Source of the DNA: Escherichia phage CMSTMSU
Reading direction: 5' to 3' (one strand)
Length of the DNA stretch: 64,000 nucleotides
Sequence record: MH494197.1
Shown here one piece after another: positions 1 through 64,000 of this stretch. Below the pieces are notes generated by a model. That model worked only from the letters and a program-made list of their open reading frames with translations. It was not told the DNA's origin and did no database searches. Within the stretch, counting starts at the first letter, position 1, and each line of letters opens with the position of its first letter. Made by a program: the position numbers and the translations under genes.

Positions 1-221
1 AATATATAGATTTGATACTAAACGGTTAGTTGGGAATAATGTAATTCTAATCTTTGATAAATCTGGACTTACGTTTGCTTGTATATTATAATCTGTATAA
101 TCTGAATATTCAACTCGTGTAACTGGTGAAGTGCATTCAAATAATGAATCATTACTAGTTCCAACTGAATATAATCTTTCATAAATTTTCAAATTATTAG
201 CACTTGTGTAGTTAACACTTC

Positions 222-1456
222 TTAAGGTTTGACCAGAAAACCAGTAACCTTAGCAAAAGTACTCATAGTACCATCTTTAATACTACTTGTATTAACAGTA
301 TATAATGTTAAAGCCAAACCATAGTTTGCTATAGTAGTGTCTTTGCACCACACAAATACTTTATCATTGACGATATGTGCATATAATGGTTTATCTGTAC
401 CAAATGATGTAGCAGCGATAGAAGCGTGAATATGTGCAACTTCGTTAAATGTACCATTTGTTAAAGTGAAAATATAATTACTTGCACTAGATAGGCTAAC
501 TAGTAATTCATAACCATTCGTTCCGATAAACTGTTTAACATTTTCAGTACTTGGAAGAATTCTAGGATGATATTTTGATGTAGTACTGATAACACTACTT
601 TGTGTTAGTGCATCAATATTACGCAAATCACGAATGAATGCATAGTAATATCCTTCAGTACTACCATTTGTACCAGCACGTAATACCACACCAGTACCAT
701 CATCTTCGACTATTGTTGGTTGCATACGGTATACATCTGAAAGCGACGTTGCCTTCGTATGAACCATTAACGTTTAATGGTAGATAATCCATTTCTATAC
801 GGGAGATTGGTAACATATCAAGTATTTTTGAACTTCTGATCTTTTATAAATTGGATAGTCAACAATACCTGTATTTGCGTCTGGTGCTGTACCATTAAAA
901 GTACGCATAGCGTACTTTCCACCAATTGCCAAATTTCCAAGTATAGCAGCACTACCAATGATGCGTTTGGATGACATATTCTTTTCCTTTAATTACCAGC
1001 CTAATGTACCAGTTTGTGTTGGATTTCCAGTACTGACTGGGAAAGATGAACCTTTTGTGTTGTACTTGGTCTGTATGTATTGAATCGTGATACGCGTTCA
1101 ATGTTGATAGCAGTAATACCAGAAGTTCCAACGGTAATAGTCCCGATGAACATTATAATCTGTGATTCTTGTAATTGTGAAGTTGAGATTCTATAAATTG
1201 GCTCACCCAGTACTAAAGTAGCGTATACATATTGTGTTTGTGTGCCTGATGCCACTGTTGGTGCTGTCACTGCAACAACAGGGTAATTATAAAGATAGCC
1301 ACCGATGAATGCAGGTATCTCTCGGTTAAAACGTAATGAATAACCGCTTGATGTAATTGACAAACTAGATACATCATAAAGTTCACCATATTGTGATAAT
1401 GGTAAACCGTTAACAATAGAATCAACTTCATCTTTTGTTAAGAGGGGAATGTACAT
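222..1456 (-). CDS. putative tail fibre/adhesin-like structural protein (frameshift-fragmented)
   Basis: ORF fragments 1001-1456, 795-977, 222-767; S/T/N/G/Y-rich; N-terminal LPLSQYG motif and DGTGVVLRAGTNGSTEG segment paralogous to 3810-4169; function inferred from composition only. Confidence 0.3.
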
Positions 1457-1590
1457 TCCCCATTTGCGTCTGTTCGATACGATACGTCATTAATATCACT
1501 AATAGATAGTCCAGTGTTTTTATTCTGGACTACGATTTGTGACATAGCTTCGATATCGGATCTTATAATATATGCCATAAGATTAATCCT

Positions 1591-2673
1591 TTACCAATTA
1601 ATTGTTCCTGTTTGTGACGGTAGACCATAACTAACTGGGAATGAAGAACCAGCAGCTTCAAGAGACGCACCGAAAATATCCAATCTTGAACGTTTTTGTA
1701 TGTTAACATTTGATATTTGTATTGAGTTTGTTTGTATAGTACCTATCCAGAAAATATTATATGCTGTAGTACCAGTCTCTGAAATAACATCAGTTGTTAT
1801 TACATATTTTGCATTACCTTGTTCCATTTTAACATATACATGAAATAATGTGTTTGCTGGATTAGCCTTAACTGTAGTTAAGTTTATACTAGTAATCGGT
1901 AATGTAAATGCTTTACCAGAAAGAATTACTGGAGTTTCTTCTGTGAAGTACACAATAAAACCTTGAGCAACGTCTTGTGAAACTACGTTAATCGGTGCAC
2001 CTTGAGCAGTCCAGTTATTATAATCAGCAATTGTAGTACCACATTTTGGAAAGTCATTTTGTTTACATAGTCTATTGCTTGGAAATAACCAAAACCAATA
2101 CCGTAAAGCTGCTGGTTGAATACCTTGCTCATAACTTGCATGTGAACCACTGATAATAAAACTATCAAATTGTGCAGTTGCTTTTGTTACATATGCTCTG
2201 AATTGGTGTGTGTTTGTATTACCAATAGTTGGGTGAGATAATGGGTCAGAACCACCTATGAAGTAGAAAGAACCACCATCATATATTGTTAAACCAACAG
2301 AAGACGATGCAAAACTACCATTACCATTTGGTGTAAAGTTACTTCCGTAAACGTTTTCTAGTACTAAACGCTTGAAGGTAATTGTAGTGATATTACCTGA
2401 ACGTGTATTCACATTCACTTCAGCAATTCTAATATAGTTCTGATATGTATTTGTAACTGTACTTAGCATTACAAATGCAGGTATATCAGTTTGTTGTGGA
2501 ACAAACAATGTCATATCTTTATAAGCAGCAGGAGATAAGTTCCAGTCGCTTAGTACTTTGGCGTATTCAGCATTTCTGAAATTATCAAGTACAGATTGAG
2601 TAACACTAATGATACCAGTTCCGTTCATATTTTTATCATATGATAGTGATTGGGAATATCTCTGACCTACCAT
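1591..2673 (-). CDS. S/T/N/G-rich fibre-like structural protein
   Basis: intact 360 aa ORF, many NxT/S sites, Gly/Ser/Thr/Asn-rich, ends PVSYGLPSQTGTINW; no catalytic motifs. Confidence 0.35.
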   Translation of the reverse strand: MVGQRYSQSLSYDKNMNGTGIISVTQSVLDNFRNAEYAKVLSDWNLSPAAYKDMTLFVPQQTDIPAFVMLSTVTNTYQNYIRIAEVNVNTRSGNITTITFKRLVLENVYGSNFTPNGNGSFASSSVGLTIYDGGSFYFIGGSDPLSHPTIGNTNTHQFRAYVTKATAQFDSFIISGSHASYEQGIQPAALRYWFWLFPSNRLCKQNDFPKCGTTIADYNNWTAQGAPINVVSQDVAQGFIVYFTEETPVILSGKAFTLPITSINLTTVKANPANTLFHVYVKMEQGNAKYVITTDVISETGTTAYNIFWIGTIQTNSIQISNVNIQKRSRLDIFGASLEAAGSSFPVSYGLPSQTGTINW

Positions 2674-2817
2674 GAATATCCCACCATTTGTAGTAACATT
2701 ATTACCACTAATGGAACTAATAAAACTCTGTTGTTCGTGTTATCTGTCACATTAGCACGTTCTGTTGTTGGCTCATAACCTTGTATGGTTCCACGTGATA
2801 AAGAATTAAACGTAAAG

Positions 2818-4169
2818 TTAGAGTACTTTTATGAACTGCATAAGATGGACGGAATGCACCAGAACCAGTTGAACGAGAATACTGTTTAGTACTGTTCCCG
2901 GAAGCAATTCTACGCCGTTAATAAAAGAACCAACTGCTGAACCAAATGAAGGACGAACTATGCCATTTCTGAAATCAGTTGAAATGTTCGCACGTACATT
3001 AATCATGCTATATATTGATTGTGCAGTAAATTTAGCTTTCTGCATAAGTAATGGTTCTGCTAAGTTTGGACATGCAGTACAGAATACTTCACCTGTATTC
3101 AAATAATAATATGAACTGTAAATGTTTCTTGCACCGCTATGGTCATATAACGGATCGTTGTTGAGAACATTACCAGTAGCAACCAATGCCGAACCTGTGT
3201 TTGTAACAACAAATGGTGCAGCAAATGTACCAATATCGTTCCCATTATCCAAGTTACATTGTTTAGTACTCATGTTAAAATTGAAACTATAACTATGCTG
3301 TGGTCGGGTATTGTAGTTTGCCATAGTGAACCATGCGTCACCATTCATTCTGAATCGGAAGTTCTGCGTTCCGGCTCCTGAGCAACATATAAATCGATAG
3401 ATGTCATATAAATCCCCATACCAGCCAAATTTTGTGGTACATAGACATAGGGCTTATCAGCAATATTAGTTGAGTTAACATGGTCAGTAATGATCATATT
3501 ATTCTGAGCAGTATATGTAGTATTGTAAAAGTTTTTGTTGTCCACCCCGTGATTCGGGTAGCAGTATAAGTACCGTTTGCAATATTCAACACAACACGAA
3601 CAACAACAATCTGTAGTTTGTTATTTTCATTAAGGACGTTGAATACATAAACTGAACCGTCTTCTGCCATCATAGCATACTCAATCCCACCTTCAGGTGA
3701 AATATCAGCTTGGTTCACAAAAGACCACTATGTTGAGTATCATCCAATGTACCATTCGTTACTGATATAAACAACCCATTAGTATTGGTAGATGTGTCAT
3801 TGTAACGACCTAACAGTATTTTTGAATCGGTATTGTATAAACCAATAGCAACACGGTTTGCCCCAAAATAGCCGGCTTATACTGACGGCTTGTATTAACA
3901 GTACGGCTCATATCGGTAACGGATAATGCGTTCGCTAGGTAAGAATAAAATAAACCTTCAACACTACCGTTTGTACCACTACGTAATAGTACTAATGTGC
4001 CATCGTTTTCTAAAAGTATTTTGTTTCTACGTTGGGATTGGTTTTCTGATGCACCATTAAAATCACCAGATACCCCAGCAGGTAGATAGTTATGTGTACC
4101 ATAATGCGAGATTGGAAGTAAACTAATTACATCAAGTAATTCTTCTTTGGAATATGTATCAATTTCCAT
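2818..4169 (-). CDS. putative tail fibre/adhesin-like protein (frameshift-fragmented)
   Basis: fragments 3810-4169, 3494-3718, 3345-3545, 2818-3348; N-terminal LLPISHYG and DGTLVLLRSGTNGSVEG paralogous to 222-1456. Confidence 0.3.
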
Positions 4170-4322
4170 ATTACCATTAGCATCAAATACTTGATCATTG
4201 ATACCCTGTACTGTTCTTTTCCTTTAACTGTCACATTATGAGTGACGTCTAAGCCACCATATATTTTCTTTGACATACATATCCCTTGTAATTTAGATAT
4301 TAGTTACTGTATTTATGAATGT

Positions 4323-4346
4323 AATAAAAAGCACCCATTGGGTGCT
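4323..4346 (-). terminator. rho-independent terminator-like hairpin downstream of nrdG
   Basis: plus-strand AGCACCC-att-GGGTGCT stem-loop preceded by A-run (U-tract on minus strand) directly after nrdG stop. Confidence 0.5.
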
Positions 4347-4351
4347 TGTGT

Positions 4352-4820
4352 TTAAAAGTCTTTATTTTTATATAAAATTCGTTGGTTATTTGAACCACGA
4401 AATGGTAATGTTAAATTCTTTTCTTCTGAAACAAATTTACCATCAACTAATACATCTAAGTACTGAAGAATGTCTTTAGCATGATTATTCATAATCTCTT
4501 CTAAAGTATATCCACTCCAGCACCAAATAGTTTTATTGGGATAAGTTTCTTTTACAATCTTACATAGTTCTAAAATTGTTTCTATGTTCTTTTTCATTAG
4601 AGGATCTCCACCAAGGAGGGATAATCCACTAACGTAAGGCTTACTGAGTTCAGCTAAAATTATATCAATTGTATCAGTACTGAACTCTTGTCCACTTCTA
4701 TAATCCCATGCTTCTTCGTTGAAGCATCCGGCACACCCATGACTGCACCCACTAACAAAAGGGAGCATCTTACTCCCTCCCATTAATAAGGTCGTCTTTA
4801 ATTATCGTCTGGTAATTCAT
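4352..4820 (-). CDS. nrdG: anaerobic ribonucleotide reductase activating protein (radical SAM)
   Basis: CSHGCAGC radical-SAM cysteine cluster, GGDPL, IWCWSGY, DGKF, RGSNNQR motifs matching T4 NrdG; N-terminus MNYQ... recovered upstream of a 1-nt frameshift near 4785. Confidence 0.85.
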
Positions 4821-4873
4821 CTAATATTGCACTCACTATCTCAACGAGAACATCACCATGACATGATTTCGGT

Positions 4874-5104
4874 TTACAGAAACAGCCAAGACGTTTCTGC
4901 TAACTCAAGTAAATCATCAATCTTAACTTCTCCATTAGAAATACGCTCAATAATGTATTCTCTGAACTTTTCGATTGATTCTTCCCTTGTAGCAACAATG
5001 AACTCGGCTTTGGTCTGTTTATCACTGATATGGGTAAATGGGTTTCCATTTAGACCCACGCCCGATATACACATCATACGGTTCTTTATATTTGTTAACC
5101 ACAA
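4874..5104 (-). CDS. hypothetical protein
   Basis: 76 aa ORF between nrdD and nrdG on the same strand. Confidence 0.3.
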   Translation of the reverse strand: MWLTNIKNRMMCISGVGLNGNPFTHISDKQTKAEFIVATREESIEKFREYIIERISNGEVKIDDLLELAETSWLFL

Positions 5105-6956
5105 TTGGCTTTAAATCCATAATGTACCTTATTTGTGTTGTATACGCTCACAACATTCTTGTTGTTTTCCTTTGTTGAATCCACGAGACGATGGGTTCCC
5201 AAATATCCAGAAACACGACGAATCACTGAGATTGTCTTCTCATTGCGATTATCACATACTGGACAATGAAAACCGTGTTTATCTACACTGAACTCACCTT
5301 TATACCCACACTCGTAACACTGGTCAATTGGCTGGTTGATGCCAAAATATGGAATCTTTGTGTAAGCGTAATTGACTAAAGTCTCAAGTGCTTGAATATT
5401 GTTACTTAGGTTGGGTGATTCAACATAACTGATGTTTCCACCATTACTGAGGTAAGCAAATCCCTCTTCGTAACTCCACTTATCAAATGGTGAACTTTCT
5501 ACCCATACTGGTTGATGGAAGGAATTTGTGATGTAATCACGTTTTAGTACTGAAGGGTATTTAGATTCGATGCAACGTGCAAATTTGTAGCAAAGTGACT
5601 CTGCTGGGGTTCCATATAGACTAAAAGCTATATTACTCTCTTTTTGAACTCATCGCATTTTACTTTCATATAATTCAGTACTGACATACAGAACTCCTTA
5701 CTGATAGAACCAGTCAGAATTTCTGAACATTCAACTAAACCAACGTAACCAATACTAATACTAGCATATCCGTTATAAAATAGCTTGTCAATCGTTTCTT
5801 CTGCCCCTAAACGTGAAAGTGCACCTTCCATGAACAAAATCGGATTCTGCTTCGCTTTTGTGCCTTTTAAACGCTCTACGCGGTTCATCTGAGCACGATA
5901 TGCAATATTCATATGCTCGTCTATTTTATCAAAAACTCTCCATCTGAGGCACTTTCAAGAGCAATTAGAGGTAAATTGATAGAAACTACGCCTAAGTTGA
6001 AACGACCGTTATATTGCTCATTTCCATTGGAATCTTCCCATTTTCCCAAAATGAACGACAGCCCATCGGGGTTACTGCTGTACTGCTACTTCCTGTAACT
6101 TTGTGATTTAACGGCACAGAAACGAAGTCTGGGTAGATTCTCTTCGATGCACAACGCATTGCCAACTGTTTCATGTCATAGTTGCAATCATCGCTATTCA
6201 TGTTGATTCCGTCCTGTAAAAAGAAAATTACTTTAGGAAACACAGGAGTAATCTTATCTTTACCTAAACCATTCTCATGTACTTTTAAGTACTGTTCAGT
6301 GATTAATTTGCCAAATTTTGAAGTATTCAGTCCTAAACTAAGAGAAATGAATGCTGCTTGTCCGTTTGTACTAATCATTGAATTTGTCTGGTAAAGTAAG
6401 GTTTGACACCCATCATAGACTTCTTTTCGTAATTCTTCCTCAATGTATTCAGTACTGAGATTATATGCCTTTTGCTTCGCTAATAGCTTATCCCACGACT
6501 TTTGGACGTAAGGTTCAAGACCAACGTCGATATGAGCCAACGATTGACCACCGTACTGGGAACTTGCAACAGCTTGTACAATTTGTGTCAGTACTGTACA
6601 TGCTACACTAAAACTCTTTGGTTCTTCAATTTTGGCACAACCAATGGTAAATCCATTTTTAGCATATCTGGATAGTTAACCAAGCAACAGTTAGTTAATG
6701 GGCTGATATAGTAGTCTAAATCATGAATGTGACCATAACCATCATTATGCCACTGCATTAGCTCCTTTGGAATAACATCTTGTGAATAATGCTTAGATAG
6801 GATACCAGCAAGTAAATCCCTGTGTGTATTGACGCATTTCGCATCTTTGTTTGCATTTTCATTTGTAAGATCAGTATTGCTCTGATTTAGGAAATTTGTT
6901 ACGTCAGTATATAATTTATCTAATTGCATTTTACTTTCCTTGTATTTTGAAATCAT
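5095..6956 (-). CDS. nrdD: anaerobic ribonucleoside-triphosphate reductase (frameshift-fragmented)
   Basis: fragments 6603-6956, 5992-6540, 5628-5912 plus C-terminal region; glycyl-radical motif RRVSGYLG translated from about 5190-5215; total about 620 codons; frame changes at about 6540-6603 and 5912-5992. Confidence 0.85.
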
Positions 6957-7060
6957 CTGGGGTGAAGTTATTTAACATCACCAGACACCATTATAGCGTC
7001 AGAACAGGGTATTTCTATTGATCTATATCAAGGAAAGGTCACATTGCTTTTATTTGCACA

Positions 7061-7088
7061 AATAGAAAAAGCACCTCTAGGTGCTTTA
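7061..7088 (-). terminator. rho-independent terminator-like hairpin upstream of nrdD
   Basis: GCACC-tcta-GGTGC stem-loop with flanking A-run on plus strand (U-tract on minus). Confidence 0.5.
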
Positions 7089-7089
7089 A

Positions 7090-7127
7090 AGTACTGCTAA
7101 TATAAAACTGCCCAAATTAGCAGTACT
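7090..7127 (-). repeat. perfect 12-bp inverted repeat anchored on AGTACT
   Basis: AGTACTGCTAAT ... 14 nt loop ... ATTAGCAGTACT, next to the terminator at 7061-7088. Confidence 0.45.
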
Positions 7128-7209
7128 ACATTGGTTGGAGCGGCAAAAACATATATGCAGCAATAGCACTGCATCCGATTACAAGTTTAGCTAGTCTCAT
7201 CTGGACTCC

Positions 7210-7770
7210 ATGTAATAGTCACAGTAAATGTGCCTTCTTGGAAACCAAACTCATCTTGTGGGATTTGACCAGCTAATGGGTTAAATCTTGAATCGAATGC
7301 TTCATGTACGTCTCGCTGAATATCATAGAGACTTTCACCATCGTATTCTTTTTAAAGATTTCATTCTGCATTTATACGTAACGACCCTCGTATTCTGTCT
7401 GGATATCCATCAAATAGATCAATGAATTGGTTTAACGCATAAGTACTGATGAATGGATTATTCTTTGCAAGTTCTATGCGTTTTTCAAAATCCATTAATA
7501 TAATCTCTGGTCTACTGAAATTTCCTTTACGTCTATATGTTAGTAAACGCTCGGTATGACCACTGAACTGAAATTCAAAATATGTTGATGCTGCATAATC
7601 ACTTCCATCAGGAACCGGAATTGAAAAATCAACATTGAACTTATTACCAAATGCGAAAAATACCCACCATCTTCGTGTGGTATAGTTTTATCATTTAGAT
7701 GGAAATCTATTTCATCACCTAATATATCAAATATCTTGATACTTAGAGACATAAAATCATCGGCTAACAT
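7210..7770 (-). CDS. hypothetical protein (frameshift-fragmented)
   Basis: ORF 7540-7770 continues in another frame to about 7210; about 186 aa when merged. Confidence 0.3.
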
Positions 7771-7994
7771 TTTTTTACCTTATTTTATAGCTCTACAATA
7801 GAAATGAATAATATACGGAAATATAGGATTATCGACGTATGTTGCAAAATTAGCTATGGTAATTTTTTATAGTACGAGTTATGTATGGATATAATGGTTT
7901 GTGGGTCGATTGCTTCTCTATTTGATAGTTCAACAAAACGACCACACTTCATATAAGCCTTACCATAATAATCGTAAGTTATCTCATATTGATC

Positions 7995-8352
7995 CATTTA
8001 TTCTGGTTCTTTGTTTTATCTACAGTATTGTTTTGTTTAGATCAATTTGTAACGCCATTGCAGCTTCAGTATTTTCTTCATGTGTACCATTGAATTTATA
8101 CCCATTCTTGATGAGATTCACAGTGTAGTACTTATTATAAAGAAATGCCCACGACCATTGCAATTGTACCCACAATCCAAAAAGACACTGCGTTGAGGAT
8201 GAAGTAAATTACAAATGCACCGATGAACGTAATAAAGTCACCACGAAACAATGCAGGAACGGACCAAAGAACAATGTTGTCCATGAGAATCCAAAGAACC
8301 CATCTTTGCGTTGTCCTACATTTTCATTTTTAAAGAAATAGTTTTAGCCATT
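7995..8352 (-). CDS. predicted membrane protein
   Basis: manual translation MAKTIFFKNENVGQRKDGFFGFSWTTLFFGPF... with hydrophobic helices; one frameshift. Confidence 0.3.
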
Positions 8353-8578
8353 GTTGACTCCTTACATGTTATGATTTGGTATACAGTACACAAATACTAA
8401 ATTGGAAAAGTGTTCAGTACTGGAATATTTTGCTAAATCTGTTATATGGAAGTAGACATCTTTGAAATTATCATTCTCAAATGTCGTTATTTGTAAACAG
8501 TGTGTGGGTCTGAAAATATAATAATAAAATATATCATCTTCAGCCACAACTGTATGGTTTTGTAGCGTTCAATTTTTT

Positions 8579-8943
8579 TCATGTGTGAATAATTTCTTTG
8601 ACCCCATATTCCATAATTGCCAACGTACAAATCTCACAAGGCTTGGCAGGGACTGGAATACCATCTTTACTTACCCGTGCAATCAACAAAGTATGAACTT
8701 CAGCACGAGAAGCCAGCAAACATGAGATTTCAGCATGAAGAAATTCACCTTGTGGACGACCAGCACGGATTGCAAAACCTTTCTGTACTGGGTGAGTATG
8801 TGTGTAAGAATTAGTACGTGTTGCCAATACACGACCTTTCTTATCTAGTGCACGAGCAATCACACGATAACGTTTGTAGCTCCCACTTGCTCGATTGGTG
8901 GCATCCGTCGCAATTCTTCAATTAGTTTCTCAAGTTTACGATT
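8579..8943 (-). CDS. CDA-fold zinc-dependent (deoxy)cytidine/nucleotide deaminase-like protein
   Basis: HAE ... PCEIC zinc-binding signature in ORF 8579-8863; N-terminus MNRKLEKL upstream of a frameshift. Confidence 0.5.
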
Positions 8944-9135
8944 CATAAGTCTAAGTCTATACCCTTTTCAAATGATTTCTCTAGAACCCAAAGTTTACAT
9001 TCTTCACTCTCCAAATGCATCTTTGCCTCTTTCTGTTGTTCTATTGTACAAGACTTTATAAATTCACGCAAGGCTTCTATTGTACTTTTTATATTTTTAT
9101 GTCTTCCAGAATTGTTTCTTTGGCTTCAGCATCAA

Positions 9136-9558
9136 TTACAGATGAACTCCACCCGTGACGTTCTTCCCAAACTGTTTTGCTGGATTGTAAATTGATGATG
9201 TAGAAATGACTGCATGGATCTTATTAAACGTATCGTCTGCTTCTTGTTGGGTGTAATCACCATAAGTGTTTAGCACATTTTTGTATAGTTCATCGATTGC
9301 CTCATCATAAGTATCACCACCGCAATCTAACTCATAATCATGTGCTTGTACCCATTCATCATCTTGCTCAATGTACATAGGTGAGATGAATTCTACCCAA
9401 AATTGTGTCTTTGTATTCAGAGCTTTAAATGATTCAATGCGGTTTGTGATTGGACACACATCATGTGGTTCGATATCAATCCTTGGGGAACCATATCTCT
9501 GTTGATGAATTTAGGATGACCCAAAATCCACCAGTACTTTTCAGATGTAGTCATAGTA
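9136..9558 (-). CDS. hypothetical protein
   Basis: ORF 9136-9459 plus N-terminal extension MTTSEKYWWILGHPKF; acidic. Confidence 0.3.
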
Positions 9559-9956
9559 ATCTCCAATTAAAAGTACTGCCACTATAACAGTACTGATATT
9601 AAATGTAACGTTTCTTTTATAATCATACCCTACTGCTTTGTAAAAGTCAAACAAAGAAGCATGTTCAAATGTAGGTAATAGATCATATGGGTGCTGATAG
9701 TTCGCAATACCAACAATAGCCATCATTGATTCAGCCGTTCTGGAATTTTCACTATCCCATTCATCTAAACGCCAAAGTGAGCAAAGTACCTCGCGTTCAT
9801 GTTGCTTACCCAGAAAGAATTCAGCTTCACGGTCACGAAATGCACCTGCACTGATAGTACTTTTGTACCAGTCTTCTTCACCATAAGCTGGCATACGGAT
9901 AATATGTTTTCTTGAGCTTCACCAAAGCGGTGAAGAAATGCCACATAATCACTCAT
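9541..9956 (-). CDS. hypothetical protein
   Basis: ORFs 9765-9956 and 9541-9894 joined by a frameshift. Confidence 0.3.
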
Positions 9957-10117
9957 AATTTATAACCCATTACAGGTTTGGTATGATCCGGTTCGTAAGA
10001 CTTTTCAGTACTGAACCCTCTGAAATTACCACGACGGCTTCGGACAAGCCATCCCTTCTACACCGTGCTTACCCTGAACCTTTCCGCAGTTTTTGCATTT
10101 GTATCCAATAACTTCTT

Positions 10118-10351
10118 TCATTGTGCATCCTTTGGAATAGTGTTAAGGCGTGTACGGTTTACAATCTTCCTGCACATGAGATTAAGATCTTGCCCATGAC
10201 GCATCTCATGGCAAGCATACAATGTGCCATCATAGTTAAGTTTAGTCAAATTCTGGCGAATGAACTCTGCATCAGCCTCCTGAACTTTAGGTGCACAGCC
10301 TGTTACTAACATCATGAGTGCTGAAACAATTGCAATAGAAATAAATTTCAT
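10118..10351 (-). CDS. putative lipoprotein
   Basis: 77 aa, signal peptide with lipobox-like LVTGC. Confidence 0.45.
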   Translation of the reverse strand: MKFISIAIVSALMMLVTGCAPKVQEADAEFIRQNLTKLNYDGTLYACHEMRHGQDLNLMCRKIVNRTRLNTIPKDAQ

Positions 10352-10356
10352 AATTT

Positions 10357-10536
10357 AATCACCTATACATAAGTACTCGATTGATGGTTTACCATTAACT
10401 AACACAATACCAGTGTGAGTTAATACACAGTTCGTTGGTGCTTCTTCAAATACTGATACGTAAATGTATGAACCATTACTAACTGAACAAGATAATACCA
10501 TAAGAACGGCGATTAGTACAAGTAAAATTTTCATAT
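10357..10536 (-). CDS. small secreted/membrane protein
   Basis: 59 aa manual ORF MKILLVLIAVLMVLSCSVSNG... with N-terminal signal peptide. Confidence 0.3.
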
Positions 10537-10592
10537 GAACCTACTTTTTGATTTATGTAATGCAATTTGTACTCGCGTAATGAACTCACGCT

Positions 10593-11186
10593 CTACTTCA
10601 TCTGAATTAACACCATCATATTGTGTTTTGAATAGTTCCATAGCTTTGATAGCCATCTGAACTGAAAGATCAGCAATACTTTCAGTACTGGTACTTTCAA
10701 ATACATTTTGAGGCTTAGTTCACCATCATCAATACATTCTTTTGGTTTGTTGATTTCTGGTACTTGGATGTATCGCAATGCTTTGTATTCTGCTTTGGTC
10801 AGATTCCCAGTCCATCTTGGTTCATTGAACAAGTCATGCATTGTAATGCCAGCTTCACCCATTAGGTGTACTAACTCTTCATTTCGGCGAATATGCTTTT
10901 CTTCATCTTTGAAATTTTTGTAAGTGTAAGCACAACGCATGATAGCCAAACGTACTTCACCACTTTTAGTAATTGTATACGTATGAATTGCATTATCGTA
11001 GTCACTTTCCCATTGTTGACCCGCATATTCGTACCAAAGGTCATTTGTCTCCCAACGGAGCATTTTACCTTCTAGTAGCTCGTCAATCATTTTAGCCATG
11101 TTACCATGATATTCACAACTGGTAATATTAAATCCACCATTGTACTTTGCAAGGTATAGAATCTTTTCTTGTGATACATTTTTCAT
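10593..11186 (-). CDS. hypothetical protein
   Basis: 197 aa ORF, C-terminus likely frameshifted. Confidence 0.35.
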   Translation of the reverse strand: MKNVSQEKILYLAKYNGGFNITSCEYHGNMAKMIDELLEGKMLRWETNDLWYEYAGQQWESDYDNAIHTYTITKSGEVRLAIMRCAYTYKNFKDEEKHIRRNEELVHLMGEAGITMHDLFNEPRWTGNLTKAEYKALRYIQVPEINKPKECIDDGELSLKMYLKVPVLKVLLIFQFRWLSKLWNYSKHNMMVLIQMK

Positions 11187-11524
11187 TACATGTAATCCTT
11201 GATGTATTTTAGCAGTTTAGATTTCTCTTCGGTACTTAATGATTTCTTGTTCATCAAGTGTTTCATTTCTTGACGTTCAATTTCTTCACATATTTTAGAT
11301 TCAGCTTCAATTCGTGCATGGTATTCTTCGTCAGTTTCTTCTCTGGTCCAAATTACATTGTATCCATGAAAACCGCCGTAACCACCGTCTGGTGTAAGAC
11401 TAATGTGACCGTTATATTCAGCACGATACTTATTAAGAGTGTCAATAAAGGTATCAATGCCACACGGTTCAATTTCAATATAACCAATCACTACAGTAAC
11501 TTCAATTTTGTTCATAAAGTTCAC
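11186..11524 (-). CDS. hypothetical protein
   Basis: 112 aa ORF, acidic/Lys-rich C-terminus. Confidence 0.4.
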   Translation of the reverse strand: MNFMNKIEVTVVIGYIEIEPCGIDTFIDTLNKYRAEYNGHISLTPDGGYGGFHGYNVIWTREETDEEYHARIEAESKICEEIERQEMKHLMNKKSLSTEEKSKLLKYIKDYM

Positions 11525-11911
11525 CTATAAAATTAGGAGCATTAGCTCCTTTGTATTGATGTTTACGTTTTGTACTGTATTTCCAGCCAGTACTGTGTCT
11601 TGTTCTGATATCGTCCCAATACGATGGTAATGAACGCATCTTACGTCTTCCACGTATTTCAGGTTCCCCTCATCCTTCAGTACTGCACAAGCCATACGAC
11701 GCTCTTGTTGGGTCTTAGGACGTTTGTATCGGGAGTGGTTATGTTTGTACATATACGAACGCTTGTGTCGCCATTCAGTGTCACGAGCATTTCGTTTATG
11801 CTCCCAGTACTCATTATAGAGTATCATGTATTCACCCATAAGTAAATCAGGAGATACAAGTAATCCTTTTTCAGTACAAAGATAATAACCTACGAACTTT
11901 TCTGGATACAT
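11525..11911 (-). CDS. hypothetical basic protein
   Basis: 128 aa ORF rich in R/K/H/Y. Confidence 0.35.
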   Translation of the reverse strand: MYPEKFVGYYLCTEKGLLVSPDLLMGEYMILYNEYWEHKRNARDTEWRHKRSYMYKHNHSRYKRPKTQQERRMACAVLKDEGNLKYVEDVRCVHYHRIGTISEQDTVLAGNTVQNVNINTKELMLLIL

Positions 11912-12186
11912 TTCGTAATAGAAACGGTTCTTCCAAAATGTTTCACGATTCTTTTGTTGAATTCAGCTAAATCGAATTTCATCTTACTGTGGAAACGGTC
12001 TATACCATCATGTTCCGCAATGTACTCTAACAGATTATCAATAATCTCAACTTTACCTGAATCATGGTACAACGTAAATGTTTGGTCAAAAACATATATT
12101 TCTCCTTTAAGTTAAACTAACCTAATGGAATGTCATTCTTCCTTTACTACATGTTCTCATGGTTTAATCCTTTTGTCAATATCTAG

Positions 12187-12216
12187 AAAGAAAAATCCCT
12201 GCCAAAAGACAGGGAT
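12187..12216 (-). terminator. terminator-like hairpin
   Basis: TCCCTG-ccaaaaga-CAGGGA stem-loop flanked by A-runs on plus strand. Confidence 0.4.
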
Positions 12217-12317
12217 GAAAAACTGAAATAACACATGGAGTTCTTTTAAATTAATAAAAGTATTATTATTCTTATGAAAGTATTTATCATGAACTCCAGT
12301 TTATTGCTTCAAATGAA

Positions 12318-12505
12318 TCAATAACCTTTTTGTGCTACTAGCTCACGGTATTGAGCACGAGTTAGAACACCTTGTTTACGTAGAGCTTGAAGACCTGTTA
12401 GGGTTTCTGCTTTACGTAGTTCGAAAATACGTTGTTCTTTAGATTGAATAACTTTAACTTTCTTAACTTTTGCTACTGGTTCTTTTTCTTAGGTTGCTTT
12501 GCCAT
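12318..12505 (-). CDS. small basic protein (frameshifted)
   Basis: RBS GGAGA 8 nt upstream of ATG; MAKQPKKKEPVAKVKKVKV...LRKQGVLTRAQYRELVAQKGY after correcting one indel. Confidence 0.3.
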
Positions 12506-12569
12506 GAGTATTTCTCCTTTGTTGTTAACAATATTATTATATCATGTATGGGACGAATGTCCCACATTA

Positions 12570-14010
12570 TTACATATTTTCTTCAGCAAATTCTGCCAGT
12601 GGTGAACGAACAACACCTTCTAGTTCGATTACACGACAACCGTCCCAGTTCTTGAACTTCTCGGTAACATAAGTTAGACCGCTGTTTACTGGACTAATGA
12701 ACTTAGAGTCAATCTGACTCAAGTTACCCATAATAACCACTTTACAGTTCATTCCTGCACGAGTCAAGATTGTTTTGCCTGAGCAGGTGTGATGTTCTGG
12801 AATTCATCAACTACTAGGATAGTATTTGTGAAAGAACGACCACGAACGAAGTTTAGTGCTTTGAACTGGATAACATTGCGTTTCATGATTTCTTCGATAC
12901 TGCCTTGTGGGTTAGCATCATCTTTGTGTAGGAATTCCAACGCATCAATTGCTGCACCACAGAAAGGAATCACTTTCTCTGCTTCAGATCCGGTAAGAAA
13001 CCAATGTCTTCGAATTGGGAATCTTGTGTTTTGGAGAAGATGATACGGTCGTATTTTTCTTCTCTAGTACTAGCTCAGTGCAGTTGCAATAGTGATTAGT
13101 GTTTTACCAGTACCTGCTGAACCTAACAGTACTGTTAGATGAACATCAGGATCTAAAATACTGTTGATTGCTAGTGCTTGCTGAATATTCTTAGCCTTGA
13201 TATCCCACACTTTAGCACGTAAAGCAACTGATTGTCCAACGTCTTGGAATACAAGAATATCTTCTGGTGTTAAAGTACCATCATCTTCTTCAATTGCAGA
13301 TTGACCTTCGTACACAAATAGAACATCAGCATTATCATATAGGTAATCACCGATGCAAATATTTTGTGGCATGATATGTTCAATCAAGCTTTTGGAATGT
13401 AGTGGTACAAACGACGACCAACTTGTTCAGACTGAATAGATACATCAGTCAGATTACTATACACATCCCAGAAATGTAGATCAAGGTGATGTTGACCAAT
13501 GTGAATCAAATCACTATCACCAATCACGATATCATGACGGTAATCTTGAACTTCCACCCCGTAGCTTAGAGCCTTGATACGCATATTGATATCACGGGTA
13601 ACCAGTACTGAATCAGTTGCTAATGCTACTAAAATGATTTTATCATCTGGTACTGTGCTTTTTAGAAGAGTTTGAACTTTCTCTTCGTTACCAGCAGTAC
13701 GAATTAGTGCTTCCGCTTCTTCGCTTGTAATAACAAACAATTTGCTTTCAGGACTCATATTAGTATGAACATCAGCAATATTAACACCAGTACTACTAAT
13801 TTCTTCATGTGATGCATCAGAAAGGATAGCTTCAATGTTACGGATTGCAACACGAGCATCACGGGAAACATCCACATTACGACTTTTGATTGAATCCAAT
13901 TCTTCAAGTACTGTGAACGGTAGAATGATAGCTGCTCCATCAAAAGCAATGGTAGCATTTGGATCAGATAGTAGTACGTTTGTGTCAATTGTATATTTTT
14001 CATAAAACAT
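12570..14010 (-). CDS. phoH: PhoH-like ATPase with N-terminal PIN domain (frameshift-fragmented)
   Basis: Walker A GSAGTGKTLITIAT; PIN-like N-terminus DTNVLLSDP ... TVLEELD; fragments 13384-14010, 13070-13387, 12764-12973, 12570-12767. Confidence 0.8.
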
Positions 14011-14082
14011 CCTTGAGTTATGAGTACATCCTTGTACTCGACTAATGGTTAGTGACTCGAATATTACATGCTCGGTTCGTAT

Positions 14083-14364
14083 TCAACATAACATCTTGAA
14101 CCACGAGCCTTTTCCTCCCAGCATTCCGTAAACTAGTTGACCAATTGATACTGGATCTCTTGATAACCCATTACGAACTTCACCAGTACTGGTTTTATAA
14201 GTAAATGAGCATTTATTTTCATTACATTGACCTAATCCTGTTACAGTCGCTGTATTGTAATGAATATTGTAACGTTTAGTGTTCTCATGATATGAACTGA
14301 ACCATAGAACACCTATACCTAACAGTGTTGTGCAAATAAGACTCTTGATATGTGTTGAAATCAT
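14083..14364 (-). CDS. small secreted/membrane protein
   Basis: 93 aa with N-terminal hydrophobic signal segment and Cys pairs. Confidence 0.4.
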   Translation of the reverse strand: MISTHIKSLICTTLLGIGVLWFSSYHENTKRYNIHYNTATVTGLGQCNENKCSFTYKTSTGEVRNGLSRDPVSIGQLVYGMLGGKGSWFKMLC

Positions 14365-14369
14365 AGTGC

Positions 14370-14678
14370 ATTAAATCCATTAGTTAAGTAAGTTTCAATA
14401 TTAACTTTCCTACTGGATTACTACTATGTACATAGTATTTAAATGGTTCTTTAATATTATGCTCAAACATATAATCAATTAGAAATTTGGCAAAAGTGTA
14501 TCCAGTTTTCTCATCTGTACTCAAGTCACCCAAGTCATGGTCAAATGAGACAAATGCTGGAATTCCATTTTGATTACGTATTCACATGCACTTTCGTAGT
14601 CACGACACAATACCATCTCTTGGTCAGGATAATATTTTGATAATCACGAATATCATCCAAGAACATTGAGTACGACAT
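14370..14678 (-). CDS. hypothetical protein (frameshifted)
   Basis: RBS AGGAG then MSYSMFLDDIRDYQNIILTKRW...; continues in a second frame with FDHDLGD. Confidence 0.3.
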
Positions 14679-14833
14679 TTTAAACTCCTATAGATAGCTG
14701 ATTAGTAAGTTTTCTTTTTGTACAAGATACTCTAATTCTTGTTTCGCAGTTCCGATGAAGTTCTGTGTCATAAGATTATTATATCCTGCTTCTCGATTTT
14801 GTCCCTTCGAATAACGAGAGATGTGACATAAAT

Positions 14834-15238
14834 TTACACCAGCCACCTCTGCACTAGCATGTTTGCCATATGCATAATTATCACGAAGTTTTTAAGTTCA
14901 GCATAAGTCATTTCATAACTATAGCTATGTGAGTGACCCTCTGGAAACAATTCAAGTGATTTTAATGGAGACAGGCGACTTTTGTCAATGATATAGTTCA
15001 TTTCTTCTTGAACTTCACGCTGTAACGCATCTTCTAATGACTTATCAGTACTTTCAACTGTTCCACCACATGCACCCAACAATCCATCCCAACGCACTTG
15101 TAGGAGTACTAAGTTAACCACTGGGATATCATTTAGTTCATAACCAGCGTATGGGGTACATTCTTTTGCATAAAAGAAACAGAATACAAAATTTGCACGT
15201 TTCCCCATTTGCCCCAGTGGTACTTCCGCTTTACTCAT
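14834..15238 (-). CDS. possible Nudix-like hydrolase
   Basis: GGTVESTDKSLEDALQREVQEE resembles a Nudix box but spacing is non-canonical. Confidence 0.3.
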   Translation of the reverse strand: MSKAEVPLGQMGKRANFVFCFFYAKECTPYAGYELNDIPVVNLVLLQVRWDGLLGACGGTVESTDKSLEDALQREVQEEMNYIIDKSRLSPLKSLELFPEGHSHSYSYEMTYAELKNFVIIMHMANMLVQRWLV

Positions 15239-15307
15239 CGCATTCGTTCCTTAATTATAGTTTCAACCTGTGGAATTGCTTTCGTCGCAGGTTTGATGAC
15301 CTTCTCA

Positions 15308-15709
15308 TTAAAAGAAAATCATTATCATTTTTCGGATGTTAACATTTACACTATAGCATGGAAGTGCACCAGCTAGTCTGGACCATACCAGTACTGTATC
15401 ACTACTTCCAATAACTACAACTGTATCATTTTCTGTGAGACTTTTCAACACTTCATTTCGTTCTTCATAAATGGGGAGACGTACCCCATCAACGTAGCGA
15501 TGATACTCACCAATCATCACTACATTTGGTTTTGCAAAAACATCAGCTTTAGGAATATATGGTTCATAACCACAATTAATGACATTGTAATCATCAGTAT
15601 TAATAGAAAAGTTCTCAATTACTTCACATAAATTGCCGTGTAGTTTGAGTTCGGTTCCACCAATTCTAGTATATAGATCATCCATATTAGAAGTCATGTG
15701 TAAAAACAA
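15308..15709 (-). CDS. hypothetical protein
   Basis: 133 aa ORF. Confidence 0.3.
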   Translation of the reverse strand: MFLHMTSNMDDLYTRIGGTELKLHGNLCEVIENFSINTDDYNVINCGYEPYIPKADVFAKPNVVMIGEYHRYVDGVRLPIYEERNEVLKSLTENDTVVVIGSSDTVLVWSRLAGALPCYSVNVNIRKMIMIFF

Positions 15710-15900
15710 TCACCATACAAATCTTCTAATGATTTAATAAAGTAATGCATTTCATTAGGATGACATTCACCTAATTTTACACGCAATGTATTATAAAATG
15801 AATGAACTACATGATACTTAGAACTAAGTCGTGCAATGTTACAAACATCATTAATTTTGAAATTGTCCCACAACCCATCATCAAAGCGGAATGGTTCCAT
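15694..15900 (-). CDS. hypothetical protein
   Basis: 68 aa ORF, may extend upstream by frameshift. Confidence 0.25.
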   Translation of the reverse strand: MEPFRFDDGLWDNFKINDVCNIARLSSKYHVVHSFYNTLRVKLGECHPNEMHYFIKSLEDLYGDCFYT

Positions 15901-16214
15901 CCCGCTCTCAACTGAAAGACCTGCCCTGAAATTATAAGTAATCTTTTGTTCCCAGCATTTTGTATAAATTTATCTGATATCACATTTACTCCTTATATAA
16001 AAAGTATCAAGTTTAATACTAAAAATACAATGATAGCAATATGATAGACATACATCCACTTATTGTGTCCATGTTTATTACCATTCCTGAATTCTCGGTA
16101 TAAACATTTAGTGTGATTGTATAACACCACACAAATAAACACAACTATGAAACAAAAATCCACTCGTAAATTATGTATGCCATCAGATACACTCTCTCTT
16201 TATAATTATTATTC

Positions 16215-16804
16215 TCAGTATTTCAAAATATCAAACTCTGGACTAACACTTGTTACATTATCACTAACAATTTTGAAAATAGACTCAACACGTTCATGTA
16301 ACTGAACATTGGTTTCTTCTTGAACTTCAATATACGCTGACATGGATGCAATTGCATGATAAGTCCCACTTCCGACAGCAGTAATTTGTGTTTTAGGTTG
16401 CAGTACTGAAAAGTCTTCTTGAACTTCATAAATCGTATGATTATGAAGAATAATGAACTGACCACCACCAACATCTTGTGATGCATCACGAGCACCCATT
16501 CATCTTTAAACATTTGACGAATGATAGGAATAACTTTCAGTACTAGATACTGTGAAAAGGTTTCCTGCAACTTGTTCTGGTAGAGTTAGGTTGTAATTCA
16601 ACAACTGTCCCATGCGGAACGAGGTAGTATACCCAACGCCATTACTTCTTTAGTGCGAGAAAGACCATCCTCATTGAGTTTAATGAACTCTTTCTCAAAC
16701 ACTTTAGGCTCAGTTTGAACTGCTTTAGTGAAACCATTGCTTCCTAATTTATCACCAGCGATGAAGGAAGATGTGCCATTTGTGTGAGCGATAATACAAG
16801 TCAT
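16215..16804 (-). CDS. HslV-like Ntn-hydrolase peptidase (frameshift-fragmented)
   Basis: N-terminus MTCIIAHTNGTSSFIAGDKLGSNG parallels HslV [24 protein letters not shown] with Thr2 nucleophile; C-part ITAVGSGTYHAIASMSAY parallels IAIGSGGPYAQAAARAL. Confidence 0.55.
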
Positions 16805-17070
16805 GAAATAACTCCTTGTGCAAAAGTGCCGTATACAACCAGTATATCAGCAACCCTAGTGTAAGTAAACATGCTCCATAAGAAATTGATAGAACATAGT
16901 AAATTCCTGCTTCGAACTTGGATGCAAATTTGTGTGTACTGGAATCCATAAAACCACGTTTGTAGTCTTTATAGATGAAACATGTTAAAACTAATGTAAT
17001 GCAATATACTATAGTTGTTGCATAAAAACAAGAGATGTTAAGTTTTGTAAATTTGTCATAGTTTATACAC
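16752..17070 (-). CDS. predicted membrane protein
   Basis: ORF 16752-16949 with hydrophobic helices, N-terminal extension in another frame. Confidence 0.3.
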
Positions 17071-17150
17071 TCTAGTGTATGTGAACTTATAACAAAGGAT
17101 GTACCACTTTATCATCCTCTTATTATAATATTATTATTTTGTATCTAATA

Positions 17151-17522
17151 CTAATGAATGATACTACCTAATTCGAGCAACTGATCTGGTGTAAGTCTCA
17201 CAACTTCATTACCACGAACCTTACTAACCTCCACTAACAATTCTGGAGGAATACCATTCGCTGCATATAACGCAAATAGAACACCAACCTTAGTTGATAG
17301 CTGTTCAGCAAAAATAGTCATTTGGCGAACTGATATGTATGTGTCATCACTATTTCGTGCTTTACTTTCGATTGACACATTATGTAGACCTAGAATTGAG
17401 TCCTTCATCATGTATCTGTTTTCTATATTAGCACTAAAGAATGCGATAGTGCAAGAAGAATTACAATATCTTTCAACAATAATTGTTAAATTGTTATCAT
17501 TGACAAAATTTCCTAGTGCCAC
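17151..17522 (-). CDS. hypothetical protein
   Basis: 123 aa ORF. Confidence 0.3.
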   Translation of the reverse strand: MALGNFVNDNNLTIIVERYCNSSCTIAFFSANIENRYMMKDSILGLHNVSIESKARNSDDTYISVRQMTIFAEQLSTKVGVLFALYAANGIPPELLVEVSKVRGNEVVRLTPDQLLELGSIIH

Positions 17523-17880
17523 TCCGCATCAAAATCACCACCGTGACGTAATGATGATAGTGTCAAATGGGTGTGTTTCTCTAAAACCATCAAACGGTTT
17601 ACAGTATTTTCAGTTAAAGTTGAAATGAACTGAACTGTCTGTTTAGATTCATCATATCTAATGATACTTTTCTTTCAACACCTGCACTTGCAGGAAAGTT
17701 AATTAAGAAAATAATAATAATAGATTGGATGATTTCTTTACATAATCGTACCACTGGTTAACCCTCTTAGTTGATTGTTGATTACATAAATAATATTATA
17801 GGAAGATTTAACTTAAGTCAAATTGTTTTTATATCACTTCACAAATTCCCTCACAGAATCACCCGCCTTTTTACCTTCTT

Positions 17881-17910
17881 TTGAATGATTATATCACACT
17901 AATGTATAAT
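17881..17910 (+). promoter_or_regulatory. sigma70-like promoter candidate on plus strand
   Basis: TTGAAT - 18 nt - TG TATAAT in a roughly 400 bp gene-free intergenic region. Confidence 0.25.
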
Positions 17911-18003
17911 GTCTATGCTTTTGTCAACAAATAACGTGGTAGTACTGAACTCGTTGTTGGTTCTAAGAGTTTTCCTGAAATTCAAACAAGTTGTGTACTA
18001 ACA

Positions 18004-18030
18004 AAGAAAAAGGAGCCTTATGGCTCTTTT
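18004..18030. terminator. bidirectional terminator-like hairpin
   Basis: GAGCC-ttat-GGCTC stem flanked by A-run upstream and T-run downstream, at the 3' end of minus gene 18035-18295. Confidence 0.5.
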
Positions 18031-18034
18031 TATT

Positions 18035-18295
18035 CTACGTATTAAGTTTCTGACAAATCATGTCAGCTTCAACACGGTCTTTATAATAAATGGTAAAACC
18101 AAATTTACCAGTTACTTTATACTCTTTACAAGTTAAACAATTTACAATGTAGTACTTGTTGTTTTGTGCTGAAAATCGTACTTCATGATTACGCATCACT
18201 GGTGGAGTAGTATTATCATTTAATACCATCATCACTAAGAGTACAAGAATCACAACTGCAAATGGAATACCTAAAATCAAGAAAGTCAAAGTCAC
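18035..18295 (-). CDS. small membrane-anchored protein
   Basis: 86 aa, N-terminal transmembrane helix, GTG start overlapping the cd stop. Confidence 0.4.
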   Translation of the reverse strand: MTLTFLILGIPFAVVILVLLVMMVLNDNTTPPVMRNHEVRFSAQNNKYYIVNCLTCKEYKVTGKFGFTIYYKDRVEADMICQKLNT

Positions 18296-18767
18296 AACCC
18301 CTTATCATAAATGCAATTTACAATAATCCCAGCATCTTCCAGTACTTTAATAGCTTCTGGTGGAGTGCGAGGATAACTTTGTGATAAATCACGCGAGCAA
18401 TACCACTTCCCGCGATCAACTTAGAACAAGTATAGCATGGTTGCAGCGTTGTGTAAAGTGTTGCTCCCTGACGTTCGGTAGGTGAACTGTATAACAATGC
18501 ATTCATTTCAGCATGGATTTCATGGATATTACTCCATTCATGGTGTTCATGCTTTGCGTCATCGCTAACCCAGTCTTGGAAACGTCCACCATTAACTAAG
18601 TGCTCATTAGCGTCACAGCAGTTAGGTTGTTTAGATGGAGTGCCATTATAACCAGTACTCAATACTCGGTTATTTTTAACAATAACACAACCAACTTTCT
18701 GTGAAATGCATTTACTCTCTTCAGCCACGACTTCGGCTATCTTCAACCACGTCAAGTGTTTCATCAT
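18292..18767 (-). CDS. cd: deoxycytidylate (dCMP) deaminase
   Basis: ESKCISQKVGCVI, STGYNG, HAEMNAL and PCYTCSKLI zinc motifs with a T4 Cd-like insert; C-terminus frameshifted. Confidence 0.8.
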
Positions 18768-19085
18768 ATACTCCTAGGGATTGTAATTTGGTTTTACAGT
18801 TCGAATGTATTTTAAGAACACGAAGGTAGTTTAGCACATCTGATTCTTCAATGTCAAATGGTTTCGCTGCATAAACGTCCCATGCTCCCATTAATTCTGT
18901 ACAGAACTTGATATCACCCGAACCCAGCAACTTGTCACGGAATTGTTTAAACTCGATTTCTTCATCGGATAATGAAAACCCAAATCCATAAAGCACATAC
19001 CACCAGCACTGAAGCATGACCCAGATGATGTACCAATTAAAATATCATCCATCCCATATAAGCCGTAAAAATATTGGAGTACCAA
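18721..19085 (-). CDS. hypothetical protein
   Basis: overlapping ORFs 18891-19085 and 18721-19017, probably one gene. Confidence 0.3.
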
Positions 19086-19246
19086 GTACTAAGTTTACTT
19101 CGGTGATGATATTTAAGAACATTCTTCTTGATATTTACATCTAATGAATTAGCTGTTGATATCACTTTTTGGTTAAAATAATAGTTTTGTTCAAATTACT
19201 CAACCATACTTTAGTATCAGTTGGGCTAAGAGCAGTGTATTTCATA

Positions 19247-19612
19247 TTAATCCTCTAAATTCCATTCATCAACCATAGTTGAGCATAATTCCATGTGTCG
19301 GAAATATTTCTCATTAAGTGAATATGGACTCTTATAAAATTGTCTTACATCAGTGAATATATCATAGTTTCTATATATAAATGACATATTTTTATTCATG
19401 AATTCTATAATCTTCCATAACTTTTCTGTATCGTTTTGTATAGTTTCTGCACTCAATCCCGTCAATTTCATTAGACGCTTGATTTTAAAGCCAGACTCTA
19501 TTGACGTATTGTTATGCTTGGTTAAGTAACTATAGCCAATGGAACTATATATTAGTTCAATACTATCAGTACTGGTTATTGTTCCTAGAAATGATTTTAA
19601 ATTTCTATTCAA
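19247..19612 (-). CDS. hypothetical protein
   Basis: 121 aa ORF. Confidence 0.35.
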   Translation of the reverse strand: MNRNLKSFLGTITSTDSIELIYSSIGYSYLTKHNNTSIESGFKIKRLMKLTGLSAETIQNDTEKLWKIIEFMNKNMSFIYRNYDIFTDVRQFYKSPYSLNEKYFRHMELCSTMVDEWNLED

Positions 19613-19881
19613 CCAATACCATTTTTGTTCTTGTTATAGCAAGAATACCACTTTTAACTATAGCTATTGCCTCTGAATTTAAACTTTCGGCAAATTCATC
19701 AATTAAAACATGTGATTGTAAAATAAATCACTTTGATCTTCAGATAATTTATATTGCTGCATATCCACCTACCCTATTAACAATTACACCTTGGGTATTT
19801 ACCTTGTATGGATCAATTTTTGATCAATAATTTTTGATATACAGCAAATAAAATGGGAATCATTAAAGATTCCCTAAGTAA

Positions 19882-20656
19882 TTATTTCTGGAATGGAGTG
19901 TACTGGTACTGCTCACAATCAGATACAGTTAGTACACCTTCATCATAACCGTACTGGAGAATAAGATCAAATGCTTTATCAACCATAGCTACAACGTCTT
20001 TGTAACGAACGATGGTGTGTGCCTGTTTCTCAACTGCTTTCATAATACCCATCAGCATCCAGCGGCCTTCATCAGTGTGAAGTTTAGCAAAACGAGGACG
20101 TTTAGTTGCTGCCATAATGTCAGTCCATTCTGCTTTAAACACTGATGGACGTTTAGGAATATCATACAGAGTTGTTGGGAATGTTACGTTGTTTTTCTTC
20201 ATAGCTTCAGCTTGTGCAGCACGATAACCTTGACGGAATAGTGGGTGCTGTGATTTTAGCTGTTCATTGTTAAAAACTACTTTGTTTTAAACGCGTCATA
20301 ACCTTCTTTGTATTGTGCATTAGACATATTATTCTTTCCCTCGTCAGTACTGATGAATTTTTTATCTGAGAATGTGCCGTGTTCTTGACGCATAGCTTCT
20401 GCGTGTTGAACTGCGTTAATTGGATTAATGTTCTTTTAATAAGAACTTCTTGCATTAATTCGAGAACAATAGAAAAACCATTGAGTACTCGTTCTGCCTC
20501 GTCAACACCTTTCAATTCAATAGCCACTGCACTAATCTGATCTAATGCGGTATTAATAAACTCTGAATCATCTAACACATCATTGACTTCAGTATTATTA
20601 CGTACAAGAACTTTCATATAATCTCCAGAAATAAGATGCCCCAAATGAGGCATCAA
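19882..20656 (-). CDS. hypothetical protein(s) (frameshift-fragmented)
   Basis: ORFs 20270-20656 and 19882-20202 joined by readable sequence in alternative frames. Confidence 0.3.
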
Positions 20657-20668
20657 ATGAAATTCAAA

Positions 20669-21363
20669 TTAGACCCACTCTTCCACGCCACCGCGACGTT
20701 TGACGAGATACTTACCTTCTTCGTTGCGTGGACCAAGGATGATACCATCAATGAAACCATGTTCACCGTATTCGAGTGCTTCTTCAGCGTTCAACCACAA
20801 GTCACGGTCTGCATCTTTCAGTAGTTGTTCGTGCGATACACCAACTGCTTCAGCAATTTCTTTCGTCAATAGTGTGTTCAATGCGTCAGAGTGTTTCAAA
20901 GAAATCTTCTGATCGGTAATCAGACCCTGAGTACCGGAACTCACTTGGTGACACATGAAGTAAGAACGCTTACCACCTAGACGGAAACCTTTAGTTCCAA
21001 CTACTGATTGTGTATAGCAACCCATTGATGCTGCATAACCCATTACTACTGTACGGATAGGAGATACACAAGACTTAGCAATGTCAGCGATACCCAAACC
21101 TGCGTGTACTGAACCACCGGAGAACTAATGTAGAAGGTAATTGGTTCAGAACCCTGAGAATCCAACCACACCAATTGTTGCTTGATGATATGTGCCATTT
21201 GGTCATTGAAGTCAGTATCAAGGAAAATGATACGGTCTTGCATCATACGAGATGCTAGGTCATAAGTACGTTCTGCACCATTAACTTTTTCAACTACATA
21301 AGGAATAGAAATGTTGCGAACTTCACCACCAGCATAACCACCAAAATTGAATTGTTCAACCAT
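20669..21363 (-). CDS. clpP: ClpP-like ATP-dependent protease proteolytic subunit
   Basis: GAERTYDLASRMMQDRIIFL, YISSP and GYAASMGCY match ClpP; a 1-nt deletion near 21100 splits the frame. Confidence 0.8.
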
Positions 21364-21399
21364 TGTTATTTTCCTCTATTGTTTCATTGTTGTGAGTAT

Positions 21400-21805
21400 T
21401 ATATCACAGTGTTCGTATTTGTCTACAAGTTTCTTAAAAATCTAGTAAACCGCAAATTGTATGTTTATTAAACATATCGTGGTCAATCTTTAACAACTTA
21501 ACCATAGCATTATCATACACCGTAGAGTCGGTAATGTCAAACAAAGAATTTGTGTAATAACGTTCATTTTCTACATAAATGTATAAATCATTTGATTTGT
21601 CAAGATCTTCATAGAAGTTAGCATCAAAGTACTCTGCATTTCCATCAATCCAAACCTCAACTGAATCATCATCTAAGCAGTAGTTTCTTGCTTCTTTGAA
21701 TATATTTCCAGCTTTCTGGCTGCACTGGAGTAATGTTTATAACCATTAATCACGTACTTGATTTCATCATTGTACTCAATTATATATACAACAACATTTT
21801 CCATC
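21400..21805 (-). CDS. hypothetical protein (frameshifted)
   Basis: manual translation MENVVVYIIEYNDEIKYVINGYK... continuing in a second frame. Confidence 0.25.
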
Positions 21806-22199
21806 AGTACACTCCTATTGACGCAAGAGCATGAAGAAATTCATATCGTATACCAACTGGGATGTCATCAAAATCAATCTCAATCATTCTTAGTGAATTT
21901 GAAAATTGTTCGTATTTAAAGAACATATTAATTGATAAAGTACTGAATGGTAACACACCACCACGTCTATCATCATTAATTAGAACATACACCTTTCCCA
22001 CAAATGAATCTAAATCGTCTGCTTGTTTTACATCACTGGTGAAGTGATGCCTATCTTTCATCACAGTACCAGTACCATCAGGATTGTAGTATTGGGTTTT
22101 GTCACAAGAGTATAGCATACGCATACCCAATCGTCGAAACATATGACAACTACCCAATATAACAAGCATTTTATCATCAATGTGAAGTGTATGTATCAT
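21804..22199 (-). CDS. hypothetical protein
   Basis: 131 aa ORF. Confidence 0.35.
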   Translation of the reverse strand: MIHTLHIDDKMLVILGSCHMFRRLGMRMLYSCDKTQYYNPDGTGTVMKDRHHFTSDVKQADDLDSFVGKVYVLINDDRRGGVLPFSTLSINMFFKYEQFSNSLRMIEIDFDDIPVGIRYEFLHALASIGVY

Positions 22200-22208
22200 A
22201 ACATTACC

Positions 22209-22997
22209 TTAGATTTCAAATACAAATTTAGGATCGTAATCGAAGTTCTCACATGCACCACTGTAAGATTCATAACCTCTTGGATTACAAATGATACGAG
22301 TTTTCCCAATGTTGTAGTCAAAGCTACTATGAACGTGACCATGAATCCAAACATCAGCACCCAAATCTTCGATGTACTGGTCCATATCAGAACAATAACA
22401 TCCATTCAGTGAGTCATTCTTGTATCTCGGAGATACACTCTGATAACTTGGTGCATGATGTGTTACCACCACAACCTTGAAATCATTATCATTCATTAGA
22501 CGAACTGTGTTAACTGAATTTTTGATAAATTGTTTATCCTGATGATGCATGAACTCAACATCATCAGGTTTGAGCTTACGTTTCCACGGTTCTGATGTTG
22601 TTCCATGACGAATGTGTTTATAATCATTCATCTTTTGTTGAGCATCAAACTTAACCAGTGCGTTGCCTTTATCAAAGTCAGTCCACAGTGTACTACCAAC
22701 CAGCAGTACACCATCCAGCCATACAAATTTGTTTTGTAAAAGATGAAATTTGGAATCTCATCTTGCATATCGGACAGTACTTTATTAGTCTTGTGAATGT
22801 TTGAACCGTAGTACTCATGATTACGGAACCAGTACTACATTCTTGAACTGCTTGCACAGGGATTCGATGCCAGTACGATAACGACTACGTTTAACTTCAT
22901 CAAAATCCCCAGCAATAATCAGTACTGTATCACTGTAATCACCACTATGGAGGTAATCAGTGCCACCGTGTACGTCTGACGTTACAACAAATTTCAT
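22209..22997 (-). CDS. calcineurin-like metallophosphoesterase (frameshift-fragmented)
   Basis: DVHG, GDFD, GNHE, HH and GHVH motifs in order; RBS GGAGG before ATG at 22997. Confidence 0.75.
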
Positions 22998-23016
22998 AAT
23001 TACCTCCTATAAATGA

Positions 23017-24431
23017 TTAACCGAGTGATTCAAGAATACTATTAGAGAACACCTCAACAGCACTATCACGAATTTCTAAGATACGAGTATAGTCGTCACA
23101 GGTGTTTTTGTCAAATCTAAATTCAATAAACACTGGTAAAAATAGTGATGGCTCACCAGTACGCTTATCGAATACAATATCATTGCACTCTACGGTCACT
23201 ACTTGACCAATGAGTTCTTGCATTCTTTCCCAAATGGTTTTAAACGTCCATTCTGCGTCTTTCTCTTTAATTCCAGTACCTACATTAACTTTCAATGTAC
23301 CACAAGCACTTTCCAGTTGTAAAGAACCAAGGCTACCTTTACGCTTACCTTCACCTTCATTGAAACCAACAATACGCAAGTCCAATTGCATTTTAAGTTT
23401 CATTTTCAATTGCTTAGGAGAAGTGTGAGATTTCCAGATACCATCTTCACATTTCAGTACTGAACCCTCTTCACCTTCGTTCATTAGTTCACTATTGTAC
23501 TCAAATGCTTCTTTGATGTTTAGAACTTTACGGAATCCAACCATACGAACAAAATCACTACCGAGTTCGTTAATTGCATCTACTAAGATCTCGCGGCGTT
23601 CTTTGCGTTTTACATTCCATACACCTTCACAAAATGCATCATATGGAACAACATCCCAGAGAACGAATACAGTACGCATTGCTTCATTCTGACTGATGCT
23701 ATCTTTACCAGCTTTCTGAATGATACCGTTACCAGTAGTGCGTGGGAGAATGGTTTCTCCATCATTGTCCAGTACTACACCTTCACCCATAAAGACTACA
23801 CCACTACTAAAACGTTCATCTTTACTTTGGATGATGTGAGCAAGACCTGCCATTTCACCATCACGACAACCCGAAGTCGTATAGTTTGCCATTACGGGAT
23901 GTAGAAGTTAATGAACCATTAATGACAACGTGGTTCAAGTACTGACCATCCATTTTAACTTCTGATATAGCATAACCATAATCTTTGAAGTTAATGTTCT
24001 TTGCAGTCTTTTGTCAATCAAAGAACAACGCATGTATGGTTCGTCTTTGATGAAACCTTTCCCGAACACATCATTACAGTTCTTTTCTTGGATACCACAA
24101 TCAAGGTTCTTCGTGAGCATTTTACGAAGAACTTCTTGGTCATCTTCTGATACAGAACCCAGTACTGAAGCAATGAAGTCACGTCCAGCATTTCCGGTCA
24201 CACCACGTTTGTAAATGCATTCTAGCTTATCAATTGCTTCGTCTAATGTCATATGTTGGTATAGATCATCAGCTTGTGGTAGCTTTTTATATCCACTTAC
24301 AATTGAAGGGTCTAGTGTATATTTCAGTACTTTTTGTAATGTTTGGTTATCTTTGTTTTGTTCAAGGATAGCTTTTTACCCAGAGTACTGCTAGTATTTT
24401 TAATGCTTTCAAGAATTGCTAAAATGCTCAT
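23017..24431 (-). CDS. ATP-dependent DNA ligase, T4 gp30-like (frameshift-fragmented)
   Basis: N-terminus MSILAILESIKNTSSTLGKK, KMDG nucleotidyl-transferase motif I, EGSVLK motif, about 471 codons; fragments 23935-24252 and 23017-23892. Confidence 0.85.
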
Positions 24432-24442
24432 TGTATATTCCC

Positions 24443-25643
24443 TTATAGATAATACTTTCCAATGTAAAGTTTATTACTTAGTGATAGCTGGACGTGACAA
24501 GGTTTTTCTTGGTAGTAACGAGTTGATGATGTTTTATTTTCAGTCGGTGGGAAGAAAGGAGAACGGTATCCGTTCCATGTACCAAATGATACATGTTCGT
24601 TTAAATCCACATCCATTGTCATAATACCATTAGCATCAATTTCAACTGGATACGCACTGTATCGTTCAAATACATCAGTGTATTGAAGAATATAATCACC
24701 ATTACGACCATAATAACTTCTGGTTGTATTGTTCTTTACACCAAAGAACACACGATATGCTTGGTCACCAACTTTAGACATGAACGGTACGTTCTCGTTG
24801 AATCGTCCATTACTCATTATATCATCAGGATTGATTTCTTCGTACTTTACTTTCAAATCTTGTGCTTTAAACGACTTATCACTTATCAGTACTGGAATAT
24901 TGCTTTCACATAATGGGTTACTGCGATTTCGTTGGATATTTTGCCAAAATGCATTAGCTTTAACAATTTCATCTTGAACTGTAGTTTTTACATTCAGTGC
25001 AGCACTTGGTTCTAACGCATAAGTTTCAAGACGAGCATTAAGAGCATATGTCCACGAGTAGTATTATATACTAAGTGATATTTGGAACTCTTATCAGAAA
25101 ATGAAAACTCTTTAGTTTTCTTGATACAAATAGCATTTACTTTACCACAATAATAGTAATCTTCTTTATTGTGTCTAAAACCATCACCTACTTTCAATTT
25201 AGAAACAACTTCTTTTTGTTGTTCTTTCTTATTCTCCTTCTCAACCAATTTAGCAAAGGTTTTAGTTTTACCGTTAATTAGTTCTAAACTATTATTGAAG
25301 AACATAGGTTCAACAAATACACCCTTAACAATATCATTGTTGATGATAAGGTCGTTCATGTTTTTAGCACTCACCAAGAACTCGAAACCTTCAGGGTGAC
25401 GTATGGTGAAGTATGTTTCATGAGCATGAACAGTGAGCTTATGTACCACAGAAAATCCAATTGTAGGCACATTATCAATCCACAGTGAAGGTAGATTGTT
25501 TTTCTTAGCCCAGTACTCGGCCTTTTCTTTTTAGTCTCAAACGCTTTTGTGTGTGATTTTGTAGCATCTATAATGTAACCAGTAACTTGGTTATGATTTA
25601 CATATGAACGAGCCACAAATAACTTCTCTGGAAAATCCATCAA
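24443..25643 (-). CDS. hypothetical protein(s) (frameshift-fragmented)
   Basis: ORFs 25371-25643, 25012-25470, 24443-24856 linked through alternative frames. Confidence 0.3.
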
Positions 25644-25704
25644 ACAGTCCTCATTGTGCTAATTGCTTTTAATGTGTTAAACAATGCACCATATTTTACT
25701 TGCA

Positions 25705-26058
25705 TTAGTTGATCCCAGCAGGAAGATTCATACGCATAACAGACATGTCTTCAACCATTTCAGATGTACATAGTACTGCTACACATGTAGTTGCATCATT
25801 TAATCCGGCTTCATTGAATTTAGCGAATGGCACTTTTCCCTGCTTACAAAGGTCATCATAATAAGAATTTAACTTATCATGACCACCAGCATTTAGTACT
25901 ACAATAGTTTCGTGGTCATAATACCATTCATCAATAATAGTACTGAAAGCAGTACCTTCATATTCTTTAATTAGTTTTATGCCAGCATGAAATGCTTGAA
26001 TGCCAGCTTGTACACCTTGGCAGTACATGTTTGTTAAGCAATATAATTTCATTTCCAT
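25705..26058 (-). CDS. hypothetical protein
   Basis: 117 aa ORF. Confidence 0.4.
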   Translation of the reverse strand: MEMKLYCLTNMYCQGVQAGIQAFHAGIKLIKEYEGTAFSTIIDEWYYDHETIVVLNAGGHDKLNSYYDDLCKQGKVPFAKFNEAGLNDATTCVAVLCTSEMVEDMSVMRMNLPAGIN

Positions 26059-26071
26059 ACCTCTTGTTTTT

Positions 26072-26275
26072 CTACAAACCCTTTACCATCACAATGTGGA
26101 CAAGCATAATAACTGCGATAGTCTTCAGATGGAACTTGTTGTGTACCATTACATGTAGGGCACACTTTACGTGCTCCAGAAATAATACGTTCATGGTGTT
26201 CAGCTTGTTTTGCTGAATCAAAATACGACCATCTTCAGTTTGGTATTTTTCTACCATAACTTGAATTACTTTCAT
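26072..26275 (-). CDS. small zinc-ribbon protein (frameshifted)
   Basis: CPTCNG ... CPHCDGKG double CxxC in an alternative frame of ORF 26072-26275. Confidence 0.3.
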   Translation of the reverse strand: MKVIQVMVEKYQTEDGRILIQQNKLNTMNVLFLEHVKCALHVMVHNKFHLKTIAVIMLVHIVMVKGL

Positions 26276-26557
26276 TTCTATTTCCTTATAAAAATGTTAA
26301 ATCTTCAGTACTTAATTGTAATAATTTACCATCATATTCAATTTCAACATATACATTTTGGTCATAAACAGCAACTACACGACTAATAACTCCACTCTTC
26401 ACCACATTCTTTTGTAGTTGAATTCAACTGAGCAACCAATAAGTTTCTTTGATAGAATCTCACGTATTTGATTAGCATGGTCTTTTAGGATAGAATTAAT
26501 AGATTTTTTCACAACATATCTATCATTTAAGTATTTTTAACTACATCATGCATATTA

Positions 26558-27627
26558 TTACCTTTTGAAGCGGTTAAATGAGTACTCATCTTTTTCTTTA
26601 CGTAAGTATCTCATCCCACCACTTTGGGGAGTTGCAAGAGTCAAATCACCAGTTAAGAACTGACTATCAATCCAGATACGATTACCATAAATGAGTGGGT
26701 CGGATACTGCGGTATGACCACTAAAGACGCAATGGATACCATCAAGTCTAGGGACGTAATATGTGTTATTTTTCTTGCAGTAGTCGAATGTATCACGTTC
26801 CCACAAGCACTTCTCAATTATATCAGCACTAAGTGATTTTGTCCCACTAACGAAACGTTCCCATGTTGTATATTCCAATGGAACACCAGCATGAACTAGT
26901 CCAATCTTCAATCCTCGGTGATTGATTTGGATAATCATAGGGAGTTCCTTTAAGTACTGACGAAAGAACTGTATACCTGTCTCACCAACTTCATCAAGAA
27001 ATTTATCACCACCATTACTTTGCCAGCAATGATACCAATCCCTCATTGTTTCGGAGTCCACACACATCATCTCGTGGTTCCCAGCAATCATAAAACGGTT
27101 TTCACCGAAAAGGAATTCAAACAGTAGTTTGGAATTCTGGTCACCACGGTCAATAACATCACCTACACAAAAACATAGTCATTATTGGTAATGCCAAATT
27201 CTTTCTTGGTAGCATCCCACAGTTTTCCATTACCGTGTAAATCACCAACGATATATAAATCTTTATCATCCGGTACTGTAACTTCCAAAAATGTTTCATT
27301 ATTGTTCCAACCATATAATGTTAGTGTGTTTTGTAACTTGTGTACCTGCAAAAGAACCATCTTTAAGATACGTATTAACTTTGAAACGCCATTCACCACC
27401 GCTAATATACATATCAGCGATAATGTACTTCCCATAACCCTTGAGTTTATCAAACGTACTTCTTGTCCAATATACTTCGGCTTCAAATCATTAATAAAAT
27501 CATCAGCCAAAGACATAAGATATCGCAAATGTGAATAGTCGGTGTTGAACATTATTTCTTTCTCTTGAAGTGGGATATGATATCTTTTGTTATTGAGATA
27601 AAAAGATACACCATAGTTACAGGCCAA
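26558..27627 (-). CDS. Ser/Thr protein phosphatase-family metallophosphatase with N-terminal extension
   Basis: GDLHGN, GDVIDRG (alternative frame), GNHE and GH motifs; fragments 27163-27627 and 26558-27091. Confidence 0.65.
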
Positions 27628-27782
27628 ATTATAGCCATTAGTGCTGCTGATTGTAGACTCATTGCAGTTATGATTTCATCTTTGAAACATTTCCAATTCA
27701 GTACTAGAAAGTTACATATAAATGAGCAAAACGCAACAAATCCATATATTGCAAAAAGGTAGTCATTATTATTCCTCATCAA
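27552..27782 (-). CDS. small hydrophobic membrane protein
   Basis: 76 aa with two predicted transmembrane helices. Confidence 0.35.
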   Translation of the reverse strand: MMRNNNDYLFAIYGFVAFCSFICNFLVLNWKCFKDEIITAMSLQSAALMAIIWPVTMVYLFISITKDIISHFKRKK

Positions 27783-28101
27783 CTTGAATAAGATATTCTA
27801 AACTTATTTCATCACCAAAGGCAGCGGCATCAATTGCATCGTGATTGATGTATTCTACTTGTGCAATTAAACGTATACCGTATTTCATAATTTCAATAAT
27901 TCTCATTCTTGTATTGGGATTTATGTACTGGTAGTATGATTCATACTCTGGATCATCGTCCATTTCCGCATATCGGTTGATGTACTCGTCAGTAAATTTT
28001 ACTATCTTACCGACGAGTTCTGTTTCTGCACTTTTATAGAAATCATCTTTCATTTGATGCAACGCAATCAAGTACTGATTATATTGTGCAAGATGTTTCA
28101 T
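27769..28101 (-). CDS. hypothetical acidic protein
   Basis: 110 aa, D/E-rich. Confidence 0.4.
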   Translation of the reverse strand: MKHLAQYNQYLIALHQMKDDFYKSAETELVGKIVKFTDEYINRYAEMDDDPEYESYYQYINPNTRMRIIEIMKYGIRLIAQVEYINHDAIDAAAFGDEISLEYLIQVDEE

Positions 28102-28103
28102 TG

Positions 28104-28697
28104 TTAATCACAGCTACCGGAACTTGAACTAGAGCTTGAATCACAGCTAGAGCTATCATATGAACCAGTATCAGCAGAAGAGATATATGGCGTTACGATT
28201 GCTGCGGTGGTGGCTGCTGTAATAATATGGGAAGTATGGTCGTGTACCTTGTTGTGGTTCATCTTGGACTTTGTTTTATTCTTCCCTTTAGTATAGCGAG
28301 CTTTCTTTGTAGTTTTGGTGTTCTTTGGTGCTTTAGTACTTTTCGGTGCTGCTTTAGGCTTTACTTCATTAACTAAAGGAACAACAGTAACATTAACTTT
28401 AGGGTCAGATTCATCAAGTGCATTGTGAACATTCACTTGCATTTGAACTTCAACTTTAAGTTCTTCTTGTTCTTCAGGAATAACTTTTTCAGGTTCTGGT
28501 GTAACCTGATCACGTTTATCATTAATCATGAAGTTGATATTACGTTCACCTAGCACTAATAAAGTAACGATGGTGAGTACTGGGGTTAGTACTAGACTAA
28601 GTAGTACATAGCCGATGACACTACGATTGTAATTGTATGCAAGCATACCTGCAATAACTACACCAAGTACACTAATAACTGCTGCGATTGTTAACAT
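28104..28697 (-). CDS. membrane protein with Lys-rich region and Ser/Cys-rich C-terminal tail
   Basis: 197 aa intact ORF; two N-terminal TM helices, K/T/P-rich linker, C-terminus SSCDSSSSSSSGSCD. Confidence 0.45.
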   Translation of the reverse strand: MLTIAAVISVLGVVIAGMLAYNYNRSVIGYVLLSLVLTPVLTIVTLLVLGERNINFMINDKRDQVTPEPEKVIPEEQEELKVEVQMQVNVHNALDESDPKVNVTVVPLVNEVKPKAAPKSTKAPKNTKTTKKARYTKGKNKTKSKMNHNKVHDHTSHIITAATTAAIVTPYISSADTGSYDSSSCDSSSSSSSGSCD

Positions 28698-28977
28698 ATT
28701 CTACTCCTTTGTATATAAATTTACCAATATCTTCGATGTATAAACAGATTCCACCTCGATCATTTAACACAAGCCAATCACCAAAACCACAACTGATGTT
28801 GCATATATTAAATTCTTCAATACCATCCGGTGAATACGCAATGAATGGACATATTTCATCTGATATACCATTTACATAGTTATTACATATTAAATCAAAT
28901 GTATGTGAACTATAAGAATTATCAGTACTGAAAATGTGCATTAATGAACTAGATAGAATTACTATTGTTTTTCCCAC
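28672..28977 (-). CDS. hypothetical Cys-rich protein
   Basis: 101 aa ORF. Confidence 0.35.
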   Translation of the reverse strand: MGKTIVILSSSLMHIFSTDNSYSSHTFDLICNNYVNGISDEICPFIAYSPDGIEEFNICNISCGFGDWLVLNDRGGICLYIEDIGKFIYKGVEYVNNRSSY

Positions 28978-29360
28978 ATTTTTAAAAATCGTTATTCACA
29001 ACAACTACTCCATGTCAGTGTTGTAATGAAATTATATCACCGAATCAAGATATGTCTCATGAGATTCGCATTTCATCCAGATATAAACTACATGCTTCGA
29101 AATTGTTGTCAGCACTTAAACCTAAATCAACCATCAGACCACAATGCGTTCCACAGAATTTCTTTATGTATAGTTTCTTATTGTTTGTACTTAAGTCGTA
29201 TACATATTCATTTTCGAAAATAGTTTTAAATCATTACAAATACTTTTACTATCTTCATTACATCATTATGATACTCATATGGTATTCCATCTAGTTCATC
29301 AATGATAATAGCAAAACCATTGTCATAGTACTTTAGTTTATTGAATGTTTGTATATCCAT

Positions 29361-29657
29361 TTAATATATAATCTCACTTACTTCTATGGTGTAGACACCA
29401 TCATCAGTCATTAATCTAACTGCAACTTTAATATTACTAGACATTCGTGTAACTATCAATCCAATAATTATACCATTCTTTAAAGTACCATTATGGTATC
29501 TAACTTTTACTTCAGTTTTATTATCAATTAAGTATCTTCTAATTATGTGTATTTCCGTTCTAAACAGTTCTAAATAAACTTCACTATACTCCTTATCAGA
29601 ACCATCAGCACAGCTATACAATAAATGTACCTGTTCTAACAAAAGTTTTAAATTCAT
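29361..29657 (-). CDS. hypothetical protein
   Basis: 98 aa ORF. Confidence 0.35.
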   Translation of the reverse strand: MNLKLLLEQVHLLYSCADGSDKEYSEVYLELFRTEIHIIRRYLIDNKTEVKVRYHNGTLKNGIIIGLIVTRMSSNIKVAVRLMTDDGVYTIEVSEIIY

Positions 29658-30194
29658 AAGAACCTCACAGATTTAATATTACTTGTTACATGTTTAAACA
29701 CAGTGTTATCGAACTTGTAAACAATTGTATTAAGTGATTTATGAAAATTAACCTCACACTAATGCCTTGGAACCATTGATTGTACAGACCGTGGATGGTA
29801 AGTTGTTTGCTAATATCTCTTTTCATCTAAACATAGTGAACTAATACAATCATAATAGAGAGGTTCAAGAACTTTTCAGTACTAAGAAAATCGAAAGCAA
29901 GATCATCTATTTGTTTTATGTAATTGAATAAATTTTGATAGTACTCATTCATTGTCAATCCTCTTGAATTTAGCATTATTCGAATAAGTATATGAATGTC
30001 CAAAATCATTTACACCATGCACATTCAATACACCGTCGATGAAATAGATTCGGTCAATGGTGAGTTCACGTTTATAATCCGAATCATCATACCAGCACAG
30101 AACACGAATACCTTTATACTTTGTAGTTAGCTCTTTTCTAATGTAACTAAGTACTCGATATAACTTTTGAATAGCTCTAAGTCCTGCTCAAACA

Positions 30195-30455
30195 TCATTG
30201 TTCCTCGTATAATTCCATGTCATCAACTCCAACTTGGCGAATTGCAGTACTTCTTTTAAATGTACCTTTTTCATATAAACATACAGTTAAACGTATTTCA
30301 CACTTCAATGCACTGTAATAAATCATATCAATAACACCATATGTTTCATACATTTCTAAGTATACATTTCGTCCTAAGTACTTTTCTTCTAAATCAGTAA
30401 TTAGACTATTGATAAGATTACCTATCTGTGTTATATCTGTGTGAAATTTATCCAT
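30195..30455 (-). CDS. hypothetical protein
   Basis: 86 aa ORF. Confidence 0.35.
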   Translation of the reverse strand: MDKFHTDITQIGNLINSLITDLEEKYLGRNVYLEMYETYGVIDMIYYSALKCEIRLTVCLYEKGTFKRSTAIRQVGVDDMELYEEQ

Positions 30456-30644
30456 TACAATAATCCTCTCACATAAAACATTGATGAAAATAGATAATCT
30501 TCAGTACTGGAATTTAGTAGTTTATCAAAACTATAATTTTTATGCTTATTTTCATACAAAGACATTCTATAGTATCGTTCTATATTTTCTAAGTAGTCTT
30601 TTCGTAATAACATCTGTGTTGTTACATTCACTATAATGTACCTT

Positions 30645-30678
30645 AAAAGAAAAAGGGACCAATATATGATCCCTTTGT
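30645..30678 (-). terminator. terminator-like hairpin after pseT
   Basis: AAAGGGA - 11 nt loop - TCCCTTT with flanking A/T runs. Confidence 0.4.
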
Positions 30679-30679
30679 A

Positions 30680-31606
30680 TTAGAAATTTCCTTCAGCCAC
30701 TTGGAAAACTTTCAACCCAAGTAGCTTACGCCACATGAACACAACTTGATTGCGGTCATCATATACCTTTTAACATCGTAATGATCAACCACATTTTTCA
30801 TGTACAGGTCGAATTTGACAACATCATCAGGACGTTTATCATCAATGTCTCGCATAAACAATGCATCGTAAGGAATACCCCAATTCTTAAGCCACTGTTC
30901 GGTATCAGCACGACACCCTTCAGTACGCCCACTCATGACGATAATCTTGCGTTTATGAAAACTGCTTCTGCGATAATAGACAAAATAACTTCTTCGTCTG
31001 GTGTATCCGAGTACAGTACTTTCATCGAACGGGTTACGTCCCCATTTATGAGCAAGAGTACCGTCGATATCAACGATAATAGCAGCTTCTCGTGAATTAC
31101 CATAGTAACCAATGTGTAATGCCTTACTATAATAGTACGTATCTGCCATAGTGTCAATGATATTATCTTGTACTGAACGCTCACGCTGGAGGTTATATTT
31201 CTTACAAAGTTTTACGAACTCTTTAATCTTAAAGAATTCATGAACATCTGCACCACGGTCTTCATTAGGTACAAAATCATCATAGAAGTTCTTTTCTTTG
31301 TAATCATAACCATTATCTATAGCCCATACTTTCCATAGATTACGGAAATGTTGTTTAAGGTTTGTATCGGATATGATGATGTTCCAACCATTCTCTGCTG
31401 CTGAATTTGCTGCACTGAACTGTAAATTAGTTACGTACTGCTCATTAGCATCGTTGAATTTGTAAGCATCATGTGACCCAGCCATAGATTCACGAATATC
31501 ATCACGGTTGATGTTGATAGTCTTGGATTTGGCTTTTTAATCTCTTGCACTGCCCATGTAGTTTTACCACACCGTGCAATCCAACTGTTAGTGTGATAGT
31601 TGGCAT
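30680..31606 (-). CDS. pseT: polynucleotide 5'-kinase/3'-phosphatase
   Basis: P-loop region TLTVGLHG..GKTTWA (1-nt deletion), IISDTNL, HAD motif IVDIDGTLA, VMSGR, RKDDVVK all parallel T4 Pnk; RBS GAGGA. Confidence 0.85.
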
Positions 31607-31635
31607 CCTTTAATCCTCTAAAAATTTAACATGCT

Positions 31636-32055
31636 CTATATTATGATAGGTGAGCCATTCCTGTGGTGTTCCTTGCGTATTAAAACACCAATATACGCAA
31701 TACCATTAATTAGACCATTACTATCAGTATTCACATCAACTTTCACAATCTCGGAATCGTACCAGTGTTTGAATGTGTAATCCCAACATCTGACTTTCTT
31801 TCCAATAAGATTGCTCTTGTATTTGTCAATCATTTCATCGACGATAGTTTGTACTGAATTTTTAATTTCATCTTCTACTGACTTTATATATAGTAAATTA
31901 CTTTGTGCATTGTTTATCATTGTATTTCCCAATCCCAAATCGCTTGAGATTTTCACAAGTACAGATTCATCACAACGAATACTAGCAGTATCATTGGATG
32001 AACTGTACTTTAATGGGTCCACTGTAATTGAGATTCTTCTAGGAACTTGATACAT
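31636..32055 (-). CDS. hypothetical protein
   Basis: 139 aa ORF. Confidence 0.35.
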   Translation of the reverse strand: MYQVPRRISITVDPLKYSSSNDTASIRCDESVLVKISSDLGLGNTMINNAQSNLLYIKSVEDEIKNSVQTIVDEMIDKYKSNLIGKKVRCWDYTFKHWYDSEIVKVDVNTDSNGLINGIAYIGVLIRKEHHRNGSPIII

Positions 32056-32414
32056 CTGAAATAATCTTTCAAGGAAAGAAATTTAACTACTGACATATCC
32101 TGAACAATACTATGCTGAACTTCAACTTTCATATGAACTCCTTATAGTGGGTCGAATTTATTTTCACGTTTTGATGTATAGCGAGTTACATCATGTATTC
32201 TCGGCTTAACACCTTTTGGTTTCCTTTTCTTCTTGTATTCAGTACTACTACACCCGAAAGTATTCTCGATTCGTTTCTTACTAATCTTCACACCTTTCTT
32301 AGAGCGTTTGTGCTGTAATTCATCGATTTCTTCTTGTATTTTCCTGAATTCTGTCGGAGAAAGGGAACCGTCATTTTATACTTAGGTTTAGCCATCACTT
32401 CTCCTTGTGCTAGG

Positions 32415-33566
32415 CTAGATAGTACTAAAATCCTTTAGTACAATTTTCATGTACTTAATAAGAGTCTCTTTGTAATCGACTTTCTTATTGTTGTACATTG
32501 CAAAGGCCAAGCCCTGACGATTCAGTTCATTAGTTAAACACTCCTGAACCTTCTTAGCGAATTCCTTTCGCTCCAAGTGCTTGTGTTCCTTGACGAAGCT
32601 TTCAACTTCATCTTGTAAAGCATTATAGCACGAAAAGACTAGTTGTTCCATTCTTAATATCTTTTGGGTAGCATATTCGTCAGTACTGAACAACTGTTTT
32701 AAATCATCACTCGAACCATTTAATACAGCTTCATATAAATGGGAATCGATTATAATACTGTCTTTCGTTAAATGCAAAGAACAATACCAGTCGGTTTTGA
32801 TTTTGCACATTGTACCATTATTTAGGATGCACACAAAACCTTCAATGTCAAGCATTTTCTTAACTTCTTCAACACTTTCTTTGAATGTAGCACGAACAGG
32901 GAAAGTGTAATGAATATCTTTACCTGTCATGTTAGTACTGTACTGTGCAAGGCATGGGAACTTATTACGTAATGCAGAACCACATAATAGTTCACCACTC
33001 TTGCGATGGCGAACGTTTAGTACAAATATTTGTTCAACCCGGTATGGTAATACAATACGGTACTCTGGACTTGTATACTCCAGATTAACAGTATAGCCCA
33101 AACGGTCTGCTTCGTCAATGTATTGATACAAATTTTGGTTCTCATTGAGAAGACGAGTACTGTTAATCGCATGGTCTGAATACAATGCAGTATGTGATTT
33201 ACAACGAATTACACCATCATTATCACGGTAAGTACTGATTACTGAACCATCCAACTTAGGCATCACTACTGCAATGTCATCGAATGTGGTATCAGCAGGG
33301 AACATTGTAGTAGGATTTTCGTAAGCATTGAAGAACTTTTTCATAGTACGAGCAGCACAACGAATCATATCACCGTCTTCATCAATTTCCCACATAGAAC
33401 CACGGGTTTCTAATGCATTGGGTTGCATGAAATCGGTATATGATGCTAGACGATAACTGAATACACGATATGTTCCACCAGCAGGACTTTTATGATCCAC
33501 ATAAAAGAAAGCCTCACGAGTATTACATAAGTGCATTAAATCTTCATATATTTGTAAAAGGGTCAT
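32415..33566 (-). CDS. rnlA: RNA ligase 1 (T4 gp63-like)
   Basis: intact 383 aa ORF; FFY, YRVFSY, LETRGSMWE, KFFN..ENP, DGSVISTY, NRIVL, LNVRH, EGFV, KIKTDWY.SLH and GSSDDLK co-linear with T4 Rnl1. Confidence 0.88.
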   Translation of the reverse strand: MTLLQIYEDLMHLCNTREAFFYVDHKSPAGGTYRVFSYRLASYTDFMQPNALETRGSMWEIDEDGDMIRCAARTMKKFFNAYENPTTMFPADTTFDDIAVVMPKLDGSVISTYRDNDGVIRCKSHTALYSDHAINSTRLLNENQNLYQYIDEADRLGYTVNLEYTSPEYRIVLPYRVEQIFVLNVRHRKSGELLCGSALRNKFPCLAQYSTNMTGKDIHYTFPVRATFKESVEEVKKMLDIEGFVCILNNGTMCKIKTDWYCSLHLTKDSIIIDSHLYEAVLNGSSDDLKQLFSTDEYATQKILRMEQLVFSCYNALQDEVESFVKEHKHLERKEFAKKVQECLTNELNRQGLAFAMYNNKKVDYKETLIKYMKIVLKDFSTI

Positions 33567-33826
33567 TTTATTACCTCTATATCTACATCTGTGCCATAGT
33601 AGGAAACGTAACCATTATCTGAATTACATTGAATTGATAACTCTGATTCATAGTATGTTACTTTGATCACTGTTAGAACTTTTTCATCAATTTTTCCCGT
33701 TAAATAATCCATTTCACGAACACGAACTTTGGTTCCTTTTGGGAGTTCTTGTGCAATTTTATTAACAAGTTCAAAAGCAGCTTCTTCAAGTGTGTGCAAC
33801 AATTGCAATCTATCTTGGATATTCAT
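33563..33826 (-). CDS. hypothetical protein
   Basis: ORF 33563-33871, likely start MNIQDRLQLL. Confidence 0.3.
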   Translation of the reverse strand: MNIQDRLQLLHTLEEAAFELVNKIAQELPKGTKVRVREMDYLTGKIDEKVLTVIKVTYYESELSIQCNSDNGYVSYYGTDVDIEVIK

Positions 33827-33827
33827 G

Positions 33828-34274
33828 TTATTTCCACCAAGTTGTATCACGACCACCAGACAAAGATTCATTGTACTGATGCCTGAAATTAGTATTTGGA
33901 TTATTTGTCATTGTACTAATAAAATCAAATTTAACATTCTCTTGAATGTAATTAATAACATTATCTTTAAATTTAATAGTACTGAAATCTAAATCCAAAT
34001 GTTCATACAATACCGGATGACAAAACTCATGTGTACGCAACGATGGCATGGTATCCTTAATGTATTGCACAGTGTTAATCATTGCATTGTATTCAGGCAT
34101 AGCACGCATCATCATTAGCTGAAAGTGTTCTTCCTCTGACATTGACTCATCCAAATCAATAACGACTTCATCATTTTTAGAGTCATATACTTTAATGGAA
34201 CTCTTGGTTGGATCAAGCATAGCCCACTCTGGATACAGGCATGTTTTCCAAAAAGGATTATTGCACTGAAACAT
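33828..34274 (-). CDS. hypothetical protein with HExxH motif
   Basis: 148 aa; HEFCH may indicate a zinc metallopeptidase-like fold; single-motif evidence. Confidence 0.3.
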   Translation of the reverse strand: MFQCNNPFWKTCLYPEWAMLDPTKSSIKVYDSKNDEVVIDLDESMSEEEHFQLMMMRAMPEYNAMINTVQYIKDTMPSLRTHEFCHPVLYEHLDLDFSTIKFKDNVINYIQENVKFDFISTMTNNPNTNFRHQYNESLSGGRDTTWWK

Positions 34275-34518
34275 ACTAATTAGATTTTGATTTTTATCAA
34301 AATAGCAAACCCAAGATCCGAACTTGGCTGTACTTCACATACACAAATATCATAAGGAGTCTTCAGTACTGAATGAACCAACTACATTTGATATATGTGA
34401 ATATGGAGTTTCTCTTGATTTTAATTCAAAGGCTCTCTCCATACGATTAACCTGTGGTTGTAATGTAATTACACCCCTCAGTACATATAAAATTCTATCT
34501 AAATCTTTAATCAAAATT

Positions 34519-34854
34519 CTATCCTCTTAGTTTAATAGTACTGGCTGGGTAATCTACCATAGTACTATCTGGTAATCCTATACAGTAATAAGGAAAATAT
34601 CCCATCATATTAATACCAATTAACATTCCTGTTTTATATGAAGTATTAATTTCATAGTGGTCGTCTATATCAACCGCCAGTCCATATAAGGATATGTTAC
34701 AATCCTTGATGTATCGTTCAAAGATTTTATACATTGATGGGTATACAGTTCCATTGGATTCTCTCACTACATCAGCCAACAACTTTATAGTACTGTTAAT
34801 CAAATCTATACTAATCATCTTTGTACTGAAAAGACCAGCAAACGCTGGCCTCAA
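34519..34854 (-). CDS. hypothetical protein
   Basis: 111 aa ORF. Confidence 0.35.
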   Translation of the reverse strand: MRPAFAGLFSTKMISIDLINSTIKLLADVVRESNGTVYPSMYKIFERYIKDCNISLYGLAVDIDDHYEINTSYKTGMLIGINMMGYFPYYCIGLPDSTMVDYPASTIKLRG

Positions 34855-34857
34855 AAT

Positions 34858-35139
34858 TTAAATTATTTCATATAGACAATATACACCATCAACGCCATCA
34901 CAAGGAAAATCAACATAGAAATTCACACTAACAGTATCATAATCAATCTCAGTGATGCGTCCGGTTTTACCTACACTCTTCACGAATAGGTCAGAGCCAA
35001 GATATACAAACTCAAACTCATCTGCATACTCTTTTATAATATCAGCAAAATCACAACCATATCTGGGATCAGTATTAATAATCTCAAGATATAATGTAAT
35101 GTATTGTTCGTATGACCATGTGTGTAGGTAAAAATCCAT
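34858..35139 (-). CDS. hypothetical acidic protein
   Basis: 93 aa ORF. Confidence 0.35.
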   Translation of the reverse strand: MDFYLHTWSYEQYITLYLEIINTDPRYGCDFADIIKEYADEFEFVYLGSDLFVKSVGKTGRITEIDYDTVSVNFYVDFPCDGVDGVYCLYEII

Positions 35140-35148
35140 AACAGTTCC

Positions 35149-35886
35149 TTAGAAATATACCATACCCATCAATTCTGAATCTTCAGGGCGAGTATAGCCT
35201 TGTTTCTTAACTTTAAAGTAGAAGGATTCATTGTCTTCTAAATTATAACGTTTCTTCAAGCAACGGGTATATGTCTGGCAATTAGGATGAACCCATTCAT
35301 ATATATGAACACCATCTTCATTATAACCATTTATACTACAACGGTTGCCTTCATGTTTCTTGTAGTTCTTGCTTTTCTCGGTAAATTCTTTTACAGCAGT
35401 AGTACTTGGTGATTTATATTCAAAAGGAACTTCAGTCATACGGAAATAATAATATTGATCGTCTTCATCATATCCCAAGAGCACTGTGTTAGTTTCACGT
35501 ACATTGTAATGATTCTTACTTTTCAATTCATTTTCATATATATCTTGAAGTACTTCTTCAAATACTGTAGTACTGTCAGCATTTGGGTTGGATACACCTG
35601 ATACTCTTCGTTCAATAATAAAATCAGTATATTTGCGGTCTTCTGCAATGTCTTCATTCATATAAAGACTAACGAACTTATCCTTGTACGTCTTTACACT
35701 GTATTGTTTACTTTGAACTTCGCTATATACATCTGCTAACATATTCTCCTGACCGCACTGCACACCACTTACAGAATAAGCACATGCATGTTCAGCCATT
35801 ACTGATGTTAACATTTGAAAATTTGCCATGTTTAATTCATTCGCCATCTCTGTAGCGAAACGGATACGGTCAAGCACTTTACACAC
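35149..35886 (-). CDS. hypothetical protein
   Basis: intact 245 aa ORF. Confidence 0.4.
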   Translation of the reverse strand: MCKVLDRIRFATEMANELNMANFQMLTSVMAEHACAYSVSGVQCGQENMLADVYSEVQSKQYSVKTYKDKFVSLYMNEDIAEDRKYTDFIIERRVSGVSNPNADSTTVFEEVLQDIYENELKSKNHYNVRETNTVLLGYDEDDQYYYFRMTEVPFEYKSPSTTAVKEFTEKSKNYKKHEGNRCSINGYNEDGVHIYEWVHPNCQTYTRCLKKRYNLEDNESFYFKVKKQGYTRPEDSELMGMVYF

Positions 35887-35935
35887 TCCTTGTGTTAGTT
35901 ATTGTTCCTCATCCAATATTATATCACTACTTGAG

Positions 35936-36238
35936 CTATTGTCCCGCTTTGTAACAATAAAGATTCTCAAATTTAAAGTTTTCTATATCACATTCCGAAC
36001 GAACTCGATTCTTGTTCCAGAACAAAATGCGAATCCTTTCATAGTCACGATAAACATTAATAATACTTTTGTGTTTAGATTTGTAGTACTGCTGTATAAC
36101 CTGAAGAGTTATATCCCTCAACTTGGACTTAATTGGGTAAGACATATCATTACTAGTTGTTATGGTATAAACCATCTTCATCGTTTCAGCAACAAGTACT
36201 TCATTCGATTTATTTGCCATTAAAATCCTTACAAACAC
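35936..36238 (-). CDS. hypothetical protein
   Basis: 100 aa ORF. Confidence 0.3.
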   Translation of the reverse strand: MFVRILMANKSNEVLVAETMKMVYTITTSNDMSYPIKSKLRDITLQVIQQYYKSKHKSIINVYRDYERIRILFWNKNRVRSECDIENFKFENLYCYKAGQ

Positions 36239-36663
36239 TATGTAAAGTAAATCCTAAACCTACACCTACGAATGGGAATAGTAAATTAATGTACCAGACA
36301 TTCATTGTCGAAAGGAAACAAATCCCACTTACTGTCAGTACTGCTAGTGAGAAAAGACTCCAGATAAAAATAATGCTCTCATAAAAATGTTACCTCGTTA
36401 GATGAGTAGTTACGATATATTTGTGAATTATGTTCCACACCATGAATTGTTATATGCCCGTTGTAGAAAAAAGTAATATCTACAACTTTGAGTTCTTTAC
36501 GTTTTTAGTACTGAAATATCTACCCACTAACGCAGCATATATATAATCCCTGTACTCTTGAGTAATGAATTTATACATATTATGATTTGCACTACACTTT
36601 TCATCATAAGTATTAGTATATTCTTTCATCAATAACGCATATGTTTTTGTATCAATATAATAT

Positions 36664-36930
36664 TCATCTATAGTTTAATATTGAAATGGGTAGACTATAT
36701 ATATGTACGTAAAGTTTATCAACTCTTTCCATATTCACTTTTAAAGTACTTCCAAGACGACTGATGCTATCTATACGATAAAGCACGTCATTCAGCATCA
36801 TTACGGTATCGGTGTAATCTTCACTAAGAGATTCAATGTAGATATCTTCAAGTTTCACATCCATGCGTGGGATATCTAAATCCCTCAATAAACGCAGTGT
36901 TTGCACGATCAGTTCAGCTTTAGTCATGGA
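36664..36930 (-). CDS. hypothetical protein
   Basis: 88 aa from internal ATG of ORF 36664-37050; start overlaps stop of upstream gene (ATGACTAA). Confidence 0.35.
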   Translation of the reverse strand, partial: SMTKAELIVQTLRLLRDLDIPRMDVKLEDIYIESLSEDYTDTVMMLNDVLYRIDSISRLGSTLKVNMERVDKLYVHIYSLPISILNYR

Positions 36931-37120
36931 TACGCTCACAATTAAGGCAATAAATGCACTCAATGTCAGGTCGCCATGATTTATCGAAATCTTTGTGCTG
37001 TTCTTCAGTGTATTCCGAATCATCATTGATGGGAAAGAAATCACCAGCACCAGTGGCCCAGTCTGAATCTAAACGGAAACGAGCTAATTGAGTACTGTTG
37101 CAATATGGACATTTATTCAA
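36920..37120 (-). CDS. small zinc-ribbon protein
   Basis: 66 aa, CPYC ... CIYCLNC. Confidence 0.4.
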   Translation of the reverse strand: MNKCPYCNSTQLARFRLDSDWATGAGDFFPINDDSEYTEEQHKDFDKSWRPDIECIYCLNCERIHD

Positions 37121-37358
37121 AATTTATTCCTTCTAACTGATATACGTTTAATGAAAATGACCCACTATTATTATCGCATCTGAAACACAGTGTTAAAGAA
37201 CCATTAAAACTAACAACATCAGTACATATACATTTTTCACCATTGGATATGATAGATTTTCCTATATATAAATCTCTTACTATAGTACGGTAATGTTGCC
37301 ATAAAAATAATACACACTTTCATAGTACTCATCTTTTACATATGACAAGTATAAGAAT

Positions 37359-37568
37359 TTATAAAATACTTGTATTTCCTTTAAGTTGTTTTTCATTCTC
37401 CAACTCCAGTAAATTTACACCAATCCAATCAACATCACTATCAGTACTTAATTCCAATCGTAGCTTACCGCTATGACTAACAATATCGCGGAATTTGTAT
37501 ATTTTATTATCACGAACTATACACAAATCATGGTAATATTCATGTAATTCATCCAAAACTTTATCCAT
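37359..37568 (-). CDS. small hypothetical protein, member of small tandem paralog set
   Basis: 69 aa; neighbouring small genes share MN(Y/L)(K/N)(D/H)(I/F)QFTYK N-termini. Confidence 0.3.
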   Translation of the reverse strand: MDKVLDELHEYYHDLCIVRDNKIYKFRDIVSHSGKLRLELSTDSDVDWIGVNLLELENEKQLKGNTSIL

Positions 37569-37982
37569 ACCGAACGATAGATTTCACCGTAGAGATATTC
37601 TCCAGCATCAACCGTAGCGTATTGGATATACAAAAATTTGTATGTGAATTGTATATCATTAAGATTCATATGTCAATCCTTATAGGTCTGTCAACTTCAA
37701 AACTTTGATCTCCATAAATTCCTATCAGTTTTTCAAGAAATTCAACATGGATAATACCTTGATAAGATTTGACACCTGAGTATTCGAATATATCATCGCC
37801 ATCAGTGTAAGTACTGTAATTCTTTTTATATATTCAGCAATAGAATCTAAGTAATCATAGTAATTATTAATAAATGGTGATTCTTTTGATTCGACATGTT
37901 CACCAATCTTCCCACTAAAAGATACATGTCATACAAACCATATATATTTTATACGTGAATTGAACATCATTCAAATTTAATT

Positions 37983-38243
37983 TCAAGGGAATATCTCCAG
38001 AGGAACACTCGTAAATCCAAAATCAGTGTAGAACTGTACCTCTACTTTACCATCGAGCTTAATGATTATATCTGAAAATTCTGCATGATCGTTGTTGATC
38101 ATTACAGTACTGAATTTTTCTTTAATCCTCTCACGCACAATATTAATCATTTCAATACATGTATCTTCTAAAAATATACTATTATTTTTATTTGCTAGGT
38201 CACGAATGCACTTGAATGTTAATTGGAAATCTTTATAATTCAT
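37983..38243 (-). CDS. small hypothetical protein (MNYKDFQLTFK family)
   Basis: 86 aa, N-terminus MNYKDFQLTFK. Confidence 0.35.
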   Translation of the reverse strand: MNYKDFQLTFKCIRDLANKNNSIFLEDTCIEMINIVRERIKEKFSTVMINNDHAEFSDIIIKLDGKVEVQFYTDFGFTSVPLEIFP

Positions 38244-38321
38244 ATATTCACCAAATCAACAGAGAATAAGTCGTTATCAAATTTATATGAAAGTACTAAT
38301 CTACCACCAAAACTATCGACT

Positions 38322-38507
38322 CTAAGTATCTTTCGTTTTTCCATTAATGAAAATTTCAGTATCAACAAAATACTCACGTAATTCTTCTAGGTAATTTGAC
38401 CATAATTTATGAGTAAACGCATTTTTATTAATTGTATTAGTACTTCTATTATTGTGGTGTAATTTAAATAATTCCATATAAGTGAATTGTATATGTTTGT
38501 AATTCAT
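38322..38507 (-). CDS. small hypothetical protein (MNYKHIQFTYM family)
   Basis: 61 aa, N-terminus MNYKHIQFTYM. Confidence 0.35.
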   Translation of the reverse strand: MNYKHIQFTYMELFKLHHNNRSTNTINKNAFTHKLWSNYLEELREYFVDTEIFINGKTKDT

Positions 38508-38549
38508 ATTTCTTACAAAAAGCCCGAACTTATGTCGGGCTATATGTAT

Positions 38550-39341
38550 TATTCATCGTCATCATCGTCGTCGAGATCAGGTAAATGTCACTATCACCAT
38601 CATCGAAGTACTCAACCACTACACGGAATGTTCAGTGCTGTGAACATCGCATCATATTTTTCATCAGATGGGATAAGAACAAACTCATCAATGCTTTGAA
38701 TTTCAGGCATACGATCTTCAGGAATACCCATTTGCAACAAGGATTGGATGATTTTTCTTTGTATTCTTGGAACTTCTCTTCTGATTCAAAATCCATAATA
38801 AGTTGTGCTACATAACCATCTTCGTTACCAAATGCGATTGACATTTGTGCATCAGTACCGACATATGACCATGTACGCTTGCCAGTATTTTTCTCAATGA
38901 AGTTCTGAATTTCAAGAACGATTTCATGACGAGAACTATTGGCAATGTTGTTAAGGTTAGCAACACCAGCAATAATTTCTGAACTGTCATTGATTCTTCG
39001 AATGTGCCATAGTCACCTAATACATATTGAACACCATCACAATGTAATGCATATGCATAATCCAAATCAGCAAGTGAATCACACTTACCACGGATTGGGC
39101 GTAGGGAAAGCCCTAGGCGAAGATAACGAAAGTATGTATTAGTATTTGTATTTGTCAACGTAATGCTCCTTAACAATATAAAAGTAGTTGCTGTTGTTGT
39201 CAAAAAGATGACTAATCCTTTGTAGACATTTACACCAATCTTGATTTGGCATATTTTATTCGATTTACAAGCCTCAGTCAATAACATTTTGTGCTCTTTA
39301 CTGAAAGTGTGGAAGAGTGGTTTTACATGCCACATCTCCAC
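38550..39341 (-). CDS. hypothetical protein(s) with possible poly-Asp C-terminus (frameshift-fragmented)
   Basis: ORFs 38808-39341 and 38632-38844; one frame ends DLDDDDDDE just before a hairpin at 38521-38541; frame assignment uncertain. Confidence 0.25.
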
Positions 39342-39401
39342 ACCATCTAGTACTGGAAATGTTCACTGAATTTGATCATTGATTCTTGCAAAAATAACCT
39401 G

Positions 39402-39707
39402 TTAGATTCGAATCATCAGACATGTAAGTTCGCCGAAGTCAATTACTTCGTCATGTGTTAACTTATCACTACGCTCTAGAACATTGATGATGAATGGTGT
39501 TTGACTATATAATTCAGCCAGAAACGCAACTTCATCAGATGTATAAGAATATCCCATAGGAACAACTTGTGCAGTCCAGTTTCCTAAAGTTTTGTTTGCA
39601 ATGATTGCAACCACCGTATTACCTTTGAATTCAACATGGATTGAACGGAAACCCGAATCCTCATTCTGATCCCAAAGTACTGGGTTAGTTTTAAACAGTA
39701 CTGACAT
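39402..39707 (-). CDS. hypothetical protein
   Basis: 101 aa ORF; ATG 2 nt after the stop of the upstream nucleotidyltransferase gene. Confidence 0.35.
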   Translation of the reverse strand: MSVLFKTNPVLWDQNEDSGFRSIHVEFKGNTVVAIIANKTLGNWTAQVVPMGYSYTSDEVAFLAELYSQTPFIINVLERSDKLTHDEVIDFGELTCLMIRI

Positions 39708-39709
39708 AG

Positions 39710-40238
39710 TTATTTCCTCATGTATTTTATTACATCTTCAAATAGTTTAGTTTTCAGTGCATCATCATTACGTAGAAAAGTACTGAAGCTATTAAAATCT
39801 TCATTCTTGGCAAACTCACGCATCTGTGTGGAACTGTAGCGACTTACATTTCGGTCAATTCCAGCTTGAACTGCCTTGATTGAACAAAAATTATATAACT
39901 TCCCATTGTACGTGTCAAGCGTTTTTGGAATGGTTCAAGTCTGTCTGAACCACATATGAAAAGAACATCTAAGTACTTTCCATCCAGTTCTCTCATTATA
40001 TCAAACAGATTATCTTCTGTATAGATATTTTCTTGTACAGATGGGTAAAATCCTTCTGTATAGTACATTTTCAGTTCAGGAGGTAATGGGTTTTGATGGC
40101 ATCAGTACTGGTACTAAGGAATATTTTCAAATCAGCATTGTACTGTTCTTGTAGTGCTTGAGCTTTTTCAAACACTAAACCATGACCTCGATGTACAGGG
40201 TTAATTCTTCCGAATGTCACTACGCATGTTTCTTTCAT
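39710..40238 (-). CDS. NadM-type nicotinamide-nucleotide adenylyltransferase-like protein (frameshift-fragmented)
   Basis: manual translation MKETCVVTFGRINPVHRGHGL (GRxxPxHxGH signature) and C-terminal SRYSSTQMR (ISxTxxR-like); includes ORF 39844-40068. Confidence 0.55.
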
Positions 40239-40311
40239 ATGTTCTTCATCACCTGACCAATAGATTTAAGATGGTTGATTTTAGCTGGAGTCAAATACTT
40301 ATCCAGTACTA

Positions 40312-40760
40312 TTAAACAACTAGGGAATGGAGCACTGTCAGTCTTTTATCTGGTTCTTCAGGGATACCGAACTTTAAGCGACCTTTTATAAAACAAATAC
40401 AATCACAAACTTTCGCAGCATAATCCTGAAAGGCTATAGTATCAGTTCTTGATGGTACGAGAATCAGTACTGTAGCACCTTTGTTATATGCATCAACTGC
40501 CTTAGATAACCACGTTTTCAAATCACTGTACGGTGGGTTGAGCCACACGATATTGTTTCCCAGTCCTGTTCAAGTGAATTGTCTTCTGGTGTAAAGAACT
40601 TATCACACAATGCAGTTTCTTTGACACACGCTGCATCTAGTGTAAATTCCCAGAGTTCATCCAAATCTTCAAAGAAATCCTTTGGAGTAGTCCAGTTATC
40701 TTTTCCAGTACTGAAATGTACTGATTGTTTTTCTTCGAAGCATCCTTCTTCGACATACAT
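40312..40760 (-). CDS. Dam-like DNA N6-adenine methyltransferase (frameshift-fragmented)
   Basis: WTTPKDFFEDL, FTLDAAC, CDKFFT and NPPY (motif IV) arranged as in small phage Dam MTases; ORFs 40518-40760 and 40312-40548. Confidence 0.65.
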
Positions 40761-40772
40761 AATTTCCTTTGA

Positions 40773-41174
40773 TTATAGACAGTTAAGTACTATGTCATCA
40801 AAAGTACTACTGTCAATGTTGTATTCATATAAAAATTTAAAATGTGATCCATAACGCATCATCAGATTAAACTCTTCTTCAGTATTAAATTTGTAATCAT
40901 GAAGAGTTTCAAGGGTACATGTTAAACCTAAAAACTCAATAATTTCTGATGTTACATCATTTCCTGAATTGAAGTATTTAACCCAAACACATTTTCCTTG
41001 TGGGTTGAATTTTCTATATTCTCCTTCTAGTTCTCCATTGACGATATGTGCTTTCGCACTGATTAGATTATTACTATAACGCTCTTCGTAGTAGTTCCCA
41101 TAACGAGCTTTAAGAATTGTAGGCTTCTTGGTTGGGAATAACTTAATGGAAGTTAATTCAAAACCGCACTGCAA
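40773..41174 (-). CDS. hypothetical protein
   Basis: 133 aa ORF. Confidence 0.35.
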   Translation of the reverse strand: MQCGFELTSIKLFPTKKPTILKARYGNYYEERYSNNLISAKAHIVNGELEGEYRKFNPQGKCVWVKYFNSGNDVTSEIIEFLGLTCTLETLHDYKFNTEEEFNLMMRYGSHFKFLYEYNIDSSTFDDIVLNCL

Positions 41175-41421
41175 CTCTTTGATGTACGAAATACATCCTT
41201 TTCTTTAATCACAACAAAACCAGTAAAATTCTCGGTCTTGTTTCTGATTTTCTGAATCAACAAATTCTAGTGTTTTATAAGTGACGCTTTTAGATTTTTA
41301 ATAAATGACATCATTATTCCTATGGAAACATCAATGACTGTACATGGCGTTGACTTCATCAACACCAGTCGAATTATACACGCTTCGCATGTCTAATTCA
41401 ACGAAAGTACTATGATTTGTT

Positions 41422-41661
41422 TTAATTAATATTGACGGGTTTGCTTGAGCATATTTCATCCCCAGAAAGAACAAAAAGTTTGACGCTGGTGGCCTTCACA
41501 TAGTTCATATCACGAATTCTCTTACGAGGCGAAAGCGGGTTGCTCTGTTTCTCTCTATCGCGGTTCTTGTAGCAACGGTCGTCGGTCTTAAACATCCCGA
41601 CACATAATACAAATACCATATGACCAGTACTTGTATTTGATTTCACGAATTTTGGACGCAA
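41422..41661 (-). CDS. hypothetical basic protein
   Basis: 79 aa ORF; an upstream ATG with RBS TAAGGAG at about 41699 is in another frame. Confidence 0.3.
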   Translation of the reverse strand: MRPKFVKSNTSTGHMVFVLCVGMFKTDDRCYKNRDREKQSNPLSPRKRIRDMNYVKATSVKLFVLSGDEICSSKPVNIN

Positions 41662-41920
41662 CTATTTTGTATAAATTACGACCGCAAATTTCTCATGAAA
41701 TCTCCTTAGATAATTGGTAAGGTGCGATCCTTATATGTCTATCGAGGAACTCTCTTTATCCTATTGGAGTTCTTTATACAGCCGCATTGCCGTGAGTGGT
41801 TCAAACTATGCCATCATCTAACGGGTTTCATTTGCTGTTCGTACTGAAAGGACTACTCATCTACCCTCTACTTTTCGAGTGGATTAGGCTTTAATCATTT
41901 CCATATGGAACCTTTCAGGA

Positions 41921-41953
41921 TTAAAAAAGGCGACAACATATTCTGCTGTCACC
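41921..41953 (-). terminator. rho-independent terminator
   Basis: minus-strand RNA GGUGACAGC-agaauau-GUUGUCGCC followed by UUUUUU. Confidence 0.55.
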
Positions 41954-42038
41954 TTACATTATATCATAAACTTATGGTATGTCTCAGTTGTATTCTGTTT
42001 TTCAGTGAAATTAGTTAAGATATCTGCACTTAAGCTTC

Positions 42039-42830
42039 TCATAACCTCAATCTTACTTGGCATGAACCTGTGCTTGTTTTTACATACAACTCATCATCTT
42101 CAATGAAAGATGTGAACATGAATACCATATCTTCACGTGGAATTGAGAGAATATTACAGTTTTCATTTTCAGCAACAGGGGAATCATTGTAGTACTTAGA
42201 GAATGCAGTACTTTGACGACCGATTATGATAGAATTTCGGATTAGAAAATTACTACAGTACTGAAAATCTTTGTAGTACTTGTCAAGGATATATGGCATT
42301 ATCGCTTCTTTCACTTCTTCATATCCATTTGAACTATCAATTGCAGTACAATAATCTTCTCGGTCTTTATTCCCTCGATGATTATCAAACTCGTACTCAA
42401 AGAATAAATTTTCATTTAATGAATTATTTGAACCAACTGATCCACTATAGTATGATTTTCTATCATTCATTCGATCATCGGGGCATGATGCATACATAGA
42501 AATGTCATGTGTTGACGTACCGATATAAATTTTCTTAGTAATGTGATTGTACGCGATGTAATCATAATCTTGTACTCCAGTGAGCATTAACTGGAACATC
42601 AATTCATCAGGAACATCAATTAACGGGTACTCAAACTTCGAATATCTACTACGACAGAAATTCTTTTCAAATGCTCGATATGCGATGAAATCTTTTAGGT
42701 TTGTAATAGATTCATGCTCATGTGTATTACTTGTGCGTACATTGACATTAGTAGACGAGCAATACCCTTCAGATTCTTCTGCGTAGTCATAATAACCCTT
42801 ACTGTAGTCAACGATTAGATAAAGTTTCAT
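42039..42830 (-). CDS. hypothetical protein
   Basis: intact 263 aa ORF; contains DELMFQLML segment. Confidence 0.45.
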   Translation of the reverse strand: MKLYLIVDYSKGYYDYAEESEGYCSSTNVNVRTSNTHEHESITNLKDFIAYRAFEKNFCRSRYSKFEYPLIDVPDELMFQLMLTGVQDYDYIAYNHITKKIYIGTSTHDISMYASCPDDRMNDRKSYYSGSVGSNNSLNENLFFEYEFDNHRGNKDREDYCTAIDSSNGYEEVKEAIMPYILDKYYKDFQYCSNFLIRNSIIIGRQSTAFSKYYNDSPVAENENCNILSIPREDMVFMFTSFIEDDELYVKTSTGSCQVRLRL

Positions 42831-42841
42831 ATATCTCCAGA

Positions 42842-42878
42842 CAAAAAGGACGAGATATTATATCCCGTCCTTTGGTTT
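42842..42878. terminator. terminator-like hairpin
   Basis: AGGACG - 13 nt loop - CGTCCT flanked by A-run and T-rich tract. Confidence 0.4.
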
Positions 42879-42938
42879 ATTAGTGGCTTGCCCAGCAGTA
42901 AACAGGACGTAGATTTTCCATTGGGTTTACTTCAGGCT

Positions 42939-43184
42939 TCAGTACTGTAACACGAACTTCATACGGAGTACCATCTGCATGATGGAACGTTTCGTAATGA
43001 ATACTCTCAATGAAGGTTTCATATTCTTCTTGAGAACGTGAACGAACTGATGGGGAATATTTCTTTTGGTATCTGATTTTAGTGTAACACTTACTAGTTC
43101 TGATTCTTCACCATTTTCAAGTTTATTGAAATCGAACTCTGGTACACCTTCAAACATATCAAATTTCATTCCGTTGTCTTCCAT
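42939..43184 (-). CDS. hypothetical protein
   Basis: 81 aa ORF, C-terminus probably extended by frameshift. Confidence 0.3.
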   Translation of the reverse strand: MEDNGMKFDMFEGVPEFDFNKLENGEESELVSVTLKSDTKRNIPHQFVHVLKKNMKPSLRVFITKRSIMQMVLRMKFVLQY

Positions 43185-43233
43185 TTTAAATTCCTTTTAT
43201 ATAATGTTAGTTAGATAGTTTTAATAAATCAGA

Positions 43234-43572
43234 TTAGATTACGTCATACGGTAGAGTACCGTGACGGAATTTATCAAGTTGTGCAAGAACTTCTTTACGT
43301 TCGACAATCTCTGGCACATCTTCTTGCAGTTGGTCACATACTTCAACGATGAAATCCCAATCGCTCTCACAACTCACACGTACTGCTTCAATTGTTTTCC
43401 AATCAGCACTAATTTCACCTTCAGGATTTACATACGAAGGCCATACCTTTCCATAGTCTTGTACTGATTTGTCGTTAAGAACACGAATAGCATTGAAAAT
43501 CTGTCCAGTACTGAAGTGTTTAGTATTCTTCATGTCTTCTAAGCAACATAGCTTAGGTTCACCCGACTTCAA
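43234..43572 (-). CDS. hypothetical protein
   Basis: 112 aa ORF. Confidence 0.35.
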   Translation of the reverse strand: MKSGEPKLCCLEDMKNTKHFSTGQIFNAIRVLNDKSVQDYGKVWPSYVNPEGEISADWKTIEAVRVSCESDWDFIVEVCDQLQEDVPEIVERKEVLAQLDKFRHGTLPYDVI

Positions 43573-43687
43573 TCAGAAGTACACCACCAATAGCTTTTAG
43601 AACAGAACTTGTATTCATCTATATCTCCATTTATCAAAAAGATGTGAACATTATATCACAAGGAATTGTCATGTCCACAATATTTTA

Positions 43688-43978
43688 TCAAATAGTCAAA
43701 CTTTCGTGCCAGTTATTGAAATCGTTAATAGCCAGCATAAACATATTCTCATCATTAAATTCTAGAATATGTTCATTGTATAAGTAGCTAATGTACTTAT
43801 TACTACAGTGTTTGCTATTCATAATTAGCATTTCAACTGCACGTTCATACGAACATGGGCTGAGATACAATTTTGTTCCATCAGGATGCTCAATCTCCAC
43901 TGCACGTGGAATAAAACGTTCACCAGTATAAGGGATATACGGCTCTGTTTTGAAAATAAGTTTGAATTTAGTATCCAT
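43688..43978 (-). CDS. hypothetical protein
   Basis: 96 aa ORF. Confidence 0.35.
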   Translation of the reverse strand: MDTKFKLIFKTEPYIPYTGERFIPRAVEIEHPDGTKLYLSPCSYERAVEMLIMNSKHCSNKYISYLYNEHILEFNDENMFMLAINDFNNWHESLTI

Positions 43979-44048
43979 ACCAAATCCTCCATAATTACAT
44001 TGTTTCTTTTATGTTGCGTAACATAGTATTAACTATGTTCATCTTCCC

Positions 44049-44756
44049 CTAACTTGAAGTAATATTCCAATTTATTAATAATATTACTTTTAATATCTCA
44101 AATATTTGATATTCATTTGTTTCGAAACTAAGTTCGAATTGGAAAGTATATAAATTGTTGAATAGATGTACCAACGATGCATCAGGTGATTCCATTGTAA
44201 ATGTGTAGTTGGCACGATAACCAGTACTAATCACCACTTCCGATGATTCACCTTTCATGGATATGTCAATATTATACATCATTGGGCGACCAGTTGCAAT
44301 ATCTTTCATTCGGAAGAATGCAGTACTGCGATACACAACACCATCTTCGGTAACCTTTTCTTGTATAGTGATATTTGAAACTTCACTCTCTTTGAATTTG
44401 GATTCGAATGAATGAATACGATTTGATTTTTCATCATCCGTATACATAGTGCATGTATATTTTCCAAAATCATCTCTAGATGTATATGATTTATCGCTGG
44501 CGGTTTTATAAAACGAAACCCCATTGATGTGTTCTTCTTTGTACATCATTGTGTCATTGGATTTGTAGTATGAACAATTAGGTGTTGAAAGAGATTCAAA
44601 ATTGTTCACATCATGACAGTAAGAAATAGAAGAATCGCTATACAGTACTACATCACGAATTGCAACTTCTTTTGAAGTACCTTTTGACAGAAATTTGAAA
44701 GTCATTGCATGGGAAGATTCTATATCCATCGTATGTATCTGATGTACTGATACCAA
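44049..44756 (-). CDS. hypothetical protein
   Basis: intact 235 aa ORF. Confidence 0.4.
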   Translation of the reverse strand: MVSVHQIHTMDIESSHAMTFKFLSKGTSKEVAIRDVVLYSDSSISYCHDVNNFESLSTPNCSYYKSNDTMMYKEEHINGVSFYKTASDKSYTSRDDFGKYTCTMYTDDEKSNRIHSFESKFKESEVSNITIQEKVTEDGVVYRSTAFFRMKDIATGRPMMYNIDISMKGESSEVVISTGYRANYTFTMESPDASLVHLFNNLYTFQFELSFETNEYQIFEILKVILLINWNITSS

Positions 44757-44991
44757 ATGGTGTTGGGGAATTCAGAAATTCGTTGATATGTTCAAGTACT
44801 GAATACTTTTGAAATTACGAAAATCTGTTGTATCCATAGTAATACAATCTCCTAAATTTCGGACAAAATTAGTCGAGAATAAATCTCGACTTGTGTTTTA
44901 CTTTACCATTCTTCATTGCTTTTTACGGTCCACATGTGTTTGAGGTTTATTAAACTCATTCATATGCTTTTGTACAAAGTTGTTTACATTT

Positions 44992-45372
44992 TTAGCCATA
45001 CTTACTCCAAATCGGATCTTTAACTGTTAGGCTTTCAATATCACTTGCGTAAAGAACTACATTAGTTTGTGTCTCTGATACTTTAAAATCATGATAACTA
45101 TCTTTCACTTTAAAATTATCCAAAATAAACCCTTTACTACAACACATCATGATTTTATCATCTTTGATAGTGTATGTATTCTTTTTCTTACGTACTTCAG
45201 ATTGTGGGGTAATATTATCATTGTTACGAATAACACAATCAATGTACTCGTCATTTGTACTCATAGGCATACCCATGATAAACGAATTGCTAGTACTGAT
45301 TGTTAGTATGAAAACATTAGTATTTGGATTGTGAAAGAAGTCGTGCATAGTTTTACTGCATAAAACAAGCAC
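44992..45372 (-). CDS. hypothetical protein
   Basis: 126 aa ORF with likely N-terminal extension to about 45480. Confidence 0.3.
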   Translation of the reverse strand: MLVLCSKTMHDFFHNPNTNVFILTISTSNSFIMGMPMSTNDEYIDCVIRNNDNITPQSEVRKKKNTYTIKDDKIMMCCSKGFILDNFKVKDSYHDFKVSETQTNVVLYASDIESLTVKDPIWSKYG

Positions 45373-45556
45373 TGAATTATGTCCTTTACATTGAACATTA
45401 TATCATGAACTTTGAATGCGTCCAACTCTAAAATGTCATCTATCTTTCCATTCTCAACAGTTTTAATCTCCATGATCTATCCTTGATCTTCAAAGGCACT
45501 CCATGTGCACATATATTAGGTCACAGCTTTGTATTTCTCCATTGCTTCGGTGATAT

Positions 45557-46015
45557 TCAATACTGCTTGCGGTACGTCATTTTGTTGTATGCAGTGGTTA
45601 GTTTTTCCATGTTATTGAGAAGACTTAGAAACAATGGAAGTACTTCTGCATTGTCACTGAAGTTACAATCATTGACAGTACTCAATTGGAATAACTCACC
45701 AGCATCAACATTGAGTGTGTTGTATTCTTTAACAATGTTTTCTTCAGTATTGAAGATGTAGAATACAGTCCCCATGTGGTGTAAGTATACACCAGTATCA
45801 TTCTGAATATGACATGGGGTGATTACAATTGCTGTGTTATCAATATTATTTACTATTGTCAAACGCAGACTATGTAACCCAAAGATTACAGTACAATCCT
45901 TTGTACTGTGTTGGATCTGGTCACTAGTAAAGGAAGACCCACTATGATTTTTAGATCCATTTAGTATTTCTTTGATAATTTTAAATGAATACTTCATAGA
46001 ATTAGTTAAAAGCAT
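45557..46015 (-). CDS. FQxS-module multigene family protein
   Basis: 152 aa; motif DAGELFQLSTV. Confidence 0.45.
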   Translation of the reverse strand: MLLTNSMKYSFKIIKEILNGSKNHSGSSFTSDQIQHSTKDCTVIFGLHSLRLTIVNNIDNTAIVITPCHIQNDTGVYLHHMGTVFYIFNTEENIVKEYNTLNVDAGELFQLSTVNDCNFSDNAEVLPLFLSLLNNMEKLTTAYNKMTYRKQY

Positions 46016-46359
46016 GAACTTTACCTTTAAGTAAATTAATTAATGTTCGCATAGATTCAGTACTGACAGTACCAAAATCAACACCTAAGCACTCGTATTG
46101 AAAGAACTCAATAGAATCAATTGAGTCCAAAGGAATCTCAACAACCTGATTCCCTATACCAGACATAGTAACATTGCTTTTATTAATCGTCAAGAAGTTT
46201 TTGAATAAGTATTAAATTTTAGTGAAATCGCATCGGGTGCTTTGTAACAATGCAGTACTGGGAGCCATACACATATAGTACTTTACTTTCACTAAGATCC
46301 GTTTTAAAAAATGAATCCCATTGAAGTATTTCTCATTGGCTCCCATCGCCGCGATTAGT

Positions 46360-46686
46360 TCATCTGTTGTTGTTAACCTTGTTTCGTTCTTCGTTAAACT
46401 GTTGAAAAGCATAGAATACTACCTTAACCATTTGTAGTGTTTCAGACATTACTTCTGATGAAAATTCAACATCATTGAATTTCAGCATAGTGTTCTGTGT
46501 AAAGAAAGTTGCTTCTAAGTCTTCCAGATTGAAGGGTTCATCAAACAAATTAGTACTGAACATGTCAGTCTTCTTCTTGTATGTGAACAAGAATTTGGAA
46601 TTATAACGAAGAACTATTTCATCTTTATTAACCAAAATACGTGCAATGTTCTGACGTGTCAATGTGGTAATGTTTAAATTGAACAC
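46360..46686 (-). CDS. FQxS-module family protein (variant motif)
   Basis: 108 aa; EATFFTQNTML. Confidence 0.35.
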   Translation of the reverse strand: MFNLNITTLTRQNIARILVNKDEIVLRYNSKFLFTYKKKTDMFSTNLFDEPFNLEDLEATFFTQNTMLKFNDVEFSSEVMSETLQMVKVVFYAFQQFNEERNKVNNNR

Positions 46687-46911
46687 GTTCTTGCGTGTTT
46701 CAGTGATATCAACAAAATACCCATCTCCTGATGGATATTACATCGTACATCCAACCCTTTCTGTACTGTATTGAACAGTGCATCTTGAATAAAATAATTT
46801 GCTGTATCGATGTTTCCTAAAATGTCTAACATAACTTCTCCTTGATTGCTGTCATATTTAGAAGAAATTCTTCAAGCAATTCCTCTGTAACATACTCAAC
46901 ATACCAGAATA

Positions 46912-47343
46912 TCACAATATCTTTGAAAGTCGAGTATTCTTAAAAATATCTACTAACTCTTTGTAGTACTCAAGATCATATACATCTTTTATAATTAGTG
47001 AGTACTGAAATAGTGATTCTTCAGTTAACTTAAATTCTGGATATAGTAAGTCATTAAATTCTAATGATTCTGATTGTACTTTTATTTTAGTGAAGTCATT
47101 TGTTAATCCACCATTATATCCATATAATGCAGCGTAATTCACGAACTTGGCTTTTGGATTAAAATCAAGAACAGTTTCACCTTTATATGACAATCGGTGG
47201 AACGCCGTGAACTTTGTAATTTGCCACGGTTGCTTAATGCCTAAGTCATTTATGTCTTTATTATTGTACATAAGAACTGTGAATATTTCAGCAATCTTCA
47301 ATAATAATTTAGTACGTGCTAGTACTGTCATAGGTTCAATCAT
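46912..47343 (-). CDS. FQxS-module family protein
   Basis: 143 aa; EESLFQYSLI. Confidence 0.45.
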   Translation of the reverse strand: MIEPMTVLARTKLLLKIAEIFTVLMYNNKDINDLGIKQPWQITKFTAFHRLSYKGETVLDFNPKAKFVNYAALYGYNGGLTNDFTKIKVQSESLEFNDLLYPEFKLTEESLFQYSLIIKDVYDLEYYKELVDIFKNTRLSKIL

Positions 47344-47813
47344 TATACACCTTCATATTCATCAAGGAAATCTTCGATGATCATTTCTGCATCATCCATA
47401 TGCATAGCATCTACTTCAACAATGCGAACCTTAGATGCATCCCAAATCATATAGCTAGGAACTGTATCTGGTTCGTAATCGTTCTTGTACTGAACTGCAT
47501 CATAGCCGTTAATTTCGCAGTACTCAATCACTCCACGCCATTCGTCGTCACTGCCCATATCCGTCCACAGAAGCACGTTATCAACATCAACTTCTAAGGT
47601 ATGTAAGTATACTGTATCAGCGTCAACAACGTTCAGTGGGCTTCTCAGCTTGCGTAATGCAGCTTCTAAAGCACTGTGTTTACCTCCCATATGAAGGCCA
47701 CCATACGGGATATAAAAGTTATCAATTTTACAGTACTCGCATGATACAGTTTCATTATTCATTCCTATTTCAGTACTTTGACCGGGCTTTAACCGCTGTT
47801 TCAAGTTGTGCAA
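47343..47813 (-). CDS. hypothetical protein
   Basis: 156 aa ORF, acidic C-terminus. Confidence 0.35.
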   Translation of the reverse strand: MHNLKQRLKPGQSTEIGMNNETVSCEYCKIDNFYIPYGGLHMGGKHSALEAALRKLRSPLNVVDADTVYLHTLEVDVDNVLLWTDMGSDDEWRGVIEYCEINGYDAVQYKNDYEPDTVPSYMIWDASKVRIVEVDAMHMDDAEMIIEDFLDEYEGV

Positions 47814-48219
47814 AGTCGTTGATTGTAAGATAATGAATACCCAATGTACTCATTTCTGAATCTATTTTACTATACAAATCGAACATGTCAAGTAGATATT
47901 GATATGTATATGACTCCGATGACACACATGATTCTTGAAATAGACGTTCTTCCATATCATTTACTACTTCATCATTTACGTCTCGAATCACACCATCTTT
48001 GTATGTGTAGTAAATCTCATCCCATTCATCTGATAAGCGGAATAGTAAAGGCTTACCATTAAACATCTCAAGGTCATATGCATTGACTTCACTCAATAAC
48101 ATATCATCAGGATCAGGTGTGAAATCGAATTGAGCGAGTGAAGAACCATCATAATCCTTAAGGAATACACCAATAGCATTCAATTTAACTTCGCCATAAT
48201 TGCCATTCTTGAACTTCAC
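47770..48219 (-). CDS. FQxS-module family protein
   Basis: 149 aa; EERLFQESCV. Confidence 0.45.
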   Translation of the reverse strand: MKFKNGNYGEVKLNAIGVFLKDYDGSSLAQFDFTPDPDDMLLSEVNAYDLEMFNGKPLLFRLSDEWDEIYYTYKDGVIRDVNDEVVNDMEERLFQESCVSSESYTYQYLLDMFDLYSKIDSEMSTLGIHYLTINDFAQLETAVKARSKY

Positions 48220-48336
48220 ACGAATATTAATATCAATGCTTTGAACCGTATCATCATCTTGGAACTGATAATCAATTTTATACTTTTCCCAAAGTTTTTA
48301 ATATCTTTGAAGTACTTAATTTTACTTTCTATTTCT

Positions 48337-48833
48337 TTAAAGTTCATCTGGAACCACCATCTCTTGTATGTTCTTGCATTTTATCATTGCACAATTAGTA
48401 TGTAAAATGATAGAGTACTTATGTAATGATTTAATTTTATAACACTCATTAAGTACTGAAATGATGCCCCATAACTCTTCTACATCAATAGTGATAGGTT
48501 CACTAGTACTAAGTTGCATTAGTGCTGCTTCCACATCATCTTTGTTATTGATTTTGAACTGCATACCACGTTTCAGTATTTTGGTTTTGGATTATACTCT
48601 GCCATTACATCACCTTCAGGGTAACCCTCGTGTAATAATAATGTAGTCTCATAATCTCCACAATTGAAATTAATTTCATCATAGTCAGGAACACAAATCA
48701 TTCCTTCACCATATTGATTATCTACTGATTCGATTGTTAAAATACGCTGATGTTCATTACTCAGGATAATAGAATCGTGCCAGTACTGCGTAGTGAATTT
48801 ACTACGTTTCTTTTGACAGCACATACTTGACAT
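48337..48833 (-). CDS. hypothetical protein (frameshift-fragmented)
   Basis: ORFs 48573-48833 and 48337-48564. Confidence 0.3.
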
Positions 48834-48930
48834 GGGACCATACTTTTATATAGGGACTTCTTGAATGCTATCGCACGAGCCACCTTAATAACTTCTCGAA
48901 TTAGGTCAATAGCTTCTTGATAACTTTTTC

Positions 48931-49137
48931 TCATTTGTCGTACCCATATAAAATATGATCTAGTGTGCATTGTACTTCTTCATGGAAGAACAATGGGTAA
49001 ATTTGTATTAATTTTTCTTTAAGTTCAAGTGAATGGCATAATTCTAATGCTTTGATACAATCTTCATATTGAACTAAGCTATGTATTGTACTTAACTGGA
49101 AATGTTGTTCTTCAGAGTAAGCTAAATCATATACCAA
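48931..49137 (-). CDS. FQxS-module family protein
   Basis: EEQHFQLSTI; likely extends upstream by frameshift. Confidence 0.4.
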   Translation of the reverse strand: MVYDLAYSEEQHFQLSTIHSLVQYEDCIKALELCHSLELKEKLIQIYPLFFHEEVQCTLDHILYGYDK

Positions 49138-49224
49138 ATTATCATCTAAAAGGTTTGATTTCTTTGAAGGATCAAGTACTGTGTTGCTATGACCTACCCA
49201 GAAAAAGCATTGGTGTTCATATTA

Positions 49225-49479
49225 TTACAACCCCAACCTGCCCCATTTTTGGTGAATAGCAAAGACACAACTATCATAGAGATTAATACCAAGACGCTCT
49301 TCGTTGACATAAATCGTAACACCATCGATTGTCATGGTTATTTGGAAACGCATTGAACCTTCACTTCGTGATCGTGCACAGAAGCCAAGATAACGGTTGA
49401 TAATTGTATTGATTTTATCTGCCCATCCTTCCACATCTTTGGATGCACATAATTTAAAAAGATCATGACTTTGATTCAT
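49225..49479 (-). CDS. hypothetical protein
   Basis: 84 aa ORF. Confidence 0.3.
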   Translation of the reverse strand: MNQSHDLFKLCASKDVEGWADKINTIINRYLGFCARSRSEGSMRFQITMTIDGVTIYVNEERLGINLYDSCVFAIHQKWGRLGL

Positions 49480-49539
49480 GTAGTTCTCCGTTAATCAAGC
49501 ATAAGTGGCATCATCGCCCATATCTTTTCATAATCATAT

Positions 49540-49951
49540 CTTCAGTAAAACAAACGTTTTAGGTGCAGTATATGATATTGACAACCCAAATGGAAGTACG
49601 ATTGCATCATCAATTATATTATGAATATCAAACCATGTTTTACACAATCATATGGTGGAAGTTCATGTATTGTACTTAACTGAAAGTATTGTTCTTCACC
49701 AAATGTACTGCAATCAATATCACAAATTTTAGTGAATTGATGATTCCATTTAGATATAATACTGTTTTATTATTGAACATATTAGTTCTATGCATGAAAC
49801 CATTTCTGCTAATATGATTTGATATTGCGTTTTCTTCAATATCATTGCTTATTTTAAAATTCATGTCAAAGTTGTAGTGCGAACTCGACGATTCTTTGAA
49901 TTTTAAATGAAAATAACGATTGTTATTAATTTCCATTTCAATACAAAACAC
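49540..49951 (-). CDS. FQxS-module family protein (frameshifted)
   Basis: alternative frame of ORF 49676-49951 reads GEEQYFQLSTIHELPP. Confidence 0.35.
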
Positions 49952-50053
49952 ATCTGAATCAAAACGATTAAACTTGTAATCGTTGTCTTCAGGTAGAGTT
50001 TGTAATTTTTCATAACACCAAGCATAGGGTGCACTAAGCTTCTAATAAAATCA

Positions 50054-50446
50054 TTAGTTATTTTCATAGTATTCCTTTAGAACTTTAAATGATTCAACAA
50101 TACTATCTTGTGTGTAATTAGAACTATATACAATTGCATTTGATTTGATTGACCACAGATATGACATAAAGGTTATAACACTACTACATGAACTTAATGT
50201 ATTGTTTTGGAATTCATTTTCTTCAATGTTATCAGTACTGGTATTGATGAATTGGATAGTATCTTGTTTCTGATTAGACATTGAAACTAAAGTACAATCA
50301 GTATAAGGAGTGTACAAAAACGTCTCATTACTAATTGAACTATCATTAGTATATGATGGTTTGGTAATATAAATCAAACGCATGATATCACGCTCAATAC
50401 CCGATTTACGACTTTCCACTAAAGAAATCATATCTATATTTTTCAT
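50054..50446 (-). CDS. FQxS-module family protein (variant)
   Basis: 130 aa; EENEFQNNTL. Confidence 0.4.
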   Translation of the reverse strand: MKNIDMISLVESRKSGIERDIMRLIYITKPSYTNDSSISNETFLYTPYTDCTLVSMSNQKQDTIQFINTSTDNIEENEFQNNTLSSCSSVITFMSYLWSIKSNAIVYSSNYTQDSIVESFKVLKEYYENN

Positions 50447-50555
50447 ATGATCAACATTGACATGGAACTTTTGTTTAGAATTACATCTTTTGGGGAATTT
50501 TTATATGAAGATAAGATCTCATACATCTCAACTAATTCTCGTGCATTTAATAAAC

Positions 50556-50981
50556 TCATGTTTTGTCTCTTAATGAAAGAATATCCTTAGTATAAACTGA
50601 TACAGAAATGTGATTATATTTCATCATTAATTTATACACATAAGAAGCTAGTACTAAATCGTAAATTAATTTAGTATCATACAGTACTCCGTATTGTAAA
50701 GCAAGTGAATCAATATCATCTTTACTTTCAATATCCAGAAATGTGCCGAAATATGTAGTACCGTGGAGATGAAAATTGGAATTAATGCAATCAATGCATT
50801 CATTGTCCAACAGAGTAGATGATGATGCCCTCGGTGAATCCCAAATAGTCACTGCGTGTATGCCCTCAACGAACAAATCTATCCATATTTTGTGTCGTTG
50901 TCTTTTTGTTTTATAATTTTCTGGATTTGAAAGTGTAGTTTCAATTATATCCCATATGTATAAGCATTCATCTCTTGTCAT
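50556..50981 (-). CDS. hypothetical protein
   Basis: 141 aa ORF. Confidence 0.35.
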   Translation of the reverse strand: MTRDECLYIWDIIETTLSNPENYKTKRQRHKIWIDLFVEGIHAVTIWDSPRASSSTLLDNECIDCINSNFHLHGTTYFGTFLDIESKDDIDSLALQYGVLYDTKLIYDLVLASYVYKLMMKYNHISVSVYTKDILSLRDKT

Positions 50982-51099
50982 TATAGCACCTTATCCATTG
51001 CTGCATTTAATGCTTTTAAACGATCAACATTCAAAGTATTGAAGATGTACGTTCCTAAAATGTGGAAATCGAACTGGTTCTTTTTGTATGTGTGATAAA

Positions 51100-51555
51100 T
51101 TAAACTACAAAAACAACAGTACTAAGAACCTCTTCCGGTATAACGGTGCTCATCTGAAACAGTTCTTCATCAACTGTACTTGATTCTGGATTGATAGCTT
51201 TTAACTCATACTCTTTATCACCGAATAGTACTTTAATATTATATAAAACACCAACAGTACTAATATGAAATGGATGGTGTGAAAAACTTCCATCATCATT
51301 AATTTGGATATCGGATCTAATCTCGCACTCTTCATTACTTTTACTATTATTTTTACAATACAAATATTCCGCACCAGAAATAGTAAGAATACCGTGATCG
51401 TAATATTCTTTGGACAAACATTTAGATGAAAATGACACATCACGAATGAGGTAATGTTTGTTAATTTCTTTGGCACTACCAACAATGTGTAGCATCTTTG
51501 TGCTGATATCATATAGCTGTTGGTGTCGGGCTGTCATATAACTATAAGCGTTCAT
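51100..51555 (-). CDS. FQxS-module family protein
   Basis: 151 aa; DEELFQMSTVIPEE. Confidence 0.45.
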   Translation of the reverse strand: MNAYSYMTARHQQLYDISTKMLHIVGSAKEINKHYLIRDVSFSSKCLSKEYYDHGILTISGAEYLYCKNNSKSNEECEIRSDIQINDDGSFSHHPFHISTVGVLYNIKVLFGDKEYELKAINPESSTVDEELFQMSTVIPEEVLSTVVFVV

Positions 51556-52122
51556 ATGTATCCTTGATGTTTTGATTGCCGTGTAGCTCTTTTAATGTAT
51601 CGGATTCACAGTTAATGAACTTACTATACATTACCAATTCACCAGTGTCAATAGCTTTTGCAGTTTCATAGCAAAGCATCATGTACTCAAACTCCTTGAA
51701 GTTGTCAAGTACTGATCTCTGGAAAATGTATGCTTCACGAATGTCTTCACTTTGATCTAGTTCTGGTGGAATTTCCAAATATGTATCATTCTCTACGTCA
51801 TCAAAATTAGATTCAACAATTCGATTAATATCTTCGTGTAAAGCATTGACAAATATCATGTTTGGAGTAATGGAACCGATTTGCTCACTATGCCTTGATG
51901 TGCGGATATACATTGCCATAGTATCCCATGAACCTTTTTCGTCGTTCCATAATCGTAAACTTTATAAGACTCCAGTACTACTGAACCAAAACGATATGGT
52001 GATTTGCATTCAACTTTAAGACGATAATTTCCAATAGGCTCATGTTCAGTAATGTTGTGCTTTTCAGATAGTTCTGCAATGTCATGCATCAATTTCATAA
52101 TTTGAATGTGTTCAGCTTGCAT
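51542..52122 (-). CDS. FQxS-module family protein (frameshift-fragmented)
   Basis: ORFs 51856-52122 and 51542-51919; EAYIFQRSVLD. Confidence 0.4.
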
Positions 52123-52270
52123 TATAAGTCCTCTAATTTAACAGGTACATGTTCATTGATGAACGTCTTAAGAGCCAGTACTAGATCTTCTAATTCTTCT
52201 GTACTGAATTTTAATATAGTTTTAAAGATTATCAATTCATTTCTTTCTATAATCTTTGGAATTTCATATG

Positions 52271-52684
52271 CTAACATAAGATTGCGAACAGTACCAGCGT
52301 TGTGTATGAGGTTCGCATTGAATAAAAGTACATCGTACTCGTCTTTTTAATTTTATAATTGTACTCTTCAATTACTTCATGTGTGTATGTATTCTTATAG
52401 GCAATTTTATTTTTATGAAATTTATAACCAACAGTAACACTATCATCATAAAATGTAGAACGATAATCTTGTTTTCTATCGCCGGACGAAATGATGTGTA
52501 ATGCTGTGTATTTGTCCTCAACATCTAACTCAATGTTTGCATAACTGTTAACGGTTTCATTCTTTAGGACGTTAATGTTATATTTCTCATTAACTTTAAT
52601 GTACTGGCGTGAACCATTATCATCAATGAACTTAAAACAATGCTTTACCAACAATGTGATTTCTTTAATTAATTCAGTACTCAT
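52271..52684 (-). CDS. hypothetical protein
   Basis: 137 aa ORF, C-terminus continues in another frame to about 52130. Confidence 0.3.
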   Translation of the reverse strand: MSTELIKEITLLVKHCFKFIDDNGSRQYIKVNEKYNINVLKNETVNSYANIELDVEDKYTALHIISSGDRKQDYRSTFYDDSVTVGYKFHKNKIAYKNTYTHEVIEEYNYKIKKTSTMYFYSMRTSYTTLVLFAILC

Positions 52685-52747
52685 ATCTTCTCCTGTACTC
52701 TGTTAAAAGCGATTATAACACACCTGAATGCTCATGTAAAGCACTAA

Positions 52748-52778
52748 ACACAAAAAGACCCATAAGGGTCTTTATTTT
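52748..52778. terminator. rho-independent terminator-like hairpin
   Basis: AGACCC-ataa-GGGTCT followed by TTATTTTGG and preceded by an A-run. Confidence 0.5.
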
Positions 52779-53049
52779 GGTAAAACGCTGTCAATGTACG
52801 CTAGAGCCTCATCTCGGAGGTACGTTCCATCTATTGTTATGTAATAGTTCTTAGGATATCACTCCCAATCTTCTCGTAAATTTTCATACATGATATCACA
52901 TCTTCATCACAAATGGTACTCAATTGAAACTGTACTTCATCAGTTAAAGGTACGATATCATGTTTAGATGGGGTTGGTATTTTCATTCAAAACAATATCA
53001 AACAAATTAGGAGTATTCTTTGACGAAATGTAACGATGTTTACTACGAA

Positions 53050-53842
53050 TTACCATTCTCGACAGAGAAATACTGGAACTCCATCTTGGTCCACATCTTC
53101 GTATGTTAACGCAATTAACATTTCATAATAATCTTGGAATTTCATTGATGCATAATATGTTTTGTCCTCACCGTACATTCCAAATGATTTGAATTCAATG
53201 TCACCTACATTGTGTGTATCGCTATCACTATTCACGAATTTTAACAGACTGTTGATTAGTCTGATTAGAATATCATCTTTATTCATTATCAGATAACTCC
53301 CTGTGCATGTTGTATAAATCTCTAAAGTCCTGATAGAAATCTTTTCTTCAAGAATATCTTTTAAACTAGGAATCTCATCCATAATCTCATCGATATCAGT
53401 TTCAATAGTAAAACCTGATTTATAATTTTGTAAGAGATAACTAAAAGCAACAAGATAAAGAATTTCATTTGGTTTATGGATTAACATGTGTTGGAACATA
53501 ACTGATTCTAAATCAGATTCAGTACTAAGGTCAGCATAACATGTATCGTTGGTGTCAATTCGTACTTTACTTGAATTTGGATTCCATGTAAAGCAATGTG
53601 TTCCAACTGTTCCCAAACATCCTACTCTTGTACTATCATTTGTTCCCAAAAGATATCAAAATACGTTTCATCTGTATAATCGTATTTTTGTACTTTACCT
53701 TTTTAAGGCATAAATCATTATCCTTTCGAAAAGTTTTAGATGATAGTGTATCAATGATGCACATTAATGTTTTTGCAAATGCAATACAATGACGTAATTC
53801 AAGTCTATGGAAATTATAATTAGTAAAATTCATAAAATTCAT
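53050..53842 (-). CDS. FQxS-module family protein (variant, frameshift-fragmented)
   Basis: ORFs 53636-53842 and 53050-53649; LESVMFQHMLI. Confidence 0.35.
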
Positions 53843-54032
53843 AATTGTACCTTCAATATTTTATCAGCAATTGATATAACCTTGTCATTGAATACATTAC
53901 CAATCTCAATTCTTATATACATCGCAGGTGGAATCTTTCCCTGAAGTGCATAATATGTTTGTATACCTAAGTACTCATTATTTGATAATGAAAATTTGAT
54001 TCTCTCCATATCTATGTCTGATTTTGGTAAAT

Positions 54033-54381
54033 CTAGTAGTTCATGGTGGTAGTCAACATTTTCAGTGTATATTGATTTAAGTAATTTGAATGATCACTAC
54101 TAATGTAGATGCTATCATCACGAATAATTACTTTATAATCAGAAGGTTCAAACTTATCTTTAGGAGAAAAGAAGACATCATCTATCTTCTTCTCGTATAC
54201 CGAATAACAATTTACCATCGTACTTTACATCAAGCATATTACCTAGAATAGTAATTACACAATGTTCATCAATGTCATGACGTAATGAACGAGTCTTGTA
54301 TTTTGGGTTAATGAAAATTTTCATTAATTTTATACAAATGTCGGCAATGCATTTTACATTATCATTTTCTATGTACATCAA
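54033..54381 (-). CDS. hypothetical protein (frameshift-fragmented)
   Basis: ORFs 54178-54381 and 54033-54218. Confidence 0.3.
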
Positions 54382-54418
54382 AACCCTCTTTAATTCTTTT
54401 ACATTTTAATGAATACTT

Positions 54419-54853
54419 TCATTGCAGAGATCTCAAAAGATAATGATTTAAAATTGCAGTACTTTTAAAGTACGACATAATGAATAGCATTTTGAGTTCT
54501 TTTTCTGTGTAAATTAAACTATTTTGAAAGTAACTTTCTTCTGATAAATCATCAAGAAAAGGATATACAACTCCATTTGGAGTCAAGAACATGACACGTT
54601 CACTCCAAGATCTAAATGAAATGTAATCAGTCTTACCACATTCATATAAGGAGTTTATCATTCCATCAATCATTAAGGAGAACTCAATACTGTATCCTAA
54701 TCTTTGACACTTGTATCTCTTATCTTCTTTCTTTGTAATTACGAAGTGACGACCCAATGAGTCTTTGTTATCGAAAATGAAATCAACTGTCTCTAAACAC
54801 TCCTTAGCGAACTTCATAGTTTCTCTGTACTTTCGGTTCATTAGTCTCTCCAA
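54419..54853 (-). CDS. FQxS-module family protein
   Basis: 144 aa; SEESYFQNSLIYTEKELKMLFIMSYFK. Confidence 0.5.
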   Translation of the reverse strand: MERLMNRKYRETMKFAKECLETVDFIFDNKDSLGRHFVITKKEDKRYKCQRLGYSIEFSLMIDGMINSLYECGKTDYISFRSWSERVMFLTPNGVVYPFLDDLSEESYFQNSLIYTEKELKMLFIMSYFKSTAILNHYLLRSLQ

Positions 54854-54859
54854 ACTTTA

Positions 54860-55250
54860 CGGAAGTGTTTCTCGTAGAACTCATCATCACTTAACATATA
54901 ATCAGGTGTTTCTACTTCTATGGGTTTGTAGAATGTTTCTGGAATGTGTGTAATTTTATTTGGTTGTACTTTATGTTCGCGTAAAACCTTCTGTATAGCT
55001 CCTAGGCGTTGTAAATCAATACAGGTGGGCAGAACTAAGCTGTACTGAAATAGCTCATCAGGGTCATTATAGATACATCCTTGGCTTGTTTGATTTTATT
55101 GTTGGCATCAATGAATATATCAAATCCAAGTACTGCATTATAGCTTACATATGTTGTTTTGTTTTTGTCAATAGCTGCACTTAAACTATATCCATATATT
55201 CCATGTTGGTCAACAATGCATCGTTGCATAATTTTAATCATTTCGAACAT
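54860..55250 (-). CDS. FQxS-module family protein (frameshifted)
   Basis: ORF 55035-55250; alternative frame reads DPDELFQYSLVLPTCIDLQ. Confidence 0.35.
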
Positions 55251-55259
55251 AATTTACCT

Positions 55260-55595
55260 CGTATGTGTTATAATTCCACGTTTTAACACTATCCATTTGT
55301 ATATCCTGAACTTCATGGAAATATTTAAGTACCTTCTGGTATTCCATTAGTTCGTACACATCTTCAGTATTGACAGTGCTCTCCTGAAACAATTCCTCTT
55401 CTGATAAAGTACTATAATCAGGATTTTTATTTCAGAATATATCTCATTCATATATGAATCATTTTGGTAAATCTGTAGATAAAACTGATTATATTCAGGG
55501 ATATAGGTTACGAAATGGTTCTTGATGAATTCATATCTTGAAGCAAAGCAATCATTGCCATCCGTCATGTACTGAATTGTTGTTGTATTATGCAT
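55260..55595 (-). CDS. FQxS-module family protein (frameshifted)
   Basis: ORF 55347-55595; alternative frame reads LSEEELFQESTVNTEDVYEL. Confidence 0.35.
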
Positions 55596-56070
55596 TCAAA
55601 TAATCCACGCATTTATGGTATACATCTAAATCTAAAAAGAATCGTTGTTTGTATTTGTAATGATGAAGTAGTGCACCATAAAGTAATATAGCATTAAGTA
55701 CTTTTGCATCATGAATACAAGACCCTTGGAAGTACATTTCTTCAGTCATGAAAACTAACTCATTGTAAGGGATAAGCACTGAATCTCTAAATGTATCAAT
55801 GTTAATCTTCAAATCGGACCCTTGGCAATATGAAATATATTCACCTCTGTAATGAAAGTCATTATCGTCAAAGTACTCAGCATATACTTGATTGTTCCTA
55901 TTATTTTTAAAGGCAAGTCTTCCTTTGGTTGAACTGAATTGGTCATATTGGAACATTCCACCAAAAGGCATTCCACCGAAAGGTTGGGGACTTCTGAACT
56001 CCTTTGCAATGCGATGAATGTTAGATGCAAATTCTAAAACACCATCGTAATCATATTCTGTTGTAATCAT
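55588..56070 (-). CDS. FQxS-module family protein
   Basis: 160 aa; TEEMYFQGSCIHDAKVLNAILLYG. Confidence 0.5.
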   Translation of the reverse strand: MITTEYDYDGVLEFASNIHRIAKEFRSPQPFGGMPFGGMFQYDQFSSTKGRLAFKNNRNNQVYAEYFDDNDFHYRGEYISYCQGSDLKINIDTFRDSVLIPYNELVFMTEEMYFQGSCIHDAKVLNAILLYGALLHHYKYKQRFFLDLDVYHKCVDYLNA

Positions 56071-56113
56071 AGACCATTTTTCTCCATGTACTCAATGATT
56101 TCATCTACGAAGT

Positions 56114-56400
56114 TTAAATCCATATAGAATCTATCATTTGCGTCATTGAGTTCATCTTTAAGTACTGTAAAAATTGTAGAACTAAACACGATTCTCTCAT
56201 TGTACAAAGTACTGTACTGGAAGAATTCTTCTTCTGATCTAACATTAAATGTGTCATATTCATCATCAACATCAGATCAGGATGATAGTACTTAAAACTA
56301 TCAGATGTATGGAAACAATATGAGATAAAATCCTGATGGTGCATCGTCAAGTACACGAATACCACAGAAATTCTCATCTGTAGTATGCAACAAATTGCTA
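56114..56400 (-). CDS. FQxS-module family protein (frameshifted)
   Basis: alternative frame of ORF 56114-56377 reads SEEEFFQYSTLYNERIVF. Confidence 0.35.
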
Positions 56401-56601
56401 TTCATTGACAAATAATTTTTGTACGCATAAAGTGTGCATCTTGGGAGAATTATATTCTCTTTAACTGTTACAAGGAACTTATGAAGTTTAATGATATTTT
56501 GTGCGATTTTTTGTGCATTGCTAAATGATAGGTCTTTGACATTGTGATATAACCCTTTACAATTAATATAAAGAGATTATATCACAAAGATTTGGAGGGT
56601 G

Positions 56602-57134
56602 TCAAGAGTTCTCACGAAGTTCTACCATTTCTTTCCATACTAAATGGTAATCTTCTAAGTCCAGATAGAAGTCTTCATTTAAGTGCTCATATAAGTACTT
56701 GTACATGAATAGTACACCTAAATTATATTCAGTATTAAGTAATGATTGTTGGAAGTAGTTTTCTTCATTTAGTTCTATATCCATGAACTCAAATCTACCT
56801 AGACCTTTTAATGTACGTATCTCAACATGTGAAGTATCTGTTTTACTGAAGCACATGAATCCACCTCTAAATTCGGATCATATTCACATTCATACTGTCC
56901 ACTGTTATTATAGAAATCTCTATTACCATCCTTATCTTTTGGCTTAACAACTGATACGTGAAGGTCGTCATCTTTGTACATTGTACGTTCTGGCGTTTTC
57001 ACACATTTTAACTTATTTTCTTTAATGTACTTGATAATATCAATTATATCTTGTGCAGTACTGATTGCTGCCTCAAACGTATCCAACTTAAGATGATTGT
57101 ATAGAGTTCCCTCGTTCTTTATTTTATCTAACAT
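56602..57134 (-). CDS. FQxS-module family protein (frameshift-fragmented)
   Basis: ORFs 56808-57134 and 56602-56856; NEENYFQQSLLNTEY ... FYLDLEDYH. Confidence 0.45.
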
Positions 57135-57140
57135 AAAACC

Positions 57141-57479
57141 TCATAGTTCATACATCTTTGATTTGAATTGCATTGGTCCACCAACTTCACATGGATAATT
57201 TTCCATAATACGATTCAAAAGTATCTGGTACTGTTGTAGTACTTCAATTTCCAAATGTATACTACTATCCAGTACTAATGACTCCTGAAACAATTCACCT
57301 CTATCTAAACCTGAAAAATCATTTATAGTTAGCATTGGCTTATCATTTGTACGCAATGTAAATGATTCCTCATTTCGGATTAATGTACAGAATTCATTAT
57401 GTTTTCTGTTGTAATCCATTTTAACCAATAATAACTTGGTGTGAGTTGCGTACATTATTTTTACTAATTCAGTCTTCAT
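57141..57479 (-). CDS. FQxS-module family protein
   Basis: 112 aa; DRGELFQESLVLDSS. Confidence 0.5.
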   Translation of the reverse strand: MKTELVKIMYATHTKLLLVKMDYNRKHNEFCTLIRNEESFTLRTNDKPMLTINDFSGLDRGELFQESLVLDSSIHLEIEVLQQYQILLNRIMENYPCEVGGPMQFKSKMYEL

Positions 57480-57750
57480 AACGGAATAAAATTCTCCTGT
57501 ACTGCTCCGGCTTAGTACTCAATCTCTTCACTGGATAATTGTCGAAGATCCTTTTCATTTCTTTCTGGATTAAACAAAGAAAATCAAAATCACAATAGTA
57601 TTTTTTATCCCATACTAAACTTTCTTGAAACAACTCATCTTCTTGCATTAGCGTAGTATCAATTGTATCTTCACGTGTATTTGAGTACGCTTCATGACAT
57701 TGAAAACCATCCTCGGATAATCCTAATGTATATGCCGCCATTTCAAACAT
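57469..57750 (-). CDS. FQxS-module family protein
   Basis: 93 aa; QEDELFQESLVWDKKYY. Confidence 0.5.
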   Translation of the reverse strand: MFEMAAYTLGLSEDGFQCHEAYSNTREDTIDTTLMQEDELFQESLVWDKKYYCDFDFLCLIQKEMKRIFDNYPVKRLSTKPEQYRRILFRYED

Positions 57751-57832
57751 ATCATCATTTGTCTTTAACGAAAGTAAACAACAAACGTATTTTTCGTTGT
57801 GTAGTAAGTAATGCTAATGGTATTCATTGGAT

Positions 57833-58435
57833 TTAAACCTCAGTATAAAGCTTACAATAGCTTTCATCGAAATCAAAAATACTTCTCAAGAACTGACAAA
57901 GGTCAGTAAAAATATTTACATTTGCTATATACACATTATCAAATTCTGTTCTTTCGAAGAATGTATGCATAGAATTTGTAATATATCTCATTGCAGATTC
58001 ACGCTGCATTGTTATATCATTTGTGAACATCGCATCTTCATCAGTACTGACTAATTCAATATCAAATGATTGCATATATGGGATACTCTTCCCTAGTGCA
58101 AAGCTATCACCGTATGATGCTTCAACTGCACCTTTAGAATACACCAATTGATATAAGTCCGAAATAGGGTTATAAAAAGTACGACATATTGATGAACATA
58201 ATTTATTATCTATCCAAAAGAAAACCCTATTTGTATTACCGTCAAATGCTATACGCAATCCATCACCATCTAACGATATATCACCATCGAGATTAAAAGA
58301 GAACTGAACTAATGCTTTTTCTAAGTCCATTCTTTTGTGATAAATGATTTCTTGCATATAGATAATATCATTTACTAATTTCTTAAAATACAAATGAACC
58401 TCAGTACTACAACATTTATTTGCATTTAATAACAT
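57833..58435 (-). CDS. hypothetical protein
   Basis: intact 200 aa ORF. Confidence 0.4.
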   Translation of the reverse strand: MLLNANKCCSTEVHLYFKKLVNDIIYMQEIIYHKRMDLEKALVQFSFNLDGDISLDGDGLRIAFDGNTNRVFFWIDNKLCSSICRTFYNPISDLYQLVYSKGAVEASYGDSFALGKSIPYMQSFDIELVSTDEDAMFTNDITMQRESAMRYITNSMHTFFERTEFDNVYIANVNIFTDLCQFLRSIFDFDESYCKLYTEV

Positions 58436-58484
58436 AGTAGATCCTTATACATTGCATGTATTCTTACAATGTCTCTGTAATAAC

Positions 58485-58918
58485 TCATATCTTCACGATT
58501 ATCATTAAAACAGTAACACTGAATACAGCAGTACTAATTGAACTATCAACAATGTACTCTTTTAATTTATTATAAAGATATATGCACTTAGTAGATGTAT
58601 CATCCCACATAAGACTATTTTGAAAGATGTTTTCTTCTGTGTTAGGATATAAGTACTGCTCAATCTTGTACCCCAATGAACTATCACAGTTTTTATATAC
58701 AGAAATAGATGGACATTCATATTGCACATAATACTAATAACATTATCATTGTATGTAGAAATTAAACTGGTACTGGATGCTACACTTTCATCGTAATTCA
58801 GTACTGAAATTCTTGCATTATCTGTGCAGTACAGATGTTTCATTCCACCTCTCATAGCTAGAGTAAGAAATTTATCAGTGAACCATATTCCTTTTGTTTT
58901 CAGTATAGTTTCATGCAT
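58485..58918 (-). CDS. FQxS-module family protein (frameshift-fragmented)
   Basis: ORFs 58562-58918 and 58485-58727; TEENIFQNSLMWDD. Confidence 0.45.
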
Positions 58919-58966
58919 AAGATAAGTTTCAATGAAGATTTTACACGCTCAAATGCCAAGTCAAGT

Positions 58967-59158
58967 TCATTGTACATAACGAATATCCTTCTGTAAGGAA
59001 TCAATATATTCTTTAACAACTTGTTCCTGATACTGTGTGCCCAAATACATCAGTACTTTTAACTCTTTGAATTCAGTACTATATGAGTCGGTTTGCATCA
59101 TTTTAGAAGAATATATATTGAATAGTTTAGCAATATCATCTTGGTCTATTATTTTCAT
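58967..59158 (-). CDS. hypothetical protein
   Basis: 63 aa ORF. Confidence 0.3.
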   Translation of the reverse strand: MKIIDQDDIAKLFNIYSSKMMQTDSYSTEFKELKVLMYLGTQYQEQVVKEYIDSLQKDIRYVQ

Positions 59159-59203
59159 TAACCCTCTTCTGAATAAGTTCCTGTAAGTGCTGAATATAAC
59201 CCT

Positions 59204-59841
59204 TCATTGCAACATCCTGTTTGTTAGAGCCAACGAAGAACAAGAGCTTAAAGTCATGGTAATCCATTTTGGTTTAGTAGTGAACCATATGTCCCACACT
59301 GCACTCACAGTTCTCATGTATTCAATTCGATTAAATGTTTTGAATACTTCATCGAAATCAACCTTTAATAAATTGATATTTAAATTACTGTTAAATGCCA
59401 TCTGCAATTCCATATAGAACTGAATAATAGCATAGTCAGGATCAGTACAAGATAGTTGAAAGCACTGTTCTTCAAATGAATTGTAATTGTACTTAGGAAT
59501 ATTAATAGTACGATATAACTCTGGATAACCCCATATCATAGTGTACACGTCAATTTCAGTACACTTTTTCTTAAAAGTCATCTGTCGAATAGTTTCAGAT
59601 CTGGATTCAAGGTATACAACATTCTTATGAACTGCTGAACCAATTGAAATCAATGATGTATCAATGACGTGTTTTCCACGTATCTCACACTTCTGGAATG
59701 CACCATTCCCTGTAAAAGTTTATGGAAATCGTACTTCTCACTAATAACTGTACTAGGATCGATTAAACCAGTACTGCATTTTTCAGTACTGGTACGATAG
59801 TGCGAATCTTTTTGATAAATCTTGTAATGCATCATAATCAT
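59204..59841 (-). CDS. FQxS-module family protein (frameshift-fragmented)
   Basis: ORFs 59650-59841 and 59204-59653; FEEQCFQLSCTDPDY. Confidence 0.45.
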
Positions 59842-59914
59842 TAATGTTAATTTTTCTCAAAGGATGCCTCTTCTATAGTAACGAAATCAACTAACCTATC
59901 AAGTTTTTCAGTGT

Positions 59915-60298
59915 CTAGATAAAATATATCCAGTACTGACTTCTGATATAGTACACTAAATGTACATAGATTGTCAAGTGTTCCTTCATTATAAACAGTA
60001 CTTCGAAGTACCCTTCTTCTGTACTCAGAGATAAAATATCAGAAATTTTAAAAGATTCTTCATTCTCATGACGCTCTATCGTAACTTCATCATATTTTCT
60101 GTTCAATGAAATATAATCGTATGCTAATTCAATAGTACTACAGTTGTTGTTGCTAGTGTCAAATAAAGAATCAATTGTAATCTTCGTGCCATTAGAAACT
60201 TCTCTTCGTTCATCATCTACGTATTCAGGATTTTCTTTGAAGAACTTAACAACTTTTAGAATATCATTTGCTTTCTTGATTGCACTTTCGTAACTCAT
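59915..60298 (-). CDS. FQxS-module family protein (variant)
   Basis: 127 aa; STEEGYFEVL. Confidence 0.4.
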   Translation of the reverse strand: MSYESAIKKANDILKVVKFFKENPEYVDDERREVSNGTKITIDSLFDTSNNNCSTIELAYDYISLNRKYDEVTIERHENEESFKISDILSLSTEEGYFEVLFIMKEHLTIYVHLVYYIRSQYWIYFI

Positions 60299-60382
60299 TT
60301 TTTCTGGACTCCATATATATCACCTGATTTAGTTCATATACATAATCTAAATCAATGAATATAGAATTATTAAAGTTCTCTT

Positions 60383-60565
60383 TCAGAAATGCATTAAAAC
60401 TACTAAAGCTCTTAATGCACTATTTGGGTATATAGTACTGTACTGGAAGTAAGCATCTTCTGAATTTAAGAATAGTACTTCTTCTTCGGTGAATTCAAAA
60501 TATTTTCCACTTTCATCGATTGAATAGAAAGTTCCAGAATCCCATACGAAGTACTTGAATTCCAA
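60383..60565 (-). CDS. FQxS-module family protein
   Basis: NSEDAYFQYSTIYPN; N-terminus likely further upstream. Confidence 0.4.
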   Translation of the reverse strand: MEFKYFVWDSGTFYSIDESGKYFEFTEEEVLFLNSEDAYFQYSTIYPNSALRALVVLMHF

Positions 60566-60734
60566 ATCATAATCATGGGACTCGTACTTATATTCATTAC
60601 CTAATCCTAGAATATCTGTACCAACACTTATAGTACTAATATATGCCCTTTATAGTCTAAGTACTTTACATTATTTTGAAAGAACTTTACTATATTAACT
60701 AATTCCTCAGCGTGCTTAAGATCACTTTCGTACA

Positions 60735-61109
60735 TTATATTTCAATCTCTATATATTTTTGGGTAATTAAGTAATCCCAGTAGTACTTCACATGTTTTTG
60801 TATCTCAAGTAAAGCATAAAAATTAATTCTCTTGTCCCATACAAGTGATTCCTGAAAAATAAATGATTCATGGTCATCTCTGTAATCACATTCAAGGAAG
60901 TCAGGAATATAATCACAATCGTGAAGATATTCAATCATTAAAGATTCATTACATCTTCTAACGGCAAGGTGCTGGAAATTATCATGATCGAAGAAATACA
61001 TTAAACTAATTGTACCGGAATGTACTGAATACTGTATAAGAATTTCATCGTTTGCCCTTATGTTCGGTACGTACATATTCATAATCCAAATAAAATCTTG
61101 TGCTATCAA
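60735..61109 (-). CDS. FQxS-module family protein
   Basis: 124 aa; DDHESFIFQESLVWDKRINFY. Confidence 0.45.
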   Translation of the reverse strand: MIAQDFIWIMNMYVPNIRANDEILIQYSVHSGTISLMYFFDHDNFQHLAVRRCNESLMIEYLHDCDYIPDFLECDYRDDHESFIFQESLVWDKRINFYALLEIQKHVKYYWDYLITQKYIEIEI

Positions 61110-61227
61110 TACTTTTAAAGTACCACATAATAACTAAAGTATCTAGTACTTCATCATCATACAAAGTACTATTCTGAAAGTAATACTCTTCACTATCCCA
61201 CGGACCTTTCAGTACTTCAAAGTTCAA
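61045..61227 (-). CDS. FQxS-module family protein
   Basis: VLKGPWDSEEYYFQNSTLYDDEVLDTLVIMWYFKS ... FYLDYEYV; may be fused to 60735-61109 by a frameshift. Confidence 0.45.
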   Translation of the reverse strand: MNFEVLKGPWDSEEYYFQNSTLYDDEVLDTLVIMWYFKSIDSTRFYLDYEYVRTEHKGKR

Positions 61228-61229
61228 TT

Positions 61230-61745
61230 TTAACGGTCTACTGCGATTATAAAACGGATTTCACCTCCATATGCATAACTAATAAATTCTGCATCTGGAT
61301 TGTATTGTGAAAAATCTGCTGGACTTTTGGAATTCAAACCAAGAATAACTGTAGTTGTAGCAAAATCACTATCCTTGTAGTAGTTACCATTCTCGGCTTT
61401 GTATACTTCTTCGAACTTCCCAGCCTTAATATCTTCAATATATGCCTGTAGTTCTTTTGCTTTATCAAGAGCACTTCGTAATGACATTATCTTCCCTACA
61501 GTATTCTCTACGTATTCATAATCGAAATAGAAACTACTAGAGCCAATACTTTTAAAGTACCACATAATTACAATAACATCTAATTCTTCTTCATTGTACA
61601 CAGTACTGTTCTGGAAGTAATATTCTTCACTATCCCACGGACCTTCCAGTACTGAATACGGAATGATTGTGTCATCATCATCGTAATCAGGGCTGTAAAT
61701 TATAATATCTTCATCTCTACAATAACTAATGTACTGATTGTACAT
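61230..61745 (-). CDS. FQxS-module family protein
   Basis: 171 aa; PYSVLEGPWDSEEYYFQNSTVYNEEELDVIVIMWYFKS ... FYFDYEYV. Confidence 0.5.
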   Translation of the reverse strand: MYNQYISYCRDEDIIIYSPDYDDDDTIIPYSVLEGPWDSEEYYFQNSTVYNEEELDVIVIMWYFKSIGSSSFYFDYEYVENTVGKIMSLRSALDKAKELQAYIEDIKAGKFEEVYKAENGNYYKDSDFATTTVILGLNSKSPADFSQYNPDAEFISYAYGGEIRFIIAVDR

Positions 61746-61905
61746 ATGATATTCACAGTCATCAGTATCACCCGTATCAGTGTGTAGTACTAACGTTTCT
61801 GCACATATCTCTGACTCATCATAATCGTCGCGGTCTTTTACAAAAATTCAGTATCAGATGTTTTATACACACGGCACTGAACCTTCTTGTACCATAATCA
61901 TGTAA

Positions 61906-62103
61906 TCATGAATCTTCTTTGCTTCTTTCAATGCACTTTCTAATGACATTACTAATCCCTGTACTTAAATATTCACATGCTCCCCAGTCAAGGAAGAAGG
62001 GTTCAAAATTCAATTCCTTAAAGTACCACAAAACAACCAAGGAATCAAGCATTTCTTGGTTAAAAATAAGACTCTGTTGGAAGTAATACTCTTCAGTACC
62101 CAC
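61906..62103 (-). CDS. FQxS-module family protein
   Basis: TEEYYFQQSLIFNQEMLDSLVVLWYFKE; N-terminal part in another frame to about 62350. Confidence 0.45.
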   Translation of the reverse strand: MGTEEYYFQQSLIFNQEMLDSLVVLWYFKELNFEPFFLDWGACEYLSTGISNVIRKCIERSKEDS

Positions 62104-62363
62104 GGCCCATCAAGTACCCGAAGTCAACAGGTGTATTTGATGTGTCAAAAGTAATCTTAGTACGGAATATATACAAAGAAACTAGTATATTGACTACATG
62201 AAGAGTACTGTATAGTATTGTCTTTATCATGGCCCATAAGTAAAATATCATCAGAGTATGTCTTTATACCTGATAGATAATACTCATTACCAAATGCACT
62301 TACTTTATCACCATAGAAACCACTTTTATGTTATCGTGGAAGTGATGTATTTTGTGTGCCAGT

Positions 62364-62738
62364 TTAAGTGCACTTGCTAAACTCATATATCCTCTTTAAT
62401 AACTCGTAGTAGATCCAAGTCCAGATAGAAGCTAGGACAATCGGTATTATTAAAGTACCACAGAATGACAAGCTTGTCAAGCACATATTCCTCGTAGATA
62501 GTATTCTGCTGGAAGTAGAACTCTTCACTTCCCAGTCATTATCCAGTACTGAATACGGAAGATGTTTCTCTGCTGCACCAGTTATAATGTCAGTATATTG
62601 TATTAAAATATCAGCATCACGACAGAAGTACATGTAATTATCTTCCAGATTAACATCACACCCAGTGAGTGTTGTTTCAGAAGAATCTAAGTTTTCTTCG
62701 TACATGTGAATGTACTCACTACTGTCATCGTATATCAT
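62364..62738 (-). CDS. FQxS-module family protein (frameshifted)
   Basis: LPYSVLDNDWE then, after a 1-nt shift, SEEFYFQQNTIYEEYVLDKLVILWYFNN ... FYLDLD. Confidence 0.45.
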   Translation of the reverse strand: MIYDDSSEYIHMYEENLDSSETTLTGCDVNLEDNYMYFCRDADILIQYTDIITGAAEKHLPYSVLDNDWEVKSSTSSRILSTRNMCLTSLSFCGTLIIPIVLASIWTWIYYELLKRIYEFSKCT

Positions 62739-63124
62739 TCGACAATAAGCTTTACCTTCCTTGAATAGATACCCATTGAGACGATTGAGTACTATTTCCT
62801 TTTACATAAATCAATTAACTTAGCAATTTCTAATGCTCTTGTAAAACTCATATCAACTCCTGTGTTGTGTCTTGATATAATCTCGGTACACCATGTGAAT
62901 ATTAGCTATATACAATTCACTAATATCATATGTACCGAAGTTCATGTCATTCCTAATGCTGTTGTTATGTCTAATATCAATTACGAATCGTCGAAGTATT
63001 GTATTCATGAATGATTCCATTTGTTCTTTTTATTCATAGCTTAAAACGATACCTATCTTTGAATCAGACTCTATACAGATTCTTCTATATTCTTTCATCT
63101 TCTGTTGGAGTTCAATTACTTCCT

Positions 63125-63448
63125 CTAGTGTACACAAGTACTTTTGTCAAATATTAATGACTCTTGAAATATTTCAGCCTCACCATGTACTGTTGTATAG
63201 TCTTTCATATTTTCTACAACTGTTCCTTTGGACTGATAATCAATGAAGCTAAAGTAAGCACCATTAAATTTAATGTACTGATCCATTTTGTGTTCATAAT
63301 CACCTTTGTTAAGATTGCAATACACTTCTAGCGAAGTACTAATCTTAGGTATAAACATAGAAAAATCATATTCCATATTACTCACCTGTATTGAAATAAT
63401 AATTACTTGTTGTTGGTGTAGATGTATCAAAGGTGTTTTCTTTAACAT
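63125..63448 (-). CDS. FQxS-module family protein
   Basis: N-domain MEYDFSMF ... CNLNKGDYEH and C-module HGEAEIFQESLIFDK. Confidence 0.45.
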   Translation of the reverse strand: MLKKTPLIHLHQQQVIIISIQVSNMEYDFSMFIPKISTSLEVYCNLNKGDYEHKMDQYIKFNGAYFSFIDYQSKGTVVENMKDYTTVHGEAEIFQESLIFDKSTCVH

Positions 63449-63743
63449 ATCTCTTCATTTCATTTTGTATAAAAATCATATCTTCTATTGTACATGAGTA
63501 CTTATTCTTGTCAAACACCAAAGAAGCTTGAAATAGTTCAGCATTATCTAGTACTGTATAATCTGTAATACTTTCAGAGTTATAGTCGAAGTCATCATGT
63601 AATACATCAATGAAATTAAAACACAAATCGGAGTACTGAATATATAAACTCAACTCATGTTCCGAATCACCCTTGATAAGATTACAGCATAAATCCCATC
63701 CTGTTCTGGACCTGCAAACGTACATTGAATAATCATATGTCAT
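63378..63743 (-). CDS. FQxS-module family protein
   Basis: 121 aa; N-domain MTYDYSMY ... CNLIKGDSEH; C-module YTVLDNAELFQASLVFDKNKY ... IQNEMKRY. Confidence 0.5.
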   Translation of the reverse strand: MTYDYSMYVCRSRTGWDLCCNLIKGDSEHELSLYIQYSDLCFNFIDVLHDDFDYNSESITDYTVLDNAELFQASLVFDKNKYSCTIEDMIFIQNEMKRYVKENTFDTSTPTTSNYYFNTGE

Positions 63744-64000
63744 TATGTAATTCCTATATTGAATTTGTATTCTTGATTAATACTTACATTGGATGTATTC
63801 AAAGCAGCATACTCTTTCATTTCATTTTGTATAGCAATTACTTCTTCTAGTGTACACAAGTACTTCTTATCAAATACTAATGCAGCTTGGAATAGTTCAG
63901 CGGCATCCATTACTGTATAATCCGGCATATCTTGATGTGGATACTGTAATGAATCGTAATCAATAAATGTAAATTTACCCTGAGTGTAATGAATATACTC
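63743..64000 (-). CDS. FQxS-module family protein (5' end beyond window)
   Basis: YTVMDAAELFQAALVFDKKY ... IQNEMKEY; upstream in-frame coding continues to the window edge. Confidence 0.45.
   Translation of the reverse strand, partial: EYIHYTQGKFTFIDYDSLQYPHQDMPDYTVMDAAELFQAALVFDKKYLCTLEEVIAIQNEMKEYAALNTSNVSINQEYKFNIGIT

Follow-up and report, generated by a model that had tools for sequence, protein, structure and literature searches.

The three protease genes of this phage are best explained as non-morphogenetic genes that lie within a run of genes for nucleotide metabolism and host takeover, all in one orientation. Judging from homology, a ClpAPS protease of the phage's own probably operates alongside an HslV-like hydrolase and a Clp-fold protein that is probably exported or membrane-anchored; we give this explanation as a whole a probability of roughly 55%. 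The source phage is an Asteriusvirus, an E. coli jumbo myophage of ~350-380 kb from the PBECO4/121Q/phAPEC6 group. The relevant features of the window (the whole 64,000-nucleotide stretch analysed) are as follows.

12573..14010, minus strand: PhoH-like gene with an N-terminal PIN-like region, EcMJ_215 homologue, frameshifted in the window
14691-15238, minus strand: NUDIX hydrolase, which with the next gene makes up the homologues of EcMJ_212 and EcMJ_211, listed in that order
15238-15900, minus strand: Sir2-like gene, the other member of that pair
16215..16804, minus strand: HslV-like proteasome-family Ntn hydrolase, 197 aa, deletions near 16494, 16563 and 16631 repaired
17151..17754, minus strand: divergent Clp-fold serine-protease-like gene, 202 aa when repaired, signal-peptide-like N-terminus
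18289..18728, minus strand: dCMP deaminase, EcMJ_206 homologue, between the Clp-like gene and ClpP
18724..19245, minus strand: homologue of a gene labelled 'virion structural protein' (EcMJ_205, phrog_19307)
20669..21363, minus strand: ClpP proteolytic subunit, cellular-type, 231 aa once a single deletion near 21118 is repaired
23020..24431, minus strand: ATP-dependent DNA ligase, EcMJ_197 homologue

Open reading frames and alignment to relatives place the HslV-like and ClpP genes on the minus strand where a first-pass annotation had located them; the Clp-fold gene between them (17151-17754) had been omitted. The flanking genes encode PhoH, NUDIX, Sir2, dCMP deaminase, metallophosphoesterase and DNA ligase. 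In our feature list the NUDIX and Sir2-like pair (14691..15900) is placed directly upstream of the HslV-like gene.

Relative to phage vB_Ec-M-J, the whole window shows 297 deletions and 15 insertions. The deletions are mostly single bases in homopolymers of at least four, and the indels are spread across every gene, essential genes included. The frameshifts in both protease genes are assembly errors, namely single-base homopolymer deletions. In the HslV-like gene, which appears in the window as ORFs of 68 and 94 aa plus a middle piece, DNA alignment with two relatives resolves the breaks as G-run deletions (GGGG to GGG or GG). Entries of 94 and 68 aa in a viral structure library are identical to these two fragments, thus the source record apparently has the same frameshifts. 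Real frameshifts would make these genes decaying pseudogenes, interrupted three times (HslV-like), four times (Clp-like) and once (ClpP). We find such decay hardly credible, given the predominance of homopolymer-concentrated deletions that hit every gene. Indels aside, both ClpP halves are 100% identical to an intact 231-aa relative and the HslV-like DNA matches vB_Ec-M-J along the whole alignment; the genes are intact in all relatives, including ClpP and the HslV-like gene in the close ones.

The repaired ClpP appears, from its sequence, to be a catalytically intact barrel subunit of the cellular type. It matches Pfam CLP_protease (E = 1.3e-41, profile positions 2-179 of 182), NCBIfam cellular ClpP models (153-156 bits) and solved ClpP structures (E = 3e-36). 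Alignment to ClpP shows an intact triad of Ser113, His139 and Asp188; together with Thr1 of the HslV-like protein, the catalytic residues expected at first pass are all present after frameshift repair. Identity is 96-100% within Asteriusvirus and 66-74% in RaK2, GAP32 and CBB. Relative to E. coli ClpP, several residues that line its IGF/IGL docking pocket are changed (Y60T, F82S, L114G, F112L), which counts against the proposed docking of phage ClpP. The altered positions are conserved across the phage clade, and a C-terminal tail of ~20 aa is common to phage ClpPs.

The genome of the nearest relative encodes a full-length ClpA and a ClpS-domain protein; both genes lie outside the window and are deduced from relatives that are 98-99% identical. 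ClpA scores 751.6 bits against the equivalog model TIGR02639 (positions 5-733 of 734) and aligns with the E. coli ClpA structure 1KSF at E = 5.6e-178 (17-741 against 20-734), keeping both Walker motifs and both pore loops. Its docking loop reads RSIGM, compared with KSIGL in E. coli ClpA, and an [I/L]-G-hydrophobic loop is found in ClpAs of Rak2-like phages (IGV in RaK2, LGM in GAP32, IGF in PA5oct). For the ClpS-domain protein, PDB matches of both the single sequence and the family profile are all ClpS, the profile reaching E = 3.3e-5 and covering ClpS residues 20-90; PF02617 is present in its homologues. The distributions of ClpP, ClpA and ClpS match across Rak2-like phages in each host genus (33/32/33 in Escherichia, 10/11/10 in Klebsiella, 8/10/8 in Salmonella and 8/8/8 in Erwinia). 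The clp genes are dispersed rather than forming one operon, with ClpA ~85 kb and ClpS ~170 kb distant. ClpA sits among tail and baseplate genes, a placement that counts against our explanation and could point to an assembly-related role.

We propose that ClpP would assemble with the double-ring unfoldase of the phage ClpA type, docked via the IGM loop and steered by the ClpS-domain adaptor, as a protease active in the infected cytoplasm. The sequence data establish the gene identities, the catalytic residues, the fold, the separation from the head genes and the presence and co-distribution of ClpA and ClpS; the physical pairing of these components, their time of expression and their substrates are what we infer. 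The first-pass annotation had raised the possibility of a ClpP that co-opts host ClpX, which is not supported in that form: the lineage encodes a ClpA with a docking loop and a ClpS, both co-distributed with ClpP. Its proposed search for AAA+ partners yielded this ClpA, and no ClpX-like or HslU-like gene was detected by tblastn in the whole relative genome and the window.

The broader possibility is that orphan proteolytic cores capture host unfoldases, ClpP with ClpX or ClpA and the HslV-like protein with HslU, and that host ATP-dependent proteolysis is redirected. The lack of a phage ClpX or HslU homologue favors it, as do the conserved N-terminal axial-loop motif of ClpP (P-x-V-V-E...ER) and about 150 T5-like phages with an HslV-like gene and without ClpA; searches list 96 Salmonella and 57 Escherichia records for the HslV-like gene and jumbo phages only for ClpA, so any unfoldase partner in the T5-like phages would be the host's. 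Against it stand the ClpA and ClpS of the phage lineage itself, the clade-conserved changes and shared tail of ClpP, and the HslV-like protein, which is only ~17% identical to HslV. The wider HslV-like family also occurs in phages of hosts such as Gordonia, which are not known to have HslU. An anti-host role for jumbo-phage ClpP has already been suggested (Iyer et al. 2021, PMC7824862). Taken together, we judge capture of host unfoldases unlikely. ClpP most likely has phage ClpA and ClpS as its partners instead of a co-opted host ClpX. For the HslV-like protein, the failure to find a phage HslU or ClpX would also fit a reliance on host HslU.

The intact relative of the HslV-like protein has 197 aa and starts with MTC. 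The Thr2 nucleophile and GSG motif read at first pass were borne out: M1, T2, C3, D18, K34, G146 and G148 are invariant in a 35-member family alignment, which corresponds in processed numbering to Thr1, Asp17 and Lys33 plus G-x-G. The protein matches PHROG 1040 'peptidase HslV family' (E = 2.6e-22), and the best hit of its family profile among solved structures is HslV (E = 6.5e-8). It has no match to Pfam Proteasome and scores 18-19 bits against HslV models with cut-offs of 137-158. Its AlphaFold2 model (pLDDT 92.4) confidently predicts a proteasome/HslV fold, with Foldseek matches to HslV (E = 3e-10) and to the bacterial proteasome homologue BPH (TM-score up to 0.75). Clustering at 50% identity divides the family into at least 8,269 clusters, with nearly all matches beginning at protein residue 1; it is a very large branch of the proteasome/HslV/BPH superfamily that is carried by phages. 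It would be a catalytically competent Thr1/Asp17/Lys33 hydrolase without a propeptide; since no dedicated phage unfoldase gene exists for it, it may act without a partner or rely on a host factor, for instance HslU.

It is rather improbable that the HslV-like protein is no protease and acts as an amidohydrolase, a connectase-like ligase or some other Ntn enzyme that serves the neighboring nucleotide and NAD-related metabolism genes. This would fit its recurrence beside PhoH, ribonucleotide reductase, thymidylate synthase, DHFR and ligase genes in four unrelated phage lineages (a PhoH gene is nearby in three lineages other than this one), the invariant Cys after Thr1, which has no counterpart in HslV (start TTI), and the functional diversity of the superfamily, ligase included, stressed by Fuchs et al. 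2021 (PMC8665760). However, every member of the proteasome catalytic set is conserved, structural comparison ranks the proteases HslV and BPH closest, and the nucleotide-metabolism context fails in the wider family, where PhoH or ribonucleotide reductase lies within 10 kb in only 5 of 50 loci (loci of at least 15 kb).

The middle gene matches Pfam CLP_protease at 20.6 bits (gathering score 20.2) and phrog_26024 at E = 3.7e-70, and its family is found only in Asteriusvirus. Ser101 and His126 align with the Ser and His of ClpP, and the Asp position is unconserved; an N-terminal ...LINFPASAG motif is conserved. It is a fast-evolving Clp-fold protein that retains Ser and His, and it is probably exported or membrane-anchored because its N-terminus resembles a signal peptide.

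Several GenBank records label such genes as head-maturation (prohead) proteases, a role that we consider very unlikely here, in agreement with the first-pass annotation. The stretch of the relative equivalent to the window contains no portal, scaffold or capsid gene, and the 18724..19245 gene, whose heavily frameshifted window copy has an apparent identity of 63%, is not one of these either. In the nearest relative a dedicated Peptidase_S77 gene (T4 gp21-type, E = 8e-21) lies between the portal and major capsid genes, ~115-120 kb from the protease genes; the earlier view that these are not beside capsid genes holds across the full genome of that relative. The virion proteome of phAPEC6 (mass spectrometry) contains the S77 protease gp227c and lacks gp345c, gp346c and gp353c, the homologues of the three proteins. 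PHROG 94 'head maturation protease' does match ClpP (E = 9.5e-44), but ClpP reaches 51 bits on the ClpP-related head-maturation model (cut-off 120) versus ~155 on cellular ClpP models. CBB virions did yield ClpP, as a single peptide (4.5% coverage). The exact T4-type late-promoter motif TATAAATA, found in the relative upstream of scaffold, capsid and baseplate genes, occurs 0 times in the whole window versus 11.8 expected. Some distant HslV-like relatives lie inside head modules, adjoining portal or capsid genes, but one locus (L056) has, in addition to the HslV-like gene, a canonical S78 protease that is fused to the capsid protein. T4 gp21-type Peptidase_S77 and ClpP-related head-maturation proteases are likewise phage-encoded, the latter sharing the ClpP fold; unlike them, the genes described here lie in a nucleotide-metabolism block and their products were not found in the phAPEC6 virion.

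Like HslV (ClpQ), the HslV-like protein has an Ntn fold, Thr1 exposed right after Met removal, Asp17, Lys33 and G-S-G. Unlike HslV of HslVU, it has no adjacent or phage-encoded HslU, and it carries the invariant Cys2 and an Asteriusvirus-specific 18-residue beta-hairpin insertion. It resembles the phage-borne proteasome homologues PPH, AAH and CPH (Fuchs, Alva and Lupas 2021, PMC8665760; PHROG 1040) in being compact, group-I, free of a propeptide and encoded by tailed phages; PPH, in contrast, has ~140 residues and lacks helix H2, whereas this protein has both helix pairs.

The closest counterpart of the proposed protease is E. coli ClpAPS (ClpP of family S14, the Hsp100 unfoldase ClpA and the N-degron adaptor ClpS). 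Phage ClpP aligns with its counterpart over the full length and keeps Ser-His-Asp, ClpA corresponds end-to-end with two AAA+ modules, pore loops and a docking tripeptide and without the ClpB middle domain, and the family profile picks up the core domain of ClpS. The identity of phage ClpP to its E. coli counterpart is, however, 37%, none of the three proteins reaches the NCBIfam equivalog cut-offs, and the phage genes are spread over ~170 kb, unlike the linked clpS-clpA of the E. coli type. The docking loop is IGM rather than IGL, ClpP has its altered pocket and clade-specific tail, and ClpS is extended at both termini and carries the pocket changes N34D, M40A and H66N. The same genes are present in Rak2-like jumbo phages (GenBank records of 121Q, Sharanji, GAP32 and RaK2), several records annotate ClpA and ClpS as such, and conservation of ClpA in Rak2-like phages and probable use of ClpP against the host have been described (Attai et al. 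2018, PMC6102473; Iyer et al. 2021, PMC7824862). All of them had previously been catalogued in PBECO4/121Q-type jumbo coliphages, through annotation or published discussion; what we add are residue-level checks of the docking loop, its pocket and the pocket of ClpS, and the observation that the three genes have matching distributions across phages.

Open reading frames of the window place an HslV-like gene and a clpP gene on the minus strand exactly where the first-pass annotation had put them, and a third, Clp-like gene, which that annotation overlooked, lies between the two:

16215-16804, minus strand: HslV-like protein, 197 aa when intact; PHROG 1040
17151-17754, minus strand: Clp-like protein, 202 aa when intact; Pfam CLP_protease, phrog_26024
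20669-21363, minus strand: ClpP, 231 aa when intact; Pfam CLP_protease

Forty phage records match a 6-kb query around the protease genes. Eight of them, all from Escherichia phages, are 97.6-98.6% identical over the full query length, and the records that we examined in detail (vB_Ec-M-J, PBECO4 and phAPEC6) are classified as Asteriusvirus, E. coli myophages of ~350-380 kb that are kin of the wider “Rak2-like” jumbo phages. The whole 378-kb genome of the closest relative, vB_Ec-M-J (OQ718158.1), provided the genomic context. Both the HslV-like gene and clpP are fragmented in the window, and alignment with two relatives shows that every break in the HslV-like gene is a deletion in a run of G. 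Compared with vB_Ec-M-J (about 98% identical), the window carries 297 deletions and 15 insertions, mostly of single bases in homopolymers of at least four, and the resulting frameshifts hit nearly every gene. Judged by this pattern, the window looks like an unpolished long-read assembly rather than a case of gene decay. Indels aside, its ClpP pieces do not differ from the intact relative (100% identity), and its HslV-like DNA is that of vB_Ec-M-J throughout the alignment. A viral structure library holds entries of 94 and 68 aa that are identical to two window fragments of the HslV-like gene; thus, the public record apparently carries the same errors. Since the frameshifts were judged to be assembly errors, the intact proteins of relatives were analyzed instead, and the protein analyses of ClpP, the HslV-like protein and the Clp-like protein all rest on these translations. 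That this genome record is full of homopolymer frameshifts is a practical flag for its users.

Several GenBank records label these genes “head maturation protease”. The first-pass annotation had taken its two proteases to be probably unrelated to the prohead, and the genome of the relative bears this out. The head module of vB_Ec-M-J, at 200-206 kb, consists of genes for the portal, a virion protein, a 206-aa “head maturation protein”, a gene in scaffold position and the major capsid protein; homologues of the window protease genes are located at 82-87 kb (ClpP at 82 kb) and are therefore not beside capsid genes in the full genome. The 206-aa protein is a Peptidase_S77 member of the T4 gp21 type (E = 8e-21), so that head maturation has its own dedicated protease in a distant module. 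Mass spectrometry of phAPEC6 virions found the S77 protease (gp227c), capsid, scaffold and portal, and did not detect gp345c, gp346c and gp353c, the homologues of the three genes (PMC7247149). A lone ClpP peptide (4.5% coverage) from virions of phage CBB is all that speaks against this (PMC5259590). In addition, the phage ClpP scores 51.1 bits with NF045542, a model of ClpP-related head-maturation proteases, which is under the cut-off of 120, against 153-156 bits with models of cellular ClpP; its match to PHROG 94 reflects the shared fold. The evidence says that the “head maturation protease” label is wrong for these genes, and correction of such labels from automated pipelines is, together with the frameshift flag, the main practical value of this analysis.

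The exact T4-type late-promoter motif TATAAATA has no occurrence in the 64-kb window, where 11.8 ± 3.4 are expected. Only 10 occurrences were found in the 378-kb genome of the relative, and nine of these lie 20-55 bp upstream of start codons, preceding scaffold, major capsid, baseplate-hub and virion-protein genes among others:

OQ718158.1 positions 185532, 191577, 204075, 205284, 215443, 259850, 294864, 318844 and 320086: TATAAATA upstream sites

The scan is confined to the exact motif, because one mismatch gives 994 matches genome-wide and is uninformative. The motif is strongly avoided and of the T4 late-promoter type, and its absence fits, as indirect evidence, non-late expression of the window genes.

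A prohead role for the HslV-like protein was considered separately, as some distant relatives lie beside portal or capsid genes, and was rejected for this phage. Such relatives occur inside the head module of a few small metagenomic phages (stretches L056:2294-4848, L091:7718-15078 and L088:744-3896). In the first of these a canonical S78 protease-capsid fusion coexists with the HslV-like gene, in the order TerL, HslV-like, S78 fusion; the other order seen is portal, HslV-like, further genes, capsid. These head-module members may have a morphogenetic role in their own phages.

The ClpP assignment is clear. The protein matches Pfam CLP_protease (PF00574) with 142.9 bits (gathering score 20.2; E = 1.3e-41) over profile positions 2-179 of 182, and about a hundred solved ClpP structures with a best E-value of 3e-36. 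The Ser-His-Asp triad is intact: residues S97, H122 and D171 of E. coli ClpP have their counterparts in S113, H139 and D188, and these three do not vary among five phage ClpPs. Scores with both bacterial ClpP equivalog models are below cut-off (TIGR00493, 153.3 bits, cut-off 308.6; PRK00277, 156.4 bits, cut-off 249), which by sequence comparison marks the phage protein as a member of the ClpP family that is a divergent paralogue. The axial-loop motif at the N-terminus is kept and is preceded by an extension of ~18 residues, and a C-terminal tail of ~20 residues is common to phage ClpPs. We further compared 12 positions of E. coli ClpP that are taken to form the docking pocket that accepts the IGF/IGL loops of a Clp ATPase. 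Eight of the 12 positions are conserved or conservatively replaced in the phage protein; Y60T, F82S and L114G are non-conservative and F112L is milder. Across the phage clade, Y60 becomes T, V or K, and L114 becomes G or T. The changes in pocket and tail could reflect co-adaptation to a phage ClpA, or simply divergence.

Genes for such a ClpA, and for a protein with a ClpS domain, are present in the relative. Both were read from the genome of vB_Ec-M-J, which is 98.6% identical; the window does not cover clpA. The coordinates in brackets refer to two pieces of the same record:

OQ718158.1 168677-170965 (L007:12678-14966), plus strand: ClpA, EcMJ_316, 762 aa, two AAA+ modules and a ClpB_D2-small domain
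OQ718158.1 252760-253305 (L008:46761-47306): ClpS-domain protein, EcMJ_400, 181 aa, labelled only “ATP-dependent protease”

With the ClpA equivalog model, EcMJ_316 reaches 751.6 bits and spans model positions 5-733 of 734, and its residues 17-741 align with E. coli ClpA (E = 5.6e-178). It retains both of the Walker motifs as well as the two pore loops, KYRG and GYVG. The ClpP-docking loop reads RSIGM, compared with KSIGL in E. coli ClpA; at the same place RaK2 has IGV, GAP32 LGM and PA5oct IGF. For EcMJ_400, every match to solved structures, whether obtained with the single sequence or with the family profile, is ClpS; the profile gave 10 ClpS hits among 10 PDB matches (E = 3.3e-5, ClpS residues 20-90). 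PF02617 is present in its homologues, one of which UniRef lists as a ClpS-core protein; the EcMJ_400 sequence alone reaches 15.6 bits with Pfam, below the cut-off of 23. Family-invariant pocket residues differ from E. coli ClpS by N34D, M40A and H66N, with D35 and T38 kept. In E. coli ClpS, M40A reportedly relaxes N-degron specificity. The phage adaptor may therefore read a different set of N-termini. A search of 50,697 phage records places ClpP, ClpA and ClpS in one and the same set of Rak2-like lineages, and their numbers match when broken down by host genus.

The first-pass annotation had suggested that these proteases could co-opt host HslU or ClpX, and that the rest of the genome should be searched for AAA+ partners. 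We searched the whole relative genome and the window by tblastn, with ClpX and HslU of E. coli and the D1 and D2 modules of the phage ClpA as queries. No ClpX-like or HslU-like gene was found in either with these queries; the only matches were ClpA itself and weak ones of clamp-loader type. The ClpA found by this check changes the interpretation. Since the relative encodes both ClpA and ClpS, an orphan ClpP borrowing host ClpX is now less likely than a self-contained phage-encoded ClpAPS protease, which is the most economical reading, with the pairing of the three proteins inferred. Thus, the non-morphogenetic part of the earlier interpretation stands, and the part that invoked host ClpX gives way to a probable phage ClpAPS. 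Against PADLOC defence-system models, ClpA drew generic AAA+ matches only, and neither ClpS nor any of the three proteases drew a match.

The gene for ClpA stands alone on the plus strand among tail and baseplate genes of the minus strand, and one of its neighbors encodes a virion protein of 3,323 aa. Two GroES-like proteins, a fragment labelled Hsp70 and a homologue of IF3 are likewise encoded by the relative; taken together with ClpA, these make up a broad proteostasis and translation toolkit.

The genes themselves are already known: dozens of public genomes have them annotated, and at least three papers mention them. ClpP, ClpA and ClpS are named in the GenBank records of 121Q, Sharanji, GAP32 and others. 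Attai et al. 2018 reported ClpX, ClpA, ClpB, ClpP and ClpS genes in one Rak2-like phage and conservation of ClpA across the Rak2-like group (PMC6102473); Iyer et al. 2021 drew attention to ClpP and ClpS of jumbo phages as devices probably directed against the host (PMC7824862); and Fuchs, Alva and Lupas 2021 catalogued the phage-borne proteasome homologues PPH, AAH and CPH (PMC8665760). A literature search found no experimental work on phage-encoded ClpP, ClpA or proteasome homologues.

We propose, as a speculative reading to which we give a probability of roughly one in five, that Rak2-like jumbo phages run a private N-degron pathway of ClpS, ClpA and ClpP that is insulated from that of the host. 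Its members would be a ClpS whose specificity pocket is remodelled (N34D, M40A, H66N), a ClpA whose docking loop is non-canonical (IGM, IGV or LGM) and a ClpP in which docking pocket and C-terminal tail have changed together with that loop. Such a system would destroy host or defence proteins selectively, and Clp partners of the host would not titrate it. Within the same proteome-remodelling program, the proteasome-like Thr hydrolase would act as a second arm that is independent of the first. Degradation of host or defence proteins by ClpAPS and the hydrolase, if real, would add a new level to host takeover and perhaps to counter-defence. The altered ClpS pocket would also offer a natural experiment on N-degron specificity.

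The middle, Clp-like gene encodes a divergent protein of the Clp fold, which matches Pfam CLP_protease with 20.6 bits, barely above the gathering score, and also phrog_26024. Ser101 and His126 align with the Ser and His of ClpP; the Asp position is not conserved. At the N-terminus of all members, a basic stretch is followed by a hydrophobic stretch and a “PASA-G” motif (…LINFPASA|G), a pattern that looks like a Sec signal peptide; an exported protease of NfeD or SppA type is one possibility. Only Asteriusvirus has members of this family, which is fast-evolving: identity between two Asteriusvirus clades is 52%, compared with 96% for ClpP and 88% for the HslV-like protein. Searches against solved structures gave no match, and the AlphaFold2 model (8-sequence alignment; mean pLDDT 48.7) is unusable. 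Beside this gene, at window position ~17760-18035, the window and vB_Ec-M-J lack a plus-strand gene of the PBECO4/phAPEC6 clade (L002:9815-10192 in PBECO4; L003:4815-5192), which encodes a 14-kDa virion protein (phAPEC6 gp347, 75% mass-spectrometry coverage); this is a clade-specific indel.

The HslV-like family is far wider. At 50% identity, 8,269 representative clusters match its profile (E <= 0.001), and among the best 150 of these nearly all matches start at the first residue of the protein, which leaves no room for a propeptide. Homologues occur in 197 phage records, mostly of T5-like Epseptimavirus, which lack ClpA and ClpP, and also of Vibrio, Aeromonas and Geobacillus phages; proteasome-fold proteins are present in many further phage groups. 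Genes for PhoH, ribonucleotide reductase, thymidylate synthase, DHFR or ligase lie near the HslV-like gene in Asteriusvirus, a T5-like phage, a Vibrio phage and a 142-kb phage genome. The PhoH/ribonucleotide-reductase association of enterobacterial and Vibrio phages was considered as a general context and rejected, because it holds in only five of 50 long metagenomic viral loci. Across 80 viral loci, no HslU or ClpX gene was found within 10 kb of HslV-like genes, and ClpA was found in one; unbiased clustering of adjacent open reading frames gave no family present in more than 14 of the 80.

Some neighbors are recorded here as observations. The 139-kb Vibrio phage vB_VpaM_R16F carries two adjacent “nucleophile aminohydrolase” genes (L011:6001-6989), the first of them HslV-like at 35% identity, as well as a ClpA-like ATPase with QGM at the docking-loop position. 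A ~500-aa protein that by eye is WGR-plus-PARP-like lies near the HslV-like gene in 11 of the 80 viral loci (L049:13140-14639 and 10 others), and PBECO4 has a WGR-domain gene (L002:1251-2222) ~6 kb from its own HslV-like gene.

A Pfam profile search gave no match for the HslV-like protein, and the HslV models TIGR03692 and PRK05456 gave 18.1 and 18.9 bits against cut-offs of 157.75 and 137; phrog_1040 (“peptidase HslV family”) matches with E = 2.6e-22. In an alignment of 35 family sequences M1, T2, C3, D18, K34, G146 and G148 are invariant. T2, D18 and K34 correspond to proteasome Thr1, Asp17 and Lys33 in canonical numbering after Met removal, and the G-S-G motif is present as well. Among solved structures, the best match of the family profile is HslV (E = 6.5e-8), ahead of actinobacterial proteasome beta subunits and BPH (bacterial proteasome homologue). 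The AlphaFold2 model is confident (pLDDT 92.4), with helices at 63-72, 84-104, 149-166 and 170-184, and Foldseek relates it to HslV (E = 3e-10, TM-score 0.62-0.72) and BPH (TM-score up to 0.75) at 14-19% identity. Because of these invariant residues, profile matches and the confident model, the Thr2 nucleophile and GSG motif named in the first-pass annotation are right, and the fold is of the proteasome-type Ntn class.

We conclude that the protein is a predicted catalytically competent Thr hydrolase with no dedicated phage-encoded partner; for the enterobacterial subfamily, host HslU is a possible partner. It represents a distinct branch of the proteasome family, not an HslV orthologue. With HslV it shares the proteasome-type Ntn fold with Thr1, Asp17 and Lys33, but it scores far under the HslV model cut-offs and has no HslU gene alongside. 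It also differs from the PPH subtype (~140 residues, without helix H2) in having 197 residues and four helices. Its likeness to the phage-borne proteasome homologues of Fuchs et al. 2021 (group I) is seen in the match to the PHROG 1040 profile.

Follow-up and report, generated by a model that had tools for sequence, protein, structure and literature searches.

Late genes of bacteriophage T4 are transcribed from promoters of the form TATAAATA, which the host RNA polymerase reads together with gp55, gp33 and the gp45 clamp. A second arrangement that bears on the present locus is the phage "moron" cassette, as in lambdoid phages, in which a promoter, a gene and a terminator form a unit inserted between the genes of another transcription unit. 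For the Rak2-like jumbo phages CBB and GAP32, an ATAAATA motif has been predicted with MEME before structural genes (PMC5259590), and these motif predictions were all that a literature search on transcriptomes or mapped promoters of Asteriusvirus or Rak2-like phages returned. Homologues of gp33 and gp45 were not found in the CBB group (PMC5259590), and the mechanism of late activation may therefore differ from that of T4.

Here we describe an intergenic gap within a 64-kb stretch (the window) of an Asteriusvirus-type jumbo coliphage. According to our main reading, to which we assign a probability of roughly 0.6, the gap joins a control region for minus-strand genes to an empty late cassette on the plus strand, which would give rise to a gene-less RNA of ~235 nt at most. 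An earlier note on this DNA had proposed a gene-less promoter-to-terminator unit on the plus strand, with no other plus-strand unit in the window. That outline is probably right, but the promoter, the transcript length, the micropeptide and the operator that came with it are not supported.

Extent of the gap and its left flank

Eight jumbo coliphages (WPEC5, vB_Ec-M-J, Ecwhy_1, fEgEco12, EC.P1, Turkey3, WPEC3, and TH47) match the window at 97 to 99% identity over 2 kb around the gap, with 98 to 99% for WPEC5, fEgEco12, and Ecwhy_1. Divergence within this clade is only 1 to 4%, and the within-clade comparisons below cover nine near-identical genomes, the window plus these eight. The PBECO4/121Q/G17 group (genus Asteriusvirus) aligns at ~80% identity, only to the right of ~18000. 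Gene orientation is nearly uniform: of the 66 ORFs in the 64-kb window that reach 110 aa, 64 are on the minus strand. When the gap sequence was used as query, blastn against phages returned only the eight near-identical genomes, and E. coli genomes returned nothing. IMG/VR likewise yielded nothing, whether by patterns from the ClpP-like peptide or by a 22-mer, and a 20-mer search of metagenomes gave a single match that was unrelated and due to chance. As these searches revealed no wider relatives of the gap sequence, covariation analysis was impossible. A scan for tRNA and tmRNA found none. The sequence TTGACTTAAGTTAAA, considered as a repeated phage motif, was rejected at 10 matches against 7.6 expected.

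Alignment of the window to WPEC5 over 7 kb, from 14513 to 21490, contains 36 gaps, every one of them a deletion in the window; 34 fall in homopolymers and two in CCAGG. The motif CCWGG is absent from the window, against 34 copies expected, and is present in relatives. One-sided deletions of this kind, in homopolymers and at CCAGG, are typical of a nanopore assembly that has not been polished. The gene-free look of the locus and many short ORFs of the window come from these homopolymer and Dcm-site deletions of the assembly, and the value of this part of the analysis is mostly corrective. The left flank of the gap comprises the following features:

17151 to 17754, minus strand: gene for a ClpP-like/COG3904 secreted protein, 202 aa in relatives, with a GTG start at 17754; frameshifted in this assembly
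17681 to 17694: palindrome CCTGCACTTGCAGG, whose minus-strand reading CCT GCA AGT GCA GG gives the codons for P-A-S-A-G
17762 to 17766, minus strand: Shine–Dalgarno sequence GAGGG, as read from the sequence, 7 nt before the GTG of the COG3904 gene

A 46-aa minus-strand ORF lies at 17614 to 17754, inside the stretch supposed to be ORF-free. Positions 17640 to 17754, the left quarter of the interval originally described, are coding and represent the 5′ end of the minus-strand ClpP-like gene. This gene is intact in relatives (CDS0513 of WPEC5 and its homologues), and alignment to them reveals five homopolymer or CCAGG deletions within it in the window. Its product matches phrog_26024 ("protease", 4e-70) and, at threshold, the Pfam family CLP_protease. 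The real intergenic gap spans 17755 to 18034, ~280 bp. Over that length, the claim that no minus-strand ORF is present, made for ~400 bp, is upheld; over 17640 to 17754 it is not, the DNA there being coding and its frame broken by assembly errors.

The palindrome near 17680, which had been suggested as an operator, is real but lies 60 to 75 nt downstream of the COG3904 start codon, within coding sequence rather than in noncoding DNA. Its P-A-S-A-G codons form the end of the signal peptide of the ClpP-like protein (…LINFPASAGVE…) and dictate four of the five pairs of the stem. G17 has the identical PASAG peptide, encoded as CCAGCCAGTGCTGG. The G17 counterpart of the Shine–Dalgarno sequence is GAGGA, located 8 nt before an ATG.

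Predicted gene-strand promoters and terminator

The signals that would serve the minus-strand genes, together with the tract between them and the upstream neighbor, are as follows:

17793 to 17821, minus strand: P2, predicted proximal sigma70-like promoter, TTGACT-17-TAATAT
17831 to 17887: variable spacer tract, with variation in 8 of 57 columns across nine genomes; it holds the −35 hexamer (17881 to 17886) of the plus-strand promoter suggested by the earlier note
17888 to 17915, minus strand: P1, predicted distal sigma70-type promoter, TAGACA-16-(TG)aTATAAT, 11/12 with the TG
18004 to 18034: predicted bidirectional intrinsic terminator, consisting of an A-run, GGAGCC-TTAT-GGCTC(C) and a T-run; called on the minus strand in the window
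18035 to 18295, minus strand: gene for a small membrane protein of 86 to 88 aa (phrog_19937), the upstream neighbor, whose transcript the predicted terminator would end

P1 belongs to a repeated family of the form nGACA-N11-TGTGATATAAT. The exact 11-mer TGTGATATAAT has four copies in the window, all on the minus strand, and allowing up to one mismatch gave 14 matches (6.6 expected in total), 11 of which are on the minus strand. Each of the gene-strand family members listed has an nGACA −35 element ~11 nt upstream, and most of those listed are followed within ~25 to 60 nt by a candidate Shine–Dalgarno sequence and a start codon. G17 carries TTGACA-17-TGaTATGAT at the position of P1 and TTGACT-17-TATTAT at that of P2, in each case amid otherwise diverged sequence. 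Within the clade, none of the 28 columns of P1 varies, nor does any of the 76 columns of 17755 to 17830, which contains P2 and the late-promoter block described below; in the spacers, 8 of 57 and 6 of 88 columns vary.

The spacer at 17831 to 17887 corresponds to the 5′ UTR of the predicted P1 transcript and to part of the body of the predicted late plus-strand RNA.

The GAGCC/GGCTC hairpin with a T-run, reported earlier for the right end of the gap, is present at 18012 to 18031 (the hairpin itself at 18012 to 18026) and is of terminator type, but bidirectional. In relatives it reads AAAAAGGAGCC-N4-GGCTCCTTTTTTT; in the window's copy, assembly error has removed one C and several Ts. The window's clade, G17, EJP2, and ph0011 share one and the same stem and differ in the loop (TTAT, TTGT, ATAT, TCAT, or ATAA), and all three substitutions found in the terminator within the clade fall in the loop. 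A terminator is annotated at the homologous hairpin in G17. The hairpin begins 9 nt after the stop codon (18035 to 18037) of the minus-strand neighbor. The terminator would end transcription of the 86-aa minus-strand gene and, ancestrally, that of a plus-strand gene for an Ig-like protein.

A putative T4-type late promoter and the slot downstream

The plus-strand signal at the left end of the gap is the following:

17785 to 17800, plus strand: putative T4-type late promoter CATAAATAATATTATA, with the core ATAAATA at 17786 to 17792

The sequence CATAAATA, with an exact ATAAATA, occupies 17785 to 17792. ATAAATA is ~13-fold depleted in the window, with three copies against 40.4 ± 6.3 expected, and all three are intergenic; TATAAATA does not occur (11.8 expected), and TAAATA is the most depleted of all hexamers. 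We considered and rejected a sequencing artefact as the source of the TAAATA depletion, the counts in WPEC5 being the same. Two structural modules point to the role of the motif. In the 40 kb of the phAPEC6 module, 14 of 18 ATAAATA sites fall within the intergenic DNA, which makes up only 10.5% of the length, and the module of WPEC5 has 13 in 30 kb with a similar pattern, using CATAAATA three times. Taken over both modules (70 kb), 24 of the 31 sites are intergenic; they are co-oriented and located mostly 17 to 65 nt before gene starts. One of the phAPEC6 sites precedes the gene for the major head protein (capsid promoter CTATAAATAATATCATA). The window site ACATAAATAATATTATAGG is nearly a copy of the capsid promoter CTATAAATAATATCATACTG, with 15 of 16 bases shared in the extended match, and its score of 12.5 with a position weight matrix of late promoters compares with leave-one-out scores between −8 and 19 for true sites. 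A gp55-like sigma factor, homologous to gp237c of phAPEC6 at 95.3 to 95.7% identity, is encoded by all eight clade relatives; CDS0383 of WPEC5 is labeled "55 superfamily", and the gp55-like gene lies outside the 64-kb window. By analogy with T4, transcription from the late promoter is predicted to start near 17798.

The late-promoter block is invariant in the clade. With a clade so little diverged, this is weak evidence of selection, and the block overlaps the −10 element and the start region of P2, such that the conservation could stem from P2 alone.

The same slot is occupied in other phages. Among phages of the PBECO4/121Q/G17 type, 22 records have a plus-strand gene there for a 125-aa virion structural protein (phrog_33171), which ends at the terminator. 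EJP2, an outgroup according to three flanking proteins, encodes a homologue of 139 aa there. In G17, PBECO4, 121Q, and EJP2, a late promoter and the terminator bracket this Ig-like virion gene of 125 to 139 aa, the homologous ATAAATA preceding it in EJP2 and also, in the form TATAAATA, in G17. In G17, 187 nt separate the motif from the start of the gene, far more than the usual 17 to 65 nt, and EJP2 has a second ATAAATA before the other plus-strand gene. A small membrane-protein gene convergent with the Ig-like gene is also found in CBB, GAP32, XbC2, and Kaldavass, and ph0011 retains a recognizable, decayed remnant of the Ig-like gene. In the gap of the window, searches by blastn at word size 7 and by tblastn, with the proteins of G17 and EJP2 as tblastn queries, detected no convincing homologue or remnant. 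The late promoter has no downstream gene here: between 17798 and 18031, no plus-strand start is preceded by a Shine–Dalgarno sequence.

Because the outgroup EJP2 and the sister lineages carry the Ig-like gene, parsimony points to its loss from the window's clade rather than to its gain elsewhere. Identity to G17 is 51% (amino acid) for the ClpP-like protein on the left flank versus 95% for the dCMP deaminase on the right, and this sharp fall in similarity on the left side of the terminator is suggestive of allelic replacement. What appears as loss may thus have been replacement from a donor that never had the gene.

We therefore favor, at the probability given above, a minus-strand control region combined with an empty late cassette. 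The bidirectional terminator (18004 to 18034) would end the upstream minus-strand operon, and P1 (17915 to 17888) and P2 (17821 to 17793), together with the Shine–Dalgarno sequence, would start transcription afresh toward the ClpP-like gene. On the other strand, the late promoter (17785 to 17800) would be read by the host RNA polymerase equipped with the phage's gp55-like late sigma factor. Transcription late in infection would then begin at ~17798 and stop at ~18031, producing a noncoding plus-strand RNA of ~235 nt that is antisense to P1, to P2, and to the P1 leader. This RNA is most likely a neutral, noncoding relic, since it has no ORF preceded by a Shine–Dalgarno sequence and no notable structure, and its body tolerates substitutions.

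The strongest of the competing explanations, which we nevertheless consider unlikely, is that the gap is purely a minus-strand control region, in which ATAAATA is silent, being either a dead relic or a product of overlap with P2, and no plus-strand RNA is made. The late block indeed abuts the −10 hexamer of P2 (17793 to 17798) and covers the predicted start of P2, no plus-strand gene lies downstream, and the first base of the motif is C instead of the commoner T. However, CATAAATA precedes three of 13 late-gene starts in WPEC5, the extended site differs from the capsid promoter at a single base of 16, and where a motif has been purged to this degree, an exact match that survives at the ancestral site is probably not inert.

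Any effect of the late RNA would be interference with the two minus-strand promoters, since its antisense course would take in P2 and P1 as well as the leader of the P1 transcript. A further reading, less probable again, is that after loss of the structural gene the late shell has been kept as a cis-antisense switch, in which the RNA or its transcription would shut off the early/middle promoters of the ClpP-like operon, P1 and P2, as soon as late transcription sets in. We hold this to be distinctly improbable. If it were true, a coding cassette would have been converted into a regulatory noncoding unit. More speculatively, if the orphan RNA is made, the locus would offer a simple system in which to ask whether late transcription that converges on early promoters silences them within a T4-like program.

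Other candidate products and comparison with known systems

Three further features of the gap have been, or could be, taken as signs of a product:

17881 to 17910, plus strand: TTGAAT-18-TATAAT, the promoter suggested in the earlier note, 10/12; judged to be a chance match or a mirror image of P1
17909 to 18001, plus strand: ORF of 30 aa (28 aa from 17915), candidate micropeptide MSMLLSTNNVVVLNSLLVLRVFLKFKQVVY; probably not translated
17937 to 18003: imperfect inverted repeat with 19-nt arms and a 29-nt spacer, within ~88 nt of clade-specific sequence

If the sigma70-like match were a promoter, it would fire at ~17917, and the terminal hairpin would stop transcription to yield an early small RNA of ~100 to 115 nt. 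The match includes a perfect TATAAT, the terminator would work in the plus orientation (its T-run is 7 to 10 nt long in relatives), and 17887 to 17990 is fairly conserved in the clade. Nonetheless, we regard such an RNA as very unlikely. The sequence is present as claimed, but promoter-like sites of this quality occur at background frequency (41 found against 36.9 expected in 8 kb), and the TG abuts the hexamer and does not make a proper extended −10 element. The −35 hexamer is altered in six of the eight closest relatives (TGGAAT in four, TTGGAT in one, and TTGTAT in one), the variable columns 17882 and 17884 falling inside TTGAAT, and a promoter scan of WPEC5 did not call the match. Its TATAAT sits in a 14-nt clade-specific indel of P1, the stronger, family-type minus-strand promoter that occupies the site. 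The credible plus-strand promoter lies ~115 nt further upstream, and the RNA predicted from it is ~235 nt long in place of the ~100 nt originally proposed.

Neither structure nor conservation argues for a small RNA. The body of the plus-strand RNA without the terminator has a z-score of +0.75, and the full late RNA one of −1.42. Rfam searches at gathering and permissive thresholds gave no hit with E < 0.1, the best (E = 0.11) covering the terminator hairpin only, and the nine near-identical sequences have no power to reveal covariation. The gap sequence is kept only in the eight near-identical relatives, and all others carry a gene in the slot.

On the minus strand, the inverted repeat could be functional as a back-up terminator, as an element for RNA stability or processing, or as a protein-binding repeat upstream of P1. 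Its hairpin is predicted to be more stable in minus-strand than in plus-strand RNA (−16.7 versus −12.4 kcal/mol) and is followed by the U-rich GUUAUUUGUUG; the minus-strand fold of 17916 to 18034 has a z-score of −3.35, with one of 200 shuffles as good. In WPEC3, however, the hairpin is weakened to −8.5 kcal/mol with no compensatory changes, the sequence is limited to the clade, and the tail makes a poor U-tract. A function for this hairpin is, in our estimation, as doubtful as the small RNA.

A hydrophobic micropeptide of 28 to 30 aa (from 17909 or 17915 to 18001), made from the late or from a leaderless transcript, can practically be dismissed: the ORF exists, is intact to its last codons in eight of nine genomes and is annotated in WPEC5, and transcription starting at 17915 would place its AUG at the 5′ end as in a leaderless mRNA, but it has no Shine–Dalgarno sequence, while neighboring and late genes have strong ones, its three substitutions in the clade (M3I, S6L, and V18D, the last in the hydrophobic core) are all nonsynonymous with none synonymous, WPEC3 lacks the ATG at 17915 and is frameshifted toward the 3′ end, neither of the two small ORFs on the plus strand has a match in PHROG or Pfam, and six of the seven annotated relatives do not call it.

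Every element at the locus is of a known kind. P1 resembles the extended −10 sigma70 promoters (TGnTATAAT) in early and middle phage use, with TGaTATAAT and an nGACA −35 element at 16 to 17 nt, and its type recurs on the gene strand before many genes of the window. It differs from the other members of its family in lying ~126 nt from its own gene, with P2 in between, whereas they lie a few tens of nucleotides from theirs. Together with the late motif, this family suggests a promoter grammar for the Asteriusvirus jumbo phages, with nGACA-N11-TGTGATATAAT for early and middle genes and ATAAATA for late genes.

The terminator has the features of bidirectional Rho-independent terminators, namely a GC-rich 6-bp stem between an A-run and a T-run that gives a hairpin and U-tract on either strand, convergent genes flanking the site in relatives, and a stem that is kept as the loop varies freely. 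Unlike these relatives, the clade has only one member of the convergent gene pair left, and assembly errors have shortened both the stem and the T-run of the window's copy.

The late promoter shares seven of eight bases of TATAAATA with the T4 late promoters, as well as the exact ATAAATA, the A/T-rich stretch downstream, and a gp55-like sigma factor encoded by the clade. As with the late motif of T4, CBB, and GAP32, it is strongly avoided elsewhere in the genome, and in close relatives it stands a few tens of nucleotides ahead of late or structural genes. The window site, recognized here from its sequence, differs from the T4 promoters in having C as its first base and no gene downstream.

As a whole, the unit is most like a moron cassette, being a self-contained, opposite-strand unit in a one-directional array of genes and variably present among relatives. 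The two differ in their cargo, which at this locus would have been a late virion decoration protein and not a lysogenic-conversion gene, and in that the cargo is missing here and the cassette empty. The locus would be a clear case, provided by nature, of a late gene cassette that has lost its cargo.

Assembly errors and word bias

Aligned to its near-identical relative WPEC5, the window carries 36 deletions between 14513 and 21490, and none was found in the opposite direction. The deletion sites are homopolymers in 34 of the 36 cases and CCAGG in the other 2. Across the 64 kb, CCAGG/CCTGG is absent (0 versus 34 expected) and A6/T6 runs are under-represented; evidently, systematic assembly errors extend beyond 14513-21490 to the entire window. 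This pattern of homopolymer deletions and Dcm-site miscalls is typical of unpolished nanopore data, and many of the minus-strand ORFs are broken up by these errors.

Other words are biased as well. In the entire window, CTGCAG (PstI; 17.5 expected) and CCATGG (NcoI; 13.8 expected) do not occur, and neither is present at the relatives' loci. AGTAC/GTACT is strongly over-represented (629 versus 420) and GTACA under-represented, again throughout the window. Restriction-site avoidance or a modification-related bias may account for these departures.

Sequence turnover around the gap

Relative to the sister group of G17 and PBECO4, a mosaic breakpoint lies at the bidirectional terminator, with the boundary at window ~17999-18007. 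DNA similarity to this group ends exactly at the terminator; protein identity is 95% for the dCMP deaminase to its right and only 51% for the ClpP-like protein to its left.

The minus-strand promoter P1 itself differs from its G17 counterpart by a 14-nt indel (window 17897-17922; G17 locus ~2022-2050). The additional bases in the window resemble a 7-nt tandem duplication (TAATGTA/TAATGTC). The indel moved the ancestral TTGACA (17927-17922) out of place and supplied the TAGACA that is now correctly spaced; its additional bases also gave rise to the plus-strand TATAAT that the earlier note had read as promoter-like.

In the relative ph0011, the slot occupied elsewhere by the plus-strand Ig-like virion gene holds a decayed remnant of that gene of ~60 codons (ph0011 locus 1830-2000; …GRLPFSI…IHKIKLNN…). 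A 40-aa minus-strand ORF in the WPEC3 gap (WPEC3 locus 947-1069) is annotated "Sir2-like protein," as is the Ig-like gene of CRJP21 (OQ708376); both labels look like annotation slips.

Candidate promoter families of the window

A family of strong extended -10 promoters, nGACA-N11-TGTGATATAAT, has the following members in the window, every one on the gene strand.

Members of the extended -10 family (position, strand, feature)
56586, 52722, 43660, 41968, 35928, 29041, 21408, 17898; minus; nGACA-N11-TGTGATATAAT

For most members, a candidate SD and start codon lie no more than a few tens of nucleotides downstream. In this phage group, the motif is a candidate consensus for early/middle promoters.

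Besides the gap site, the late promoter core ATAAATA occurs in the window at only two positions, each intergenic and on the gene strand.

Other ATAAATA sites (position, strand, feature)
4310-4316; minus; ATAAATA CATAAATA, 34 nt upstream of where an 899-aa hypothetical protein (WPEC5 CDS0482) starts
12281-12287; minus; ATAAATA that overlaps a dubious 36-aa call, ~190 nt upstream of WPEC5 CDS0502

The first directly follows nrdG. Both are likely late promoters within a region otherwise early/middle.

In phAPEC6, ~1.6 kb of the structural module (12500-14160 of its locus) has few annotations, and a minus-strand ATAAATA at 14154-14160 is separated from the next annotated start by 546 nt. It may mark a further orphan late promoter, or a gene could be missing from the annotation; the homologous WPEC5 site lies 32 nt upstream of a 1.7-kb tail fibre gene.

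Follow-up and report, generated by a model that had tools for sequence, protein, structure and literature searches.

The phage phi29 protein p16.7 ties replicating phage DNA to the membrane, and in E. coli ZipA tethers FtsZ via a long charged/PQ linker. Each has a single transmembrane helix, with a folded binding domain at the C-terminus. In TonB, the spacer after the membrane anchor is first acidic and Glu/Pro-rich and then basic and Lys/Pro-rich, and class II holins combine two transmembrane helices with a charged C-terminus. The protein described here is encoded in a 64,000-nucleotide stretch of Escherichia phage CMSTMSU (MH494197.1), referred to below as the window, and consists of two helices, a disordered chain and a terminal linear motif. 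p16.7 and ZipA may be compared with it as functional analogues only, in that an N-terminal anchor is followed by a flexible region presenting a binding element at the cytoplasmic face; neither has sequence or fold similarity to the phage protein. The order of acidic Glu/Pro and basic Lys/Pro stretches after the anchor is shared with the TonB spacer, but the phage protein is without the TonB C-terminal domain, has two helices in place of one, and its chain would lie on the opposite side of the membrane.

Full-length homologues are present at the same genome position in phages 121Q (gp451), phAPEC6 (gp366) and fEgEco12 (g194), with 53-95% identity. In the window the gene is a complete ORF at 28104..28697 on the minus strand, as are all features given below. 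It starts with ATG, and its translation of 197 aa is identical to the sequence quoted in the first-pass annotation. A strong Shine-Dalgarno sequence, AAGGAG, was read 6 nt upstream of the ATG (28704..28709). The 3′ end of the upstream gene extends over the start codon, overlapping the ORF by 26 nt (28672-28697), and the packing of the operon around the ORF is tight. A promoter scan at the locus gave no result above chance. Downstream are an acidic 110-aa protein (27769..28101; fEgEco12 g195, PHROG 29135) and a protein with two hydrophobic segments (27552..27766; fEgEco12 g196, 71 aa). A g195 homologue lies 3′ of the gene in Asteriusvirus and in the metagenomic contig L013; the downstream ORF of a second contig, L015, had no significant similarity to g195. 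The surrounding genes are those of nucleic-acid metabolism (PNK, phosphatase, DNA ligase, dCMP deaminase, NrdD) and not lysis or structural genes. Neither a paralogue of the gene nor a second tail-bearing ORF was found in the 64-kb window.

Compared with phage fEgEco12, the window differs by one or two bases at ~26 sites per 5.2 kb (roughly one indel in 200 nt), and almost all of these differences are bases missing from homopolymer or dinucleotide runs. These fit the unpolished MinION/Albacore/Canu assembly from which the CMSTMSU sequence was obtained (PMC6256653). The phage itself belongs to Asteriusvirus, in the 121Q/PBECO4 group. Two deletions, 33 nt apart, fall inside the ORF, at ~28277 (A5 to A4, -1 nt) and ~28245 (ACACAC to ACAC, -2 nt). 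The ORF, described in the first-pass annotation as intact, is correct in its coordinates, sequence and features, but it remains open only by luck, because the two deletions compensate each other and sum to 3 nt; its true length is 198 aa. Between them lies an out-of-frame stretch, aa 141-151 (28245..28277), an assembly artefact whose bounding deletions are seen in comparison with all close relatives, and in which 'TKSKMNHNKV' is the frame-shifted reading of the true 'NKVQDEPQQGT' (~11 aa affected). The corrected ORF is expected to read ...KNKNKVQDEPQQGTHDH..., with the phosphatase gene (744 bp) and g196 likewise expected to be intact after correction, and this 11-aa artefact is the sole substantive difference from the 121Q, phAPEC6 and fEgEco12 homologues. 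A further deletion (T6 to T5, ~27757) corrupts the N-terminus of the neighbouring ORF 27552-27782; the small membrane protein noted there is real and homologous to g196, except that its first ~9 residues are artefactual in the window. ORF lengths and local protein sequences in this unpolished assembly are not to be trusted.

The protein is a full-length member of PHROG 29057, a family with no function assigned (E = 4.8e-60, aa 6-197 against profile positions 8-209 of 209). Homologues were found in 34 phage records, and the gene is present in all Asteriusvirus genomes. Distant relatives, at ~25-34% identity, occur in one Klebsiella jumbo phage (RCIP0023 gp397, P0018) and two metagenomic jumbo-phage contigs (P0016 and P0017), with the same architecture and gene order. 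In Asteriusvirus and in these relatives the order is always PNK, the gene, a Metallophos Ser/Thr phosphatase and DNA ligase, with other genes interspersed. Sequence comparison thus identifies the ORF as a real, conserved accessory gene of Asteriusvirus and of further jumbo myoviruses in which the local gene order is the same. Whole-gene dN/dS was 0.17-0.49; the unusual low-complexity architecture pointed out in the first-pass annotation is real and conserved under purifying selection. The repeat-length variation that it had proposed to look for was found and is modest, consisting of the copy number of an EVKE repeat and a 13-17 aa insertion before the tail. In TH47 a natural deletion has kept the hairpin and removed the tail. 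Plaque formation thus seems not to require the C-terminal half, a point against the tether reading given below.

Sequence searches of Pfam, NCBIfam, PADLOC and PDB linked the family to no protein whose function is known. Few jumbo-phage genes have an assigned function, and proteins that combine a membrane anchor with disorder are especially hard to annotate. In phAPEC6, 83% of the predicted products are without known function (PMC7247149). Matches to DUF7206, GAGA_bind, SpoIIIAF, Mgp-operon protein 3 and ribosomal S25 were sub-threshold or compositional and were rejected. The DUF7206 profile (PF23836) aligned its C-terminal 60 positions with aa 128-197 at E = 0.002-0.003, but the scores of 18.7 bits (window) and 19.2 bits (corrected fEgEco12 protein) are below the gathering cut-off of 25.6. 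Four of 11 family members matched it at E<1, and the match was absent for the 121Q-type and Vequintavirinae proteins; it is probably compositional. The fEgEco12 record labels the homologue 'ribosome biogenesis protein Nop10'. No Nop10 match was obtained in Pfam (E<=1) or NCBIfam, and PDB profile matches were limited to weak Lys-rich ribosomal tails at E>3; by these profile comparisons the published annotation is spurious. PADLOC defence and anti-defence profiles gave a best E of 0.51, to a generic 1TM effector model.

Two strong hydrophobic segments, at about aa 1-20 and 27-50, were seen in hydropathy plots, and AlphaFold2 predicted a helical hairpin (H2-23 and H27-62, pLDDT ~74). Both agree with the two N-terminal transmembrane helices of the first-pass annotation. 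Helix 1 is placed at aa 2-23 (28629..28694). Helix 2, at aa 27-50 (28548..28619), is preceded by a conserved turn, N-Y-N-R-S. The hairpin is a widespread module (PHROG 9201/25625) with the pattern hydrophobic helix - A..x(N/G)R(S/N)..G(Y/W) - LS..SP - hydrophobic helix - LG. It was found in ~35 other small proteins, alone or fused to other domains, including free-standing proteins of 48-60 aa in phage and metagenomic data. No Pfam family matched it, and a cluster look-up of ten module proteins returned no informative name. The N-terminal ~50 residues of the phage protein have this pattern in common with PHROG 9201, 25625 and 8436. Most of these relatives consist of the hairpin alone or have zinc ribbons, SHOCT or other tails attached to it, whereas the Lys block and Ser tail are joined to it only in the jumbo-phage family. 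A zinc ribbon follows helix 2 in P0042 (UPF0547, 31.4 bits, exceeding the family cut-off), and zinc-ribbon-like Cys motifs follow it in P0051, P0033, P0036 and P0023.

Downstream of the hairpin ~145 residues are predicted to be disordered; in the AlphaFold2 model aa 64-197 have pLDDT <50 and no secondary structure. The chain is organized in charge blocks of -8, +15 and -4, corresponding to an acidic block, a Lys block and the tail. The acidic block (aa 53-112; 28362..28541) is Glu/Val/Pro-rich and holds the length-variable EVKE repeat region. The Lys-rich block (aa 113-150; 28248..28361) has the conserved core KKARYTKGKNK. With 14 Lys in 38 residues (P ~6e-8 against the composition of the window's own ORFs), the enrichment proposed for a K/T/P-rich segment is genuine, although the last four residues quoted for that segment, 'TKSK', belong to the frame-shifted artefact. 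dN/dS of the Lys block was 0.04-0.26 within the genus and 0.51 against phage A4. A weakly hydrophobic Ala/Thr-rich segment, IITAATTAAIVTPYI, follows at aa 157-172 (28182..28229). Its hydropathy of 1.1-1.6 is too weak for an autonomous transmembrane helix, and most relatives keep the segment, though P0016 and P0017 do not.

The protein terminates in a Ser/Asp/Cys tail (aa 173-197; 28107..28181) ending ...SYDSSSCDSSSSSSSGSCD-COOH. The Ser/Cys-rich character reported for it holds: 14 of the 25 residues are Ser (P ~3e-10), and no other 25-residue stretch with more than 9 Ser was found in minus-strand reading-frame fragments of at least 60 aa across the whole window. These Ser residues are encoded by five different codons, and a tandem DNA repeat was ruled out. 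The tail, whose absence from homologues was the refuting condition of the first-pass annotation, is present in all high-quality homologues, with the consensus S-Y-D-S-(S/G)-S-...-S-(C)-D-COOH; Ser, Tyr and the C-terminal Asp are the invariant positions. It is under purifying selection in most comparisons, with dN/dS of 0.05-0.17 in four informative ones. Cys residues are usually two in number, and in most family members these are the only two of the protein; there are none in P0004 and P0017 and one in ph0011 and P0005. A lanthipeptide- or microcin B17-like modified peptide, an idea raised by the Ser/Cys-rich composition, was rejected because no modification enzymes are encoded at the locus, the Cys are variable and the product is a 198-aa membrane protein.

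The tail recurs on otherwise unrelated proteins of Vequintavirinae (Pectobacterium phage phiTE_004 and Escherichia phage UPEC06 QUL77306; PHROG 13005). The similarity covers the C-terminal ~50 residues, comprising an AT.AAV small-residue hydrophobic stretch, Ser/Tyr/Asp repeats and SSSSCD-COOH, and a basic stretch precedes the shared region. These proteins differ in having no transmembrane hairpin and an amphipathic N-terminus of different sequence, and their loci have other neighbours and no common gene order; a search for a partner gene common to the jumbo and Vequintavirinae loci found none. Comparison of the two families by hhalign gave 97% probability and E = 5e-11 over the last 48 columns, statistics that, like those of HMMER, can be inflated on low-complexity sequence. 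A regular expression for the tail matched exactly once per homologous locus and nowhere else in 260 kb of six-frame translation. When tblastn was carried out with the C-terminal half, the tail being masked in the search, matches were obtained in Asteriusvirus only. By these alignments the tail is a specific C-terminal motif common to different phage subfamilies. The phAPEC6 record states a similarity to the T4-like phage JSE. In six frames of the first 98 kb of JSE the family HMM and the tail expression gave a best E of 0.029, to the scaffold protein gp68, and the similarity is probably one of composition.

We tentatively favour a role as an inner-membrane tether or recruiter, in which the two-helix anchor bears a cytoplasm-facing disordered chain; which way the protein faces, what it binds and what purpose it serves are all inferred. 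The hairpin would insert with both ends cytoplasmic, leaving the chain as a flexible leash on the cytoplasmic side of the host membrane. For the Lys block the likely ligand would be a polyanionic surface, either nucleic acid or anionic phospholipid, and through the terminal motif a host or phage partner would be recognised; the protein would work much as ZipA or p16.7 do. The envelope association suggested by the first-pass annotation is supported, by inference, by the conserved hairpin and its occurrence in other proteins. gp366 is absent from the 62-protein virion proteome of phAPEC6 (PMC7247149), a weak negative as membrane proteins are hard to detect, and the host inner membrane is thus the natural reading of its location. 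The zinc ribbons of the module relatives argue for a cytoplasmic segment after helix 2, and the +15 Lys block is consistent with the positive-inside rule for a cytoplasmic chain. Within the hairpin family that rule alone is ambiguous, with ~1.7 positive charges in the inter-helix turn and +2.3 and -2.5 in the 15 residues that follow helix 2. A Lys-rich segment beside the membrane may also simply bind lipid or fix topology.

A part of the evidence would suit the other side of the membrane. In a periplasm-facing envelope protein, a reading we consider unlikely, the hairpin would be N-out/C-out, or the Ala/Thr segment would pack against it as a third helix. In that case the Ser/Asp tail, or the Glu/Pro-Lys/Pro chain in its entirety, would sit in the periplasm as a TonB/TolA-like spacer acting in envelope remodelling or superinfection exclusion. 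The linker, with TPEPE..VIPE followed by KPKAAPK, is reminiscent of the TonB spacer, (Glu-Pro)n(Lys-Pro)n, and this order, like the exactly two Cys in most tails, which could form a periplasmic disulfide, speaks against a cytoplasmic tether. The positively charged turn with its invariant Arg, the co-conserved two-helix membrane protein g196 downstream, and the succession of basic block, hydrophobic segment and acidic uncharged tail, a design of PMF-driven tail insertion, point in the same direction. The +15 Lys block, however, would be unfavourable to translocate, several module relatives have zinc ribbons directly after helix 2, and the third segment, besides being weak and missing in two of the distant relatives, has no AlphaFold2 helix. 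Neither TonB_C (no Pfam match, and no folded C-terminal domain in the AlphaFold2 model) nor any other periplasmic domain was found.

That the hairpin itself is the effector, be it holin-like, membrane-depolarising or excluding superinfection as T4 Imm does, with the disordered tail only regulating or timing it, appears rather improbable. The hairpin is the most widely distributed part of the protein, extending to the free-standing forms, and TH47 retains it without the tail. The likeness to class II holins in two helices and a charged C-terminal region is a generic feature; at 198 aa the protein is outside the size of about 60-150 aa, and no holin family profile matched in Pfam, PHROG or NCBIfam. 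Nor was there a Pfam match at E<=1 to the Imm-type immunity family (PF14373, Imm_superinfect). The location is not that of a lysis cassette, with no endolysin within the 48 kb of fEgEco12 sequence that was inspected around it and with neighbours in nucleic-acid metabolism. In most comparisons, moreover, dN/dS of the tail and the Lys block is lower than that of the hairpin.

For the tail, the tether reading could be extended by a proposal to which we attach a similarly low probability. The C-terminal ~25-50 residues may constitute a portable short linear motif that engages one specific host factor or modification system, a factor which the jumbo phages would recruit to the inner membrane. Carriers of the candidate motif are unrelated proteins in at least two enterobacterial myovirus lineages, namely the jumbo Asteriusvirus with its relatives and Vequintavirinae; PHROGs 13684, 17348, 10669, 14698 and 13005 are candidate carrier families. 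The possible targets of the motif include a host protein reading C-termini, or Ser phosphorylation that the phage phosphatase encoded nearby would reverse. If the tail is a true host-factor-binding or phospho-regulated motif, a new phage-host interface would be at hand; otherwise the product would be one more accessory membrane protein. In either case the tail peptide, the Lys block and the hairpin are three handles for experiment, and the real conserved ORF, the tail motif common to another subfamily and the widespread hairpin without a Pfam match are useful results.

Metal binding, which the first-pass annotation had offered as a possible function, fares poorly and is improbable, the Cys being frequent and not invariant. 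Cys, Asp and Ser of the tail would chelate a metal ion, possibly across the subunits of an oligomer. Most members have two Cys and several Asp within the last 13-35 residues, and the penultimate Cys and terminal Asp are widely conserved, but the Cys are lost or single in the four members named above, the tail has no His or CxxC pattern, and a chain with two thiols could form a site only through oligomerisation. No metal-binding family was matched in Pfam. An equally slim chance is given to a tail whose Ser residues become phosphorylated in the course of infection, the phage Ser/Thr phosphatase encoded nearby reversing the modification. A Metallophos (NinI-like) phosphatase follows the gene at a distance of 0-5 genes in all jumbo lineages examined and immediately in Klebsiella phage RCIP0023, and in TH47 tail and phosphatase are lost together. 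Gene order that is simply conserved may account for this proximity; the analysis identified no kinase, and no phosphatase was found in the 6 kb inspected around the tail carriers of Vequintavirinae. The idea of a spurious or decaying ORF with a low-complexity tail produced by error-prone assembly, for which the indel frequency of the window and the two deletions inside the ORF could be cited, has practically no chance of being right and is already refuted by the homologues, since more than 30 genomes sequenced independently contain this ORF together with its tail, vary in it at synonymous sites and give dN/dS values far below 1.

The reading frame at 28104-28697 on the minus strand begins with ATG and encodes 197 aa, with the sequence quoted in the first-pass annotation. 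The ATG is preceded, at a distance of 6 nt, by a canonical Shine-Dalgarno sequence, AAGGAG (28704-28709, minus strand). The first 26 nt of the gene overlap the upstream ORF, and 2 nt separate its stop from the next ATG; thus, the gene belongs to a closely spaced array on the minus strand. In a hydropathy profile, strong hydrophobic segments appear at two places (about aa 1-20 and 27-50) and a weak one at a third (aa 157-172, score 1.1-1.6). Net charge is -8 over aa 53-112, +15 over aa 113-150 and -4 over the C-terminal tail, aa 173-197. With the long ORFs of the window itself as background composition, Lys is enriched in the basic block (14 of 38 residues, binomial P ~6e-8) and Ser in the tail (14 of 25, binomial P ~3e-10); more than 9 Ser per 25 residues occurred in none of the other minus-strand reading-frame fragments of at least 60 aa in the window. 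The tail is encoded with five Ser codons drawn from both codon families, and no repeat was detected at the tail by Tandem Repeats Finder. Its low complexity is thus a property of the protein and not of a microsatellite.

The ORF, described earlier as intact, is real and open, although errors in the assembly distort it slightly. A hypothetical protein of CMSTMSU matches its product at 100% identity. Within the genus Asteriusvirus, the region shares 98% identity with fEgEco12, Ecwhy_1 and WPEC5 and about 84% with 121Q and PBECO4. Alignment of 5.2 kb (window 26000-31200) with fEgEco12 revealed 26 indel positions, at almost every one of which the window lacks 1-2 nt of a homopolymer or dinucleotide run. 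This pattern, typical of unpolished nanopore data, is explained by how CMSTMSU was assembled: Albacore 2.1.3 and Canu were applied to MinION R9.4 reads, and no polishing step is described (PMC6256653). Two deletions, A5 to A4 at ~28277 and ACACAC to ACAC at ~28245, lie 33 nt apart inside the ORF; since they sum to 3 nt, the frame stays open and aa 141-151 are shifted. TKSKMNHNKV in the window is an out-of-frame reading of NKVQDEPQQGT, and in this stretch the more distant Asteriusvirus phages ph0011 and 121Q agree in frame with fEgEco12. The same error process altered the N-terminal residues of the small membrane ORF (27552-27782). The Ser/Thr phosphatase gene (NinI-like), intact in relatives (744 bp), is split by indels at ~27291, ~27173 and 27017-27047 into ORFs of 177 and 154 aa (26558-27627), so that assembly error makes it look like a pseudogene. 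Separately, the polynucleotide kinase/phosphatase (PNK) gene, which spans 933 bp in both fEgEco12 and 121Q, is read as a 257-aa ORF at 30712-31485 with indels at ~31008, ~30961 and ~30771; its C-terminal part is probably also frame-shifted. The systematic deletions probably extend beyond 26000-31200 to the whole window, in which ORF lengths and local protein sequences are unreliable.

By tblastn the gene was found in 34 phage records, none of them from outside Asteriusvirus and its unclassified close relatives, and corresponds to 121Q gp451, phAPEC6 gp366 and fEgEco12 g194. The only family membership by homology is PHROG 29057, of unknown function (E = 4.8e-60). Pfam DUF7206 failed its cut-off (18.7-19.2 bits against 25.6). 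The GenBank product name of g194, "ribosome biogenesis protein Nop10" (XBS49276.1, L001 2501-3097), is supported by no profile search and probably stems from the Lys-rich composition. In both family alignments (A1 and A2) the hairpin with its turn GMLAYNYNRS, the Lys-block core KKARYTKGKNK, an Ala/Thr segment and the tail pattern SYDSSS.DS..SS.S..D are conserved; the low-complexity tail is retained in homologues. Repeat-length variation is present but limited in extent. The EVKE repeat of the acidic linker ranges from four to five copies in BF17 (longest, L008 1501-2154) to about one in phAPEC6 (shortest, L005 1501-2118), and an insertion of 13-17 aa before the tail (YNNDDYSDYSRHS) occurs in 121Q-type and Turkey5-type proteins and is absent from the CMSTMSU/fEgEco12 type and phage A4. 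Whole-gene dN/dS (Nei-Gojobori, six pairs, synonymous sites being near or at saturation in distant pairs) was 0.17-0.49. For the Lys block, comparisons inside the genus gave 0.04-0.26 and the comparison with the distant phage A4 gave 0.51; the tail gave 0.05-0.17 in four informative pairs. In the sole close pair, fEgEco12 and ph0011, tail dN/dS was ~1.08 because ph0011 changed its last residues. The architecture is conserved and under selection.

When 1.84 billion representative proteins were searched exhaustively with a profile, only 42 matches at E<1e-3 were returned. The full architecture was found in three distant proteins: gp397 of the 350-kb Klebsiella phage RCIP0023 (P0018) and two from metagenomic contigs (P0016, P0017). 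At these loci, as in CMSTMSU, the gene lies downstream of the polynucleotide kinase where the kinase is in view; a Metallophos phosphatase follows 0-5 small genes downstream in all of them, and then, in most, a DnaJ-like zinc-finger gene and/or DNA ligase. The neighbourhood is a nucleic-acid metabolism block (PNK, phosphatase, DNA ligase, dCMP deaminase, Sir2, NUDIX, PhoH, NrdD/G) with many small unknowns, outside any lysis or structural block. About 35 matches cover the N-terminal hairpin only, some being free-standing proteins of 48-60 aa and others fusions to zinc ribbons, SHOCT, extra transmembrane helices or other tails; in P0042 the fused UPF0547 zinc ribbon scores above the Pfam cut-off. 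This module (pattern A..NRS..GY..LS..SP...LG, P0019-P0054) matched no Pfam family, falls in PHROGs 9201, 25625 and 8436, all of unknown function, and gained no protein names from cluster look-ups. It is widespread and may merit its own family definition.

The two N-terminal transmembrane helices proposed at first pass agree with hydropathy and with an AlphaFold2 model (alignment A2, shallow, 11 sequences), in which a helical hairpin (H2-23, H27-62) was predicted with pLDDT ~74. For residues 64-197 the model has pLDDT <50 and lacks secondary structure, which would fit an intrinsically disordered chain. The phAPEC6 homologue is not among the proteins detected in virions of that phage (PMC7247149). 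These results support a real accessory protein with a hairpin anchor in the host inner membrane and a disordered, charge-blocked chain ending in a conserved linear motif.

A cytoplasm-facing membrane tether is the favoured, though tentative, reading. The hairpin would insert N-in/C-in, a leash of ~145 residues would expose a Lys block that resembles histone H1 and could bind polyanions such as DNA, RNA or anionic lipid, and a partner would read the terminal Ser/Tyr/Asp...Cys-Asp-COOH motif. Phi29 p16.7 and ZipA are membrane tethers, which the protein may resemble functionally. Cytoplasmic topology is argued for by the zinc ribbons that directly follow helix 2 in several relatives of the module and by the +15 block, far easier left in the cytoplasm than exported. 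The argument is not decisive: across the module family the hairpin turn has ~1.7 positive charges, and the 15 residues that follow helix 2 have +2.3/-2.5. A periplasmic, TonB-like chain would also be compatible with a Glu/Pro stretch followed by a Lys/Pro stretch and with the pair of Cys that most tails carry, and is rather unlikely; that the hairpin itself is a holin- or Imm-like effector appears somewhat less likely still. Holin, Imm, TonB and defence profiles gave no match to the protein. Metal binding, suggested earlier, is improbable, being weakened by tail Cys that are absent or single in four family members, and there is equally little chance that the tail is regulated by phosphorylation, with a link to the phosphatase nearby. 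The homologues rule out an artefactual ORF.

Of most interest among the by-products is the tail, read as a portable C-terminal motif that Vequintavirinae proteins also carry. P0022 matched the family in its C-terminal part only (E = 6.5e-6), and its relatives are Vequintavirinae hypothetical proteins such as phiTE_004 and UPEC06 QUL77306. These lack the hairpin, unlike the target family, but have in common with it a basic stretch, a hydrophobic stretch of small residues and Ser/Tyr/Asp repeats that end in SSSSCD-COOH. Profile-profile comparison of the jumbo and Vequintavirinae families gave 97% probability (E = 4.9e-11, last 48 columns), a score that low complexity can inflate. No neighbouring gene common to the two sets of loci was found. 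A simple tail regex, run on the six-frame translation of 260 kb, 98 kb of it from the unrelated phage JSE, matched a single ORF at each homologous locus and had no other match.

TH47 (L002, MT446416.1, 2796-2806) carries a natural 1,831-bp deletion with ~11 nt of junction microhomology, corresponding to window ~26450-28390. Residues 1-~103 are fused to the g199 homologue, with loss of the C-terminal half of the protein and the next four genes (g195-g198 homologues), phosphatase included. This suggests, if the unverified TH47 record is correct, that plaques can form without the lost region.

Within the 7 kb scanned, the hairpin most like an intrinsic terminator (30652-30676, minus strand, 10-bp stem then T-run) is found a short way downstream of PNK and may mark the start of a transcription unit that includes the target gene. 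Small neighbours (homologues of g195, g197 and g199; A4_443/445; L015_up) are weakly similar around a motif like KYIGQEV or LIGKKVKF. Their occurrence at 27769-28101, ~27300-27552 and 26286-26512, and at the comparison loci L010, L013 and L015, suggests from sequence a putative paralogous family of small proteins repeated along the gene block.

What the first reader, a model, noticed from the sequence alone, without database searches (positions are those of the whole stretch)
30680..33566. T4-type RNA repair pair: polynucleotide kinase/phosphatase plus RNA ligase 1
Pnk (30680-31606) and Rnl1 (32415-33566) sit about 0.8 kb apart. In T4 this pair heals and seals tRNA cleaved by host anticodon nucleases such as PrrC. 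Their presence implies the host lineage uses tRNA-targeting defence, and it anchors this phage to T4-like biology even though the local gene order (pseT ... ligase ... cd ... phoH ... nrdD, nrdG) differs from T4.
Basis: partly seen in the sequence, partly recalled or inferred. Interest (0 to 1): 0.5.

Follow-up and report, generated by a model that had tools for sequence, protein, structure and literature searches.

The report
T4-type Pnk plus Rnl1 pair
A PBECO4-like (Asteriusvirus) jumbo coliphage carries clear homologues of the phage T4 RNA-repair enzymes polynucleotide kinase/phosphatase and RNA ligase 1; they are already annotated in its close relatives, and the frameshifts in the kinase gene are sequencing errors, so the finding is real but ordinary.

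Summary
Window 30680-31606 (minus strand) encodes a T4-type Pnk. Window 32425-33566 (ORF as read: 32415-33566, minus strand) encodes a T4-type Rnl1. Both match the T4 enzymes over their full length (PDB 1LTQ E 1e-38; 2C5U E 2.5e-56; PHROG 505 and 562). All kinase, phosphatase and ligase catalytic residues checked are conserved, with one exception: motif Ia Lys119 of Rnl1 is His in this clade.

The window is an Asteriusvirus, 99.3% identical to Escherichia phage Turkey3. Relatives already annotate both genes.

Pnk is split across three reading frames by about six indels. All lie in homopolymers or CCWGG sites. The same error pattern hits 84 of 94 ORFs in the window and 30 of 30 CCWGG sites. This is a nanopore/Dcm signature, not pseudogenisation.

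Klebsiella jumbo phages share it too.

The anti-anticodon-nuclease role is inferred from T4, not shown here.

Novelty: already known. Interest: low.

The parts
32425..33566 (-). Rnl1 (T4 RNA ligase 1 / gp63 homologue), 380 aa in relatives. The window ORF runs on to 32415 because of a 1-nt homopolymer deletion near 32427.
   Evidence: E 2.5e-56 to T4 Rnl1 (2C5U). Pfam RNA_lig_T4_1 plus T4_Rnl1_C. Motif I is K104-L-D-G. R54, K75, F76/77, E159, E227, G228, K240 and K242 (T4 numbering) are invariant.
32142..32395 (-). s3: an 84-aa, very basic small ORF directly downstream of Rnl1. It carries 1 indel in the window. Function unknown.
   Evidence: (phrog_15306). It is 99-100% identical in G17 and SD-2_S15, and matches over a 37-residue stretch at 32% identity in Klebsiella phage RCIP0023.
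31898..32132 (-). s2: a 78-aa conserved small ORF. It carries 2 indels in the window. Function unknown; predicted beta-beta-alpha-beta-beta-alpha fold.
31610..31920 (-). s1: a 103-aa variable small ORF. It is absent in Salmonella phage SD-2_S15, replaced or duplicated in G17, and there are three different small ORFs at this position in RCIP0023.
   Evidence: (phrog_31355).
30680..31606 (-). Pnk (T4 PseT homologue: N-terminal P-loop 5'-kinase plus C-terminal HAD 3'-phosphatase), 310 aa. It is split over three frames in the window by about six indels at homopolymers and CCWGG sites.
   Evidence: E 1.1e-38 to T4 Pnk (1LTQ). K15, D35, R38, R126, D165, D167, R176, R213, D254 and D278 (T4 numbering) are invariant in alignment A5.
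30652..30676 (-). Intrinsic-terminator-like hairpin (10-bp stem, then a T run) starting 4 nt after the Pnk stop codon. It closes the Rnl1-to-Pnk block.
   Evidence: A terminator is annotated at the same place (ARNOLD) in phage G17.

Best explanation
The region is the RNA healing-and-sealing module of an Asteriusvirus (PBECO4-like) jumbo coliphage.

The proposed mechanism follows T4:
1. Pnk's C-terminal HAD phosphatase removes the 2',3'-cyclic or 3'-phosphate from a broken RNA.
2. Its N-terminal P-loop kinase phosphorylates the 5'-OH.
3. Rnl1 then joins the 3'-OH and 5'-PO4 ends through a lysyl-AMP intermediate on K104. Its C-terminal helical domain biases it towards breaks in tRNA anticodon loops.

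As in T4, the most likely use is to reverse tRNA cleavage by host anticodon nucleases of the PrrC/RloC/HEPN type during infection.

The genes run in the same direction and end in a terminator: Rnl1, s3, s2, s1, Pnk, terminator. They are probably co-transcribed.

What is shown: homology, domain architecture, conservation of catalytic residues, conserved gene order, and that the frameshifts are assembly errors. What is inferred: enzymatic activity, tRNA as the substrate, the counter-defence role, and co-transcription.
For: - Full-length matches to the T4 enzymes and their families.
- Pnk catalytic residues are invariant in a 6-sequence alignment spanning T4, jumbo phages, an Aeromonas phage and actinophages.
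- Rnl1 nucleotidyltransferase motifs I, III, IV and V and the N-subdomain residues R54, K75 and F76 are invariant across 8 diverse homologues. PMC6379707 reports that R54 and K75 are essential and contact the ATP gamma-phosphate.
- The Rnl1-specific C-domain is present (Pfam T4_Rnl1_C 1.3e-16). PMC6379707, citing Wang et al. 2007, attributes tRNA-repair specificity to this domain.
- The order Rnl1, small ORFs, Pnk is shared by T4, three Asteriusvirus variants and Klebsiella phage RCIP0023.
- A terminator follows Pnk.
- Intact versions of both genes exist in 33 or more related genomes that cover at least 80% of the region.
- The window's frameshifts are artefacts. There are 307 deletions against 17 insertions relative to Turkey3, 191 of them in runs of 4 or more. 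84 of 94 ORFs of at least 100 aa are hit, including DNA ligase, NrdD and PhoH. 30 of 30 CCWGG sites are miscalled, against 0 of 17 GGWCC control sites with indels.
- Enteric hosts are documented to carry several anticodon nucleases (PMC13043305; PMC7824862).
Against: - No biochemical or genetic data exist for this phage.
- No host anticodon nuclease was examined.
- Rnl1 motif Ia Lys119 is His in this clade. From my memory of Wang et al. 2003, Lys119 is essential in T4; I could not read the paper.
- Pnk carries an insertion of roughly 20 aa in the kinase domain that T4 lacks.
- In T4, Rnl1 also acts as a tail-fibre attachment factor, so RNA repair need not be its only role.
- Taken literally, the window sequence does not encode an intact Pnk.
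Confidence: 0.85

Rival explanations
1. Pnk is a genuine pseudogene in this isolate. The frameshifts are real, so only Rnl1 is functional and the repair pathway is broken.
For: As read, the window gives only a 257-aa ORF that lacks the P-loop and the last phosphatase motif.
Against: - All Pnk indels lie in homopolymers or CCWGG sites.
- The same kind of indel hits 84 of 94 ORFs, including DNA ligase (4 indel bases), NrdD (5) and PhoH (6).
- The deletion:insertion ratio is 307:17.
- 30 of 30 CCWGG sites are miscalled, while 0 of 17 GGWCC sites have indels.
- A phage with this many broken genes, including DNA ligase, NrdD and PhoH, is unlikely to be viable, so these are basecalling and assembly errors.
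Confidence: 0.03
2. The two enzymes are real, but their main role here is not counter-defence. Rnl1 would act chiefly as a tail-fibre attachment catalyst, as T4 gp63 does. Pnk would act as a general nucleic-acid end-processing enzyme, a DNA 3'-phosphatase/5'-kinase used in replication or repair.
For: - PHROG 562 and several GenBank records label the ligase 'RNA ligase and tail fiber protein attachment catalyst'.
- DNA ligase, metallophosphoesterases and nucleotide-metabolism genes lie downstream in the same transcription direction.
- T4 Pnk is known to act on DNA ends as well (established knowledge).
Against: - The complete set of ligase catalytic residues is under purifying selection across distant clades, and so is the tRNA-specificity C-domain. 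Neither is needed for the tail-fibre activity, which in T4 is separable from ligation (established knowledge, from memory).
- The tight linkage of Rnl1 with Pnk across T4, Asteriusvirus and Klebsiella jumbo phages argues for a joint healing-and-sealing function.
Confidence: 0.1
3. The genes are DNA-repair kinase and ligase homologues mislabelled as RNA-repair enzymes.
For: Pnk gives weak sub-threshold hits to generic P-loop families (KTI12, Zeta_toxin, AAA). One relative annotates it as 'zeta toxin' (H25).
Against: - The top hits for both proteins are the T4 RNA-repair enzymes, and for Pnk also the bacterial RNA-repair protein Pnkp1, PDB 4XRP.
- Rnl1 gave no Pfam match to any DNA-ligase family and no DNA-ligase match in the PDB sequence search.
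- A separate T4 gp30-type DNA ligase is encoded 6.3 kb downstream.
Confidence: 0.02

Closest known systems
Phage T4 polynucleotide kinase/phosphatase (PseT; PDB 1LTQ, 1RC8, 2IA5)
   Same: It has the same two-domain architecture: an N-terminal P-loop kinase and a C-terminal HAD phosphatase. It is 38% identical. K15, D35, R38, R126, D165, D167, R176, R213, D254 and D278 are all conserved. It occupies the same position downstream of rnlA.
   Different: S16 is Thr. There is an insertion of roughly 20 aa after strand 'KNF' in the kinase domain, shared with Klebsiella jumbo phage RCIP0023. There are deletions in the phosphatase domain (T4 residues about 221-227).
Phage T4 RNA ligase 1 (RnlA/gp63; PDB 2C5U, 5TT6, 9DO4)
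   Same: It is 38% identical. The N-subdomain, NTase core and Rnl1-specific C-domain are all present. Motifs I, III, IV and V and R54/K75/F76 are conserved.
   Different: Motif Ia Lys119 is His throughout the jumbo-phage clade. There is a 16-aa insertion between motifs IIIa and IV. The C-domain is more divergent.
Annotated orthologues in Asteriusvirus genomes (PBECO4 gp125/gp129, Turkey3 XMR01090/XMR01086, G17_00482/00487, 121Q, phAPEC6, and others)
   Same: The DNA is 92-99% identical, with the same genes in the same order. They are already labelled polynucleotide kinase and RNA ligase 1.
   Different: The window copy carries assembly-type indels. The number of small ORFs between the two genes varies from 2 to 4 among relatives.
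Bacterial Pnkp1 of the Pnkp1-Rnl-Hen1 RNA repair system (Capnocytophaga gingivalis, PDB 4XRP)
   Same: It is collinear over the whole protein, E 5.8e-32, with the same kinase-plus-HAD architecture.
   Different: It is cellular and works with an Rnl4-type ligase and the Hen1 methyltransferase. No Hen1 is annotated in the Turkey3 segment that corresponds to the window.

Membership tests
T4 Pnk (PseT) family | N-terminal P-loop kinase with Walker A motif GxxGxGK[ST] | tested here: met
   'GLPGCGKT' at residues 9-16 after correction. In the raw window these codons are split by the CCAGG-site miscall at 31574/5.
T4 Pnk (PseT) family | Kinase catalytic residues Asp35, Arg38 and Arg126 (T4 numbering) | tested here: met
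   All three are invariant in the 6-sequence alignment A5. R126 looked displaced by one position in the 3-sequence alignment but aligns in the broader one.
T4 Pnk (PseT) family | C-terminal HAD phosphatase with DxDxT nucleophile motif plus Arg176, Arg213, Asp254 and Asp278 | tested here: met
   'DIDGT' is intact even in the raw window ORF. All listed residues are invariant. Pfam HAD_PNKP 1.7e-43.
T4 Pnk (PseT) family | 5'-kinase and 3'-phosphatase activity on RNA ends | not testable with these tools
   This needs purified protein.
Rnl1 family of ATP-dependent RNA ligases | Motif I KxDG with the adenylylated lysine | tested here: met
   K104-L-D-G-S aligns with T4 K99-E-D-G-S.
Rnl1 family of ATP-dependent RNA ligases | Motifs III (E159), IV (E227, G228) and V (K240, K242), and N-subdomain residues R54, K75 and F76/77 | tested here: met
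   All are invariant across 8 homologues. The roles of R54, K75 and F76 are taken from PMC6379707.
Rnl1 family of ATP-dependent RNA ligases | Motif Ia Ser118-Lys119 | tested here: inconclusive
   Ser is conserved. Lys119 is His in Asteriusvirus and Klebsiella RCIP0023, and Arg in Caulobacter phage CcrSC. The essentiality of K119 in T4 is recalled from Wang et al. 2003 and was not verified here (the paper is not held).
Rnl1 family of ATP-dependent RNA ligases | Rnl1-specific all-helical C-terminal domain; ligase families are defined by the domains appended to the NTase core (PMC6379707) | tested here: met
   Pfam T4_Rnl1_C at E 1.3e-16, covering residues 268-381 against profile positions 1-115 of 122.
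T4-type anti-anticodon-nuclease tRNA repair pathway | Pnk and Rnl1 encoded together in the same phage and in the same orientation | tested here: met
T4-type anti-anticodon-nuclease tRNA repair pathway | Both genes are required for growth on a host expressing an anticodon nuclease (PrrC or similar) | not testable with these tools
   This needs phage genetics on prr+ or other ACNase+ hosts.

The most novel reading that the evidence does not exclude
The two small proteins that always follow Rnl1 in the jumbo phages related to PBECO4 may be dedicated accessory subunits of the RNA-repair module. One is s3, basic and 84 aa. The other is s2, 78 aa, at least 64% identical in every homologue found, and as conserved as Rnl1 itself between Asteriusvirus and Klebsiella phage RCIP0023. 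They could, for example, recruit tRNA or sense or inhibit an anticodon nuclease. That would make this a four-component variant of the T4 two-enzyme pathway.
Probability: 0.08. Interest if true: 0.45.

Novelty: already known. Interest (0 to 1): 0.12.

Why it matters
It matters little as a discovery. T4-type Pnk and Rnl1 are textbook enzymes. They occur in more than 1,500 (Rnl1) and more than 2,000 (Pnk) phage genomes in the collection searched. They are annotated in the close relatives of this window. They have also been discussed for jumbo phages in the literature (PMC5259590, PMC7824862).

The useful outcomes are practical:
- The window comes from an error-rich, nanopore-type assembly, so any 'pseudogene' or 'frameshift' seen in it should be distrusted.
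- The rnlA, small ORFs, pseT arrangement is an old syntenic block conserved between T4 and these jumbo phages.
- The presence of the pair is a reasonable but untested hint that these phages meet tRNA-cleaving defences in enteric hosts.

Tried and rejected
- Real pseudogenisation of Pnk. Rejected on the window-wide error profile.
- DNA-repair kinase or ligase identity. Rejected on best hits and domain content.
- Homology of the intervening small ORFs to T4 alc or pseT.1-3. No blastp similarity.
- The 399-aa ORF next to DNA ligase, tested as a possible second RNA ligase or RlaP. No Pfam or PDB sequence match.
- tRNA genes or known RNA families in the window. None found.
- Sigma-70-like promoters in the block. 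No more than expected by chance: 26 found against 27.7 expected.
- Verifying the T4 Rnl1 mutational data from the primary paper. The paper is not held and the text search was unhelpful, so I used PMC6379707 and flagged memory instead.

Full report
**What the window is.** Region 30400-33900 is 99.3% identical to Escherichia phage Turkey3 (PQ471515.1). It is 92-98.5% identical to about 30 other E. coli and Salmonella jumbo phages of 320-385 kb, including PBECO4, the type species of Asteriusvirus. All genes in the region lie on the window's minus strand. The GC skew is negative throughout the window.

- Rnl1 is the ORF at 32415-33566.
- Pnk against T4 Pnk (PDB 1LTQ) gives E 1.1e-38. Pnk against bacterial Pnkp1 (4XRP) gives E 5.8e-32.
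- Rnl1 against T4 Rnl1 (2C5U, 5TT6, 9DO4) gives E about 1e-56.
- Pfam finds HAD_PNKP (1.7e-43) plus AAA_33 in Pnk. It finds RNA_lig_T4_1 plus T4_Rnl1_C (1.3e-16) in the ligase.
- PHROG 505 'polynucleotide kinase' (8e-95) and PHROG 562 'RNA ligase and tail fiber protein attachment catalyst' (3e-107) match end to end.

**Frameshifts.** As read, Pnk is only a 257-aa ORF (30712-31485). The P-loop and the last phosphatase motif fall in other frames.
- Against Turkey3 the gene carries about six indels. All lie in A or T runs or in CCWGG sites.
- Across the whole window there are 307 deletions against 17 insertions. Of the deletions, 191 lie in homopolymers of 4 or more bases.
- 84 of 94 Turkey3 ORFs of at least 100 aa carry at least one indel in the window. 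These include DNA ligase, NrdD, NrdG, PhoH and ClpP.
- 30 of 30 CCWGG sites are miscalled (26 by indels). By contrast, 0 of 17 GGWCC sites and 1 of 89 GATC sites carry indels.

This is the signature of an unpolished nanopore assembly of Dcm-methylated DNA. It is not gene decay. Stitching the frames gives a Pnk that matches Turkey3's 310-aa protein. Rnl1 has one such deletion near 32427, which changes only the last residues.

**Catalytic residues of Pnk.** I aligned T4, Turkey3, Klebsiella RCIP0023, Aeromonas Ah1, Mycobacterium NoSleep and Streptomyces BRock.
- Invariant kinase residues (T4 numbering): G9, G14, K15, T17, D35, R38 and R126.
- Invariant phosphatase residues: D165, D167, G168, T169, R176, S211, G212, R213, D254, D277, D278 and R279.
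- That these are the essential residues is from established mutational work on T4 Pnk (Wang and Shuman 2002; my memory).
- Differences from T4: S16 is Thr, and an insertion of roughly 20 aa in the kinase domain is shared with RCIP0023.

**Catalytic residues of Rnl1.** I aligned 8 homologues.
- Invariant residues: R54, K75, F76, F77, K99 (K104 here, in 'KLDG'), D101, G102, S103, E159, E227, G228, K240, K242 and Y246.
- PMC6379707 states that R54 and K75 are essential and contact the ATP gamma-phosphate, that F76 contacts adenine, and that the C-domain confers specificity for tRNA anticodon-loop repair.
- The one deviation is motif Ia. S118 is kept, but K119 is His in the Asteriusvirus and Klebsiella jumbo clade and Arg in CcrSC.

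**Gene order.** T4 reads rnlA, alc, pseT.3, pseT.2, pseT.1, pseT, cd.5 to cd.1, cd, and then DNA ligase gp30 further on, all in one direction. The homologous stretch of Turkey3 reads Rnl1, three small ORFs, Pnk, about 16 small ORFs including a NinI-like metallophosphoesterase, DNA ligase, cd, Sir2, PhoH, NrdD and NrdG.

The order Rnl1, small ORFs, Pnk is therefore the T4 arrangement.
- It also holds in G17/121Q (four small ORFs), Salmonella SD-2_S15 (two; its Pnk is present but labelled 'hypothetical') and Klebsiella RCIP0023 (five).
- The small ORFs are not similar to the T4 ones.
- A terminator-like hairpin at 30676-30652 directly follows Pnk. G17 has a terminator annotated at the same place.

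**Small ORFs between the two genes.** The two that follow Rnl1 are conserved in every variant examined. These are s3 (84 aa, basic) and s2 (78 aa). The others vary.
- The s2 search returned 35 protein clusters, all at least 64% identical. Every cluster with a source name is from a jumbo phage related to PBECO4: GAP32, CBB, fHe-Yen9-04, pEa_SNUABM_50 and Klebsiella phages.
- No function could be assigned. A role in the repair module is possible but unsupported.

[quoted passage not shown] This would reverse cleavage by anticodon nucleases. The T4, PrrC and tRNA-Lys paradigm comes from Amitsur et al. 1987, as cited in PMC6379707. Enteric bacteria carry several such nucleases (PMC13043305). The use of Rnl1 and PNK-HAD proteins by jumbo phages has been reviewed (PMC7824862). 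The CBB genome paper already links its rnlA homologue to tRNA repair (PMC5259590). Activity, substrate and counter-defence role are inferred here, not shown.

**Distribution and novelty.** Rnl1 homologues occur in 1,581 phage records and Pnk homologues in 2,065. The window's genes are annotated as such in most close relatives. Interest is low.

Noticed in passing
whole window (1-64000): The window has a systematic error profile relative to phage Turkey3. There are 307 deletions against 17 insertions. About 41% of A5/T5 runs carry an indel. All 30 CCWGG (Dcm) sites are miscalled, while GGWCC and GATC sites are essentially clean. This is an unpolished nanopore-type assembly of Dcm-methylated DNA, and 84 of 94 ORFs of at least 100 aa are frameshifted. 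It also implies that the phage's cytosines are accessible to host Dcm, so they are not hypermodified as in T4.
   Followed up: yes
window 26558-27299 (-): A 247-aa NinI/lambda-phosphatase-like calcineurin-type metallophosphoesterase (Pfam Metallophos 9e-12; PHROG 246 6e-65) lies 3.4 kb downstream of Pnk. It also weakly matches the phosphatase part of a 737-position 'RNA ligase' PHROG profile (phrog_8238, 4.6e-7). It could be a further RNA end-healing enzyme, since lambda phosphatase has 2',3'-cyclic phosphodiesterase activity (PMC2190708). This is untested.
   Followed up: partly
window 25640-26052 (-): A 137-aa ORF annotated 'serine/threonine protein phosphatase' in Turkey3 shows no phosphatase signal. 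It gives a borderline Pfam hit to peptidyl-tRNA hydrolase PTH2 (E 1.2e-4, 22.7 bits against a cut-off of 23) and matches PHROG 3668 'hydrolase'. The annotation is probably wrong. A tRNA-related hydrolase is possible.
   Followed up: partly
window 31898-32395 (-): Two small ORFs, s3 (basic, 84 aa) and s2 (78 aa), follow Rnl1 in every Asteriusvirus variant examined and in Klebsiella phage RCIP0023. All 35 s2 homologue clusters found are at least 64% identical, and those with a source name come from jumbo phages related to PBECO4. s2 has an ACT/ferredoxin-like predicted fold. Function unknown.
   Followed up: partly
window about 55000-64000 (Turkey3 39.2-49.4 kb): There are tandem arrays of paralogous small genes. 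Two families have six members each (about 112-138 aa and about 146-164 aa), and there are smaller pairs. All are annotated as hypothetical.
   Followed up: no
window 40235-40756 (-) and 39710-40238 (-): A phage Dam-like N6-adenine methyltransferase (Pfam Dam 5e-32) sits next to a cytidylyltransferase-like (HIGH nucleotidyltransferase) protein that Turkey3 annotates as phosphopantetheine adenylyltransferase.
   Followed up: no
L006 (Salmonella phage SD-2_S15) 582-1514; Sharanji record (H25): The Pnk orthologue is annotated 'hypothetical protein' in several Salmonella Asteriusvirus records and 'zeta toxin' in phage Sharanji. These are annotation inconsistencies, not gene loss.
   Followed up: yes

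Follow-up and report, generated by a model that had tools for sequence, protein, structure and literature searches.

In Escherichia phage CMSTMSU (sequence record MH494197.1), of which one stretch of 64,000 nucleotides was analyzed (hereafter the window), a gap of 720 bp separates a gene for a 263-aa protein (42830-42039) from the next real gene, which starts at about 41314. The genes around this locus lie on the minus strand, and the gap carries, on that strand, a predicted RNA gene that runs from about 41985 to 41317, as delimited by its promoter, by covariation and by the hairpins of a 3' extension. The RNA would be about 0.5-0.65 kb long, with a two-domain core of about 470 nt. The original prediction had placed a structured noncoding stretch at 41661-42038 and had taken ORF 41422-41661 as the next gene. 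The feature is real, but this interval is too narrow and holds only the 5' half of the RNA gene: the feature starts with the promoter at 41985-41958 and reaches about 340 nt past 41661, through the ORF, which is spurious and lies inside the 3' domain of the RNA. As it stated, neither strand of 41661-42038 has an ORF that reaches 60 aa; the longest measures 41 aa. The roughly 220 nt described as noticeably G+C-richer are enriched, but modestly: G+C is 0.407 at 41700-41920, compared with an average of 0.343 over the window, and this ranks among the highest 6.6% of 221-nt segments. The original prediction included neither the promoter, which precedes the terminator hairpin, nor the second (3') half of the RNA, nor the multi-copy family described below.

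The region shares 98% identity with the Escherichia jumbo phages EC.P1 and WPEC3, and 87-92% with 121Q, PBECO4 and G17 (Asteriusvirus). In the annotations of relatives, the gap between the orthologue of the 263-aa gene and the next gene measures about 0.65-0.7 kb and is empty but for a predicted terminator (G17, GAP32 and Munch). Automatic annotation, as in WPEC3, places very small ORFs there, on either strand. Compared with its 98%-identical relatives, the copy in the window has changes chiefly at homopolymers and a 9-nt deletion in a GC hairpin. These differences may be sequencing errors, since the neighboring gene has three homopolymer-type frameshifts. A scan of the window for tRNA and tmRNA genes found none.

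The predicted promoter (41958-41985, minus strand) consists of GAGACA, a 16-nt spacer and a TG-extended -10 element (TGaTATAAT; TGATATAAT at 41966-41958). In a consensus scan it has 10 of 12 consensus matches together with the TG, and transcription is predicted to start at about 41951. Among the 48 copies with enough upstream sequence, all have a TATAAT-like -10 element and 46 have the TG extension. TGRRAC(G) precedes the -10 element, so that a TGRRAC...TGnTATAAT motif stands upstream of 46-48 of the 48 copies. Promoters of the TGRRAC type match the "divergent RpoD-like" class of phages CBB and GAP32, with the -35 sequence TGAAACG (PMC5259590). Downstream of this promoter lies a leader hairpin with a U-run (41921-41955, minus strand), the intrinsic terminator of the upstream 263-aa gene. 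The clear terminator of the original prediction was recovered by a terminator scan, as a minus-strand hairpin at 41955-41927 whose T-run ends at about 41921. Twelve pairs (five of them G-C) precede the TTTTTT, and one such site was found vs. 0.6 expected. The site is 84 nt past the stop codon of gene 42830-42039, and the 41955-41921 part has the properties of an intrinsic terminator. A terminator is annotated at the same position in G17, GAP32 and Munch. All orthologues of the window's paralog, in every genus, have a leader of 39-50 nt with a terminator hairpin between the -10 element and the first helix (H1) of the core, while in the other paralogs the core begins 4-30 nt past the -10 element. 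The hairpin between promoter and core could limit expression of the RNA from the window's paralog.

The RNA belongs to a multi-copy family in jumbo phages. Conservation at the nucleotide level extends to 61-69 phage records of several genera. A sensitive blastn search with the gap matched 61 phage records, from phages of Escherichia, Salmonella, Erwinia, Yersinia, Serratia, Cronobacter, Pectobacterium, Xanthomonas and Klebsiella. In the other genera, identity is 65-76% over about 470 nt, mostly in unannotated gaps, at four to five places per genome. The whole genome of 121Q has four co-oriented copies (at 90.3, 192.8, 247.5 and 326.7 kb) and related genera have five. The copy in the window is the orthologue of the 192.8-kb copy of 121Q, and no further paralogs are present within the window. 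Copies are dispersed 54-111 kb apart, co-oriented and syntenic across genera. GC skew in 121Q follows nothing but the direction of the genes, with no signal of an origin. Further loci came from motif scans of IMG/VR and metagenomes, and de-duplication left 49 distinct full-length copies.

The neighborhoods of the copies are informative about their independence. The 121Q copy at 326675-327148, which is the paralog that CBB matches best, lies between an endonuclease VII gene and a baseplate gene. Because both are on the opposite strand, this copy is not a leader. Downstream of this paralog and of its CBB and GAP32 orthologues there is only a strong terminator, followed by opposite-strand genes. 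Several other copies directly precede genes, and the genes downstream of different copies are unrelated. A 5' leader, riboswitch or attenuator is expected to be always co-oriented with, and directly upstream of, genes of related function, and the family does not show this arrangement.

Could the gap hold the remains of a protein-coding gene, either a frameshifted N-terminus of ORF 41422-41661 or small ORFs? WPEC3 and other records annotate small hypothetical ORFs there, and the homopolymer frameshifts in the window's neighboring gene would be in keeping with a broken reading frame. However, the 79-aa ORF (41422-41661, minus strand) is open in close relatives only; in Munch, in GAP32 and in every paralog, stop codons and frameshifts break it. 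Substitutions fall evenly on the codon positions (23/23/23 and 24/17/23), without the periodicity of a protein-coding gene or pseudogene. Furthermore, careful annotations leave the gap empty (G17, GAP32, Munch, CBB and BF), and indels fall in hairpin loops. The frameshifted N-terminus, named at the outset as the outcome that would overturn a structured RNA, is therefore rejected. On these comparisons coding is excluded, and we give coding remains a negligible probability. The proposed ribosome-binding site and start codon do exist, as CTAAGGAG at 41709-41702 and an ATG at 41696, but they do not form a translation start: the frame has six codons and, as had been noted, does not join ORF 41422-41661. 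The supposed site is a family-invariant RNA motif, UAAGGGAG, in which the window has one G fewer, and the ATG is ATA in 121Q. Mimicry of a Shine-Dalgarno sequence was also considered and dropped; the family motif is UAAGGGAG, and the perfect UAAGGAG in the window is a one-G homopolymer difference.

Support for the fold comes from a model of 22 helices and 103 pairs, scored on a structure-blind MAFFT alignment (A2) of the 49 distinct copies. All pair counts rest on such sequence-based alignments, and the statistics ignore kinship. Across the model, 93.2% of cells are paired, vs. 38-44% in slid controls and 75.3% in shuffles. Compensatory cells number 833 (81-132 in slid controls and 229 ± 14 in shuffles), and the covariation score is 0.462 (0.06-0.08 and 0.155, respectively). 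In 500 shuffles, the paired fraction, the number of compensatory cells and the covariation score all stayed below the observed values. Both sides have changed in 69 of the 103 pairs, so that an absence of covariation, which would have spoken against the prediction, is contradicted by the comparative alignment. The excess of compensatory pairs over controls is what is expected of a structured noncoding RNA in general. A blind search for covarying column pairs also recovered stacked helices, long-range and crossing ones included. Indels sit in hairpin loops in the alignments, and invariant blocks alternate with hairpins of variable length. The folding energy is lower than expected on the minus strand (MFE z-score -4.83, vs. 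-1.47 on the plus strand), which together with the G-U pairs indicates that the minus strand is the RNA strand.

The 5' domain (41700-41918, minus strand, as are all features below) has 96-100% of cells paired in most of its helices. H1 (41918-12/41850-44), with both sides changed in six of seven pairs, forms a pseudoknot with H4 (41856-54/41843-41). Between them come H2 (41910-06/41903-899; 5/5 pairs changed on both sides) and H3 (41887-61). These are followed by H5 (41838-34/41782-78; 3/5), a variable hairpin (41817-41792), H8 (41772-41747; 5/5) and H9 (41733-41718), and an AUG/CAU pseudoknot (41787-85/41737-35) spans H5. Invariant motifs of this domain are UGAG, GAAACCCGUUAG, CACGGCAAUGCGGC, GAUAGACAUAUAAGG and CUAAGG(G)AG (41709-41702). 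An optional M hairpin (41654-41683), GGUCGUAA...UUGCGUCC with a UACAAnAnAG loop, is missing from some paralogs; others have it at a second site. MAFFT aligns it poorly (56% of cells paired), and its pairing was read directly from the sequences, for example as GGACGCAA/UUGCGUCC in paralog 4 of 121Q.

The 3' domain (41504-41637), likewise defined by covariation counts, begins with H10 (41637-41606), a 13-bp hairpin with 9 of 10 pairs changed on both sides. Its loop (41623-19) pairs with 41509-05, 110 nt downstream, to form PK3, in which all five pairs have changed on both sides and 99.6% of cells are paired. H11 (41602-41580) is followed by H12 (41576-72/41543-39; 3/5 pairs changed on both sides), which crosses H13 (41562-58/41515-11; 4/5) and H14 (41555-51/41535-31) as a further pseudoknot, and by H15 (41528-26/41521-19; 3/3). 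GACCGU, GAGAAAC and ACCCGCUU are invariant. In total, the alignment supports four predicted pseudoknots: the 5' end with the H4 loop, AUG/CAU across H5, PK3, and H12 across H13 and H14. A fifth contact, between the H8 loop and CUA, is weak.

Alignments define a 3' tail behind the core (41426-41491), composed of box 1 (41491-41478, CACCAGCGUCAAA), a U-rich stretch, a G-run (41463-41454, GGGGAUGAAA) and box 2 (41443-41426, CAAACCCGUCAAU). The boxes have the consensus AYCNNCGUCAR and stand on either side of the tail hairpins, at a distance of 48-87 nt from each other. In most paralogs box 1 is followed by a terminator-like hairpin, and there is also a CCCC-UGCG-GGGG hairpin, the 5' half of which is missing in the window. 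Since the terminator-like hairpin is located midway in the conserved region in most paralogs, the region might give rise to one transcript or to two. In all 48 copies the two boxes agree in the purine that follows CGUCA (A/A in 16, G/G in 32, mixed in none). A tree of the core only requires at least five independent co-changes of this purine. The A/A and G/G types can co-occur in different paralogs of one genome, and a divergent metagenomic subfamily has ACGAAG at both box sites. No third column complementary to the box purine was found in the alignment. Pairing of the boxes with GAUGAG was rejected, as the variants GUUGAG and AAUGAG are uncompensated. The pattern suggests that identity of the boxes, not complementarity, is maintained, as it might be if they were read jointly, served as processing or template-switch sites, made a symmetric purine-purine contact or acted as paired DNA sites.

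Further downstream, the hairpins of the 3' extension (41317-41402) have homologs that covary in 35 copies. The window has hairpin 1 at 41402-41368 (GUUGAAUUAG...UAAUUCGAC), hairpin 2, also covarying, at 41363-41349 and hairpin 3 (UUCC-AUA-GGAA) at 41327-41317, the last overlapping the ribosome-binding site of the next gene (start about 41314). In the 35 copies, 82.5% of cells in these hairpins are paired, vs. 30-46% when slid, and 8 of 10 pairs of the last hairpin have changed on both sides. This covariation indicates selection at the RNA level over essentially the whole intergenic region.

We then asked whether the RNA belongs to a known class. The Rfam scan that the original prediction had proposed (Rfam 15, gathering threshold) gave no match in the whole window; GOLLD, ROOL, OLE, HEARO, RNase P, tmRNA, 6S, group I and II introns and small ribozymes are among the families without a match. 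At E≤10, three family members (the window's copy and two paralogs) gave hits that were unrelated and inconsistent between members, such as Hatchet (15.5 bits vs. 51; E = 8.4), tmRNA (5.5 vs. 47) and ZTP (16 vs. 39). By-eye word resemblances to RNase P, hammerhead and hairpin ribozymes were dropped, being unsupported by models or conserved positions. There was no blastn similarity to any E. coli chromosomal RNA gene. The literature searched contained no description of this RNA and no transcriptome of any carrier phage. By the Rfam 15 models and the literature searched, the RNA is outside known families.

The family is also found outside jumbo phages. Among 5,426 complete E. coli genomes, two (LR-29-1 and EEC_W5) have a full-length copy (nhmmer E = 9×10−140), preceded by the promoter of the family, in an island of 10.8 kb that lies between ffs and ybaA. 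Other components of the island are a tyrosine integrase split by an IS3 element, a serine recombinase and the candidate defense cassettes PDC-M45 and PDC-S16. Apart from integrase fragments, PDC-M45 and PDC-S16, the flanking proteins fall into no informative families, and none has a jumbo-phage homolog. A paralog in Serratia phage BF shares about 80% identity with the island copy. Of 100 model pairs, the island copy retains 87, including 10 that are compensatory relative to the nearest phage copy. In a related island of nine other E. coli genomes, all that is left of the unit is its promoter and a degenerate tail. For two metagenomic copies (L224 and L194), the gene immediately upstream encodes a large serine integrase, and host modABC genes and a gene for a CI-like repressor adjoin. 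In L194 a reverse transcriptase is located 3 kb from the RNA, and this is the only copy with such a linkage. A plasmid search gave no match, and a scan of 100,000 bacterial genomes with a 16-base motif gave, among the matches listed, chance matches only. The co-occurrence of promoter, RNA and tail in lytic phages, in the island and in temperate-type elements indicates that they form a portable module.

Taken together, these observations make it very likely that 41985-41317 (minus strand) is a real, autonomous gene for a large pseudoknot-rich noncoding RNA, one of four paralogs of the Asteriusvirus type. Among the options of a 5' leader, a riboregulator and an independent noncoding RNA, which had been left side by side, the evidence favors the last, given the copies' own predicted promoters, the opposite-strand neighbors and the solitary copies in integrative elements. 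Judging from sequence comparison, the RNA is probably an autonomous, trans-acting structured RNA of mobile elements. Its complexity, invariant junctions, independent promoters and upkeep outside a fixed gene context favor a folded RNA that acts in trans, as a binding platform or a catalyst, when an element is in conflict with its host or with another element. How it would work can be proposed only tentatively. RNA polymerase, with host sigma-70 or a phage factor, would produce a stand-alone transcript from the TGAAAC-type promoter. The RNA would fold into a compact particle, with its conserved unpaired junctions as the site of binding or catalysis. Acting in trans, it would target a factor of the host or of a phage when mobile elements and the cell are in conflict, and the tail boxes would be read or processed jointly. 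From the window's copy, some transcripts might continue into the downstream gene. A leader role may be possible for this copy because it abuts the ribosome-binding site of the next gene. More speculatively, and somewhat doubtful in our judgment, by analogy the family might be a new class of catalytic or self-assembling RNA machine in such conflicts, either with the four to five paralogs forming one particle each, or a single one jointly, like the GOLLD and ROOL cages, or as a ribozyme that is processed, or switches template, at its own two CGUCAR boxes. On this view, the copy in the bacterial island is a counterfeit, encoded by the host or by a satellite, that would interfere with infecting jumbo phages or exploit them.

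A cis-acting role at the DNA level could instead explain why the copies are dispersed and co-oriented and why the direct-repeat boxes are identical, and the main rival to a trans-acting RNA is an origin or primer element. As in ColE1 RNA II or T4 oriF/oriG, a structured transcript would prime replication or open the DNA, the boxes, G-run and AT-rich stretch would be DNA sites, and integrative elements would carry a copy for their replication. The spacing of four to five syntenic, co-oriented copies at 54-111 kb, the strong predicted promoter at each copy and the conserved G-run and direct repeats followed by AT-rich sequence would all fit an origin. So would the portability of the element into islands and temperate elements, and covariation in box identity agrees with a constraint on paired DNA sites. 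However, four pseudoknots and invariant single-stranded junctions exceed the needs of R-loop priming, and covariation points to selection on RNA pairing throughout, tail extension included. The lack of an origin signal in the 121Q GC skew, of a plasmid match and of a linked initiator gene also argues against replication, and we regard an origin as unlikely.

A role in gene control or as a selfish RNA is less likely than an origin. The RNA might be a cis-regulatory leader or a processive antiterminator that, like HK022 put or EAR RNA, modifies the polymerase transcribing it, or it might be a gate on the downstream gene, with the result that transcription reads through the embedded terminators, given that terminator-like hairpins are embedded in conserved sequence in most copies, that the window's conserved hairpins reach and overlap the next gene's ribosome-binding site and that several copies directly precede genes. 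We consider such a role rather improbable in view of the 327-kb paralog of 121Q and its CBB and GAP32 orthologues, which precede only a strong terminator and opposite-strand genes, and of the unrelated downstream genes of different copies. Size also counts against it, as about 470 nt plus the tail is about 7 times larger than known put and EAR elements. A selfish or mobile element at the RNA level, whether ribozyme-based or a template RNA, would use the boxes as cleavage/ligation or template-switch sites, the latter as in telomerase RNA or DRT2 ncRNA, where repeated motifs permit realignment. The strict identity covariation of the two boxes and a fold of ribozyme-like complexity are compatible with such an element, as is the finding that the RNA unit alone is common to lytic jumbo phages, the tyrosine-integrase island and the serine-integrase elements, where flanking proteins have no jumbo-phage homologs. 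Yet positions are syntenic across genera, which gives no hint that the element moved recently; a reverse transcriptase or partner enzyme is not regularly found nearby (a reverse transcriptase lies 3 kb away, in L194 only); and the Rfam ribozyme models give chance hits only (Hatchet at E = 8.4). This makes a selfish RNA quite improbable, and a trans-acting structured RNA remains our preferred reading.

Several features provide handles on the function of this trans-acting RNA, namely the four to five separately conserved paralogs, the movement between lytic phages, an island with candidate defense genes and temperate elements, and the identity covariation of the boxes. The carriers are cultivable jumbo phages of E. 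coli, Salmonella, Klebsiella, Erwinia, Serratia and Yersinia that are in development for therapy, so genetics is feasible at once. For annotation, the family fills gaps of about 0.7 kb that are now recorded as empty or as holding spurious small ORFs.

Among known systems, ColE1 RNA II and the T4 oriF/oriG transcripts resemble this RNA in being promoter-driven and noncoding, with several per T4-type genome. ColE1 RNA II is structured, about 550 nt long and makes use of a G-run. Unlike the jumbo-phage RNA, these transcripts need little conserved tertiary structure, and no plasmid homolog of the jumbo-phage RNA was found. The CI RNA of satellite P4 and the c4 RNA of phage P1 are likewise mobile-element RNAs near integrase and immunity genes, and P4 has two identical repeated sites (seqA and seqC). 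However, they are about 70 nt long and act by antisense pairing to two sites, whereas the jumbo-phage boxes have no covarying complementary column, and lytic jumbo phages are not known to have an immunity circuit. OLE RNA and RNase P RNA are similar in size, pseudoknotted architecture and invariant single-stranded blocks. By eye, some short words are similar to E. coli RNase P RNA (GAAACCCGUUAG vs. GAACCCGGCUUA, for example), a resemblance that serves as a lead only. There is no covariance-model match to either RNA, and the similar words come in a different order from that in RNase P RNA.

The nearest precedent comes from a distantly related jumbo phage, Pseudomonas phage PA5oct, in which RNA-seq defined four ORF-less "putative lncRNAs" of 236-619 nt, all on the plus strand and two of them abundant throughout infection (PMC7318152). 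No structure or family is described for them, and nhmmer comparison with the jumbo-phage RNA showed no homology, the only hit being a GC hairpin of weak similarity at the 3' terminus of ncRNA004. GOLLD and ROOL are large ornate RNAs of prophages and phages that form RNA-only multimeric cages (bioRxiv 10.1101/2024.12.08.627333). The jumbo-phage RNA differs from them in that it does not match their Rfam models, has four to five diverged paralogs per genome and is carried by phages of Enterobacterales, as opposed to Lactobacillales or rumen bacteria. It is also not associated with tRNA genes (none in the window; those of 121Q lie at 72-78 kb, away from all copies), and it has a 3' tail with two identical boxes. 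It is like GOLLD and ROOL in size (500-800 nt), in its many helices and pseudoknots and highly conserved junctions, in having no ORF but predicted transcription signals of its own, and in its carriage by phages and other mobile elements. Large RNAs this conserved and knotted are rare, and the earlier cases are ribozymes, the cores of ribonucleoproteins and, recently, RNA-only cages.

E. coli LR-29-1 carries the phage RNA at full length (locus L229 8960-9579, taken from NZ_AP027515.1 3470143-3488515), within a 10.8-kb island that has ffs on one side and ybaA on the other. The island also contains a tyrosine integrase interrupted by IS3, a serine recombinase, and two candidate defence systems, PDC-M45 (DuOB, DUF488, and mSLOG-DUF4326) and PDC-S16 (DUF2188), and a 44-aa ORF is located immediately upstream of the RNA promoter. 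A related ybaA-ffs island is present in nine E. coli genomes, such as that of strain 97.3 (NZ_CP061758.1; L230 6950-7144). The TGGGATGA...TGTGATATA promoter and the small ORF are still present there, but the core of the RNA has been lost by deletion and its tail boxes are decayed. Another promoter of this type, a second copy, is found upstream of a 518-aa hypothetical gene.

Copies of the RNA also reside on two metagenome contigs (L224 2480-3131 and L194 5120-5781), both of which encode large serine recombinases directly upstream of the RNA. These copies adjoin host modABC genes and a CI-like repressor (HTH_3 and Peptidase_S24), and a reverse transcriptase is located 3 kb from the copy in L194. 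The two carriers look like temperate or integrative elements, not like jumbo phages.

Five further metagenome contigs (L190, L192, L193, L196, and L206) carry a divergent subfamily of the RNA, in which the 3′ domain is nearly unaltered, the 5′ domain is strongly changed, and ACGAAG replaces CGUCAR at both tail boxes; this ACGAAG subfamily was found in no isolated phage. The orthologue in Escherichia phage UE-S1 (L003 about 2346-2500) has an internal tandem duplication of ~55 nt, the duplicated segment running from GAAACCCGUCAG to CACGGCAAUGCGGCU in the 5′ domain. In phage 121Q, a gap of ~2 kb without annotation (NC_025447.1 135194-137161; L021 35194-37161) is distinct from the four RNA copies.

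The genes that follow the RNA differ from copy to copy (L186, L222, L056, and L027/L036/L181), and the 3′ flank of the RNA may be an insertion hot spot. By eye, the starts of some of these genes look like HNH/AP2-type homing endonucleases (MEEWKAINDYEKY... and MEQWKIITGFEKYEVSNFGNVRN...), and others resemble a DNA methylase and an ADP-ribosylglycohydrolase (...AIGALVGLAVGDALG). In the window, the downstream gene (40773-41314, minus strand) is an orthologue of G17_00509 and 121Q gp416 (phrog_16210), and it shows three frameshifting indels relative to the 98%-identical WPEC3 (a 1-nt loss in an A-run, a 2-nt loss, and a 1-nt loss at an A/G run). Either this gene is a pseudogene or the assembly contains homopolymer errors, and the same cause may underlie two oddities of the window's RNA copy, namely TAAGGAG in place of TAAGGGAG and the loss of 9 nt from the CCCC-UGCG-GGGG tail hairpin. 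A second sigma-70-like site (TTGAAT, 17 nt, TATAAT; 41401-41373, minus strand) lies within the first extension hairpin and precedes the next gene by ~60 nt; this predicted site could serve as that gene's own promoter, independent of the RNA.

Four "putative lncRNAs" of 236-619 nt are annotated in the Pseudomonas jumbo phage PA5oct (MK797984; L226-L228). They have short motifs in common, such as AAGGAUGAUGCU, which is shared by ncRNA001 and ncRNA004, and the four may constitute a paralogous family of their own. PA5oct ncRNA004 ends in a GC-rich hairpin similar to the tail hairpin of the jumbo-phage RNA family.
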